Shown: one piece after another, positions 1-64,000 of the stretch | Position numbering within the stretch: the first letter of the stretch is position 1 | How the letters are laid out: each line of letters opens with the position of its first letter | Assembly (NCBI RefSeq): GCF_009914755.1 | Contig: NC_060934.1 | Source: the human T2T-CHM13v2.0 reference genome, Homo sapiens | Direction: 5' to 3' (one strand) | DNA length: 64,000 bases | Made by a program: the position numbers and the translations under genes | Notes under the pieces: generated by a model | Database searches by the model: none | Told to the model about the DNA's origin: nothing | The model's input: the letters and a program-made list of their open reading frames with translations, nothing else

Positions 1-800
1 CGACAGACCCCAGTGTGTGATGTTTCCCTCCCTGTGCCCATATGTTCTCCTTGTTCAACTCCCACTTACGAGTGAGAACATGCAGTGTTTGGTTTTCTGT
101 TCCTGTGTTAGTTTGCTGAGAATGATGGTTTCCAGCTTCATTCATGTCCCTGCAAAGGACATGAACTCATCATTTTTTATAGCTGCATAGTATTCCATGG
201 TGTATACATGCCACATTTTCTTTATCCAGTCTATCATTGATGGACATTTGGGTTGATTCCAAGTCTTTGCTATTGTGAATAGTGCTGCAATAAACATACG
301 TGTGCATGTGTCTTTATAGCAGAATAAATTGTAATCCTTTCAGTATATACCCAATAATGGGATTGCTGGGTCAAATGGTATTTCTGGTTCTAGATCCTTG
401 AGGAATCACCACACTGTCTTCCACAATGGTGGACCTAATTTACATTCCCACCAACAGTGTAAAAGCGTTCCTATTTTTCTACATCCTCGCCAGCATCTGT
501 TGTTTCCTGACTTTTTAATGATAGCCATTCTAACTGGTGTGAGATGGTATTATGGTTTTGACTTGCATTTCTCTAATGACCAGAGATGATAAGCTTTTTC
601 TCATGTTTGTTGCCGCATAAATGTCTTTTTTTTTTTGGGGAAGTGTCTGTTCATATCCTTCACCTACTTTTTGATGGAGTTGTTTGTTTTTTTCTTGTAA
701 ATTTTAGTTTCTTGTAGATTCTGGATATTAGCACTTTGTCAGGTAGATAAATTGCAAAATTTTTCTCCCATTCTGTAGGTTGCCTGTTCATTCTGATGAT
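1..800 (-). mobile_element. L1PA (about L1PA7/8) 3' portion: end of ORF2 and 3'UTR, 5'-truncated, continues left of the window
   Basis: Closely parallels the reverse-strand L1 3' region at ~4740-5540 (cccacttacgagtgagaacatgcagtgtttgg...ttctgtaggttgcctgttca). Confidence 0.9.
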
Positions 801-952
801 CAGTGCACTTTTTGAACTTTATATATATATTTATGTCTAAATAGAAAAGGGAAAAAACAATATTGTTTGATATTAAGGAACATATAACAATGAATCTTGT
901 GATAATAGTTGGTTTATTTACAGTAAGAATATTCATAAATATATTTGCTTTA

Positions 953-1389
<437 letters not shown>

Positions 1390-1417
1390 TCATGTGTTTT
1401 TTAAGCTAATGTCAATC

Positions 1418-1729
<312 letters not shown>

Positions 1730-2075
1730 ACTAATGTCAATCTTACCGCAGGCTTTAGCTCATTTATTTCCAATCTTACATATCCCCCCCATCAATTTCC
1801 TCACTTATTATTTTTGACAATCAAAACTGCAGACACCAAGACTTGTTGTAGAGTTGGCTTCAGATGATGCAATTAATAACCTCTTAAATATTTTAAAAAG
1901 CTATAATTATTTATTGACTTCTTTCATGGAGTCTATTGAGTTTGTTTCTGTAGATAATTATTCTTTTGTTTAATGTTGGTGCTTCTCATTTCTGATCCTA
2001 GCTTTCCTAGATGTTTGGTGATTCCTAATTGTTGTCTGATCTCTTCCAGAACAGTTCTCTTTTGCACATTTGTCC

Positions 2076-2077
<2 letters not shown>

Positions 2078-2130
<53 letters not shown>
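2078..2130. repeat. (TG)n microsatellite, about 26 units
   Basis: Uninterrupted tgtgtg run. Confidence 0.97.
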
Positions 2131-2132
<2 letters not shown>

Positions 2133-2491
2133 GGCTGAATATGTAGAGTGACGGGGTGGGGAGCAGCTAGATCTGACTTCACCACATATCTAATTTTCAG
2201 AAATTCTTTCATTTTCAATCCACTACTCGAAGTCCTTTTATTAGACAGCATCATTGTTGAAATTTTTTGAAAAATATTTTCTTTCCGTTCTTATTTCATG
2301 GAATTTAAGATGAGAAGGAAAGTAGGCTCATGGGCTCAGCCTGCCATCTTCAGATCACTTGAGGGTATAAAAGAGCTCAGCAACAGGGGAGAAATATAAG
2401 CTGACAGCTATGGAAATAAGCCCAGCAAAGTCACTAGAATTCAATGGCCAAGCTCTGGAGTTATGAACTGCAGAATCAGAAAAGCAAGGAG

Positions 2492-3676
2492 GCCTCTAGC
2501 TGCCATCTTGTATTCCTGCATATGTGCACCTAATCTCAGCTGTTCTGCTCGAGACTCCTGAGTGCCAGGTCTAGAGCTCCTCTCAGTCTCTTTTCATTCC
2601 AATAAGATGAAAGTAAGCATCATGAACTGGGAGAAACTTGCCAAACTAGAATCATAAGTGTGCAGCAGTGAAAAAATAATTGCTAGCAGAAAGAAGATGG
2701 TTCATAGAACATCTATAGCAAATAATTAAAAGTTTGGTTCTCCTTAAAGAAGGTAGAGGTCAACAATATTTCTGACACTGAAGAGAGGAATATGTGTACA
2801 AACCAAAGAATGGTGATGTACTTTAGCAATGCTCTAGGTCAGGCATCTCTAGCAGTGACCACTACTATTACAGCCCATGCTGAGACAAAGCAGCTGAGAT
2901 AAATGCTGCCCAGCATCTTAAACCAGCTTGGTACAGACAATCTGACTAGTTAAGGGAGACTGACAAGTTATTCTGCCCAAATAATCTAGGGGATAGAAAA
3001 GCATTTGCTGCTGGAGATGATGATGAGGATGAAGTCCCAGATCTTAGGGAGGATTTTGATGAGGCTTCCAAGAGTAAGGCAAAATGAGTCAACTTTTGAA
3101 GAAGATAAAACTTGAAGAAGTTACTGGGACCTGCTATTTTATATTATCACTGCTTTTTAAAATTTTCATTTATGTATCTGATAAAATCTAGATTTTTAAT
3201 ATTTTTAAGCCTAAGCCTCTTGGACTCTGCAGCTCTTTCCAGGTTTTGCTTATACATTATTCATTTTTTGCAGCTAATTAAACTGAAGAGATGGTAATAA
3301 AATTTGAACCAAAGGTTTAAAAAGTTTTCTGGCTGGGCACGATGGCTCATGCCTATTATCCCAGCACTTTGGAAGGCCAAGGCAGGAGGATCACTTGAGC
3401 CCAGGAATTCAGGACCAGCCTGGGCAACATTGCAAGACCCTGTCTCTACAAAAAAAAAAAAAAAAAATTTAAATAGAAGCTGGACATGGTGGCAGGTGCC
3501 TCTAGTCCCAGCTACTTAGGAGACTGAGATGGGAGGATCATTTGAGCCCAGGAAGTGAAGACTGCACTAAGCCATGATCACACCACTGTACTCCAGCCTA
3601 GGTGATACAGCAAGACCATGTCTCAAAAATTAATTAAAATAAAATAAAATAGAAAGTTCTCTGCCTCGTTAAAAAA
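2492..3676 (+). pseudogene. BTF3: BTF3 (NAC-beta) processed pseudogene, BTF3b-type mRNA copy, disabled and interrupted by an AluJ near its 3' end
   Basis: ATG at 2607 reads MKVSIMNWEKLAKLES* (BTF3b: MKETIMNQEKLAKLQAQ). Later come ggttcatagaaca, ttctccttaaagaag, catgctgagacaaagcagctg, cccagcatcttaaaccagcttgg and DDDEDEVPDL...DFDEASK near 3016-3072. BTF3-like 5'UTR (gccatcttg...cctaatctcag) and 3'UTR, no introns, A remnant at 3671-3676. The symbol names the parent gene; the pseudogene number cannot be assigned. Confidence 0.92.
3331..3652 (+). mobile_element. AluJ (Jo-like)
   Basis: ggctgggcac...ggaggatcacttgagcccagg in both arms, (taaaa)n tail. TSD aaagttttct 3321-3330 / aaagttctct 3653-3662. 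Confidence 0.92.
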
Positions 3677-4240
3677 CATTGAAATGCAAAGTCCTGGGTA
3701 GCAGGTGAAGTTGGCAAGCAATTCAAGCTCCTTGTCTGGAAATAGATTTGATAACCTGTATCTGTCTCCTATCTGTCATTGTAGTGCAGGTTATGGAGGG
3801 GCCAGTCATTTGTAAACAACCAGAGATGTGGCAGACAAGAGCCACCTCATCCTGTCACCCCCTTGAGACTCCAGAAAACTTTATATCTGTCATCTACTAC
3901 CCTCCTCCCACTGATTGGCAGTCTCTGATTAGATATGCTCTCTATTGCTGATGTCAAGTATAAACCTCTATGAGGGCAGACAGCCAGCCATATGGTGACT
4001 GAGTTCCACATGGGGAAAACTAGTGCTTTTTTTTACTTCTTCAGGCTGAGGATGAAAGGCTTTGGGTCAATTATTTCTGGCAATGGCATGGGGGTAGCAT
4101 TAAGGAAGGATTTGTCAGTATTTTTGATGAAGACATTTTTGAAGAGAAGGACCAGGAATTTGAGAGCTTTAGTTCTAGTCGAAATAAAAATTGTGTGATA
4201 AACTTAATATTTATTTCTTAGTGAACTAGGGATGATTTAA

Positions 4241-4564
<324 letters not shown>

Positions 4565-4789
4565 TCTATGTACTTTTTTTTTTTTTTAATTTTACTTAAG
4601 TTCTGGGATACATGTGAAGCATGTGCAGTTTTGTTGCATAGGTATACATGTGCCATGGTGGTTTGCTGTACCCATCAACCCATCAACTGCATTAGGTATT
4701 GCTACAAATGCTATCCCTCCCCTAGCCCCCACCCTGGACAGGCCCCAGTGTGTGATATTCCTCCCCATGTGTCCATGTGTTCTCATTGT

Positions 4790-8575
<3,786 letters not shown>

Positions 8576-8638
8576 TATGATGCTAGCTGGTTGTGTTGCC
8601 CATTAGTTGATGCAGTTTCCTCATAGAGTCAATGTTCT

Positions 8639-9667
8639 TTACAATTTGGTATGTTTTTGCAGCGGCTGGTACCAGTTGTTCCTTTCCATGTTTAGTGCTT
8701 CCTTCAGTGCTTCTTGTAAGGCAGCCCTGGTGGTGACAAAATCTCTCAGCATTTGCTTGTCTGTAAAGGATTTTATTTCTCCTTCACTTATGAAGCTTAG
8801 TTTGGCTGGATATGAAATTCTGGGTTGAAAATTCTTTTCTTTCAGAATGTTGAATATTGGCCCACACTCTCTTCTGCCTTGTAGGGTTTCTGCTGACAGA
8901 TCTGCTGTTAGTCTGATGGGCTTCCCTTTGTAGGTAACCTGACTTTTCTCTCTGGCTGCCCTTAACATTATTTCCTTCATTTCAACCTTGGTGAATCTGA
9001 TGATTGTGTGTCTTGGGGTTGCTCTTCTCGAGGAGTATCTTTGTGGTGTTCTCTGTATTTCCTGAATTTGAATATTGGCCTGTCTTGCTAGGTTGGGGAA
9101 GTTCTCCTGGATAATATCCTGAAGAATGTTTTCCAACTTGGTTCCATTCTCCCCATCAATTTCAGGTACCCCAATCAAATGTAGATTTGGTCTTTTCTCA
9201 AGAAAAGTCCCCTATTTCTTGGAGGCTTTGTTCGTTCCTTTTTATTCTTTTTTTTCTAATCTTATCTTCTCACTTTATTTCAGTAAGTTGATCTTCAATC
9301 ACTGATATCCTTTTTCCCACTTGATCTATTCAGCTATTGACACTTGTGTATGCTTCACAAAGTTCTCATGCTGTGTTTTTCACCTCCATCAGGTCACTTA
9401 TGTTCTTCTCTAAACTGGTTAGTCTATTAGCAATTCGTCCCACCTTTTTTCAAGTTTCTTAGCTTCCTTGCATTGGGCTAGAAAATGCTCCTTTAGCTCG
9501 GAGGAGTTTGTTATTACCCGCCTTCTGAAGCCTACTTCTGTTAATTCATGAAACTCATTCTCCATCCAGTTTTGTTACCTTGCTAGCAAGGAGTTTTGAT
9601 CATTTGAAGGAGAAGGGGATTTCTGGTTTTTGCAATTTTCAGACTGTTTGCACTAGTTTCTCCCCAT
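8639..9667 (-). pseudogene. L1 ORF1, disrupted
   Basis: ORF 8639-9178 IGVPE..ENFPNL..YPAKLS..WYQPLQKH. Start ATG at 9667. Confidence 0.9.
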
Positions 9668-11000
9668 CTTTGTGGATTTATCTACCTTTGGTCTTTGATG
9701 TTGGTGATCTTTGGATGAGGTCTTTGAATGGATGTGCTATTCCTTTCCATTTGTTAGCTTTCCTTCTAACAGTCAGGCCCCTCCGCTGCAGGTCTGCTGG
9801 AGTTCGCTGGAGGTCCACTCCAGACCCTGTTTTCCTGGGTATCCCCAGCAGAGGCTGCCGAACAGCAAAAACTGATGCCTGTTCTTTCCTCTGGAAGCTT
9901 CGTCCCAGAGGAGCACCTGCCAGATGCCACCCAGAGCTCTCCTTTATGAGACGTCTGTCAGCCCCTACTGGGAGGTTTCACCTAGTCAGGATACACGGGG
10001 GTCAAGGACCTACTTGAGGAGACAGTCTGACCCTTAGCAGAGCTCAAACACTGTGCTGGGAGGTCTGCTGCTCTCTTCAGAGCCATCAGGCAGAGACCTT
10101 TACGTCTGCTGAAGCTGTGCCCACAGCTGCCCCTTCCCCCAGGTGCTCTGTCCCAGGTAGATGGGGGTTTTATCTATAAGTCCCTGACTGGGGCTGCTAC
10201 CTTTTTTTCAGAGATGCCCTGCCCAGAGAGGAGAAATCTGGCAGTCCGGCCACAGTAGCCTTGCTGAGCTGCAATGGGTTCTGCCCAGTTCGAACTTCCT
10301 GGTGTCTTTGTTTACACTGTGAGCATAAAACCGCCTACTGAAGCCTCAGCAGTAGGGCACGCCCCTCCCCCCACCAAGCTCAAGAGTCCCAGGTTGATCT
10401 CAGACTGCTGCTGTGCTGGCAGTGAGAATTTCAAGCCAGTGGGTTTTAGTTCGCTGGGCTCCATGGGGGTGGGACCCGCTGAGCCAGACCACTTGACTCC
10501 CTGGCTTCAGCATCCCTTCCCAGGGGAACAAACGATTCTGTATCACTGGCATTCCAGGCGCCACTGGGGTATGGAAAAACAAAAACTCTTGTAGCTAGTT
10601 CATTGTCTGCCCAAATGGCTGCCCAGTTTTGTGCTTGAAGCCCAGGGCCCTGGTAGGGTAGGCACTGCAGGGACTCTCCTGGTCTGTGGGTTGCAAAGAC
10701 CATGGGACAAGTGCAATATCTGGGTTGGAGTACCCATTTCCTCAGGCTTAGTCCCTCACGGCTTCCTTTGGGTAGGGGAGAAAATTCCCTGACCCCTTGT
10801 GTTTCCTGGGTGAGGTGACACCCCACCCTGCTTCAGCTTGCCCTCCGTGGGCTGCACCCACTGTCCAACCAGCCCCAATGAGATGAATCAGGTACCTCAG
10901 TTGGAAATGCAGAAATCACCTGCCTTCTGCATTGATCTTGCTGGGAACTGCAGATGGGAGCTATTTCTATTCAGCCATCTTGATCCAGATGTCCCCTATG

Positions 11001-11070
11001 TACTTTTAATGGCAAAATACTCTATTACTTTTAATAGCCAAAGCTGCAATTACTTTTGAACCAACCTACT
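11001..11070. mobile_element. MADE1 (Hsmar1-derived MITE) partial, right half
   Basis: attacttttaatagccaaagctgcaattacttttgaaccaaccta resembles the MADE1 half ATTACTTTTAATGGCAAAAACCGCAATTACTTTTGCACCAACCTAA. Confidence 0.7.
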
Positions 11071-12699
11071 ATATCCTACTTCATAATGCTTGGCATATAT
11101 TGAATACTTAATAACTGTTAGCTGTAATTATTTCTTTTATTATGTGCTTGGTTATCTATTTTGAATATTACAGTGGATCTGTGTCATACCTCTAAATGCA
11201 TGGAGTGTTCAGGGGTACAGATTTAAAAAGAAATTGTTTCTATATTATAGAGTCTTTTTAAAGACTGTAGTGAGGTGGCAGTGATTTTATAAAATACAAA
11301 ATAGCTGCAGCTACCCTGAAAATTTTAGGCTACAGATAAAATTACTTCTTTCAAATGCTTCTCAGCTCCAAATTCTGTGAGGAAGATTTAAAGGGGAGAG
11401 ATTCTGAAGCCATATACTTAGTCATCCACAGACATAATATCATTTCCCTACCAAGCCCTTTGCAACTTCTGAGGTTTCCATGCTTGTGAGAAAGCAATTC
11501 CTTTCCGGTAAATGGGAGTTAATGAGTTTGAAAACATCTCCCAGCAAGTGAGCAGACAGGAACCAACCATCCCCTGACAGCTTCTAGAGAAATTTGAATT
11601 TTGTCAATTTGCTGACACAATGAAGATTGATGATGTTTTGTTTATATTTTTAAGGCCTTGCTGCAAAACTTTTGCTTTTTTTAAATTCTTCACACCCCTC
11701 CATTTCTATTCACTTAATGTCAACAAAGATCAAGGCTCTAAGTAAAAAAGATCTCTTTTTAAATAAAAACTACTTCCACAAATGCCTAAAATCAGATACA
11801 TTACCTGATTAATTGCTTTGGTGGTTCCCAAGGCACAATTAAAGCCTATTCCGGCAAATTTCAAAGAAAAGCTTCCTTCTTTTATTTAAAATGTCTTTGA
11901 AATTATATTTTCCCTGTCATAATTATAGTTATTCCTTTGTAGAAATGTGTAATGGATTTTTTAAAGACAAGGGCAGAAGGAAGTATGGAGGCCATGCAAT
12001 TAGCCCTAGTGGTTGATGTAGAATTTTTTTTCTTTATTTCTTCAAGCTTCATACTGATCTTCTCTGTTTACCTGGGCCTGCTAATTTGCACATGTCTGCA
12101 TCAAGCCCTCCAAGATAGAAACAGCAGAGTCCAGGATCCTGGGAATATGAAGGATGCTTTCCTAAGAGAAGGGAAAGCCTGTAAGGGCATTTCTTTAAAT
12201 CCACACCAAGCCAAAGACCAAGAATACTGGTTTCTTAACATTTCTGAGACTCCAATACAAGACCTCAATCTCATCAGTTACTCTATTCATTCTCGACACA
12301 AATAGAAAAACAGCTCACATGATTAAGCCAAGCGCTGACCATCTCTGGCTGATACAGGAGCACAGGATGTAAGGAACGGGGGACTCCAGGCCAATTATTA
12401 TATGTGATCTCTCTCGGGGATGCTTTCTGGGAAGGCATTTTTTGTCCCAGCTGGCTTCCAGGCTTCAAGCTGCAGCAGAGAAGTTCCCAGAAGAGAATTA
12501 TATAAGTTTTTAAGAGTGAGCCCTAATCTATCCTTCCTGGGCCACCTGAGAACATCAGCAATATGTTTTTGTTCTTGCATTTTGACTAACTCGTCTTAAG
12601 TCTTCTCTGTAGGTCCCAATTAAAGAAGCATTGTTCCAAAAAAGATAGAACGATAAAAGTGGCATCTAATTATAATTGCATATATATTTTTAAAAATAG

Positions 12700-12880
12700 A
12701 TATTTAAATTGCATAGTTTAAATTTCAAAAGGTACAAAATATAAACAGTTTGGTATAAATTTTCCTCCTGATGCCAGTAACCCAGCCATGGCTCTCCTCC
12801 CTGGAAGCAAACAAATTCATTATTTTCTTATGCTTCTTCCAAAACGACTTTATCCAAAATCAAACAAAATTATGAATGCC
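12700..12880 (-). mobile_element. Ancient L1ME-like 3' fragment; probably resumes at about 23190-24170
   Basis: aatttcaaaaggtacaaaa...ctcctccctggaagcaaac...ttttcttatgcttcttcca resembles L1ME 3'UTRs. Confidence 0.5.
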
Positions 12881-13267
12881 TATTTTTTCATTTTTAATTG
12901 ATACATAATAGTTGTACATATTTATATGGTACATGTGATATTTTCATACATTCATAAAATATACAATGATCAAATCAGGTAATTGGGATATCCTGAAACA
13001 TTTATCTTTTCTTTATGCTGGGAACATTCTAACTCTCTTCTAACTATTTTGAAAGATGCCATAGGTTATTTTTATCTGTAGTCACCCTCCTGAACTATTG
13101 AACACTAGATTTTATACATTTTATCTAACTGTATTTGTTTACCCATTAATCAACATCTCTTCACCCCCTTCTTTAATCACCCTTCCCAGCCTCTAGTACC
13201 CATAAATTTACTCTCTATCAACATGAGACCCACATGTTTAGCTCCCACAAATGAATTAGAACTTGTG
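12881..13267 (-). mobile_element. L1MA (about MA4/5) 3' end, part 1, split by the L1PA6 insertion
   Basis: ttttaattgatacataatagttgtacatatttat...gctcccacaaatgaattagaacttgtg continues at 20405. Confidence 0.8.
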
Positions 13268-13289
13268 GAGGATCCGTTCCAAGACGGGT

Positions 13290-14250
13290 GGATCCATTCC
13301 AAGATGGCCGAATAGGAACAGCTCCAGTCTGCAGCACCCAGCATGATCGACACAGAAGATGGGTGATTTCTGCATTTCCAACTGAGGTACCCAATTTATC
13401 TCATTAGGACTGGTTGGACAGTGGTTGCAGCCCACAGAGGGTGAGCCACAGCAGGGCAGGGTGTCGCCTCACCCAGGAAGCACAAGGGGTCAGGGGATTT
13501 CCCTTTCCTAGCCAAGGGAAGCCGTGACAGACTGTATCTGGAAAAACTGGACACTGCCACCCAAATACTGCACTTTTCCCAAGGTCTTGGCAACTGGCAG
13601 ACAAGGAGATTCTCTCCCGTGCCTGGCTTCATGGGTCCAACACCCATGGAGCCTTGCTTGCTGCTAGCACAGCAGTCTGAGATTCAACTGCAAGGCAGCA
13701 GCCTGGCTTGGGAAGGGGCGTCTGGCATTGCTGAGGCTTGAGTAGGTAAACAAAGCAGCTGGGAAGCTTGAACAGGTGGAGCCCACCACAGCTCAGCAAG
13801 GCATCTGCCTCTATAGACTCCACCTTTGTGGGCAGGCCATAGCTGAACAAAAGGTAGCAGACAGCTTCTGCAGACCTAAAGGTCCCTGCCTGACAGCCCT
13901 GAAGAGAGCAGCGGTTCTCCCAGCATGGTGTTTGAGCTCTGAGAATGGACAGACTGACTCCTGAAGTGGGTCCCTGACCCCCATGTAGCCTAACTGGGAG
14001 ACACCTCCCAGTAGGGGACGACAGACACCTCCCAGTAGGGGCTGACAGACACCTCATATAGGCAGGTGCCCCTGTGAAACAAAGCTTCCAGAGGAAGGAT
14101 CAGGCAGCAATATTTGTTGTTCTGCAATGTTTGCTGTTCTGCAGCCTCTGCTGGTGATACCCAGGCAAACAGGGTCTGGAGTAGACCTCCAGCAAACTCC
14201 AACAGTCCTGCAGCTGAGAAACCTGACTGTTAGAAGGAAAACTAACAACA
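13290..14250 (+). promoter_or_regulatory. L1 5'UTR copy 1 (internal sense and antisense promoter region) with intact YY1 motif AAGATGGCCG
   Basis: YY1 motif at 13301-13310. Ends at ...agaaggaaaactaacaaca, about 100 nt short of the ORF1 start equivalent. Confidence 0.85.
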
Positions 14251-15280
14251 GTCCATTCCAAGATGGTGAATAGGAACAGCTCTGGTCTGCAGCTCCCAGC
14301 ATGATTAACACAGAAGACAGGTGATTTCTGCATTTCCAACTGAGGTACCTGGTTCATCTCCTTGGGACTAGTCAGAAAGTGGTTGCAGCCCACAGAGGGT
14401 GAGCCAAAGCAGGGTGGGGCGTCGCCTCGCCCAGGAAGTGGAAGGGGTCAGGGGATTTCCCTTTCCTAACCAAGGGAAGTCATGACAGACTGTACTGGGA
14501 AAATTGGTACACTGCCACCTAAACACTGTGCTTTTCCAATGGTCTTAGCAAACGGCACACCAGGACATTATATCCTGCACATGGCTCAGTGGGTCCCATG
14601 CCCACAGAGCCTTGCTCACTGCTAGTCTGAGATCAAACTGCAAGGTGGCAAGCCTGGCTGGGGGAGGGGTGTCCACCATTGCTGAGGCTTGAGTAGGTAA
14701 ACAAAGCAACCGGGAAGCTCTAGCTGGGTGGAGCCCACCACAGCTTAAGGAGGCCCACTTGCCTCTGTAGACTACACCTCTGGGGGCAGGGCATAGCTGA
14801 ACAAAAGGCAGCAGAAACTTCTGTAGACTTAAACGTCCCTGTCTGACAGCTCTGAAGAGAGCAGTAGTTCTCCCCAGCATGGTGTTTGAATTCTGAGAAT
14901 GGACAGACTGCCCCCTCAAGTAGGTCCCTGAACCCTGTGTAGCCTAACTTGGAGACACCTCCTAGTAGTGGCCGACTGACACCTCATACAGCCAGATGCC
15001 CCTCTGAGACGAAGCTTCCAGTGGAAGGATCAGGAAGCAATATTTGCAGTTATGCAATATTTGCTGTTCTGCAGCTTCTGTTGGTGATACCCAGGCAAAC
15101 AGGGTCTAGAGTGGATGTCCAGCAAACTCCAACAGACCTGCAGCAGAGGGATCTGACTGTTAGAAGGAAAACTAACAAACAGAAAGGAAAAGCATCAACA
15201 TGAGCAAAATGGACATCCACACCAAAACCCCATTTGTAGGTCACCATCATCAAAGACCAAAGGTAGATATAACCACAAAA
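14251..15280 (+). promoter_or_regulatory. L1 5'UTR copy 2, YY1 motif damaged (AAGATGGTGA)
   Basis: Colinear with copy 1 and leads into the ORF1 ATG at 15281. Confidence 0.85.
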
Positions 15281-16302
15281 ATGGGGAGAAACCAGAGCAG
15301 AAAAACTGAAAATTCTAAACACCAGAGGTCCCCCTCTCCTCCAAAGGATTGCAGCTCCTCGCCAGCAATGGAACAAAGGAGGATGGAGAGTGACTTTGAC
15401 TATTTGACAGAAATGGGCTTCAGAAAGTTGGTAATAACAAACTTCTCCAAGCTAAAGGAGCACGTTATAAACCATCGCAAGGAAGCTAAAAACCTTGAAA
15501 AAAGATTAGATGAATGGCAAACTAGAATAAACAATGTAGAGAAGACCTTAAATGACCTGATGGGGCTGAAAACCATGGCTCGAGAAATACGTGACGCATG
15601 CACAAGCCTCAGTAGCTGATTTGATTGAGTGGAAGAAAGGATATCAGTGATTGAAGATCAAATTAATGAAATGAGGTGAGAAGTTTGGAGAAAAAAAGAG
15701 TAAAAAGAAATGAACAAAGCCTCCAAGAAATATGGGACTATGTGAAAAGACCAAATCTACGTTTGATTGATGTACCTGAAAGTGATGGGGAGAATGGAAC
15801 CAAGCTGGAAAACACTCTTCAGGATATTATCCAGGAGAACTTCCCCAAACTAGCAAGGCAGGCCAACATTCAAATTCAGGAAATACAGAGAACACCACAA
15901 AGATACTCCTCGAGAACAGCAACCCCAAGACACATAATTGTCAGATTTACCAAGGTTGAAATGAAGGAAAAAATGCTAAGGTCAGCCAGAGAGAAAGGTC
16001 AGGTTACCCACAAAGGGAAGCCCATCAGACTAATGGCAGATCTCTCGGCAGAAACCATACAAGCCAGAAGAGAGTGGGGGCCGATATTCAACATTCTGAA
16101 AGAAAATAATTTTCAACCCAGCATTTCATATCCAGCCAAACTAAGCTTCATAAGTGAAGGAGAAATAAAATCCTTTACAGACAAGCAAATGCTGAGAGAT
16201 TTTGTCACGACCAGGCCTACCCTACAAGAGCTCCTGAAGGAAGCACTGAACATGGGAAGGAACAACTGGTACCAGCCGCTGCAAAAACATGCCAAATTGT
16301 AA
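15281..16302 (+). pseudogene. L1 ORF1, interrupted by stop codons
   Basis: MGRNQSRK... (ORF 15200-15619) and EKKRVKRNEQSLQEIWDYVKRPNLRL...YPAKLS (15676-16302). Confidence 0.92.
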
Positions 16303-16365
16303 AGACCACAGATGCTATGAAGAAACTACATCAGATAATGGGCAAAATAACCACCTAACATCATA

Positions 16366-20188
<3,823 letters not shown>

Positions 20189-20404
20189 ACAATGAGAACA
20201 CTTGGACACAGGGTGGGGAACATCACACACTGGGGCCTGTCGGGGTGTAGGGGGCTACGGGAGGGATAGCATTAGGAGATATACCTAATGTAAATGACAA
20301 ATTGATGGGTGCAGCAAACCAACATGGCACATGTATACCTATGTATCAAACCTGCACGTTGTGCACATGTACTGTAAAACTTAAAGTATTACAATAATAA
20401 AAAA

Positions 20405-21004
20405 AGAACATGTGATATTTGTGTTTTTGTGCCTGGCTTATTTTACTTAACATAATGATCTCCAATTCCTTTTATGTAGCTGCAAAAGACAGGATTTTAA
20501 TTTTTATGGCTGTATAATATTCCATTGTGTATATATACACCACAATTTCTTTATCCATTCATCTGTTGACGGACACTTAGGTTGATGCCATATGTTGGCT
20601 ATTGTGGATAGTGCTGCAATAAATATGGGGCTTCAGACATCTCTTCAACATATTTTCTTTCTTTTGCATATATACCCAGGGGTGGATTCTTGGATCATAT
20701 GACAGTTCTGTTTTTAGTTTTTTGAAGAACCTCCAAACTGTTCTCTATAGTGTCTGCACTAATTTATATTCCCACCAACAATTTATAAGATCTCCCCTTT
20801 CTCCAATTCCTCACCAGCATTGTTACTTTTTGTCTTTTTTATAAAAACCATTTTAATCAGTGTGAGATGACATCTCATTGTGGTTTTAATTTGTATTTCC
20901 CTGATGATTAGTGATGCTGCACATTTTTTTCATTCCAGTTGGCCATTTGTATGTCTTCTTGAAAAAAAAGGTCTATTCAGACGTTTTGCCCATTTTTAAC
21001 AGGA
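20405..21004 (-). mobile_element. L1MA 3' region, part 2
   Basis: agaacatgtgatatttgtgtttttgtgcctggcttatttt... continues the element broken at 13267. Confidence 0.8.
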
Positions 21005-23106
21005 TTTTTTTTATAATTTCATATTTTTAACTTTTGTACATACATACTTGGTGTATATACTTATGGGGTACATGAGGTATTTTGACATAGGCATGCAATA
21101 TGTAATAATCACATCATGGAGAATGAAATATCCATCCTCTCAAGCATTTATCATTTGTATTACAAATAATCCAATTATATTCTTTTAGTTATTTTTAAAT
21201 GTACAACTAAATTATTATTGACTATAGTCACCCTTTTGTGCCATCAAGTAGTAGGTCTTATTTATTGTTTCTAACTATTTATTTGTACCCATAAACCAAC
21301 CTCACCTCCTCCCCACAAACCCCCCGCTACCCTTTCCAGCCTCTGGTAACCATCCTTTTACTCTCTAGGCCCATTAGTTCAATTGTTTTGATTTTTAGAT
21401 CCCACAAATATGTGAGAACATGTGATGTTTGTCTTTCTGTGCCTGGCTTATTTCACTTAACATAATAACCTCCAGTTCCATCCATGTTGTTGTAAATGAG
21501 AGGATCTCATTAGTTTTTATGGCTGAATAGTACTCCCTTGTATATATATACCACATTTTTCCTATCCATTCATCTGCTGATGGACACTTCAGTTGTTTCT
21601 AAATCTTGGCTATTGTGAACTGTGCTGCAGCAAACATAGGAGTGAAGGTATCTCTTTGATATACTGATTTTCTTTCTTTTGGATATATATATGCAATAGT
21701 GGGAATGCTGGATCATATGGTAGCTCTATTTTTAGTTTTTTGAGGAACTGTTCTCTGTGGTGGTTGTACTAATTTACATTCCCACCAACAGTGTACAAGG
21801 GTTCCCTTTTCTCCACATCTTCATCAGTATTTGCTATTGCCTTTTTGATATAAACCATTTTAACTGGGGTGAGATGATATCTCATTGTAGTTTTGATTTG
21901 CATTTCTTTGATGATCAATGATGTTGAGCACCTTTTCATATGCCTGTTCGCCATTTGTGTGTCTTCTTTTGAGAAATGTCTATTCAAATATTTTGCCTAT
22001 ATTTTGATCAAATTATTAGATTTTGTAATACAGTTGTTTGAGCTCCTAATATATTCTGGTTATGAATTCCTTATCAGATGGGTAGTTAGCAAACATTTTC
22101 TCCCATTCTGTGGGTTGTCTTCACTTTGTTATTTGTTTCCTTTACTTTACAGAAGGTTTTTAACTTGATGTGATCTCATTTGTTGACTTTTGCTTTGGTT
22201 TCTTGTGCTTGTGGGGTATTCAAGAAATTTTTACCCAGAGCAATGTCCTGAAAATTTTCCCCAATGTTTTCTTGTAGTAGTTTCATAGTTTGAGTTCTAA
22301 TATTTAAGTATTTAATCCATTTTGATTTGATTTTTTTGTATATGGTGATTTGATTTTTTTATATGGGTTTTTTGTATATCATGAGAGACAGGGGTATAGT
22401 TTCATTCTTCTCCATATGGATACCCAGTTTTTCCAGCACTGTTTATTGAGGAGACTGCATTTTCCCCAGTGAATATTCTTGGCATCTTTTTTGAAAATGA
22501 GTTCACTGTAGATGTATGGGTTTGTTTCTGGGCTCTCTGTTCTCTTCCACTGGGCTATGTATCTGTTTTTATGCCAGTACCATGCTGTTTTGGTTACATA
22601 GCTCTATAGTATAATAAGCTCAGGTAATGTCATTCCTCCAGTTTTGTTCTTTGTGCTCAGGATAGTTTTGGCTATTCTGGGTCTTTTGTAGTTCCATAAA
22701 AATTTTAGGATTTTTTTTCTTTTTATCTAAAGAATGTCATTGGAATTTTGATACAGATTGCATTGAACTTGTAAGCCACTTTGAGTAGTATTGACATTTT
22801 AATAATATTAAATCTTCTAATCCCCTTTGTGTAGTATTGACATTTTAATAACATTGAATCTTCTAATCCATATGCATGTAATATCTTTCCACTTTTTGTG
22901 TATCCTCTCCAATTTCTTTCATGGTATTTTATAGTTTTCCTCGTAGAGATCTTTTACTACTTTGGTTAAATTTATTCTGAGGTATTTTATATTTTTGTAG
23001 CTACTGAAACTGGCGTTGCTTTCTTGATTTCTTTTTCAGATTCTCCACCATTGGTGTATATAAATGCTACTAACATTTGTGTGTTTATCTGGTATCCTGC
23101 AACTTT
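21005..23106 (-). mobile_element. L1MA (MA2-like 3' end) running into ORF2 sequence; may be two fused L1MA pieces with a junction near 22340
   Basis: New poly(T)/3'UTR at 21005, ORF2 fragment 21769-21987 ([21 protein letters not shown]), and local duplications at 22320-22380 and 22784-22870. Confidence 0.8.
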
Positions 23107-23110
23107 GGAA

Positions 23111-23189
23111 TAAGTCCAATTATTCTTGTTCACAGAGGACATAATCTTATATTTAGAAAAACCTAAAGACTCAACAAAGTCTGTTAGAA
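23111..23189 (+). mobile_element. Inverted L1M ORF2 fragment (RT FADD region)
   Basis: aagtccaattattcttgttcacagaggacataatcttatatttagaaaaacctaaagactc is sense L1 RT sequence (compare 18446-18500). Confidence 0.7.
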
Positions 23190-23253
23190 TATATATTTCT
23201 TTTTATTCATTTTTAAACAAATAAGCCTTCGTTTGTATCTTGCATTATTCAGT

Positions 23254-23301
23254 TTTGCTTCATAAAAGGTTTGCTTCATAAAAGCTTTGCTTCATAAAAG
23301 C
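23254..23301. repeat. 16-bp tandem repeat, 3 copies (tttgcttcataaaagS)
   Basis: Read directly from the sequence. Confidence 0.9.
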
Positions 23302-24170
23302 AAAATTATGTGAGATTTTTCATGTTTTGCCAACATGAAATATGAAAGATAGCATTCAGTATAGTTTTAAATTGCGTTTTTCTCATATGTGAGACTGAAC
23401 ATCTTTTCATGTATATAAAATCTATCTTCATTTCATGTTCTGCAACTGTTTTCCAATCTTTTCCCAAATTTTTGCTAGACTCTTGGTATTTTTTTCTTAC
23501 TGATTTATAGGGTTCTTTATATACTAGGAAAATTAATCCTTGCTGATATAGATATTTAGAAGGCCTATTCCACATCAAGATTTTATGTGGGGGTTGGGGG
23601 CATGTATAGGCACATTATTTAAATACATACCTACATATTCTCTTGTTTCTTCTAGTAATTTCATGGCTTTAATTTTAAAATATTAACTAAATTAATTATT
23701 AACTAAATTAAATATTTAAATATTTGACTCATTTAGAATATATTCTGACATGAGACATAAAACCAGGTTTATTTTCCTCCAGATAAAAGCCCAGTAGTTC
23801 TAACCTAAATTCACTTTTTTAAAAAATGCTCTCTTAACACTCAATTATTCTTTAACAAAATATTATGAGTGTTTCCATTTCTTATAAATCTTTCTCCCCA
23901 GAATCACGGCATACTTTCATGATATATCATTCATCCTAGATTTTTAGACAGTCTAGGTCCAAGTGAGTGGAATTTCTAGAGAGGTGAATTTTGAGTCTTT
24001 ATGAAGCTTTCTTTCTGAAGATTTCCATAAAATATCCTGAACATGTCAGTTTGATTTTTATTCATCATTTTATTTCAATAGCTACAGAAACTTACGTTGA
24101 ATTTTTATATGTAATTGCATCCCTACTGGAATGTGGCTTTTTGCTGCATTTTAAAAATGTTTGTAAATAT
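23302..24170 (-). mobile_element. Ancient L1ME-like ORF2/3' remnant
   Basis: ORF 23306-23578 (LIFLVYKE..YMKRCSVS..RKTQFKT) is degenerate L1 ORF2 C-terminus. Confidence 0.6.
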
Positions 24171-24219
24171 ATTTGTGTGGTGTGGTGTGTGTGTGTTTGT
24201 GTGTGTGACACTCTGCCTA

Positions 24220-24720
24220 TCTGACACTGCAAGGTATATAAAGACATTGGAGACATAACTTCAGCTTCTTCGAAACACCTGCAAACCAGAATAGAGATGA
24301 AACAGACTAATTCTAAAATTAAAAGTAGAGAAATGGTATGTGTCTCAGGAACATACAAAGTGTGGAAGTTTAAAGGAAGGAAAATTTACATATGTTTGGA
24401 AGGGAGTTAAACAAGAAAAGGCTCAAGAAGGTTATATTTGAGATGGCTTCTAAGAGGTTGAGACTGGAATGGGAAAAAGCCTTCTAGGAAAAGGGAATCC
24501 TGTGTGAAAATGCTTTACAAAGGTGGGAGGAATGTTCTCCAGCAGAGAGCAGTACAATTTGATTGGAGGGAGGACATCATGTAGGAGAGGGAGAAAAGAG
24601 AGCAATGTAGAATGGGAAATGGGGGCCAGATCACTGAGGGCCTGGGCTGAAGAGTTTGCAGGTTGTGGGAAGGTTAACATTGGTGATAGGTGGTGGGTAG
24701 GAGCAACATGGTCCAAGCTC
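24220..24720 (-). mobile_element. L2 remnant
   Basis: GA-rich L2-type text (atttgagatggcttctaag; gggccagatcactgagggcctgggctgaagagtttg). Confidence 0.5.
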
Positions 24721-26459
24721 TGTGTTGTGAAAATTAAACATGAGAAAAAACATATGAGAGTATTGTCAGAAATTGGAGTCCATGTGTGAAGTTTTCAGGA
24801 AGTTGGCATTACCTGTGCACTAGGATACAATGAAGACATGGCCCTGGCCCTCTAATAGAGATCTGTCTTTTTATGGGGGAGGCACGATAGGACTTGTTAA
24901 TAAAAATGAGGCTAAGGCCCCTTCACAGAATATGAGAGTTACTAGTATCATGATATTGAAAACAAATAAACAATAAACAACTATAAATAGCTTTGGTTTT
25001 TTCTACTTGATTTTGGTAACTTATAAGACAAGGCAAGAACACCTTGACAAAGGCCATGATTATCTGCCATTCCATTAGGCACACTGGGAGAAGAAGTTGC
25101 TTGAGGGGACAACCAGAGATAGAATTGTCCCCCTGAACCTGTCTTGGGAATAGTAGAGATATTAATGTTGACCAGAGCTTCATGTGGAGACAGGAGAATA
25201 TGATTTTTAACTCAGATTCCTACCAAGATTATCTTTTTCAAATGATCCTTAAAGACATCTAGTTACTAATGCATTAAAATAAACATCTTATAATACAATT
25301 TATAAAAATCTTGTTAATAAATAAACTAAACCACAACCTAATCAGGTTTTCTGAAACTGGCATAATCAAATGATGGTGACCCACAAGACAGGGTGGAGGG
25401 CTGAATGGGAATGATGTTAATACTCTGCCCCATGCTCATATGCCTTCCCTACTTCCTCCTGCAAGCTCTGCTATATAAATATGCTTCCTTTACCCATGAC
25501 AGCTGCAGAGAACATTGATAATAGCCCCTTTGGATACTCTAACATTCAAAGGTCAAAGACGACATTTTAATTTAGCACATAAGCATCTGTATTCATCTCT
25601 TTTCAATTACTATAGATGAACTGGCTTTCCTGGAAAAATTAAGATACGCAATAGCAGAGCCCTTGAATAACACATAACATTTAGACTACCTTAAGAAAAA
25701 TGTAGATAGGGTTTCTAACCTAAGAAGTGCAAGAGCAAGCCACATTTCTCTTTTCATCATGTCACCTATTAGAACATCGGCCTGGAGATAGTAATATACA
25801 AATAAAGATGTTTAAAAAGCGAAGGCTATGACTTCTAGAATAAGAAAGCCTCATAGAAAAACATTTGATTAAAATATATTTGACTTTGAAGCTTTCTTTA
25901 GGATTTCAATTTATAAAATTAAGAAGAGGGAAGCATTAATATGTTGGTGTTTTCACATTTTTGACCTCTCTTGGTACACAGACCCTATAATTTCATAGCT
26001 ATTTCGGCGTAATGCCAACACTAGTGATTTTTGGTTCATAGAATTAAAAAAGAATAAGGAATAGTTTCAGGTAGAAAGATGAGCCTACCTAGAGAATAAT
26101 AGGAAGGTCTGAGTGATGCCATGCAAATTACTATGCAGATTAGAGGCATGATATTTGTAGCATGTGGCATGGCAATCTATAGATGAAAAAGACAATATCA
26201 GAATCAAGTCACAGAAGCACAGAAGCTGACCATTGTTAGCCTCTTTAAGATGTTTTAAATCCAGGGTAAATTGTGTTTGCATTGCCTCTCAAAGGTCCTG
26301 ATTACTCCTTCCAGGCCACAGAGGTTACTGTTGGAACTATTTGGGGCTGTCAGGTATAAAGATGGTGGGATGAGTTAACTCAATTTTCAAGGTCTTTCAT
26401 GATGATTTTTGAAACTAGGTATAACTATAGCACCTGACTTACTAAATACATTTTGCTGC

Positions 26460-28852
26460 TGTCTTAGTCCATTTTTTACTGCTATAACAAAATATCACAG
26501 ACTAGGTAATTTATAGTGAACAGGAATCTATTGGCTCAAAGTTAAGCTGGGAAGTCCAAGGCTGAAGATCTAGCATCTAGTGAGGGCCTCCTTGCTGTGT
26601 CCATATGGTGAAAGGTGGAGAGACAAGGGAGGGAGGGATGGGGAGCAAGGAGGAGGAGAGAGAGAGTGTGAACTTGCAAATGCACTCCTGTGATAACAAC
26701 ATTAATTCATTCATGAGAGCAGAGCCTTCATTGCCTAATCACCTCTCATTAGGCCCCATCTCCCAACACTGTTACATTGAGAATTAAGATTCCAACACAT
26801 ATGTTTTGGGGAACACATTCAAACAATAACATTCTGCCATTGGATCCCAAAACTCAGGTCTTTCTCATATTCAAAATACATTCATTCCAACCCAACTGCT
26901 CCAGTGACTTAACTCATGCCAGCACCGATTCAAAAGTCTAACATTCAGGGTCTTATCTAAATCAGACATGGATGAGACTAAGTGTTTTACTTATGCTGAG
27001 GCAAATTTCCTCCAGTCATAATCCTGTTAAATCAAACAAGTTATCTACTTCTAAAATACAATGGTGGGAAGGCAAAGGACAGATATTTTCATTCCAAAAG
27101 AGAGCAACAGGAAAGAAGAAATGAGTAACAGGTCCCAAGTAAGTCCCATACCCAGCACAGTAAACAATATCAAATATCAAGACTAGAGAATAATCTTTTT
27201 GGACTCCATGTCCCACCCTATGGTCACACTGAGATGGGGGCTGGGTCCCCAAGGCTTTGAGCATCCCTGATGTTATGGCTTTGCTGGGGTCAGTTCATGG
27301 AGCAGATCTCACAGATTGCAGTCATGCTTGCCACTTTTCTAGGCTGGACTTCTGCACTGGTGGCTTTCCAGTTCTGCATTCTTGGGGGCAGTCCCACTCC
27401 CATGGTTCCAGTAGGCATTACCCTAGCAGGGACTCTCTGCAGCGGCTTTGCTCTTGTGACAAATATCTGTCTGAGCCCCACGGCTGTCCATGACATCCTT
27501 TGAAATCTAGGTAAAGGAAGCCATGCCCCTAGAACTCTTGCATTCTTCATGCCTGCAGAATTAGCTCCATGTGGATTATGCACCTTCCCGAATGGTAGCC
27601 CAAACTGCACTTAGGCCCACTTAACTGATGGCTGGGGTGGTTAAGAAGTGCTGAGCCAGAAAATTGGACACAGGGCTGTAAATGCTGCAGTCCTATAGGT
27701 GCCTCTCTGAAAACCTTCCCTAAGGGTTCTAGCTTGCCTTTAAGATCTCTGAAATGTTTTCAGAGTCATTCTCCCACTGTCTTGATGAATAGGATCTGGC
27801 TGTCTTCCATCTATATTAATTTATTTAGCAAACAGTGGCTTGCTCTCCTAAATATGACTTTTCATTCTTTACATGTTCTGGCCGTGAATTTTTAAAACCT
27901 TTCCATTCCACTTCCATTTTAATTATAAATTCCATCTTCAAATAACTTCTATCCTCTCTCATTTTTCTATATGCAGTTAAAAGAAGCCACACAGCACCCT
28001 AAATGCTTTGCTGCTTAGAAACTTCTACCAGATATTCTGGTTCATTGCTCTTAAGTTCTGCTTTTCTAAAGCCCTCAGGCATGGATGTAATTCAGTCAAG
28101 TTCTTTGCCACTTTGTAACAGTGATGGCTCTTTCTCCAGATTCCAATACTTTGTTCCTCATTTTCATCTAACACCTCATCAGAATGGTGTTTATTGTCTG
28201 TATTTCTACCAGCACTCTATTCAGGACCACTTAAAGAATCTCTAACAAGATTCAGACTTTCCCTACAACTCTTCTTCTGAGCCCTCAAAAGAGCCTTCTG
28301 AGAAATGCTCTTAATGCTCCATTCACAGCAATAAAGAGTTTTGCTAGCATTGACTTCAAAACTGTCTCAGCCTCCACCCATTACCCAGTTCCAAAGCTGC
28401 TTCTACATTTTAAGGTAGTGGTTATAGAAACAGCCCCACTTCCTGGTATGATTTTTTTTTCCTAGTCTATTTTGTGAGGCTATAACAGAATATTACAGAC
28501 TGGGTAACTTATAATGAACAGAAATTTATTGGCTCACAGTCCTGGAGGGTGTGAAGTATGAAACTGAGGCAAGATTGAGGTGCCAGCATCTGGCAAGGAA
28601 CCTCTTGCTCATGGTGAAACACAAAACGTCAAGAGAGTACAAGAGAGGGGAAAAAAGGGATCCAAACTTATCTTTTTGTAACCCATTCCTGTGATAACAA
28701 ACCCATTCTTATGGTAATGGCATTAATCCATTCATGAGGGTGGAGATTTCAGGACCTAATCACTTCTCATTAGGCCATACTTCCCAACACTTTTGCATTT
28801 GGGATTAAGCGTACAACATGTGCTTTGTGGCGGACACATTCAAAGCACAGTA
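26460..28852 (-). mobile_element. MaLR element (MSTC/MSTD-like) with both LTRs and ~1.6 kb internal region
   Basis: LTR 26460-26830 (tgtcttagtcc...acacattcaaacaataaca) and LTR ~28460-28852 (ctagtctattttg...acacattcaaagcacagta). MST/THE1-int-like interior ends ccccacttcctggta, the PBS side. Confidence 0.85.
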
Positions 28853-29589
28853 GGTGTTCAATATTATAAATGACACAAATCAGTCCTCTCCCAATAAAAT
28901 CAAGGGTGGTTTTGTGTAGGAGGATTGGCTTATAGATCCCATAGGGTACACTGCCATACAGTTAGTCAAATATTTGTACTTTTATAGAACTGTTGCTGTA
29001 TATGTCTGGTATGATTTCTATTTTCCCAACTCCTTCTCAGTTCTTCATCACAAAAACAACATTCTTACAGCTTGCTGTCAACACCATGTATTTTAGTCCA
29101 TTAGCCATCTAAAAAGAGTGGTTTTTTCTTCCATCTTGGCAAAGAGATCAATACTTCTAATATAATAAGTTCAGAGTTTCTTATGTGGCTCAGCCTTCAT
29201 GGTTTCTATGAGATAAGAGATTGTAAAAGACTACTACTTTCTGAGACTTGATAGGATATCAGAAATTGATGGAGACAAGTTAGCTTTGGGTAGGCTCTGC
29301 ACAGAGGAAAGGGGTATGAGAAAATCACAGAATAACAGAAATGGAGAAAGTTAAGTTAGAAAGCAAACGCAGGAGTGCCCTGACCAGAAGATATCAGGAG
29401 TGTTGGGGTATGAGACAGACTGATTGGGAAGGGCTGGAAATGGCCACAGATCCTATTGCATGTTAATAAGAAGAATTTCTTCTGCCATTGGTTTGGTTTA
29501 CCTGTGAACCAAAAGCATTTCTTTGCTTACACAATGACAAGAGGCAGAGATAAGGAAGGGAATAAGAACATAGACATCTATGTGTCTGT

Positions 29590-29760
29590 GTCCACCATTT
29601 ACAGAGCACCCAGTATGAACCAGGCATGAGCCTTATATAATTTTATTTTCATCAATACTCTGTGAGGTGGGTATCAGTGTCACTTAGATTCTGCAGCTGA
29701 AGAAACTGAAGCTTAGAGAAGTTAAGTAAATGCCCCCAAATTTCACATCTATGGAGTGGT
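29590..29760 (-). mobile_element. MIR
   Basis: Core gaagaaactgaagcttagagaagttaagtaaatgccc. Confidence 0.7.
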
Positions 29761-30518
29761 TACATTCATATGTTGTATATGTAACAGGTTATTATTATTA
29801 AACTCAATTCCTAGAGAGTTAGACAAAAGCAATGCCTCTTGCATACCTAAGGTGGAGACTTTCTGCAAGAAGCAGGAAGCAGGCATTCCAACACTGACCT
29901 TTGTCCAGTCCTTGAGAGCCCCTGCTTGCCACCAGCTGTGAGTGCCCATATTATAAACCAAGCATCATCCAAGTGGACCCTGGCTTTTAAACTTAAAGAT
30001 GTGTGTTGAAAACAAATTGTAGAAGAGCCAGTGTTACAAAAAAAAATGAGCAGTTTTGAAGCACAAAGGAAATGGTTTATGAAGAAAACTCTATTAAAGT
30101 CATCAACTTTCTATTGCTTAAGGTCAAAAACTTACAGTATGCTACAATACAATTTATTATATTACAAATGAGTGCCAGCATTCATCTATTTCCTTGCTCT
30201 TGTCATGTTTCTGCCTGGGGTATTTATCTTTGATCATTGTTCTCTTAATGGATTGAACTAATAAACAAGCATGTGAAAGCTATAGTACCTGCAGATCTGA
30301 TATAAAAAGGAGTTATAAAGTTTATCAACTGAACATTTGTTATTTTCTTTCCCAGAGTATCATAAGGGAAGTCAATTTGGCAAGCACAGTATTGATTTAT
30401 GGTCAAGGATAAGGAAATCTATTTGGAAACTAAAGGCAACCCAATTAATTCCTCTTAGAAGAAGAAAGTCGCAAAGAGGGTAGCATAGAAAAGCCCCTCT
30501 TCTGTATGGACTTTGGGA

Positions 30519-30711
30519 TTTTTTTTTTTTTTTTGAGATAGGGTCTTTCTCTGTTCCCCAGACTGGAGTACAATGTCACGATCATGGCACTGGCAGCCTC
30601 AACATTCCAGACTGAAGCAATCCTCCTGTCTCAGCCTCCCTAGTAGCTGGGATCACAGGCAGGTACTACCACACCAGGCTCATTTTGTTGTTTTTAGAAA
30701 GATAAGGTCTC
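30519..30711 (-). mobile_element. AluJ right arm, split by the HERV-H copy
   Basis: Poly(T), gagatagggtct...aagcaatcctcctgtctcagcctcc; continues at 36220. Confidence 0.88.
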
Positions 30712-30822
30712 GGCTGACTCTCTTTTCGGACTCAGCCCACCTGCACCCAGGTGAAATAAACAGCCTTGTTGCTCACACAAAGCCTGTTTGGTGGTCTCTT
30801 CACACAGATGCAAGTGAAATTT

Positions 30823-30840
30823 TGGTGCTGTGACTCGGAT
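30823..30840 (+). other. Primer binding site complementary to tRNA-His
   Basis: TGGTGCTGTGACTCGGAT versus canonical TGGTGCCGTGACTCGGAT (one CpG-type change), just after U5. Confidence 0.9.
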
Positions 30841-31272
30841 CAGGGGCCTCCCTTGGAATATCAATCCCCTGTCCTCCTGCTCTTTGTTCCGTGAGAAAGA
30901 TCCACCTACGATCTCTGGTCCTCAGACCAACCAGCCCAAGGAACATCTCACCAATTTTAAATCCGGTAAGTGGCCTCTTTACTCTCTTCTCCAACCTCTC
31001 TATCCCTCAACCTCTTTCTCCTTTCAATCTTGGCACCACACTTCAATCTCTCCCGTCTCTTAATTTCAGTTCCTTTCATTTTCTGGTAGAGACGAAGGAG
31101 ACACCTTATATCCATGGACCCAAAACTCCGGCGCCAGTCACAGACTCGGGAAGACAGTCTCCCCTTGGTGCTTAATCACGCGGGGATGCCTGCCTGATTA
31201 TTCACCCATGTTTCAGAGGTGTCTGACCACGTGGGGACGCCTGCCTTGGTCCTTCACCCTTAGCAGCAAGTA

Positions 31273-31508
31273 CCGCTTTTCTGGGGGGCAAGAACCCCCT
31301 GACCCCTTATCTCTGTGTCTCTACCACTTCTCTGCTTTTCTGGAGGGCAAGAACCCCCCAACCCCTTCTCTCCATGTCTCTACCCTTTCTCCGCTTTTCT
31401 GGGAGGCAAGAACCCCCTGACCCCTTCTCTCCATGTCTCTACCCCTTCTCCGTTTTTTGGGGGTCAAGAACCCCCCACCCCTTCTCTCTGTGTCTCTACT
31501 CTCTTTTC
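31273..31508 (+). repeat. 59-bp tandem repeat, 4 copies, in the HERV-H leader
   Basis: Units ccgcttttctggggggcaagaacccc...tctctacc start at 31273, 31332, 31391 and 31450. Confidence 0.88.
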
Positions 31509-32184
31509 TCTGGGCTTGCCTCCTTCACTATGGGCAGCCTTCCATCCTCCATTCCTCCTTCTTCTCCCTTAGCCTGTGTTCTCAAGAACTTAAAACCTCT
31601 TCAACTCACACCTGACCTAAACATAAATGCCTTATTTTCTTCTATGATGCCGTTTGACCCCATTACAACCTCGATAGTGGTTCCAAATAGTCAGAAAACA
31701 GCACTTTTGATTTTTCCATCCTACAAGATCTAGATAATTCTTATCGTAAAATAGGCAAATGGTCTGAGGTGCCTGACATCCAGGCATTCTTTTACACATT
31801 GTTCCCTCCCTAGTCTCTGTTCCCAATGTGACTCTTCCCAAATCCTCCTTCTTTCCCTCCCATCTGTCCTCCCAGTCCCAACCCCAAGCGTTGCTGAGTC
31901 TTTCTAATCTTCCTTTTCTACAGACCCATCTGACTTTCCCCCTTCTCCCCAGGCTGCTCCTCGCCAGGCCAAGCCAGGTCCCAATTCTTCCTCAGCCTCT
32001 GCTCCCCCCACCCTATAATCCTTTTATCACCTCCCCTCCTCACACCCTGTCCAGCTTACAGTCTCATTCCACAGCTAGCCCTCCCCCACCTGCCCAGCAA
32101 TTTCCTCTTAAAAAGGTGGCTGGAGCTAGTGGCATAGTCAAGGTTAATGCTCCTTTTTCTTTATCTGACCTCTCCCAAAATCAG

Positions 32185-32790
32185 TTAGCATTTAGGCTCT
32201 TTTTCATCAAACATGAAAAGTCCAGCCCAGTTCATGGCCTGCTTAGCAGCAACCCTGAGACGTTTTACAGCCCTAGACCCTGAAAGGTCAAAAGGCCAAC
32301 TTATTCTCAATATACATTTTATTTTATTACCCACTCTGCTCCAGACATTAAATAAAGCTCCAAAAATTAAATTCCAGCCCTCAAACCCCACTACAGGACT
32401 TAATTAACCTCACCTTCAAGGTGCACAATAATAGAGTAGAGGCAGCCAAGTAGCAACATACTTCTGAGTTGCAATTCCTTGCCTCCACTGTGAGACAAAC
32501 CCCAGCCACATCTCCAACACACAAGAACTTCCAAATGCCTAAACCGCAGTGGCCAGGCATTCCTCCAGGCCTGTCTCCCCCAGGAGCTTGCTACAAGTGC
32601 CAGAAATCTGGCCACCAGGACAAGGAATGCCTGCAGCCCAGGATTCCTCCTAAGCTGTGTCCCATCTGTGCAGGACCCCACTGGAAATCAGACTGTCCAA
32701 TTCACCCAGCAGCCACTCCCAGAGCCCCTGGAACTCTGGCCCAAGGCTCTCTGACTCCTTCCCAGATCTTCTTGGCTTAGCGGCTGGAGA
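32185..32790 (+). pseudogene. gag: HERV-H gag remnant with nucleocapsid zinc knuckles
   Basis: CYKCQKSGHQDKEC and CPICAGPHWKSDC in ORF 32469-32780. Confidence 0.88.
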
Positions 32791-32855
32791 CTGACGCTGC
32801 CTAATCACCTCAGAAGCTTCCTGGACCATCACAGATGCTTTAAGTAACTCTCACA

Positions 32856-35160
32856 GTGGAAGGTAAGTCCATCCCCTTCTTAATCAATACGGAGGCTACA
32901 CACTCCACATTACCTTCTTTTCAAAGGCCTGTTTCCTTTGCCTCCATAACTGTTGTGGATATTGATGGCCTGGCTTCTAAACCTCTTAAAACTCCCCAAC
33001 TCTGGTGCCAACTTAGACAATACTCTTTTAAGCACTCCTTTTAGTTATCCCCACCTGCCCAGTTCCCTTATTAGGCCGAGATATTTTAACTAAATTATCT
33101 GCTTCCCTAACTATTCCTGGGCTACAGCCACACCTCATTGCCACCTTTTCCCCCAGTTCAAAGCCTCCTTCACATCCTCCCCTTGTGTCTCCCCACCTTA
33201 AACCACAAGTATAGGACACCTCTACTCCCTCCTTGGTGACCGATCATCCACCCCTTACCATCTCATTAAAACCTAATCACCCTTACCCCGCTCAACGCCA
33301 ATATCCCATCCTGCAGCACACTTTAAAAGGATTAAAGCCTGTTATCACTCGCCTGCTACAGCATGGCCTTTTAAAGCCTATAAACTCTCCTTACAATTCC
33401 CCCATTTTACCTGTCCTAAAACCAGACAAGCCTTACAGGTTAGTTCAGGATCTGTGCCTTATCAACCAAATTGTTTTGTCTATCCACCCCATGGTGCCAA
33501 ACCCATATACTCTCCTATCCTCAATAACTCCCTCTACAACCCATTATTCTGCTCTGGATCTCAAACATGCTTTCTTTACTATTCCTTTGCACCCTTCATC
33601 CCAGCCTCTCTTCGCTTTCACTTGGACTAACCCTGACACCCATTAGGCTCAGCAAATTACCTGGGCTGTACTGCCGCAAGGCTTCACAGACAGCCCCCAT
33701 TACTTCAGTCAAGCCCAAATTTCTTGCTCATCTGTTACATATCTCGGCATAATTCTCATAAAAACACACGTGCTCTCCCTGCCAATCATGTCCGACTGAT
33801 CTCTCAAACCCCAACACCTTCCACAAAACAATAACTCCTTTCCTTCCTAGGCATGGTTGGATACTTTTGACTTTAAATACCTGGTTTTGCCATCCTAACA
33901 AAACCATTATATAAACTCACAAAAGGAAACCTAGCTGACCCCATAGATCCTAAATCCTTTCCCCACTCCTCTTTCCGTTCCTTGAAGACAGCTTTAGAGA
34001 CTGCCCCCACCCTAGCTCTCCCTGACTCATCCCAACCCTTTTCATTACCCATAGGCAAAGTGCAGGGCTATGCAGTCAGAATTCTTACACAAGAACCGAG
34101 ACCATGCCCTGTAGCCTTTTTATCCAAACAATTTGACCTTACTGTTTTGCCTAGCCCTCAAGTCTGCATGTGGTGGCCGCTGCTGCCCTAATACTTTTAG
34201 AGGCCCTTAAAATCACAAACTATGCTCAACTCGCTCTTTACAGTTCTCATAACTTCCAAAATCTATTTTCTTCCTCACACCTGACACATATACTTTCTGC
34301 TCCCCGGCTCCTTCAGCTATACTCACTCTTTGCTGAGTCTCCCACAATTACCATTGTTCCTGGCCCAGACTTCAATCCAGCCTCCCACATTATTCCTGAT
34401 ACCACACCTGACTCCCATGGCTATATCTCTCTGATCCACCTGACATTCACCCCATTTCCCCATGTTTCCTTCTTTCCACACCCTGATCACACTTGGTTTA
34501 TTGATGGCACTTCCACCAGGCCTAATTGCCACACACCAGCAAAGGCAGGCTATGCTGTAGTACAAGCCACTAGCCCACCTCTTAGAACTTCTCATTTCCT
34601 TTCCATCGTAGAAATCTATCCTCAAGGAAATAACTTCTCAGTGTTCCATCTGCTATTCTACTACTCCTCAGGGATTATTCAGGCCCCTTCCCTTCCCTAC
34701 ACATCAAGCTCGTGGATTTGCCCCCACCCAGGACTGGCAAATTGGCTTTACTCAACTTGCCCCGAGTCAGGAAACTAAAATACCTCTTGGTCTGGGTAGA
34801 CACTTTCACTGGATAGGTAGAGGCCTTTCCCACAGGGTCTAAGAAGGCCACCATGGTCATTTCTTCCCTTCTGTCAGATATAATTCCTCAGTTTGGCCTT
34901 CCCACCTCTATACAGTCCTATAACAGACTGGCCTTTATTAGTCAAATCACCCAAGCAGTTTGTCAGGCTCTTAGTATTCAGTGAACTAATGGTCTTTTAA
35001 AAACACAGCTCACCAAGCTCAGCCACCAACTTAAAAAAAGGACTGGACAATACTTTTACCACTTGCGCTTCTCAGAATTCGGGCCTGTCCTTGGAATGCT
35101 ACAGGGTACAGTCCATTTGAGCTCCTGTATAGACGCTCCTTTTTATTAGGCCCCAGTCTC
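32856..35160 (+). pseudogene. pol: HERV-H pro-pol remnant (protease, RT, RNase H, integrase), frameshifted and internally deleted
   Basis: FLINTEATHS (decayed DTG), YNSPILPVLKPDKPYRLVQDL, LDLKHAFF, ctgccgcaaggcttcacagacagcccc (LPQGFTDSP), WFIDGTS, and integrase-like WVDTFTG..VEAFP. Confidence 0.88.
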
Positions 35161-35790
35161 ATTCCAGACACCAGAGCAACCTGGACTGCGCCACCCCCTC
35201 ACCCAAAAAAAAAAAAAACTTGTCATCCCTACTATCTTCTATCTGGTCATACTCCTATTCACTATTCTCAACTACTCATAAATGCCCTGCTCTTGTTTAC
35301 ACTGCCGGTTTACACTATTTCTCCAAGCCATCACAGCTGATATTTCCTGTTGCTATCCCCAAACTGCCACTCTTAACTCCCTCTTAAAGTAAATAAATAA
35401 TCTTTGCTGTCAGGGCTATGCTGAACCTCCTTAGGCACTCTCTAGTTAGATGCCCTGGGTCCTCCCAATTCTTAGTCCTTTAATACCTGCTTTTCGTCTT
35501 GTCTTATTCCGTTCTTTTTTCAATTCGTACAAAACCATATCCAGGCCATCACCAATAATTCTATATGACAAATGTTTCTTCTAACAACCCCACAATATCA
35601 CCCGTTACCACAAAATCTTCCTTCAGCTTAATCTCTCCCGCTGTAAGTTCCCACGCCGCCCCTAATCCCGCTCGAAGCAGCCCTGAGAAACATCGCCCAT
35701 TATCTCTCCATACCACCCCCAAAAATTTTCCCCGCCCCAACATTTGAACATTATTGTTTTATTTTTCTTATTAATATAAGAAGACAGGAA

Positions 35791-36202
35791 TGTCAGGCCT
35801 CTGAGCCCAAGCTAAGCCATCTTATCCCCTGTGACCTGCACGTATACATCCAGATGGCCTGAAGTAACTGAAGAATAACAAAAGTGATATTTAAATGGCC
35901 TGTTCCTGCCTTAACTGATGACATTCCACCACAGAAGAAGTGAAAATGGCCAGTCCTTGCCTTAAGTGATGACATTACCTTGTGAAATTCCTTCTCCTGA
36001 CTCATCCTGGCTCAAAAACTCCCCCACTGAGCACATTGTGACCCCCACTCCTGCCCACCAGAGAACAACTCCCCTTTGACTGTAATTTTCCTTTACCTAC
36101 CCAAATCTTATAAAACGGCCCCACCCCTGTCTTCCTTCTCTGACTCTCTTTTAGGACTCAGCCCACCTGCACCCAGGTGAAATAAACAGCCCTGTTGCTC
36201 AC
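35791..36202 (+). promoter_or_regulatory. LTR7 U3+R with no U5; TATA 36109-36115 and poly(A) signal 36181-36186
   Basis: Polypurine tract aagaagacaggaa then tgtcaggcctctgagcccaagctaag; duplicated aaatggcc..tgccttaa.tgatgacatt units; TATAAAA; AATAAA. Confidence 0.9.
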
Positions 36203-36219
36203 AAAAAAAAAAAAAAGAA

Positions 36220-36339
36220 AGAAAGATAAGGTCTCACTATGTTGCCCAGGCTGTTCTTGAACTCCTGATCCCAAGTGGTCCTCCTACATCAACCTCCCAA
36301 AGTGCTGGGGATTACAGGCGTGAGCCACTGCAGCCAGCC
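36220..36339 (-). mobile_element. AluJ left arm, continuing 30519-30711
   Basis: ggtctcactatgttgcccaggctg...gattacaggcgtgagccactg. Confidence 0.88.
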
Positions 36340-36829
36340 CTGACTTCGGTATCTTTTTGATACCAAAATTCTATTCCAGAAAATTATACTTCAGGGAGGA
36401 TTAGATTCTGTCATTTTCATAATACATCAAAGTCAGAAATGAACTTATCTTAATCACTTTATGGGATATACATGATAGACCTTTGATGACTGGGGCTCTG
36501 ATTATCATCAAAGATTGAACCTACAGAGCTCAAGCAGGGGTGCCTCATCAAGGCAGGGATATAGATTGGTGAGATTAATTTTAAAGAATCAGTGGAGCCA
36601 GAACACGCAAAGTAACTGTTTAATAATTATTTGAGTGCATGAAAGAATGGAAAGAAAAACAAAGAACAAAATTGGTGGTCCCCATGGTCAGGATTCATAC
36701 TCCTGGCCTATGATTCTAGAATAGAGCAATCATTTTATATGAAGATTTTAATATATGAACTCATTCTATTTTGGGGATCGTATTCTGGTTTACCACCTAT
36801 CTTAGGTGACAGAATTTAGTTTTGGTGAA

Positions 36830-36970
36830 ATAATGTCAGGGATCATCCACTTTAGTTCCCATATTTTATAGAGGAAAAAATTGAGGCTCATAGAGTAAGG
36901 TTATAACCATAATTAAAGGCAGAGATAGGGTTAGACTTAAAGTTTCCTAAGATTCTCTTCAGCACGTAGT
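36830..36970 (-). mobile_element. MIR fragment
   Basis: cccatattttatagaggaaaaaattgaggctcatagag core. Confidence 0.6.
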
Positions 36971-37059
36971 CTGATTTTCCATTAGTATAAATCCAGAGAT
37001 CAGGATCAAGAACATTTTAGTTTACTGACTTCTCTTTCAATTATATTTGTACCATGTAT

Positions 37060-37230
37060 TAACTTATTTATTTTTAAAGTATTTATTGAACATCTACTGT
37101 ATGCCAAGTTCTGTGCCAGGCACTGGAAATACAGCATTAAATGAGGCAGCTATTGGCTTTGCACCCATAGGCCTTAGAGTCTAATGTAAGGTGAGCACTA
37201 AATAAGTAATTACAAATCAAAAGTCTTCTT
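37060..37230 (-). mobile_element. L2 3' end
   Basis: atttattgaacatctactgtatgccaagttctgtgccaggcactggaaatacagc. Confidence 0.7.
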
Positions 37231-37525
37231 TGAAAAGGGGAGTTTTTCAGGTCAGGCATTACTTCTGCTTTCTAAACAAGAAAACCGAATGGCCCAAGAG
37301 GCTCTTATACAGATGTAGGAGCAAGAATCTGGAACTTTGACTCTCAATTCAAGACTCTTACCATTTCATAATTATCTTTACAGTATGTAAAGAACCTTAT
37401 TTCTTTATTTCTAATGTATACACTATGATGAAATCTTTTGTTTGCATGCAAAATATTCATCTTTATTTCTCATGATAGCAACAAGAATTGCCTTTCCAAA
37501 GTCAGCTTTCCACTTTTCTTATCTG

Positions 37526-37591
37526 GCATGTGTGTGTGTGTGTGCACGTATGCATGTGTGTGCGTGTACGCATGTGTGTGCATGTGTATAC
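37526..37591. repeat. Imperfect (TG/CA/CG) alternating purine-pyrimidine tract
   Basis: gcatgtgtgtgtgtgtgtgcacgtatgcatgtgtgtgcgtgtacgcatgtgtgtgcatgtgtatac. Confidence 0.85.
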
Positions 37592-37649
37592 TTGGGGGAA
37601 GCATAAACTCCATCTGGCCAGAGTGTTTGGTTCAGAAGTGAGCACTCAG

Positions 37650-37931
37650 TCCCTGCTGGTCCATCTAAAGCTGCTGTGAAGGGGAAATTTTCTCCTGTTG
37701 GATGTGAAGTGAGAAGACTGGAAGACTGGAGCTGTGGGGCCATCACAGGGAAGAGCCTGCCTGAGAGTGAAGCCAACACTCAGGAAAGCGGAGTCAACAG
37801 GTCCTCTAAAGGCAGCAATACATAGATCTTGAAATGTTCACTTATGGAAGTGAATAAATATCCATTTTTTGTTTAAACCATATTGGCTTGTGTTTTCTGA
37901 TCCTTCCAGCAGAAAGAATCCCTACCGATAC
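37650..37931 (+). mobile_element. Old MLT1 (J/K-like) LTR fragment
   Basis: gagcctgcctgagagtgaagccaacac...aataaatatccattttttgtttaaacca...agaaagaatccctaccgatac. Confidence 0.65.
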
Positions 37932-38884
37932 CCCAACTATACAACCAGGTATTTATCAGACGCATTTTATTACGTCCAGACTCCAGATTAAGCAACCCTG
38001 GTTTACATAGTTTGTAATTCAGGGAGATTTGCTGGGCTTGGTTTTTCCAGCACAAGTAATTAATGTGACTCCCACAAGGATAATCCAGTGTAACTGCCTG
38101 AGGGGTACGGAAAGATTTTTGGATCACGAATACTAGTCCTTCTCTCTTTCTTGGGTTTTTCATCAATCACTTCCAATAATTAGATGAAGGTTTGCCAGGT
38201 TTGAAGTGCATCAAAATCACCCAGGTGCTGTGATGTGCTTGGACCACACTTTGAGGACACTGATATGGGAGCAAATGAATTTGATCACTTCCTCCCTGCA
38301 TAACGGCAAAGCCACTGTTGGAATTTAGTGTATGCAACTGACAAAATAAACTTCAGGCTCAACAGAGTAGCTTCTGATTTTCAAATTCCTCGGTGCAAAT
38401 AAGGATTTATGAAGCTGAATTTGGACTGTCACTACATCTGTTACTGGGTTTGAAAACTGAAAAGGTATAGAAAGTTCTCTGCCACCTTGAGAGCAAGAGG
38501 AAAGGTCTTTGTCTGGTATGAGAGCTCACCTTATGGGGACAAGACCCTCTGTCCTCCATGAGGCTAAAGAGAAGGTAGCTGAGAGGACAGATACTGAGGG
38601 GGCTTTGAACCAGAGCTTTCAAAGACGAATCGTGGCACCATATCCATTACCAATAGGCCCTCAGTAGGGCCTATTGTGAGCAACTTTCCAGAATGAAGTA
38701 AAATGGAGCTGTCCAGCTTCAGGGGAATCCAAAGGCTGTTTGAAAGTTTCCGAGAAGGTGAGAAACATGCAGGACTCCACAGAAACAGCCTTGGGAAGTT
38801 ACCACTGAGAGAAGTCGCTACTGCAGTTTCTCAGTAAAAAGAATAGAAGCCACAGCTCAGAGCTTCGGACAGCAGTTGCTGACG

Positions 38885-39300
38885 GTCACCACAAACATTT
38901 ATGAAGCATTGACCATGCACAAGGCTGTTATTAGGCATTGCAGGAGGTGGATGCCTGGAAAAGGTGGACAAACTACTATACCAGAAGATATTTTGGTCTG
39001 GAAGGAGAGAAAAGGTAGGTACCCAGAAAACAGTGAAACAAGAGTAAGCATCAACATGAGGAGAACAAATAAAGTACCACGAAAAAGCTGAGATGCAGGA
39101 GAGGGCACTCGTAACTAGAGAGCCCAGGCCTGTTTGTGGACAGGCAAGGAGAACAGAACTACAGAGAAGAGCAGTGGAAATGTCCCCTGAAATCTGACAG
39201 TGAATGGCCTCAGTTTCCAGACTGGCCACTGGGGATGCCTTGAAGACATCTAAGCAGGGAAGGTGATGGGCAAAGCCAGGTTCAGAACGGTTAATCCTGT
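38885..39300 (-). mobile_element. L2 remnant
   Basis: caaacatttatgaagcattgaccatgcacaaggctgttattaggcattg followed by a GA-rich body. Confidence 0.5.
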
Positions 39301-39864
39301 CCTAAGGTTTCTGAGTTTCTAAGAAATGGAATGAATCTATGCCCAAGGGTTGGAAAGGACCTTCAAATGAAGACATTTCTTCCACTAAAGAATGAGGAAA
39401 ACACATGTGACCTAGCACATTCCAGATCAGCTCTCAAGAATGAGATTTTAAATTTTGATTGCAGTTCTCAGAATATCCATCTGCATACCAGTATTTTTCT
39501 AAATGACAAATGATCATTCCCTGGACTCAGCAACCAATCTCTGGAGACCTTACCTCCAAAAATACATGTGTGAGATGGCACATGTCCAGGTTGTTCCCCG
39601 CAGTATCCCTTGAAATAACAAATATTGGAAATAGCCCAAATATCCAATAGCAAATTGATGGAATCTATTATTGTATATACCTACAATGAAACATTATGTC
39701 CCTATAAAACAGAATGAGAAATCTTTCCATGTTCTTAAAAATTGAGATGCTGCCAACCGGAGGGTATGGGGAAGTTTTGCAGAACAGTGTGCTTCCTTCT
39801 ATGTAAAGAAAGAAAAAAGAAGCATATCTATGCGTATTTTGTTGCATGTTTAAAAACCAGGCAG

Positions 39865-40142
39865 GGAGGAAATTGGGAAGATGTTGGTCAAAACATAAAA
39901 ACTTTCTGTTAGATAGTGGAAATAAGTTTAAGAGATCTATTGCACAACATGATGACACAGTTAATAACACTATATTGTATTCTTGAAAATTACTAAAAGA
40001 GTATATTTAAAGTGTTCTTTCCACAAAAAACATAGTATGTGAGGTCACGTATATGTTAATTAGCTCAAGTTAGCCATCCCACAATGTATACGCATTTCAA
40101 AACATTGTGCTATACATGAGAAATATGTTTTTTGTCAATTAA
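39865..40142 (+). mobile_element. L1MA8/9-like 3' end, embedded in an older L1M 3' remnant (~39400-40760)
   Basis: gaagatgttggtcaaa...aataagtttaagagatctattgcacaacatg...ttttgtcaattaa. Confidence 0.75.
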
Positions 40143-40158
40143 GATTGTTTAATTTTTT

Positions 40159-40562
40159 TTTTATTATTATACTTTAAGATTTAGGGTACATGTGCACATT
40201 GTGCAGGTTAGTTACATACGTATACATGTGCCGTGCTGGTGTGCTGCACCCACTAACTCGTCATCTAGCATTAGGTATATCTCCCAATGTTATCCCCCTC
40301 CCCCCACCCCAAAACAGTCCCCAGAGTGTGATGTTCCCCTTCCTGTGTCCATGTGATCTCATTGTTCAGTTCCCACCTATGAGTGAGAACATGCGGTGTT
40401 TGGTTTTTTGTTCTTGCCATAGTTTACTGAGAATGATGGTTTCCAATTTCATCCATGTCCCTACAAAGGACATGAACTCATCATTTTTTATGGCTGCATA
40501 GTATTCCATGGTGTATATGTGCCACATTTTCTTAATCCAGTCTATCATTGTTGGACATTTGG
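40159..40562 (-). mobile_element. Young 5'-truncated L1 (L1PA2/3, non-Ta GAG type), ~400 bp
   Basis: cacattgtgcaggttagttacata...cccactaactcgtcatctagcattagg. Perfect TSD gattgtttaatttttt at 40143-40158 and 40563-40578, followed by aa. Confidence 0.92.
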
Positions 40563-41298
40563 GATTGTTTAATTTTTTAATGTAAACAAAAAGCCAGAGA
40601 GATACATAGAAAACTACTTAAAAATGGTTGCTATCTAAGGGAGAAGGATGTAAACTTGAAGGAGGAGAGATAGGAGTGGGAATGAATCTTTTTATTCTAA
40701 TCCTCAACTACATTTGAAATATGTGAAGGCATTATATAGTCAACATATTAAGTGTTTTATCAAATGCCAGTGAGCAGAACACATCTGATATCAGACAAAG
40801 CTGATACCAAAGATACCCATGGAGGTATAAGTTCTCTTGCAGCAGAACTCATACCTCCACGGAGGCCTTGGGAGTTATCAGCTGCAATGTGCCCAGTTAG
40901 CAAGACACCATCACCATGACGACCCATTTCCTATACCCAGTCCTCCTGGCAGAAGAGAGCAGATAATCCAGCACTGGCCAGTTCCCAGAGCCCTGTGGGT
41001 ACCTGTGTGCAGAGTCAAAGGCTTCTACTTTCCAGCAAACATCCCATTTTACAAATCTTACCTGACACAAGGGTGACGACTTTCATTAGTGTCATCATCA
41101 GCAATTCAGGAGTTGCCTCCTTGTTCACCCTTGTAGATATCACCAATACCTGTCTTTTTTGCCACTCAACTTTTTCACTGTGGAGGTGTGTGTGTATGGG
41201 TGTGTGTGTGCGTGCATCCATGCGTGTGTGTTTGTGTATGCACATGTTCTTGGCTGTGGAAGAAAGTAGACCATAATGGCTAAAAAACAGAGGATTTA

Positions 41299-41432
41299 GG
41301 CCAGGTGCAGTGTCTCAGGCCTGTAATCCCAGCATTTTGAGAGGCTGAGGCAGGAGGATTGCCTGAGACTACGTGATCATTACCAGCCTGGGAAACATAG
41401 CAAAATCTCATCTCTACAAAAAATTAAAACAA
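41299..41432 (+). mobile_element. Free left Alu monomer (FLAM_C-like) inserted in a MIR (~41260-41650)
   Basis: Single arm plus A tail; flanks aaaacagaggatttag / aaaatacaggatttag. MIR core cccagtttcctcacc lies downstream. Confidence 0.8.
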
Positions 41433-43589
41433 AAAATACAGGATTTAGTAGGACAAATATAGCTTCAGAACCCAATCTGGCACGTAGCAGCATGGCCTTG
41501 AAAATGTTACTTCACTTACATAGCCCAGTTTCCTCACCCAGAAAATGAAGTTGTTTTATAAAATAAAAGATAAAATATTTTTAAAGCATTAGCTCTGTTT
41601 CTGGCACATAGAAAGAACTCAAAAAAGTTGTTACTGTTGATGATGATGATGACCTTCATCTCCTGGGTGTGAAACTTCTGATATAGAATAACCTGGAAGC
41701 TTTTGATAGAAAACATATTGAACAACATTTACCAGCTTGTTTACATCAGTTGCATTAAAGACCCATGGAATCTCCTTCAAGAGTTCCATGGAAACTTCTT
41801 TCATTTCCTTGAAATAATCTATCTGAAACCAAGAGGTGCTAGCTTCTTCATGTATTTCTGTCCCTAATTCTAACCATGTATTTGTTTATATTTGTAGCCA
41901 GAGTGGCTGGCAGTCATTTAAGCTACATCAGGCTCCTTTGTTGTAACCTCCTCCTCTAATTAAGGCCTGTAATTGCCCAGCAAGGACAAATTGGTTCAGC
42001 TTCTGCTGGGAGTACAGCCACAAGACAGACTCAGCATCTTCCTATCTTTATAGTCTTTAAACAGGTTCACAGCACATGCCCCACAAAAAACAAAAGCAGG
42101 TGCCACTGCTGCTCACATGGCCTCGGGACTGGCTCCTGGAAGGAAGCTGCTGCTCTGTTCAGGTTCACAAGGACAGATTTCTGTAGGAAAGCAGTGACTG
42201 TTCAGGGCATTCCCTCTCTTTACCTGTCTTCCTGCTTTCCTTTGTTTCCCAGTAATAATAAATAATTTTCCTAATAAACCTAAAAGTACTTACTACTAAT
42301 ATGTCCATTTTAAAAGCTTAGTCTTTATTTTAAAGAGGAGACAACTTCGTCTGGAAGACATTAAGGGACGTATCCAACAATGATTCAGATAATGGTGAAC
42401 TGGGTTGCAAAACAGGTTTGTCTGACTCTGGAGCCTGTGTTCTGAGCTACCTCATGTTATTACCTCCCATTTCGAAGGTGCTTGATAGGTTAATTGCCTT
42501 ATACAGTTTGAGAGGGACACATCATTGGACATTCTCCCTCTTTCCCATTTCACTGACAAACAGAAAAACCTCACTGCTTGGGCTGATTGGAATGGGAATG
42601 TTGGAGAAGAGGCTTATTAATGGCCCAGGGTTATTCTCAGGTTTCAGTAATGCAGGGGTCATCCAACTCAAAACCATCGTATGCTATAATAACCACCCCT
42701 TTCCAGGGTATTATTCAGTATTCAAAGTAGAGTTCAGAGGTAAAGAGTGTTTGACAGAAAATCAGCATGGCATCCGCACAGGAAAAAAGAAGAATCTTCA
42801 CTTGCCCTAATTCTAATACATCTTCTAGTGAACCTAATTTGTACTCAAGGCTTCCCTATTGACTATGTAAATGGGATTAATGACATGATACCAGTAGAGA
42901 ACAAAAAGTACTTAAGGAACTGCTTTGGCCAGATGATACATTATTAGTAGTAATAAGGGGCGGAATTACTTGGTATTTATATGGCCCTTTATGTGCAGAG
43001 ATTATCTGATGGCTTTCTTGTGCACATATTGTAACTCTAATGGTCATTTTGTGCTCTCCTATTTGTCATTCTTGTATGTATTTGCAACATTTACACATTT
43101 GTGATACAAAGTAAAATTAACACTCCTGAAAGCCTGCAGCTGCCTGCCCTGTGTAGTTTGGTCCATCCTTTATTCATAGAACACTTGCCGCCCCTCTGCT
43201 GAAAATCCTAAATCCAAGTCTTTTTGACCATGAAAGGCCTCTGCAGCCTGTTTGGGGTTATAACCCACAGGATCAGTAGTCTGCTGGTAGGGAAGAGTTT
43301 AATGATGCTCTGGTGTTGTTTGGCTCCCTTAGGAACCTTCCACTTGGGGCAGTTTCTCTGTTTCTAGCTGCAAATTCTCTTCTAGGTTTTATTTCCATAG
43401 TCATTCAATGCCTCTAAATTGGGTTAGTCTGAAGATGACTGAGATTTATTTAACCAAATCTTGACTGCAGGTTTATCTGGGATAATGCAGAATAAATTCA
43501 GATTTGCTGTAAATAATATTGTTCCACCACTCTCCATTGTAAATCCCTTTCTGACACCTCTATTTCTGTTTTGTGAGTTGCATGGTGAT

Positions 43590-43800
43590 GACTATAATCA
43601 AAAGAGAATTTATTGAGTATTTAGATGGGAAGCACTTAGCTAAGTACTTCACTTGCATATTCACTTTACTCCTCACAAGAACCCTAGGAGGTAGGTATTA
43701 TTATTATTATTCCCATTTTACAGAGGCAGGAGCTGAGGCCCACCTCACACAGCTGACCAGTGCTGCACCTGATATTCACATCCACGCCAGCCAACTGTAC
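43590..43800 (-). mobile_element. MIR
   Basis: aaccctaggaggtaggtattattattattattcccattttacagagg...ctgaggc. Confidence 0.75.
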
Positions 43801-44219
43801 ACCATGCGCTTGTAGCCATTGTGCAGCTTTCATTTGCTTCAGATTTCTGAAGAGTTGTGAGCTGAGAGAATTTTGTGCAGGTTTTTGAAAACAACTGTCC
43901 ACAGTTTAGTTTCATATATGGTCTACTTAGGAAACCTCTGTGATCTCAAATGGCTTTGACCCTGAAAGCTAAAAGTGAGGGAATTACTCTCAGCCCTCAT
44001 GCTCCTCTGTCTTTCTTTTCTTTTTTTCTTTATACATATTTTTACTCCTCTCATGTAAGAAGGTGACCTAAGATACTGATTCACACTGGGTCTTGGTCAC
44101 ATAATGTGATTCCTCTGTCAAGTGACACTAAAATAGATAATTGTGTGTGAGGATTTAAGGTAAACGAATGTTTCTTAGATGGTAGCATTTTAAATCAAAG
44201 CAAGAACAGTTAACAGGTG

Positions 44220-44410
44220 TCACATTCTTCCTCAGTTCCAGGCACCACACTAAGTTCTCCCCATCCTATCCCATTCAAACCTCACACAACCTTACACAAC
44301 AGATCATTGATCCCATTTTAGTATGAGAAATGGTAAGTGATTGGCCTCATGTGTCACAGCAGGTAAATAAAGGAAGTAGGTTCAAACTCTGGTCTGTTTC
44401 TTCCTAAAAC
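44220..44410 (-). mobile_element. MIR
   Basis: cctcacacaacc...cccattttag...aagtgattggcc...ggttcaaactctggtctg. Confidence 0.6.
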
Positions 44411-44986
44411 TCTACCTAACCTTTGTGGTCCACCTGACGGAAGGCTCTGCTGTAGGTGAGAAAGCCTCCTCTGTGACAGGCAGCCAGAGGCTCTGACCAC
44501 TCCACCTGCACACAAACTGCCCCTGACAAGGAATTAGCTGGGATCTTCCTTCACTCCTAGGGTGATGATGTTTCCTTTCCATCTGTGGTGGGAAATTTCC
44601 TGGTGGCCATGGGTGAAAATGAGGGTGATTCCTGAACTCTGGCTGTGGCTGAGGGATCAACCCAGCAAAGCCTCAGATCCAGCTCTCCTTTGGACAGAAT
44701 TAACCTTCTTTCATTTTCCATGCTCAGTAGGAGAGGAGCAAGGATCCTACATGAGGAAGAAAGGAGGACCCACTTATTGAGGACCCACAGGATATACATT
44801 ATATGCCAGGCCCTTTTAGGTTTATCTCAAGGACCATTCATTCCTTTTTTTAATTTAACAGAGATCTATAGACTAAGTGCTATTTGGGGAAAGCATATGA
44901 TTGGAAAAGAAACCACAGAGAATTCATTTGGCTTGGCCTTTTGACTTTTGCATCATCTTCACCAGATAGAGCATTAGATCAAAGCC

Positions 44987-45320
44987 TGCATGATGAATAG
45001 TTTTATGTGTCAACTTGGCTGACTTATAGAACCCAGTTACTTAATCAAACACTACTCAGTGTTGTTCTGTTATTTTTTAGATGTGATTAACATCTACAAT
45101 CAGTTTATTTTAAGTAAAGAAGATTACCCTCAATAATATATGTGGGCCTCATCCAACCAGTTGAAGGCCTTAAAAAGAAAAGCCGAGGTTTACCAGAGAA
45201 GTGATTCTGCTTCAAGACTGCAACATTAACCCCTGCCTGGGTTTTAAGCCTGCCAGCCTGCCTTACAGGTTTCAGATTTGCCAGTTCCCACCATCACAGG
45301 AGCCAATTTCTTGAAAATCT
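44987..45320 (+). mobile_element. MLT2 (D-like) ERVL LTR
   Basis: ttttatgtgtcaacttggct...gattaccctc...gtgggcctcatccaaccagttgaaggcctt...gccagcctgcc...gagccaatttctt. Confidence 0.8.
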
Positions 45321-45322
45321 AC

Positions 45323-45360
<38 letters not shown>
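45323..45360. repeat. (CTAT)n / GATA tetranucleotide STR, about 9.5 units
   Basis: Read directly from the sequence. Confidence 0.95.
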
Positions 45361-45363
<3 letters not shown>

Positions 45364-47439
45364 AAATCTATAGTGTCATCTGTTTCAGCCTGAGACTTTA
45401 AAAACTCTGGAAAGTATACGAATGGGAGCTGCCAACTCTGGGAACAACACTGTTGCCTCTGTTTTCTCTTGGATGGTATTCTTTCATTCTTAGCATTCCC
45501 CAAAGGTCTCTTTAGATGTCACTGGCACCTGACTCAGGGGATGAGAGACCACATGGTTCTGAGTTCTTTCATTTCTAACTCTATTGAAAGTTTAGAAAAG
45601 AAACTGCGGATGAGCAGTTGAGTCACAATGACCTGCAGTTCTGTGTCACCCAAATAATATGGGACCTTCAAAAGGAGAGGTGATGGCCCACAATGAATGT
45701 CTCCATTCCACTTCTAATGAAGATGTGGTGCCCATCATCACTTTGCTGTCTTCCATGCCAAACACCAATTGGAAAGGTCTATGACATTTTTCAAGGACTT
45801 AGACTGCTACCATTTGTAGCATTGAGTCAAATTTAACTGGTTTCTCTCTGGCAATTTTAAAGTCCATCAGGTCCTGGGGAGAGATCATCCAAAAGGCCTG
45901 AAGATGAGATGATTTGCCTCTCTTCAAAGACAAAATAGTGAAAAAATTCAGCAGATGATTGTTTAGCAGGTTAAAGCTCATAAATCTGTCGGCAAAATTT
46001 ACTGTCCATGTACATGAAATTAAGCAAGGCTTTTTTCCCCCCTTACCTCCAATGTAATTTTGAATTACGTACTCTATATTATAGATAAATCAGCTGCTTG
46101 TTGGCTGGTAGCCAAGCTTTTGGAAGACAGAAGGTGGTTTTATTTTTATTTCAACCTACTTCTGATTCACAGATTAGGGTGACATATAGTAAGGCATCAG
46201 AGTTTTTAAGATAATCTGTAATCAAGCAGTCAAACTACTTTCAATTATGCCCAATGAGATATAATTGGTGATATTGACAACCCTTGGATTGCATTGATTT
46301 TCTTATCCAAGCTGAAAATCTTGGTAACACTTCTCATAGCACAACTCTATTAATTACAGAAAATTCTTACTTCCCTTCTGTTTCTCAAACGTTATACTTT
46401 TGCTGTGGCTTTGCCATTACCCAAAGCATCTTAGGATGCTCCCCAAGGAAAATGGTCTCTCCTGACCCTTATAATAACCTACAGAGATGAGACCTTTTTT
46501 CAGGTGGAGTGATGCTGGATGAGAGAATGTTTGTAGGAGTGAATCCATGTGTGCTAAGAAGCGCAAGATGCTTGTTTATCTCAAATCATCAGACAGGAAT
46601 AGCTAAGTTGGTGACAACCATGAATGCCTTTTTTGATTACACTAGACTTGGAAACCAAATGATGTTCCCCGAGATGCTGCAAATTGGTATTTAAACATTA
46701 TAGTGGGGACATAGAGGAAGGCATAATGTAATCAGAATACTACAGTGGGGAAAGTTATGCTACAGCAGGTCTGGTGGTGCTTCAAGGCCTCTACAAATAG
46801 ATGATGCCTCTCCAAGGCCAGTAAGAGGTTATGGAGGCACAAAACAGAGCGATTGTAACTCACCTCAGACAACTAGAAAATTGTCCAAAATAAGAAGTTG
46901 TTTTTCTCTGAGGCTTGGAGAAAGGCCAGGTATTTTCTCCCAGGAGAAGTGACGGTGAGGAGGATCTTCCACATAAATAATTTCCCATCTTTATAAATCT
47001 TTATAAACCTTTCCAGAAGGAATCTATAATTTAGAGGTCAGCTCAGCAGAGGAAGAATACATTTATTTATGGAAGAGAAACTTGGTCTGCAAGCTACACT
47101 TGGAGCAAGGTAGGGGAATGAGATATCTCCATTTTTCTGTTCCTCAAATTTAAAGATACAGACACCAGTCTCAAGGGGGTCTGGGGAGGGATGTGTTTTC
47201 AACAGTCAGTCAACCACCATTTTTGTACCAGACAGGTAGAACATGTAGATATTCAAGAAACTGTTTCTGTCCAACACTGAACGCTCTCTTTTCATCTCCC
47301 GTAGCCATTGTTCCGATTTTCATTGTCTCTTATCCTGTATATTCATTACCCTCCTAAATTTGTCCTTGATCTTCATGAGGCACCTTCCTGGTCTTTGCCA
47401 GACAGAGATATTTTTCAAAATCACAAAAGATGAGAGGTC

Positions 47440-48520
47440 TTCGAAGGGAGGATGGTTAAGAATTTGGACTCACAGGTAGATAACCAGGGTTCAAATCCCG
47501 CCCCCAGTTATGTTCTTAAAGGATGGCGTTGGTCAAGCTGATTTTTTCTATAACTGAGTTTCCTCTTCCTCGATCTGTGAGTAACAATAGTACTCTCTCA
47601 TAGGCCTGGAGTAGCACAGGTAAGTAGTGTATGTAGAACAAGGGTTCCTGGTGCCTGGTAAATGCACACTAATTACTATATGTTATTATGAAGTCACTCA
47701 CCAGGTTAAAATACTCCTGTGGACTTCAACTGCCTCACAAATTCATTCAATTCCTGACAGTGATGCCAAGGCCCTTTGAAATATGGCTTTAGGTTCCTCC
47801 ATCTTCATCTCCTGCCACCCCACCCTGACTTTTATCAGGCCTTCAGGACTCTGTTTCCTTAGTGTGGCACATGCTTTTTATTCCTCTGAGCCCTGCACAC
47901 TCTGCTCTCTCTATCGCTCTTTCTCCTCTGCACTCAGCAAACAACCACTCATCCTTCCCAAGGAGGTCTTGAGAATTCAGTGGTTAGAAGTGTTGAGAAA
48001 TCAAAGCAGACAGGATTTTAATCTTGGCCCCAATACTCACCCACCAAGTGATCTCAGGTAAATTCAGCTAAGAATAATTTCCTGTGCCTTAGTTTCCTCA
48101 TCTGTACAATGGGCTCAAGGCTCCTCCCTCCCCAGCATAGTTATAATAATTAAATAAGACACTGAGCACAGGCACTCATCAAGGATCTGGCACAGGTAAG
48201 GTCTGAAGTGAGCACAGCTGTGAGTGTGACCCACCTCAAATTTCATTTTCTTTGTAAAGCCCCCCCCCCAATCTTTTCTCCATGCTTCCAAAGCCCTTCT
48301 TATACAGCATTATCATGATATATATTAAATTTTAGAGGACTACTTGATCATTTCTACATGATCATACTACAGATCAGACCTGTTTCTACATGAACTGTAT
48401 CTGTGTAAACACAGAGAATCATGTTGTATTCATCTCAGTAGACTTAGTACCTTGCAAAATCCCAAGAACAGCATTAAGTGTTTAAATACGTATTGGATGA
48501 ATTAATTAATGGATGAGTAA
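47440..48520 (+). mobile_element. Cluster of MIR (47440-47690, 47960-48200) and L2 (47690-47960, 48230-48520) relics
   Basis: gggttcaaatccc...agtttcctc; tgtgccttagtttcctcatctgtacaatggg; aaggccctttgaaatatggc; L2-type end before a (ggat)n-rich tract. Confidence 0.65.
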
Positions 48521-48596
48521 ATGAGTATCTGGATAATGGGATGGATGGGTGGGTGGATGGAGAGATGAATGGATGATAAAAGCAGATAAATGACAC

Positions 48597-48898
<302 letters not shown>

Positions 48899-49379
48899 TA
48901 GTAACACACATTTTAAAGATAACTATCAAAAATCGGCAAGGTATGTTTTAGAGCTTAACAGATACTCCAGACTCTCAGTGCTGTACAGATTTAGAGGACA
49001 AAGAGAACTTTGTACACTAGTACATTAGGAATGGCTTTCCAGAGGAGAGGAAATGAAGTAGGCCTTTAAGGATGGGTGAGTTTAGAAAGGACCAAGGACC
49101 CTCCAAGTGACAGTGGTGTAGCCAAAGTGGCTCAAAAATTCTAAATCAGATAATTCTCAATCAATTGTGTATGAGGTTGGATGGAAGGTCACTGATAAAC
49201 ACAAAATACGATTAGAACAAACCTGTCAAAACGTATTACAAAATGAACTTAAAGCAAATGCATTTAATTACTGCACTTGGTAATTAGAAAAGCACATCTA
49301 TCTGTTACAGAGCAACCTACCTTTGTTTTCTGCACGATCTACTAGGCACACAGATAACCAAACGCAATACCAGACTGCA

Positions 49380-49780
49380 GTAGTTAGTGCAGGCTGCCCA
49401 AAATACAAATCGTAAAACATAGTAACAGTATTTCTTGCTTAAGTAACAACCCAAGGACTATGTTTTTGATTGGGGGTGACTTCCCTATCATGACTCAGGG
49501 ACTCAGAATCCTTCCATCCAGTGGCTTTGCCACCCCTGAGAGTCTCTTTGTGAGCTACTATTTAAAGGGCAAATGACATTAAGAGCACATGCTGAAGGAC
49601 TTTCATGGGTCAGGCCAAAAGTTGAAGCACAGTTCTTCTTCTCAGACTCCATGGGCAAGAGCGCAGTTACATGGCCCCATCTAACCCGAAAGAAGGCTGA
49701 AAATACTGTACAGCTCTGAGCCCAGGAAGAAGAGGACACTGGCTTTACTGAGCAACCAGCAAGGTCAGCCATGGGTCCGT
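49380..49780 (-). mobile_element. Old MLT1 LTR fragment
   Basis: actcagggactcagaatccttccatc...gttacatggccccatctaacc.aagaaggctgaaaat...gcccaggaag. Confidence 0.6.
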
Positions 49781-50051
49781 CTGGTTTTGCCAATGGGCAC
49801 TTCTCCCTCACCCTCTTGATCATTTTCCTCTTCTCCTCAATGATAACACAATGTCATCTGCACCTAGTGTCTAAAACTCTAGCTTATGTATTTTCTGGTT
49901 TATTAGACCAGGTGACTTTTCTCTAAGAATAATACAGCCTGCATGTGCTAATGTTATAAGTAGTCAATTTGGGGGCTGAGTGGTACCATGTTCTAAATGA
50001 GAAATACCTGCTGGTTTGTAAATGTTTTAACTGATTTCAAAACTATATATA

Positions 50052-50484
50052 CAGTTGACCCCATAACAACATGGAAGTTAGGGCCACCAAACCCACATGC
50101 AGTAGAAAATCCACATGTAACTTTTGACTCCCCAAAAACTTAACTACTAATGATCTATGGTTGACCAGAAACTTTACTGATAACATAGCCAATTAATATA
50201 TGCTTTGTGTGTTCTATGTATTATATGCTGTATTCTTAAAATAAAGTAAGCTAGAGAAAAGAAAATGTTTTAAGAAAATCATAAGGAAGAGAAAATATAT
50301 TTCCTATTCACTAAGTGCAAGTGGATCATCATGAAGGTCTTCACCCTTGTCATCTTCACATCGAGTAGGCTGAAGAGAAAAAGGAGGGGTTGGTCTTGTT
50401 GTCTCAGGGATGGCAGAGGCGGAAGAAAATCTATGTATAAGTGAATCCATGCAGTTCAAACCCATCTTATTCATGAGTCAACTA
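50052..50484. mobile_element. Tigger2-derived MITE (MER28/Tigger2a-like), 433 bp
   Basis: Terminal inverted repeats cagttgaccc...gagtcaacta within TA context; internal gtggatcatcatgaaggtcttc and ggaggggttggtcttg. Confidence 0.82.
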
Positions 50485-50569
50485 TATATACATATTTTTT
50501 TAACAAATGCAATATCTCTTCTCATTGTTTACTGTTATTAACATACACAGGATAATCAACATTTAGCTA

Positions 50570-50790
50570 AAGTAATCACTATTTATTCAGTGTGTACTTT
50601 GTTGCGGATTTGTGCTTTACACTATATACATCTGAAAACCATAATCCAGGGGTTATTAATTTCTGTTTTAAAGTGAGACAGCTCAGGTGCAGAGAGGCTT
50701 AATGACTGAATCAAGGCCCTTTTCCTAGTAATTGTCACTGCTGATACTGGAATTCAGGTTGGCCTGTCTTTAAGGCCCACATTTTTTATT
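50570..50790 (-). mobile_element. MIR
   Basis: gagacagctcaggtgcagagaggcttaatgact...ggaattcagg. Confidence 0.55.
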
Positions 50791-51460
50791 CCATACAATC
50801 TTTCATCCATTAATAATACACCACAGATTGATGATAACAAGGTCACAATCTAATCATGATGCTTCACAATCATAGTGGGAATTTAAGGTTCTTTGGCCCA
50901 ACCCAGAACCCGTATACCTCACTTTTATCATGGGAGCAGTGAGATAATCTAGTTTTTCTATGCAAAATATTACTGTTATGAATATCTATGATTCTTGCCC
51001 TCTGAAAGTGATACTAGTGACTTGTAATGAGCATATTGGCTCAATACTGGGAAGAGAAAAATTAACATTTGTGTACCTAGATTAATGAAGAGTTAGTTGG
51101 TGGCCTGGGGATAGGCTGGGCAATGATTGTTCATGATGATAGCAGAAATTTCTTCAAAGGCTCAGAAGGCATGATCTAAGACCTCTCATGATGGGGAGAG
51201 AATTTCTGAAGGGCTCAAATTCATTTCTGACACAAAATCATAATGAGATGATGCATTTAGTTATACAGATATCTTGAAATAAAGAAGATGTTTGGTAAAT
51301 AACTTTACACTTATGAACTACAAGGTCTGTAGTATACTATTAAATGCGGTGTTTTTTTTTAGCCATTATGCTAAAAGCATCAAGTTTTAAAATACGAACG
51401 TTTAAATTATTCCATAATTTTATAACTCCTGTTTGGGCATTTCTCCATATTTTTAAACGT

Positions 51461-51526
51461 ACTATTAGGTTGATGCAATTGAAAGCATAGCAAAAATCTC
51501 AATTACTGTTGCACCAATCTAATAGT
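51461..51526. mobile_element. MADE1 MITE, internally shortened palindrome
   Basis: actattaggttgatgcaa ... ttgcaccaatctaatagt inverted repeat matching MADE1 TIRs with TA flanks. Confidence 0.8.
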
Positions 51527-51815
51527 GCTCACAGGAGAAAAGAAGAAGGACAGGCTTCCCTCAACTTCTGAAGCATGGTTCTACTAGTTCTTCTTAGGGC
51601 TGTGGAAGTTCCTAAGTGTGATTATTTGTTGGGAGTGGTTTAAGCTGGATGTGTTTTGGGTTCCTGAGAACACTGTAGCTATACACCTGTGGTTTTCCTA
51701 TGAGCTAGGCAGTTGGATGTACACGCCATGTGCACAGAGGATACAGGCTTTGAGAATTGATGACTAGTCTAAGTTATAATTTTTGAATGCACAGCATTGT
51801 AAGGACAAAGAAAAA

Positions 51816-51818
<3 letters not shown>

Positions 51819-51846
<28 letters not shown>
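51819..51846. repeat. (TA)n microsatellite, about 14 units
   Basis: Read directly from the sequence. Confidence 0.95.
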
Positions 51847-51849
<3 letters not shown>

Positions 51850-51850
<1 letters not shown>

Positions 51851-52298
51851 AAATACTTTGAAATTTATTGACGCTCATTTTAAGGGCCAAAATATAGTCC
51901 ATCTTGGCAGATGTTCAGTGCAAACTTGAAAAGAATGTGTACATTGTTAAGTGGAGTGTTCTGTAAATAATCAGATAAAGTAGGTTGATAGTGTTGTTCA
52001 AGCCTACTGTATCCTTTCTGATTTTCTGCCTACTTTTCCTAAGAATTATTGAGGTATGGGTATTAAAATCTCCAACTATTATTATGAGATTACCTACTTG
52101 TCCTTGAAATTCTAACAGATTTTGCTTCATGTATTTTGAATCTTTGTTGTTAGCTGCATAAATGTTTAGAATTGCTATGTTCTCTTGATAAACTAACCCT
52201 ATTATCATTATGAAATAAACTTCTTTATCCCCAGTAATACTCTGCTTTGAAATATATTTTGTCTCATATTAATATAGCTGTACCAACCTTATTTTGAT
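51850..52298 (-). mobile_element. Old L1M ORF2 endonuclease fragment
   Basis: ORF 51915-52208 ILNIYAAN..IIVGDFNT..YRTLH. Confidence 0.8.
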
Positions 52299-53730
52299 TC
52301 ATGAAACAACAAGCTACAGACTGGAAGAAAATGTTTGCAAAGCAAAAAATGTCTAATAACAAACTTACATCTAAAATGTATAAAGAATTCTCAAAATTCA
52401 ATATTTAAAAAGCAAACAAAATTTTTAGAATGGACAAAAGTTTTGAACAGGTATTTCACTATACAAATATACAGATGGTAAATATGTGCATGAAAAGATA
52501 CTCAATATTATTGTCATTAGGGAAATGCAAATTAAAATCAAATGCAATCTTACTCCATGCCTATTAAAATGGCTAAAATTAAAGACTCTCTGTAATAAGA
52601 TGGCAAGGATCTGGAGGGTGGCAACTCTCATGCACTGCTGGTGGGAATGTAAAATGGGACAACCACTTTAGAAAATGATCTGGCAATTTTTTACAAAGTT
52701 AAACACCTACCATATAATTCAACCATTTCAATCCGGAGAATGTATTCAAGAAAAAAGAAGGCATATGCTTATATAAATATAAATGTTCACTGCAGCTTTG
52801 TTGTAATAGCCAACAACTGGAAACAACCTAAATATCCATCAATAGATGGATGAACAAATTGAGGTACTGTATATACAGACAATAAAATATTTATCAACAA
52901 TAGAAAGGAATGAGCTATTGATATTCACCACAACACTATAAACTGTAAAATACTTACGCTGAGTGAATGAAACCAGACATGCTCTATAATTCCACTGATA
53001 TGAAATCTAGAAAATGAAAAGTAATCTATAGTGATAGAAAACAAAGCAGGGGTTGCCTGCAGATGTGGAGTGATGGGGAAGAATAAGCAGGGATTTTGCA
53101 GAGCAGAACAAGGAATTATTTGGGGGTGACGGAGATGTTCATTTTCTTGATTGTGGTGATGGGTTGACAAGTGTGTACAGATGTCAAAACTTACCAAATT
53201 GAACCCTTTAAATATGTGCAGTTTATTTTATATCAATTAAAACTCAAGAAAGCTGTTAAAAACATAATTCCATATCCACCCAAGGAAATGAAAACATGTG
53301 TCCACACAAAGACTTGTAAACAAATGTTCTTAACATTATGCATAATTTGCAAATATGGCAAATGACCTAAATGTCCATTAAGTGGGAATGGATGGACAAA
53401 ATGTAGTGTATTCACATAATGGAATACTATGCAGCAATAAAAAGGAATAAACTACAAATGCATGTTACAACATGAATGAACCTCAACACATTATGTTCAT
53501 TGAAAGAAACCAGACACAAAAGACCACATATTGTATGATTCCATTTATAAGGAATATTCAGCAAAGGCAGAGTTACAGGGACAGAAAGTACATTAGTGTT
53601 TGCCTTGGATGTGGAAATTAGGGTGTGGCAAGTGTGCATTAGCAATCTTATTGGGATGATTTAAATTTCCTCAAATTGATTTATGGTGATGGTTGCACAA
53701 CGTGGTTAGTTTACTAAAATAATTCCAAAT
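52299..53730 (+). mobile_element. Old L1M (MB/MD/ME) ORF2 end and two successive 3'UTR pieces
   Basis: IREMQIK..HCWWECK (52486-52671); 3'UTR motifs at 52700-53260 and again at 53270-53730. Confidence 0.75.
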
Positions 53731-56700
53731 TCTGGCCCACATTGTCTCCATGCTGAGATCATGGTGAAATCTCAGAACAGGTCTGCATACTGGGAAGCAA
53801 AACTTGGGGGAACTTAACAGAATGAGCTGCAGCAGCTGAGATACTGCACTGTGCACTAATCAAATGACTCCTCTGGAGAATGCTGTAACCTTGCAAATGT
53901 GATCTTAGAAGAGAGATATTTGAACAATGAGCACATTATAAGAATATGGCCATGAAAATGAACTGCAGACATTTAAGAAAATCAATGGGGAGAACAAGGA
54001 TCTCATTGGCTCAGCAAGCTAGATTGGTATCTATCAAGAGATACTGCTATCATCTAAGTATATTAAGTGTAAGATCTGAATTTAGGGCAATGAAAGCAGG
54101 GAAATTGTATTTTAACCTACAGCTTAAGTTTTATGTATGCTATGAGTACAGGATAAAGGAAAAGTAAGAAAAGGGGTTTGTTTGTTCTGGAAGTTTTTCT
54201 TCTATGATGGTGAATATAAAATTCACCTCTAAAATGGAAAGGCAAGAAAATAGAAATATAATTGTATATACTTCTGTGCACAGACAGACAGCAATTATAT
54301 CTTCCTGGGATTTCTGTATCACAGAAAATATTGTGATATTATATTTATATGCAAAACAATAGGGGCCCTGGTAATGGTGAACTCAGTGAGGGAGGAGGTA
54401 GAGGAGCCTCAAGGATGATGGTTGAAGTTAAGCTCAGCAGAGCCTTGCTGTCCATTGACATTGGCTCCTTGTGTTTGTTTACACATAAGCCAGAATTCAA
54501 TCATTTGTTACACCTAGACAATATTTCCTTTATGGGAATAAAGGTAAATGAAATGCTTCACCTGCAGATGTGCCAACAACAAACGGGGAAAGCCTGGTGA
54601 GGGACCAGTCTACAGGGTCCTCAAGGATTATGTTCTCTGCTTATCAAGATCCCTGTGACCCTCTGCACAATGCCACTAATGCTCAGAACTAAGGAGATTT
54701 ACTTTCTTTGCCCCTGAAAAGAAATACATCTCTAGAAAGAGTGGAGATGACAGTAACTGTACTGAAAATGGTGAATGCATTGATTGTGCTTCCAAGGAGA
54801 TCCAGCCTGCAATGCAGCAGGAATTTTTGCTTTTGTAAATATAGCAAGAGAGGCACCAGCCGTGTTTGGATGTACAAATTGCCTGAAGTACTAAAAGTGC
54901 TGCTTAATAAAGAGATGGAATAGACTCAACCATCTCCATCGGTTTTACTTTGTTTTTATACTCTTGGGCTGGACAATTTAAGTTACTTTCAACAGTTTGT
55001 CTCAAATACAGATTCTCCTTTTCAACATTGGGGGCGAAGATTTCAAATGGTTGTAGCTAGAGATGAAACCATGGCTAACTGTATTGGAGGGTGGAACATT
55101 AAGTAAACAGACAAATTGGAGAAGAGAAAACATTGAGTAAACTCATGAGTAAGGGACTTGTTTTTTCTTCTGCTGGGAAGGGTAATTTATTCATCTTATG
55201 TTTGGGTTAATTATAGAAATATAATCTAAGTGGACTCCTGCTGTGAAATGAAAAAATAAATAAGGTTAACATACAAATGTGGGAATACGCACAATTTCAA
55301 CTTAATAATAGATACTTATGGCTTTAATGAAGGCATATCATCTCACAGTTATCAAAGAATTGGCTTTGACCAATAAAAGCATGACTAATGAATTGGCTTA
55401 TTATTCTCCTCTGCTCTTGATTTAAGAGCCATTGTTCTCTGACTGTGACAACACTCACTGTGGTCTTCATGTTTAAACATGATGCCCACTAATAATGTTG
55501 CCAACTGTGTGAGCAGAGGTAGCTGCAACAGCTGGTGAGTGTTCACCTGCTTTTCTCTTATTCTCCGTGGCCAGAGCTACCGCTAGAGACTGTTGTTGTA
55601 ACAACTTGGACTCCTATGACTCTCTGCACTTCTGGTGAAACCAAAACACGTGTTTAGACTCAGCTGGTCCATACCTTCTAGTCTCATATTATACTGTTCC
55701 TTTTTACTGCTGCTCATCCTTTGGCTTTTTGGATGGAAAGGCAATGAATCAAACAAACAGTTTATTCTAATGGATGTAAACAAAATTAGAGGGAGAGCAA
55801 ACATCACAACAGTTCTGTATCCTAGAATGGTAAAGCATCTCAGTGTCTCTTTACACTGGCTGGAAGGAGGCTGAAAACTAAATTTGCCTCACGCCTCTCA
55901 TGAATAGCAATAACTTTATGTCAATCCTTCCTGGAATGAGGTGGATGGAGTATTAAATAAATAAACTCTCTTGGTTTAAAGATTGGCATTTGCATGAGAC
56001 TTAAATGAGATGAACACATACAAAATATCTGCAGCCGCGTCTAGCACACAATAAATGCTCGTTGAATATTTGCTTTTATGTTTTTTGTGATTAATGGATA
56101 TGTCTGTTTAAAATAAAATCATCTTCAATTCTAGAATTCTGGACAACATTGTCTTGACTGAGGGATTGTCCCAAATGAAATAAAATATACAATAGTTGAG
56201 TTGGGTTGTGTCCAAGTGGCTCTCCCTAATGGAGGTCTCTGGACAGCATGAAAAAACAGATTTAAGACCTTCAGAAGTTCACCAGGGAAAATGAAGAGGG
56301 CAATGGAGGGAGGAGGGGTAAAAGTTAAAAGAAAACTGTCTCCACTTTTGTTTTGTAGCACTACAGGAATGCAACACTTCGGAGACGAGAATAGGGTTCC
56401 TCAGGGCACGGCCTTGGAATGTGGTTCTTAGAAGTAAAGAAAGGAAGATGCAGATGCCGTTAAAACTAAGTTGTGGCTGTCATTATTTCTGACCCTGAAG
56501 TTCCACTACTCTGACCCCCACAGAACTATATCAGTCTCCATAAGGTGATGTGCTTAGGGGAGGCCAAAACCAAAATGATTTGGAGATCATGAGACTTATT
56601 GGTCCCACCTACTGCAAAGTTTATTTTTAAGCAGGGCTGTCTAAAGATATAACAGGTAGGGAGTGGTCAAATCCTCTTCATGTTCACATTTCTTTTTACT

Positions 56701-57141
56701 GCACTTCGTGTCACCAGCTCACCTCCAGCCACCATTATTGGTTCTTGGGCATCACTATGGTTTCCTGATGAAATTAAAGCCCCCTTTTAAAAGTTGATTC
56801 CCAAACCCCTTTGAGGGGTTTAAAATGAATCCCATTTAAAAAGAATATGCCTACAACTTAATAATAATATGTAACAATTATTGAGCACCTTCCAAGTGGT
56901 AGGCCCTGTGCTAAGCACTCCCCAGGCCTTATTTCACTTAATTCTCATAATTACCCTCTCTATCCCTTCTAGAAATGAATCACACAAAGACAACTCTGAA
57001 AATTCCTAAATTCCCAATATTTCCCAATTCTACTGCTACTCCTATTTTTGCTCTATTTTCCATGAACATCCTCAATTCTTCCCAAGCTCAAAGGGAACGG
57101 TTCACGCTTCAGACATGCCAAATGAGTTCAAGAAGCTCACA

Positions 57142-57412
<271 letters not shown>

Positions 57413-58369
57413 TCACAGTACCTCGTGGGCAAGGCAAAGGAGAAAACAGAAGCCTTCAAGCACCCAACCCAGCTTTCAACTCTATAATTCAATTAATGAT
57501 TTCCCAAAATTGTCAGGTAAGGAGAGGAGAGAAAGAATGATAAAGTAGCCTGTGGTCTATGCCACCCAAGATGAAAGAAGGACTCACAAAATTAGCATGT
57601 GGAGGAACTCCGCTTGCTCCCTCAGTAAATCTCTATTTCTGTTTCTAAAGGTCACACAAGTGTATATGCATCCCATAAATGATTCTCTTATTATATCTCT
57701 CTCTGTTAATGCTCAACAATCCTACACATACAAAGACCATTTAGCAGAATGCCAATATCAGCTTTAGAGTTTATCATTTTAAAAAGTAACAACTAAGTGC
57801 TGCTCTGACTCATAAAATATGCAATAAGGGGTTTTGAGTAAGATTGAAAAATAGAAGGGAAATCTGTGCTCCCAGCAGGCAAAATATTCCTGACATTTTT
57901 AATAATAATGAAACATAAAACCTCCTTAAGGCACAACTGAAATCCATTTTGCATGTGAAAAAAAAAATAGGTTCCATTTAATTTGTTTAGGTTTCTTTGT
58001 TTGGCTTTATGTTTCTTATTGAAAAGTTTGAGGATATGAAAAGTATAATAAATGTCTCAGCTCTTGAGGGGAGGTGTGGAATAGAGAGTCAATTTTTCTA
58101 ATCAGACAAGGGAAACTAAGAAATATTTATGCAAAAAATTATTTCCCCAATTTCCTTCACAAATTCAGTTTTGTTTTACTTTCAGAAGGCAAAAAGGAAA
58201 ATAAGTATAAGCTTACTTGACTTTATTTACATAATCTATATCATGGCTCCTGGCAGTGCAAATATGAAGAGGTATAGCATATTTCACATCCTAACTAATG
58301 AGGTTTGCCTAATTCACATTAGAGAGGGAGAAAAGGAGAGAGCAAGAAGATGAGTATTTTCAAATTTTA

Positions 58370-58705
<336 letters not shown>

Positions 58706-59172
58706 CTAGATGGAGTTGTCCTATGGTACAACAACAGTACGTGGCATTTACTGGCATGACAGTTCAATCAGGAAGAATGCAATATTGTAGTTATTCATTT
58801 CATCTTGTCTGACATTCAATTTGAAGGGCCCTGAAGTTGGGATCATATGTCTCTTGTTCACTGCTGTGTTCCTACTGCCCATAAAGTAAGCATTTCATTA
58901 GGGACATAACTGAGTAATGGGGTTAGAGCTGTCCAGTCATGGAAGTGGTGAGCTGTCCATCACCAAAGACATTCCAACATTGCTGACACAGGTGAGATTA
59001 GAGCAGAAATCTCAAGGTGCAGGGTTGAATTAAATACATATATGATCGTATGTCTGATCCCAATCTCAGGGACCTTAGAAATGAGTATAAGACAAAATGA
59101 AACCAGTAACTACAGTATTAATTTAGAATACATATTTTGCTTATGTGTAACTATCTGTGGAACTATGCTGCC

Positions 59173-59350
59173 TTTTTTTTTTTTTTTTTTTTTTTGAGAC
59201 AGTGTCTCACTCTGTCTCTCAAGCTGGAGTACAGCGGCATAATCACTACACTGTAGCTCACTACAGACTCCAATTACTGTGCTCAAGCAGTCCTCCTGCC
59301 TCAGCTTCCCAGGTAGTGGGGGATTACAAGTTCAAGCCATCATGCCCAGC
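59173..59350 (-). mobile_element. Old Alu right monomer (FRAM or truncated AluJ)
   Basis: Poly(T), gagacagtgtctcactctg...ctcaagcagtcctcctgcctcagc...catgcccagc. Confidence 0.8.
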
Positions 59351-60309
59351 AATTCTGCCTCTTTACAGTTTTTATGGAAATTTTTCTCCCCATCTGCAAA
59401 ACATTCCTTAAGGAATGAGTTATAATTCCATGTGTGCTTTTTTACAGGGCTTTGTTATATTGCAAGGAATCAAAATGCCCTCTCTTTTATTCCCTTTACC
59501 CTACTGCCTTCTTGATGAAGCCTTCCCCTGCTACCTGTATTTCAGAAGGTGCAGGTTACTCAGACTGATGATAAAAGCCTCACTCCCTGGAAGGCTAGCT
59601 TTCTTCTTAAATGATGGCTGAGTATGAGGCTTCTAAAGAAAATTCACCATGGAAATTGGGTCATAGTCAGTAGAATCATGTTGTTAAATGTTCCTTGTGC
59701 ATTTCTCCTGGGTGCCATCTGAGTGCTAGATGTTGCTGTGATTACATGTGCGTGTGCTGCTCCTCACATGAATCAGGTGAGTCAGGAGATAGCAATGAAA
59801 GCAGTGCCCTCAGTGCCTGCTGGGCTCCCAGATCTTCCTCTTTGAGAGACAAAATCACACCATTTGGAATTTCTTCTTTTTCAAAATACTTTGGTGTTGG
59901 AAGACATACCCAGAACGGCCACCTAGCATTGTCTTTCTCCCTGAGAGTTGCTGTTTTAAAACAACACTTGCTAGTTTCTTAATTTACCTGGAAGTAATGG
60001 TGTGTCATTTTGTTGTGTTTACCTGCTCACTTCATCTCCTATCTACATGCTGATTGGCAGTATTGCAATATTAAGTGTTTTTATTTATTCTTAATTTAAA
60101 ATTTTGTGGGCTTTGGGGAGCAGACAGAAATAACAATTTGGAGGAAACAGTGAATATAGAATACTAAATACCTGCAAATGGAGAAACATAGAAGGCATCA
60201 GAAGGGAGCCTCAAAAGACACGAGGAATTGGAGCTGGTGCACAAGAACACACCTGAAACTACAGGCTAAATTGCACAAGCTTTCCAGAAAGAAAAAGGGA
60301 GGAGGGAGT

Positions 60310-60500
60310 AATACACACACTTGATCTTATTTAACATTTACCCTTTTGAATGTAAGCCAGATAGGAATTAGGTTATTCTGATTTGACAGAGGAAGAAACT
60401 GAGATTCTGAATAGTCAAGTGAACGGTCAGTCACTTAATATGATAAGCTAACATCAACACTTAGTTACTGAGCCATGAGCACTGATGTTTAAGCTCCTTG
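60310..60500 (-). mobile_element. MIR
   Basis: acagaggaagaaactgagattctga..gtcaagtgaac. Confidence 0.55.
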
Positions 60501-60979
60501 GAGTTATGGAAATGACTAAGAATTCTTGGAAAGACTTTCTCCCCAAGCTGCAGGGAACGTGTGGCAAAATTTTATGATTCATTTCAGAGAATTCCCAAAT
60601 CCCGGAAGTCCTTAGATTCTGTGTTAAAGAGCTTCCCTCACCTGAGAATCATTTCCCAGTCTCCTAACTTCATGTAGTTTATGGCACCAGTTGGAGCTAT
60701 TAAAATTGAGGTATTTTGTAAATGCATTTGAAGGTCATTCACAAAATGAATGAGGAATGTCTTTAGATGACTGACATGCTTATGCTCTTAATCTAAAATA
60801 TCTAGAAAGTAAACCTAGGATGTGGATTAAAAGTTCTCTGTTGCTGAAGATTTGGGCCAGAGCAGGCCTTTGACAAGATTTCTGAAATTATTTCTTTCCC
60901 ATATTTTTGGTAACTTTTGGTAATGAATATTTACGGAGTTTGTTTTAAAGGAAATGGTGGTATTGAGAATCCAAGTGTT

Positions 60980-61165
60980 GAGTAGTTAGCAGTCCAGTCT
61001 CTGGTACCATATTCCTGGGCTCAAAGCCTAGCCCTACCACCCACCAGCCAGGTTAGATCAAAGCAGGCAATGTGCTTAGCCTTTGTGAGCTTCTCTGTTT
61101 TATTATGTGTAAAACAGGAATGTTAATAGTACCTATATCGTAAGTGTTGTATAGATTGACTATAA
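60980..61165 (+). mobile_element. MIR, cut off by the downstream L1
   Basis: cctgggctcaaagcctagccctaccac...tgtaaaacaggaatgttaatagtacct. Confidence 0.65.
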
Positions 61166-64000
61166 GGAGTCATTCATAGATGGCGATTAGAAGCAGCTGC
61201 AGTCCACGGCACTCACAGAGAGGAATGAAAAGGGGTGAGTGAATTCAGCACCTTCACCTGAAATATCCAGGTTCTCACATTGGGACTGACTAAGCAACCA
61301 ACTCAAACCATGGAGAATGAAGAAAAGTGGCGAGGGGGCTGGGGAGGGTGGTGACAGCCCACAGGGAGTGGCACAGAGCTAAAGGGACCCTCACCCCCAG
61401 CCAAGGGAAGTGGTGAATGATTGTGTGACCCCACCCGAGAAACCATACTTCTCCCATGGATCTTTGCAACCTGCAGACCAGGAGATCCCTTAGTGAGCCC
61501 ACGCCACCAGGGCCTGGGGTCTGATACACAGAGCTGTGTGGACTCTGAGAAGAGCAGCCGCTCAGACACACACAGAGACCCAGGAGTTGTACATACTCCA
61601 GCTCTGGGATACCCGGCAAGGTGGGATGTCCATTCGTACATATCCCTAGAAAGAGGGCTGAATCCAGGGAGTCAAGCAGCAGCACCATTCTCTGGGCTCC
61701 GCTTCCATGGCCACTTCTCTAGTTAAGACCCACTGGCATGGAATTCCAGCCAGCCAATGGTGACAGGCTGGAATCTGCCTGAGACAGGGCTGAGTTCCTG
61801 TGGTTCAGTAGACTCAGCCATTCCAGCCTGCCAGCTTTGGAGAATACAAACAGGCTGGATGATGAAGCATCCCCCATGACACAGCACAGCTGTCTTGCCA
61901 GACTGTGGCCAGACTGCATCTTTAAGCAGGCCCCAATTCATTCCTTTTCACTAGGTGGGACCTCTCTGTGGGGGCTTCAACTATTCCAGCCAGGATTCTA
62001 CGGATAGAGCTCTGATCTCTCCCTGTGACAGAGTTCCTCGGGGGAGGGGTAGCCACTATCTCTGTGGTTCAGTCAACTCAGCTATTCCAGCCTGCTGGCT
62101 TTGGAAAATACAAATGGTCTGAACAAAGAAGGGTTCCACCCAACACAGCACACCTGCTCTACCAAAAAGCAGCCAGACTGCTTCTTTAAGTGGGTCCCTA
62201 ATCCCATTCCTCCTGACTGGGTGAGACCTCCTACCAGGGGTCTCCAGCCACCTCCTACAGGTGCATTTGGGCCAGCAACAAGTTAGTACCCCTCTGGGAC
62301 AGAGCTTCCAGAGGAAGGAGCTGGCTGCCATTTTTTCTGTTTCACAACCTTCACTGATGATACCTCCAGGTACAGGAAAAACTGAGGCAAGTAGGGTCTG
62401 GAGCAGACCCCCAGCGAACCACAGCAGCCCTAAAGTGGTCTGACTGTTAAAAGAAAAACAAACAGAAAATAACAACAACAGTATCAACAAAAAAGATCCC
62501 ATAAAAACTCTATTCAAAGGTCAGCAACCTCAAAGACTGAAGGTAGATAAGCCCACAAAGATGAGAAAAAAATCAACACAAAAACACTGAAAACTCAAAA
62601 AGCCAGAGTGCCTCTTCTCCTCCAAATGGCTGCAACACCTCTCCAGCCAGGGCACAGAACTGGGCTGAGGCTGAGATGCCTGAATTGACAGAAGTAGGCT
62701 TCAGAAGGTGAATAATAACAAACTTAACTGAGCTAAAGGAGCATGTTGTAACCTAATGCAAAGAAGTTAAGAATCGTGATAGAACAATACAGGAGCTGAT
62801 AGCCAGAAGAGCCAGTTTAAAGAGAAACATAACTGACTGATGGAGATGAAAATCAAAACACAAGAACTTTACAATGTGATCACTAGTATCAATAGCAGAA
62901 TAGACCAAGCAAAGCAAAGAATCTCAGAGCTTGAAGACTGTCTTTCTAAAATAAGAAAGACAGATAAGAATAGAGGAAAAAAGTTATAAAAAACTGAATA
63001 AAACCTCCGAGAAATACAGGATTATGTAAAGAGACCGAACCTATGACTGTTTGGGGTACCTGAAAGAGATGGGGAGAATGAAACCAAATTGGAAAACATA
63101 CTTCAGAATATCATCCAGGAGAACTTCCAAAATCTAGCAAGTAGGCCAATATTCAAATTCAGGAAATGCAGGGAACCCCAGTAAGATAATCCATGAGAAG
63201 ATCAACCCCAAGGCACATAATCTTCAGATTCTCCAAGGTCAAAATGAAAGGAAAAAAAATGTTAAGGGCAGCCAGGGAGAAGGGCCAGGTCACCTAAAAA
63301 GGGAAACTCATCAGACTAACAGCAGACCTCTCAGCAGAAACCCTACAAGCCAAAAGAGACTGGGGATCAATATTCAACATTCTTAAAGAATTTCCAACCC
63401 AGAATTTCATATCTGGCCAAAGTAAGCTTCATAAGCAAAGGAGAAATAACATCTTTTTCAGAAAAGGAATAGCTTAGTGAATTAGTCATCACGAGGCCTG
63501 CCTTGCAAGAGCTCCTGAAGGAAGAACTAAATATGGAAAGAAAAAACAATTACCAGCCACTACAAAAACACACTGAAATACACAGACCAGTGAAACCATG
63601 AAGGAGTCACATAAGGAAGTCTGCAAAGTAACCAGCTAGCATCATGATGACAGGATCAAATTCACATATAACAATACTAACCTTAAATGTAAATGGGCTA
63701 AATACCCCAATTAAAAGACATAGAATGACAAGCTGGATAAAGAGCCAAGGCTCATAGGGATGGTGTCTTCAAGAGACCTGTCTCACAAGCAATAAAATCT
63801 ATAGGCTTCAAGTAAAGGGATGGAGAAAAATCTACCAAGCAAACAGAAAACAGCAAATAGCAAGGGTTGCTATTCGAATTTCAGGAAAAATAGAATTTAA
63901 ACAATAATGATAAAAAAAGACAAAAAAGGTCATTTCATAATGGTAAAGCATTCAATTAAACAAGAAAACATAACTATCCTAAATATATATGCACCCAATA
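61166..64000 (+). mobile_element. Older primate L1 (about L1PA10-13): 5'UTR, decayed ORF1 (from 62561) and start of ORF2 (from ~63647), continuing past the window
   Basis: agatggcgattagaagcagctgc start; ORF1-like atgagaaaaaaatcaac...gaacttccaaaatctagcaag...tatctggccaaagtaagc; atgacaggatcaaattcacat...aatatatatgcacccaat. Confidence 0.88.

What the first reader, a model, noticed from the sequence alone, without database searches (positions are those of the whole stretch)
30696..36235. HERV-H copied as an mRNA by L1 machinery, not integrated as a provirus
Seen: the 5' end lacks U3 and begins at R. The 3' end lacks U5 and stops 16 nt after AATAAA in a poly(A). The flanks are a perfect 16-bp TSD (agaaagataaggtctc) preceded by ttttt, an L1-endonuclease-like site in an AluJ linker. 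Known: retroviral integrase gives two complete LTRs and 4-6 bp TSDs, while R-U5...U3-R-polyA with a long TSD is the LINE-mediated processed form, well described for HERV-W and, to my knowledge, much less commonly noted for HERV-H. Inference: an unspliced ~5.5-kb HERV-H RNA was retrotransposed by L1 in the germline or early embryo. It has no 5' promoter, so it should behave differently from ESC-expressed HERV-H loci.
Basis: partly seen in the sequence, partly recalled or inferred. Interest (0 to 1): 0.8.

Follow-up and report, generated by a model that had tools for sequence, protein, structure and literature searches.

The report
L1-made retrocopy of HERV-H RNA
This is a copy of a full-length HERV-H retroviral RNA that the L1 retrotransposon machinery pasted into an Alu repeat, and it is one of at least about fifty such copies in this genome, although reviews name HERV-W as the only retroviral family copied this way.

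Summary

- **Structure.** Window 30712-36219 reads G/GG, R, U5, primer-binding site, broken gag-pol interior, U3, R, poly(A).
- **Missing parts.** There is no U3 at the 5' end and no U5 at the 3' end.
- **Insertion signs.** A perfect 16-bp target-site duplication flanks the element. The site sits in one antisense Alu and reads TT|AGAA, close to the L1 endonuclease motif.
- **RNA template.** The element is colinear with proviral HERV-H copies, so the template was an unspliced RNA running from the LTR7 transcription start to its poly(A) site.

The new result is that the locus is not a rarity. A search of the same assembly found 52 LTR7 R ends running into poly(A), against 0 in the reversed control. 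Of the 29 others examined, 12 start at the same cap site with flanking duplications. Three more were confirmed from the 5' side. Among the 13 cap-site starts found from the 3' side, 12 begin with an extra G. Only about 3% of ordinary LTR7 copies have that G.

No young parent copy was found; the best match is 91% identical. Age and orthologous empty sites could not be tested. The mechanism is known from HERV-W. My literature searches found no description of it for HERV-H.

The parts
30519..30695 (-). Host Alu, first part. It lies antisense to the element: a T-run at 30519-34, then the right arm up to the T-rich linker.
   Evidence: Reading. Aligns to other ~300-bp repeat copies in the window (4251-4447, 1426-1613, 48599-48756 and others). 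The family name Alu is recalled.
30691..30701 (+). L1-endonuclease-type target, top strand ttttt|agaaag. The bottom strand reads TTCT/AAAAA.
   Evidence: Compared with the TT/AAAA motif quoted for HERV-W pseudogenes, it has one mismatch.
30696..30711 (+). Target-site duplication, left copy (AGAAAGATAAGGTCTC).
30712..30713 (+). Two G at the very 5' end. One matches the G at the start of R in ordinary LTR7. The other is probably untemplated and cap-derived.
   Evidence: Published LTR7 sequences and 5 of 8 proviral relatives read CCCTT[C/T]|GCTGACTC (4 with C, 1 with T). Of 13 cap-site retrocopies found from the 3' side, 12 start GGCTGACTC. For this locus alone it is ambiguous: the nearest relative's LTR reads CCCTT|GGCTGA (L087).
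30714..30777 (+). 5' R region. It includes AATAAA and ends at the CA poly(A) site.
   Evidence: Direct repeat with 36140-36203, 62 of 64 identical.
30778..30822 (+). U5 (45 nt).
   Evidence: Continues as in proviral LTRs and published LTR7 (CAAAGCCTGTTTGG...). It is absent after the 3' R.
30823..30840 (+). Primer-binding site (TGGTGCTGTGACTCGGAT).
   Evidence: Position directly after U5. A paper passage states that HERV-H carries a tRNA-His primer-binding site right after the 5' LTR. The match to tRNA-His itself was not tested.
31273..31506 (+). Leader (pre-gag) region with three tandem units of 59 nt.
   Evidence: families D1 and D3. Unit number varies among relatives (e.g. L051).
32454..32780 (+). 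gag remnant with a nucleocapsid zinc knuckle.
   Evidence: Pfam zf-CCHC, E 3.3e-05, 24.2 bits against a cut-off of 20.8.
33215..33646 (+). pol remnant: reverse transcriptase fragment.
   Evidence: Pfam RVT_1, E 5.8e-06, 26.6 bits, below the cut-off of 29.6. The frame is broken: 42 stop-to-stop ORFs of 60 aa or more overlap the region, the longest 207 aa.
33877..34191 (+). pol remnant: RNase H-like fragment.
   Evidence: Pfam RT_RNaseH_2, E 3.5e-06, 27.4 bits, below the cut-off of 29.8.
35776..35790 (+). Purine-rich tract directly before the 3' LTR (polypurine-tract position).
   Evidence: Reading. The role is inferred from position only.
35791..36139 (+). 3' U3: the complete LTR7 promoter/enhancer with TATAAAA at 36110-36116.
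   Evidence: Aligns to the 5' LTR U3 of 8 proviral relatives from 35789-35791 onward. Its first 22 nt occur exactly in published LTR7/HERVH sequences. It lies within the RefSeq enhancer feature 35702-36203 from the hub's table.
36140..36203 (+). 3' R, ending at the poly(A) site 16-17 nt after AATAAA (36181-36186).
36204..36219 (+). Poly(A) tail. The A run starts at 36203, which is probably templated: A14, then G, then AA.
   Evidence: Ordinary LTR7 reads CTCACA-CAAAGCC at this point.
36220..36235 (+). Target-site duplication, right copy.
36236..36339 (-). Host Alu, second part (left arm, antisense).
   Evidence: Aligns to the same window repeats directly after the point where the 5' flank stops (4452-4564, 1623-1729, 48783-48898).

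Best explanation
A HERV-H provirus of the common internally deleted form was transcribed from its 5' LTR7 promoter. Transcription started about 30 nt after the TATA box and ran unspliced through the element. The RNA was cleaved and polyadenylated at the CA 16-17 nt after AATAAA in the 3' LTR.

In a cell of the germ line (or of the embryo before germ-line segregation), L1 ORF2 protein took this polyadenylated RNA in trans. It nicked the bottom strand at TTCT/AAAAA in the T-rich linker of an antisense Alu. It then primed reverse transcription on the poly(A) tail and copied the RNA to its capped 5' end, which probably added one untemplated G. A second-strand nick 16 bp away produced the 16-bp target-site duplication.

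The product (30712-36219) has no U3 in front, so it lacks its own upstream promoter. It carries an intact U3-R at its 3' end.

Shown: the anatomy, the duplication, the single split Alu, colinearity with proviral copies, and recurrence of the same two ends at many other loci. Inferred: the L1 enzymes, the cell type, the cap origin of the extra G, and any present-day activity.
For: Anatomy of the locus:
- R-U5 at the 5' end and U3-R-poly(A) at the 3' end.
- Control: 8 of the 9 best other 5' matches in the genome carry about 415 nt of U3-R upstream of the same point (alignment to 35789-35791..36207). This locus does not.
- Published LTR7 sequences show C before GCTGACTC and U5 after CTCACA.

Insertion site:
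- A 16-bp perfect duplication, with 2 matches in the window against 0.06 expected.
- The flanks abut in three other Alu copies.
- TT|AGAA at the site.

Template: the interior is colinear over 4201 nt with 17 other copies.

Recurrence:
- 52 genome matches to 'R end + A8' at up to 2 mismatches, against 0 for the reversed control.
- In all 29 other loci held, homology to R-U5 stops at the R end (window 30781 at most), with an A-rich tract behind it.
- For 11 of these I fetched more upstream sequence. Ten start at window-equivalent 30712/30713 without U3, each with a direct repeat abutting both ends. Exact cores are 7-16 nt.
- Two short copies (L026, R only; L039, 0.8 kb) do the same.
- Three more pairs were confirmed from the 5' side, with duplications of 15, 15 and 11 nt (the last with 1 mismatch).

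Extra G:
- 12 of the 13 cap-site copies found from the 3' side start GG.
- Among ordinary LTR7 copies, 58 of 1244 sites are GG. Of those 58, 23 are retrocopy 5' ends.
- An untemplated 5' G is attributed to reverse transcription of the mRNA cap in L1 work (passage in PMC9341517).
Against: - The nick site is one base off the textbook TT/AAAA.
- No orthologous empty site could be examined.
- No parent was found. The best other copy is 91% identical, and only 35 of 1470 candidates were scored. The source and date are therefore open.
- The second G at the 5' end may be templated at this locus, because the 5' LTR of the nearest relative reads CCCTT|GGCTGA.
- L1 proteins are inferred from the signature, not observed.
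Confidence: 0.95

Rival explanations
1. An ordinary integrase-made provirus later lost the U3 of its 5' LTR and the U5 of its 3' LTR through two independent deletions.
For: HERV-H copies are often rearranged. For example, L058 shows an inverted R-U5 junction.
Against: - Both breakpoints fall exactly at the transcription start and the poly(A) site.
- An untemplated A-run replaces U5 (compare).
- The duplication is 16 bp, not 4-6 bp.
- The Alu is continuous across the insertion apart from the duplication.
- The same two ends recur at 15 other fully checked loci.
Confidence: 0.01
2. HERV-H cDNA was captured at a pre-existing DNA break. This could be endonuclease-independent L1 insertion or repair-mediated capture, rather than classical endonuclease-dependent target-primed reverse transcription.
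For: The site (TT/AGAA) is not a perfect match to the endonuclease motif.
Against: A clean 16-bp duplication, an intact poly(A) tail, no target deletion in the Alu and a full-length 5' end are the hallmarks of the endonuclease-dependent route as I recall the literature. The A-rich start of the duplication is shared by the other checked copies.
Confidence: 0.03
3. The locus is a DNA-level duplicate (segmental duplication or gene conversion) of another HERV-H retrocopy, not an independent insertion.
For: Such duplicates exist in the class. L019/L020/L021 on contig 9 and L071/L072 on contig 7 share their flanks.
Against: - The only genome match that covers the upstream flank as well as the 5' junction is the locus itself.
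- The best other interior match is 91%.
- The duplication belongs to the local Alu.
Confidence: 0.01

Closest known systems
HERV-W processed pseudogenes (Pavlicek et al. 2002, not held here and known to me only by citation; Grandi et al. 2016, PMC5016936, section 5 read)
   Same: The anatomy and inferred mechanism are identical: R-U5 ... U3-R, a poly(A) tail, a TT/AAAA-type site, a long target-site duplication, and colinearity with the retroviral RNA.
   Different: - The family differs: HERV-H/LTR7, with a tRNA-His-type primer site.
- The share of the family is much smaller. I found at least about 50 loci against more than 1200 LTR7 R starts. In HERV-W, 135 of 213 elements are pseudogenes.
- Here the 5' ends were also scored for an extra G.
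Ordinary L1-made processed pseudogenes of cellular mRNAs, and full-length L1 insertions with an untemplated 5' G
   Same: Trans-mobilisation of a polyadenylated RNA polymerase II transcript. The extra 5' G is read as a cap copy (PMC9341517, passages).
   Different: The template is a non-coding retroviral genomic RNA with no intron removed. The copy carries a complete LTR promoter/enhancer at its 3' end.
Integrase-made HERV-H proviruses (for example loci L003-L010 and the nearest relative on contig 21)
   Same: The same interior and the same LTR7 sequence, at 85-91% identity.
   Different: Proviruses have U3 in the 5' LTR. As published LTR7 sequence shows, they also have U5 after R. This locus lacks both and adds poly(A) and a 16-bp duplication.
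Spliced HERV-H elements in genomic DNA (Goodchild, Freeman and Mager 1995; recalled, not seen here)
   Same: Evidence that HERV-H RNAs were reverse-transcribed back into the genome.
   Different: As I recall, those copies were attributed to retroviral-type retrotransposition. The present copy is unspliced and bears L1 hallmarks. I could not read the paper.

Membership tests
L1-mediated retroviral processed pseudogene | The 5' LTR is reduced to R-U5 (no U3). | tested here: met
   The element starts at 30712, directly at R. Eight of 9 control loci have about 350 nt of U3 upstream of the same point; this one has the Alu plus the duplication.
L1-mediated retroviral processed pseudogene | The 3' LTR is reduced to U3-R (no U5). 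| tested here: met
   The LTR runs 35791-36203 and stops at CTCACA. U5, as seen at 30778-30822 and in published LTR7, is absent.
L1-mediated retroviral processed pseudogene | A poly(A) tail at the natural polyadenylation site. | tested here: met
   A14-G-AA begins 16-17 nt after AATAAA.
L1-mediated retroviral processed pseudogene | A target-site duplication longer than an integrase gives. | tested here: met
   16 of 16 bp identical. It is unique in the window, with 0.06 matches expected.
L1-mediated retroviral processed pseudogene | A TT/AAAA-type insertion motif. | tested here: met
   tt|agaa, preceded by ttttt. One mismatch to the motif quoted.
L1-mediated retroviral processed pseudogene | Colinear with the retroviral transcript. 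| tested here: met
   Colinear with 17 copies over 4201 nt, and with proviral copies over the first 1.8 kb.
L1-mediated retroviral processed pseudogene | An empty site with one copy of the duplicated bases. | tested here: inconclusive
   Only an in-silico version was possible: the flanks abut in three other Alu copies, overlapping by the duplication. No other primate genome or allele was available.
HERV-H / LTR7 | The LTR sequence is LTR7. | tested here: met
   The first 22 nt of the 3' LTR occur exactly in published LTR7/HERVH sequences in 4 papers. The region around TATA, R and U5 reads alike. The subfamily (7up, 7d, 7B and so on) was not determined.
HERV-H / LTR7 | A high-copy gag-pol interior of the family. 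| tested here: met
   1470 first-look candidates in the genome, and 35 scored at 85-92% identity. gag zinc knuckle, RT and RNase H remnants are present.
HERV-H / LTR7 | A primer-binding site for tRNA-His. | not tested
   An 18-nt site follows U5 at 30823-30840. Assignment to tRNA-His rests on a paper passage and recall; no tRNA was aligned.
Integrase-made provirus | Two complete LTRs and a 4-6 bp duplication. | tested here: not met

The most novel reading that the evidence does not exclude
HERV-H is a second human retroviral family that L1 copied repeatedly. This assembly holds at least about 50 polyadenylated LTR7 ends. Sixteen copies are verified from cap to tail, and up to about 29 are counted if 5' ends without U3 are included. 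This runs against the review statement that HERV-W is the sole such group, and the class has not been catalogued.

The copies preserve, at single-base resolution, the start site (a G after a pyrimidine, about 30 nt after TATA, plus a cap-derived G) and the poly(A) site used in ancestral germ-line cells. They show that HERV-H RNA and active L1 protein met in the same heritable cells. They also form a set of promoterless HERV-H loci that locus-level expression studies should treat separately.
Probability: 0.4. Interest if true: 0.65.

Novelty: new member of a known kind. Interest (0 to 1): 0.5.

Why it matters
- **Annotation.** A HERV-H locus with no upstream U3 should not be counted among LTR7-driven loci. 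Reads mapping to it may be misassigned from relatives or come from read-through.
- **History of the family.** The class shows that L1 contributed, modestly, to HERV-H copy number. It also shows that HERV-H RNA coexisted with active L1 in heritable cells. A 2025 review describes HERVH and LINE-1 expression as largely separated in early human embryos (passages in PMC12228294).
- **Mechanism.** The retrocopies give a natural record of the LTR7 start and poly(A) sites. A near-constant extra 5' G suggests that many copies were made from capped, full-length RNA.
- **Regulation.** The 3' U3-R is intact and lies under a RefSeq enhancer feature. The copy may therefore still act as a regulatory element even without a promoter in front.

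Tried and rejected
- **Large fetch.** I then asked for less, as the message allowed. Only 11 long loci were extended, and 22 of the 52 poly(A) hits were never fetched.
- **Papers not held.** Pavlicek et al. 2002 could not be read by DOI or PMC id. Costas 2002, Jern et al. 2004/2005, Belshaw et al. 2005 and Goodchild et al. 1995 were not looked up; I expect them not to be held. An earlier mention of HERV-H retrocopies in those papers cannot be excluded.
- **TSD finders.** The exact-match duplication finder found nothing for 13 of the 29 loci. Their 5' ends lie beyond the 1.5 kb held, or the repeats have decayed; they stay unresolved.
- **U3 scorer.** My automatic scorer mislabelled 38 of 39 junctions as 'no-U3' because of a register error. 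I classified them by reading the printed junctions instead: 21 with U3, 17 without, 1 inverted.
- **Parent search.** No copy above 92% identity over any part, and 91% over the whole interior. No parent is named and no date is given. Pairwise divergence only bounds the age from above.
- **Dating by private substitutions.** I did not attempt this, because it would need a consensus of proviral copies.
- **Other look-ups.** PMC7353768 yielded nothing on the extra G. Searches were malformed queries.
- **Not attempted.** The Alu subfamily (J) and the LTR7 subfamily were not determined.


Full report
**What is at the locus**

- AGAAAGATAAGGTCTC occurs at 30696-30711 and again at 36220-36235.
- These are the only two matches in the 64-kb window, even allowing 2 mismatches. 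The expected number is 0.06, and none of 100 shuffles reached 2.
- Between them lies a 5.5-kb element. It opens with GG + CTGACTC at 30712. It closes with ...AATAAA (36181-36186), 16 more bases, and an A-run (A14-G-AA) that reaches the second repeat copy.
- A 64-nt stretch at the start (30714-30777) repeats just before the tail (36140-36203), with 2 differences. This is the retroviral R region.

**Family and LTR boundaries**

- The first 22 nt of the 3' LTR (from 35791) occur exactly in four papers on HERVH/LTR7.
- The LTR7 reporter sequences printed in Carter et al. 2022 (PMC8912925; passages of the methods section seen) read the same around the TATA box, R and U5.
- Those sequences show a C before GCTGACTC, and about 40 nt of U5 after CTCACA.
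- The genome of the window (held as G000) contains many relatives. Eight of the nine best other matches to the 5' end (L003-L010) carry a full 5' LTR. Its U3-R aligns to window 35789-35791..36207.

The 3' LTR here is therefore U3 (35791-36139) plus R and lacks U5. The 5' LTR is R plus a 45-nt U5 (30778-30822) and lacks U3. An 18-nt primer-binding site follows at 30823-30840.

**Interior**

- Pfam finds a gag zinc knuckle above its cut-off. It finds RT and RNase H fragments just below theirs.
- The frames are broken throughout. The longest stop-free stretch is 207 aa.
- The interior 31500-35700 is colinear over all 4201 nt with 17 other genomic copies. The first 1.8 kb is colinear with proviral copies.

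The template was therefore an unspliced, genome-length RNA of the common deleted HERV-H form.

**Insertion site**

- The two flanks belong to one short interspersed repeat that I recognise as an antisense Alu (the name is recalled).
- Against three other copies in the window, the 5' flank ends where the 3' flank resumes. For example, 30696 aligns to 4447, and 36224 (equivalent to 30700) aligns to 4452. Nothing is lost and only the 16 bp is doubled.
- The site reads ttttt|agaaag. This is TT/AGAA, against the TT/AAAA motif quoted for HERV-W pseudogenes.

All defining features of an L1-made retroviral processed pseudogene listed in Grandi et al. 2016, section 5, are met.

**The locus is one of a class**

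A pattern made of the R end plus eight A (up to 2 mismatches) matched 52 places in the assembly: 24 forward, 28 reverse and 0 for the reversed control. This locus is one of them. By eye, two of the 2-mismatch rows look like ordinary LTRs.

Thirty loci were returned, of which 29 are not this locus.

- In all 29, similarity to R-U5 stops at the R end and an A-rich tract follows.
- Three of them (L019-L021) share flanks and are one event duplicated.
- For the 11 whose similarity ran off the 1.5-kb flank unresolved, I fetched 6 kb more.
- Ten of those 11 begin at the window equivalent of 30712/30713 with no U3. Each has a direct repeat that abuts the 5' end and follows the tail. Exact cores are 7-16 nt, and several are longer with one mismatch. 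These copies are 2.8-6.0 kb long.
- Two short copies also run from the same start to the same end with duplications: L039 (0.8 kb) and L026 (R only, about 75 nt).
- Four others are 5'-truncated with duplications of 19, 18, 11 and 14-of-15 nt (L011, L036, L016, L014).
- L025 has an inverted 5' segment.
- L033 is truncated near window-equivalent 32733.
- Eleven remain unresolved.

**The 5' ends and the extra G**

From the 5' side, GGCTGACTCTCTTTTYRGACTCAGCC matched 58 places exactly and 1244 at up to 1 mismatch. Of the 42 one-mismatch rows listed, 41 have C, T or A in place of the first G.

The 58 exact sites break down as follows:

| Group | Count | Source |
|---|---|---|
| This locus and five copies already found | 6 | |
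| Sites in proviral LTR pairs (12 in same-strand pairs, 1 partner of L007) | 13 | |
| Fetched and read, with U3 upstream | 21 | |
| Fetched and read, with unrelated upstream sequence (L071 and L072 are duplicates) | 17 | |
| Fetched and read, inverted junction | 1 | |

Three of the 17 pair with poly(A) ends. They have duplications of 15, 15 and 11 nt, the last with one mismatch.

In all, 16 loci including this one are verified from start site to tail with duplications. Up to about 29 are cap-site starts if the unpaired 5' ends are counted.

Of the 13 cap-site copies found from the 3' side, which is unbiased for the 5' sequence, 12 start GG. At L018 the Gs could belong to the duplication. Ordinary LTR7 copies have GG in roughly 34 of about 1220 sites. 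The extra G is therefore mostly untemplated. L1 studies attribute such a G to copying of the mRNA cap (PMC9341517, passages). For this locus alone the point is open, because the nearest relative's 5' LTR reads CCCTT|GGCTGA (L087).

**Source and age**

- The best other copy of the interior is 91% identical (contig 21). The next are 90-88%.
- Only 35 of 1470 candidates were scored.
- No parent can be named. The divergence only says the event is old.
- No other primate genome was available.

**Function**

No U3 lies in front, so autonomous LTR7-driven transcription of the element is not expected. This is an inference. The complete U3-R at the 3' end lies under the RefSeq enhancer feature 35702-36203 in the hub's table. 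A start there would meet AATAAA within about 45 nt. L026 shows that such R-only RNAs once existed.

**Literature**

- Searches for HERV-H with 'processed pseudogene', 'LINE-mediated', 'R-U5/U3-R' and 'retrocopies/L1-mediated' listed no title on HERV-H retrocopies (listings).
- Six exact phrases such as 'HERV-H processed pseudogenes' gave 0 papers.
- The RTVL-H search listed none either.
- The abstract of Grandi and Tramontano 2017 (PMC5537654) calls HERV-W the sole HERV group specifically mobilised by L1.
- A 2025 HERVH review (PMC12228294; 12 of 17 passages seen) does not mention such copies in those passages.
- Older subscription papers were not readable, so prior mention cannot be excluded.

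**Verdict**

Noticed in passing
L026 (G000 contig 14, near 33487231, minus strand): A retrocopy of the R region alone, about 75 nt: GGCTGACTC ... AATAAA ... poly(A), flanked by a 13-nt duplication. This RNA started and was polyadenylated within one LTR7.
   Followed up: partly
L025 (G000 contig 12, near 81954714, minus strand): A polyadenylated HERV-H 3' part whose upstream about 280 nt is inverted relative to the rest. This looks like the 5' inversion that L1 twin priming gives. No duplication was found.
   Followed up: no
L084/L092 (G000 contig 16, 76427710-76437309, minus strand): The cap-site start and the poly(A) end are 9.6 kb apart and share a 15-nt duplication. It is either a retrocopy of a long (env-bearing?) HERV-H RNA or one with later insertions. 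The interior was not fetched.
   Followed up: partly
L019, L020, L021 (G000 contig 9 at 42.4, 47.6 and 77.3 Mb); L071, L072 (contig 7 at 144.9 and 145.07 Mb, opposite strands): The same retrocopy junction with the same flank appears in two or three places. The insertion was carried along by later segmental duplication.
   Followed up: no
L058 (G000 contig 3, near 90149543): An R start is preceded by the reverse complement of R-U5, giving a head-to-head LTR fragment junction. It is unexplained.
   Followed up: no
window 31273-31506; L051 positions about 2130-2950: A 59-nt tandem unit in the HERV-H leader is present three times here. It is many more times repeated in the contig-16 copy, so the array length varies between copies.
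   Followed up: no
window 36139-36141 versus 30712-30714: The element's own 3' LTR reads TCT|CTGACTC at the U3/R border, with no G. Its 5' end reads GG|CTGACTC, so the two LTRs of the source differed at the start site.
   Followed up: partly
window 35702-36203: The RefSeq enhancer feature in the hub's table ends exactly at the last base of R, where the poly(A) tail begins.
   Followed up: no
L002 (G000 contig 6, near 72934905, minus strand): This is the best genome match to the 5' 190 nt of the element (94%). It also lacks U3 and starts at CTGACTC after unrelated sequence. Its 3' end was not among the poly(A) hits and was not fetched.
   Followed up: partly
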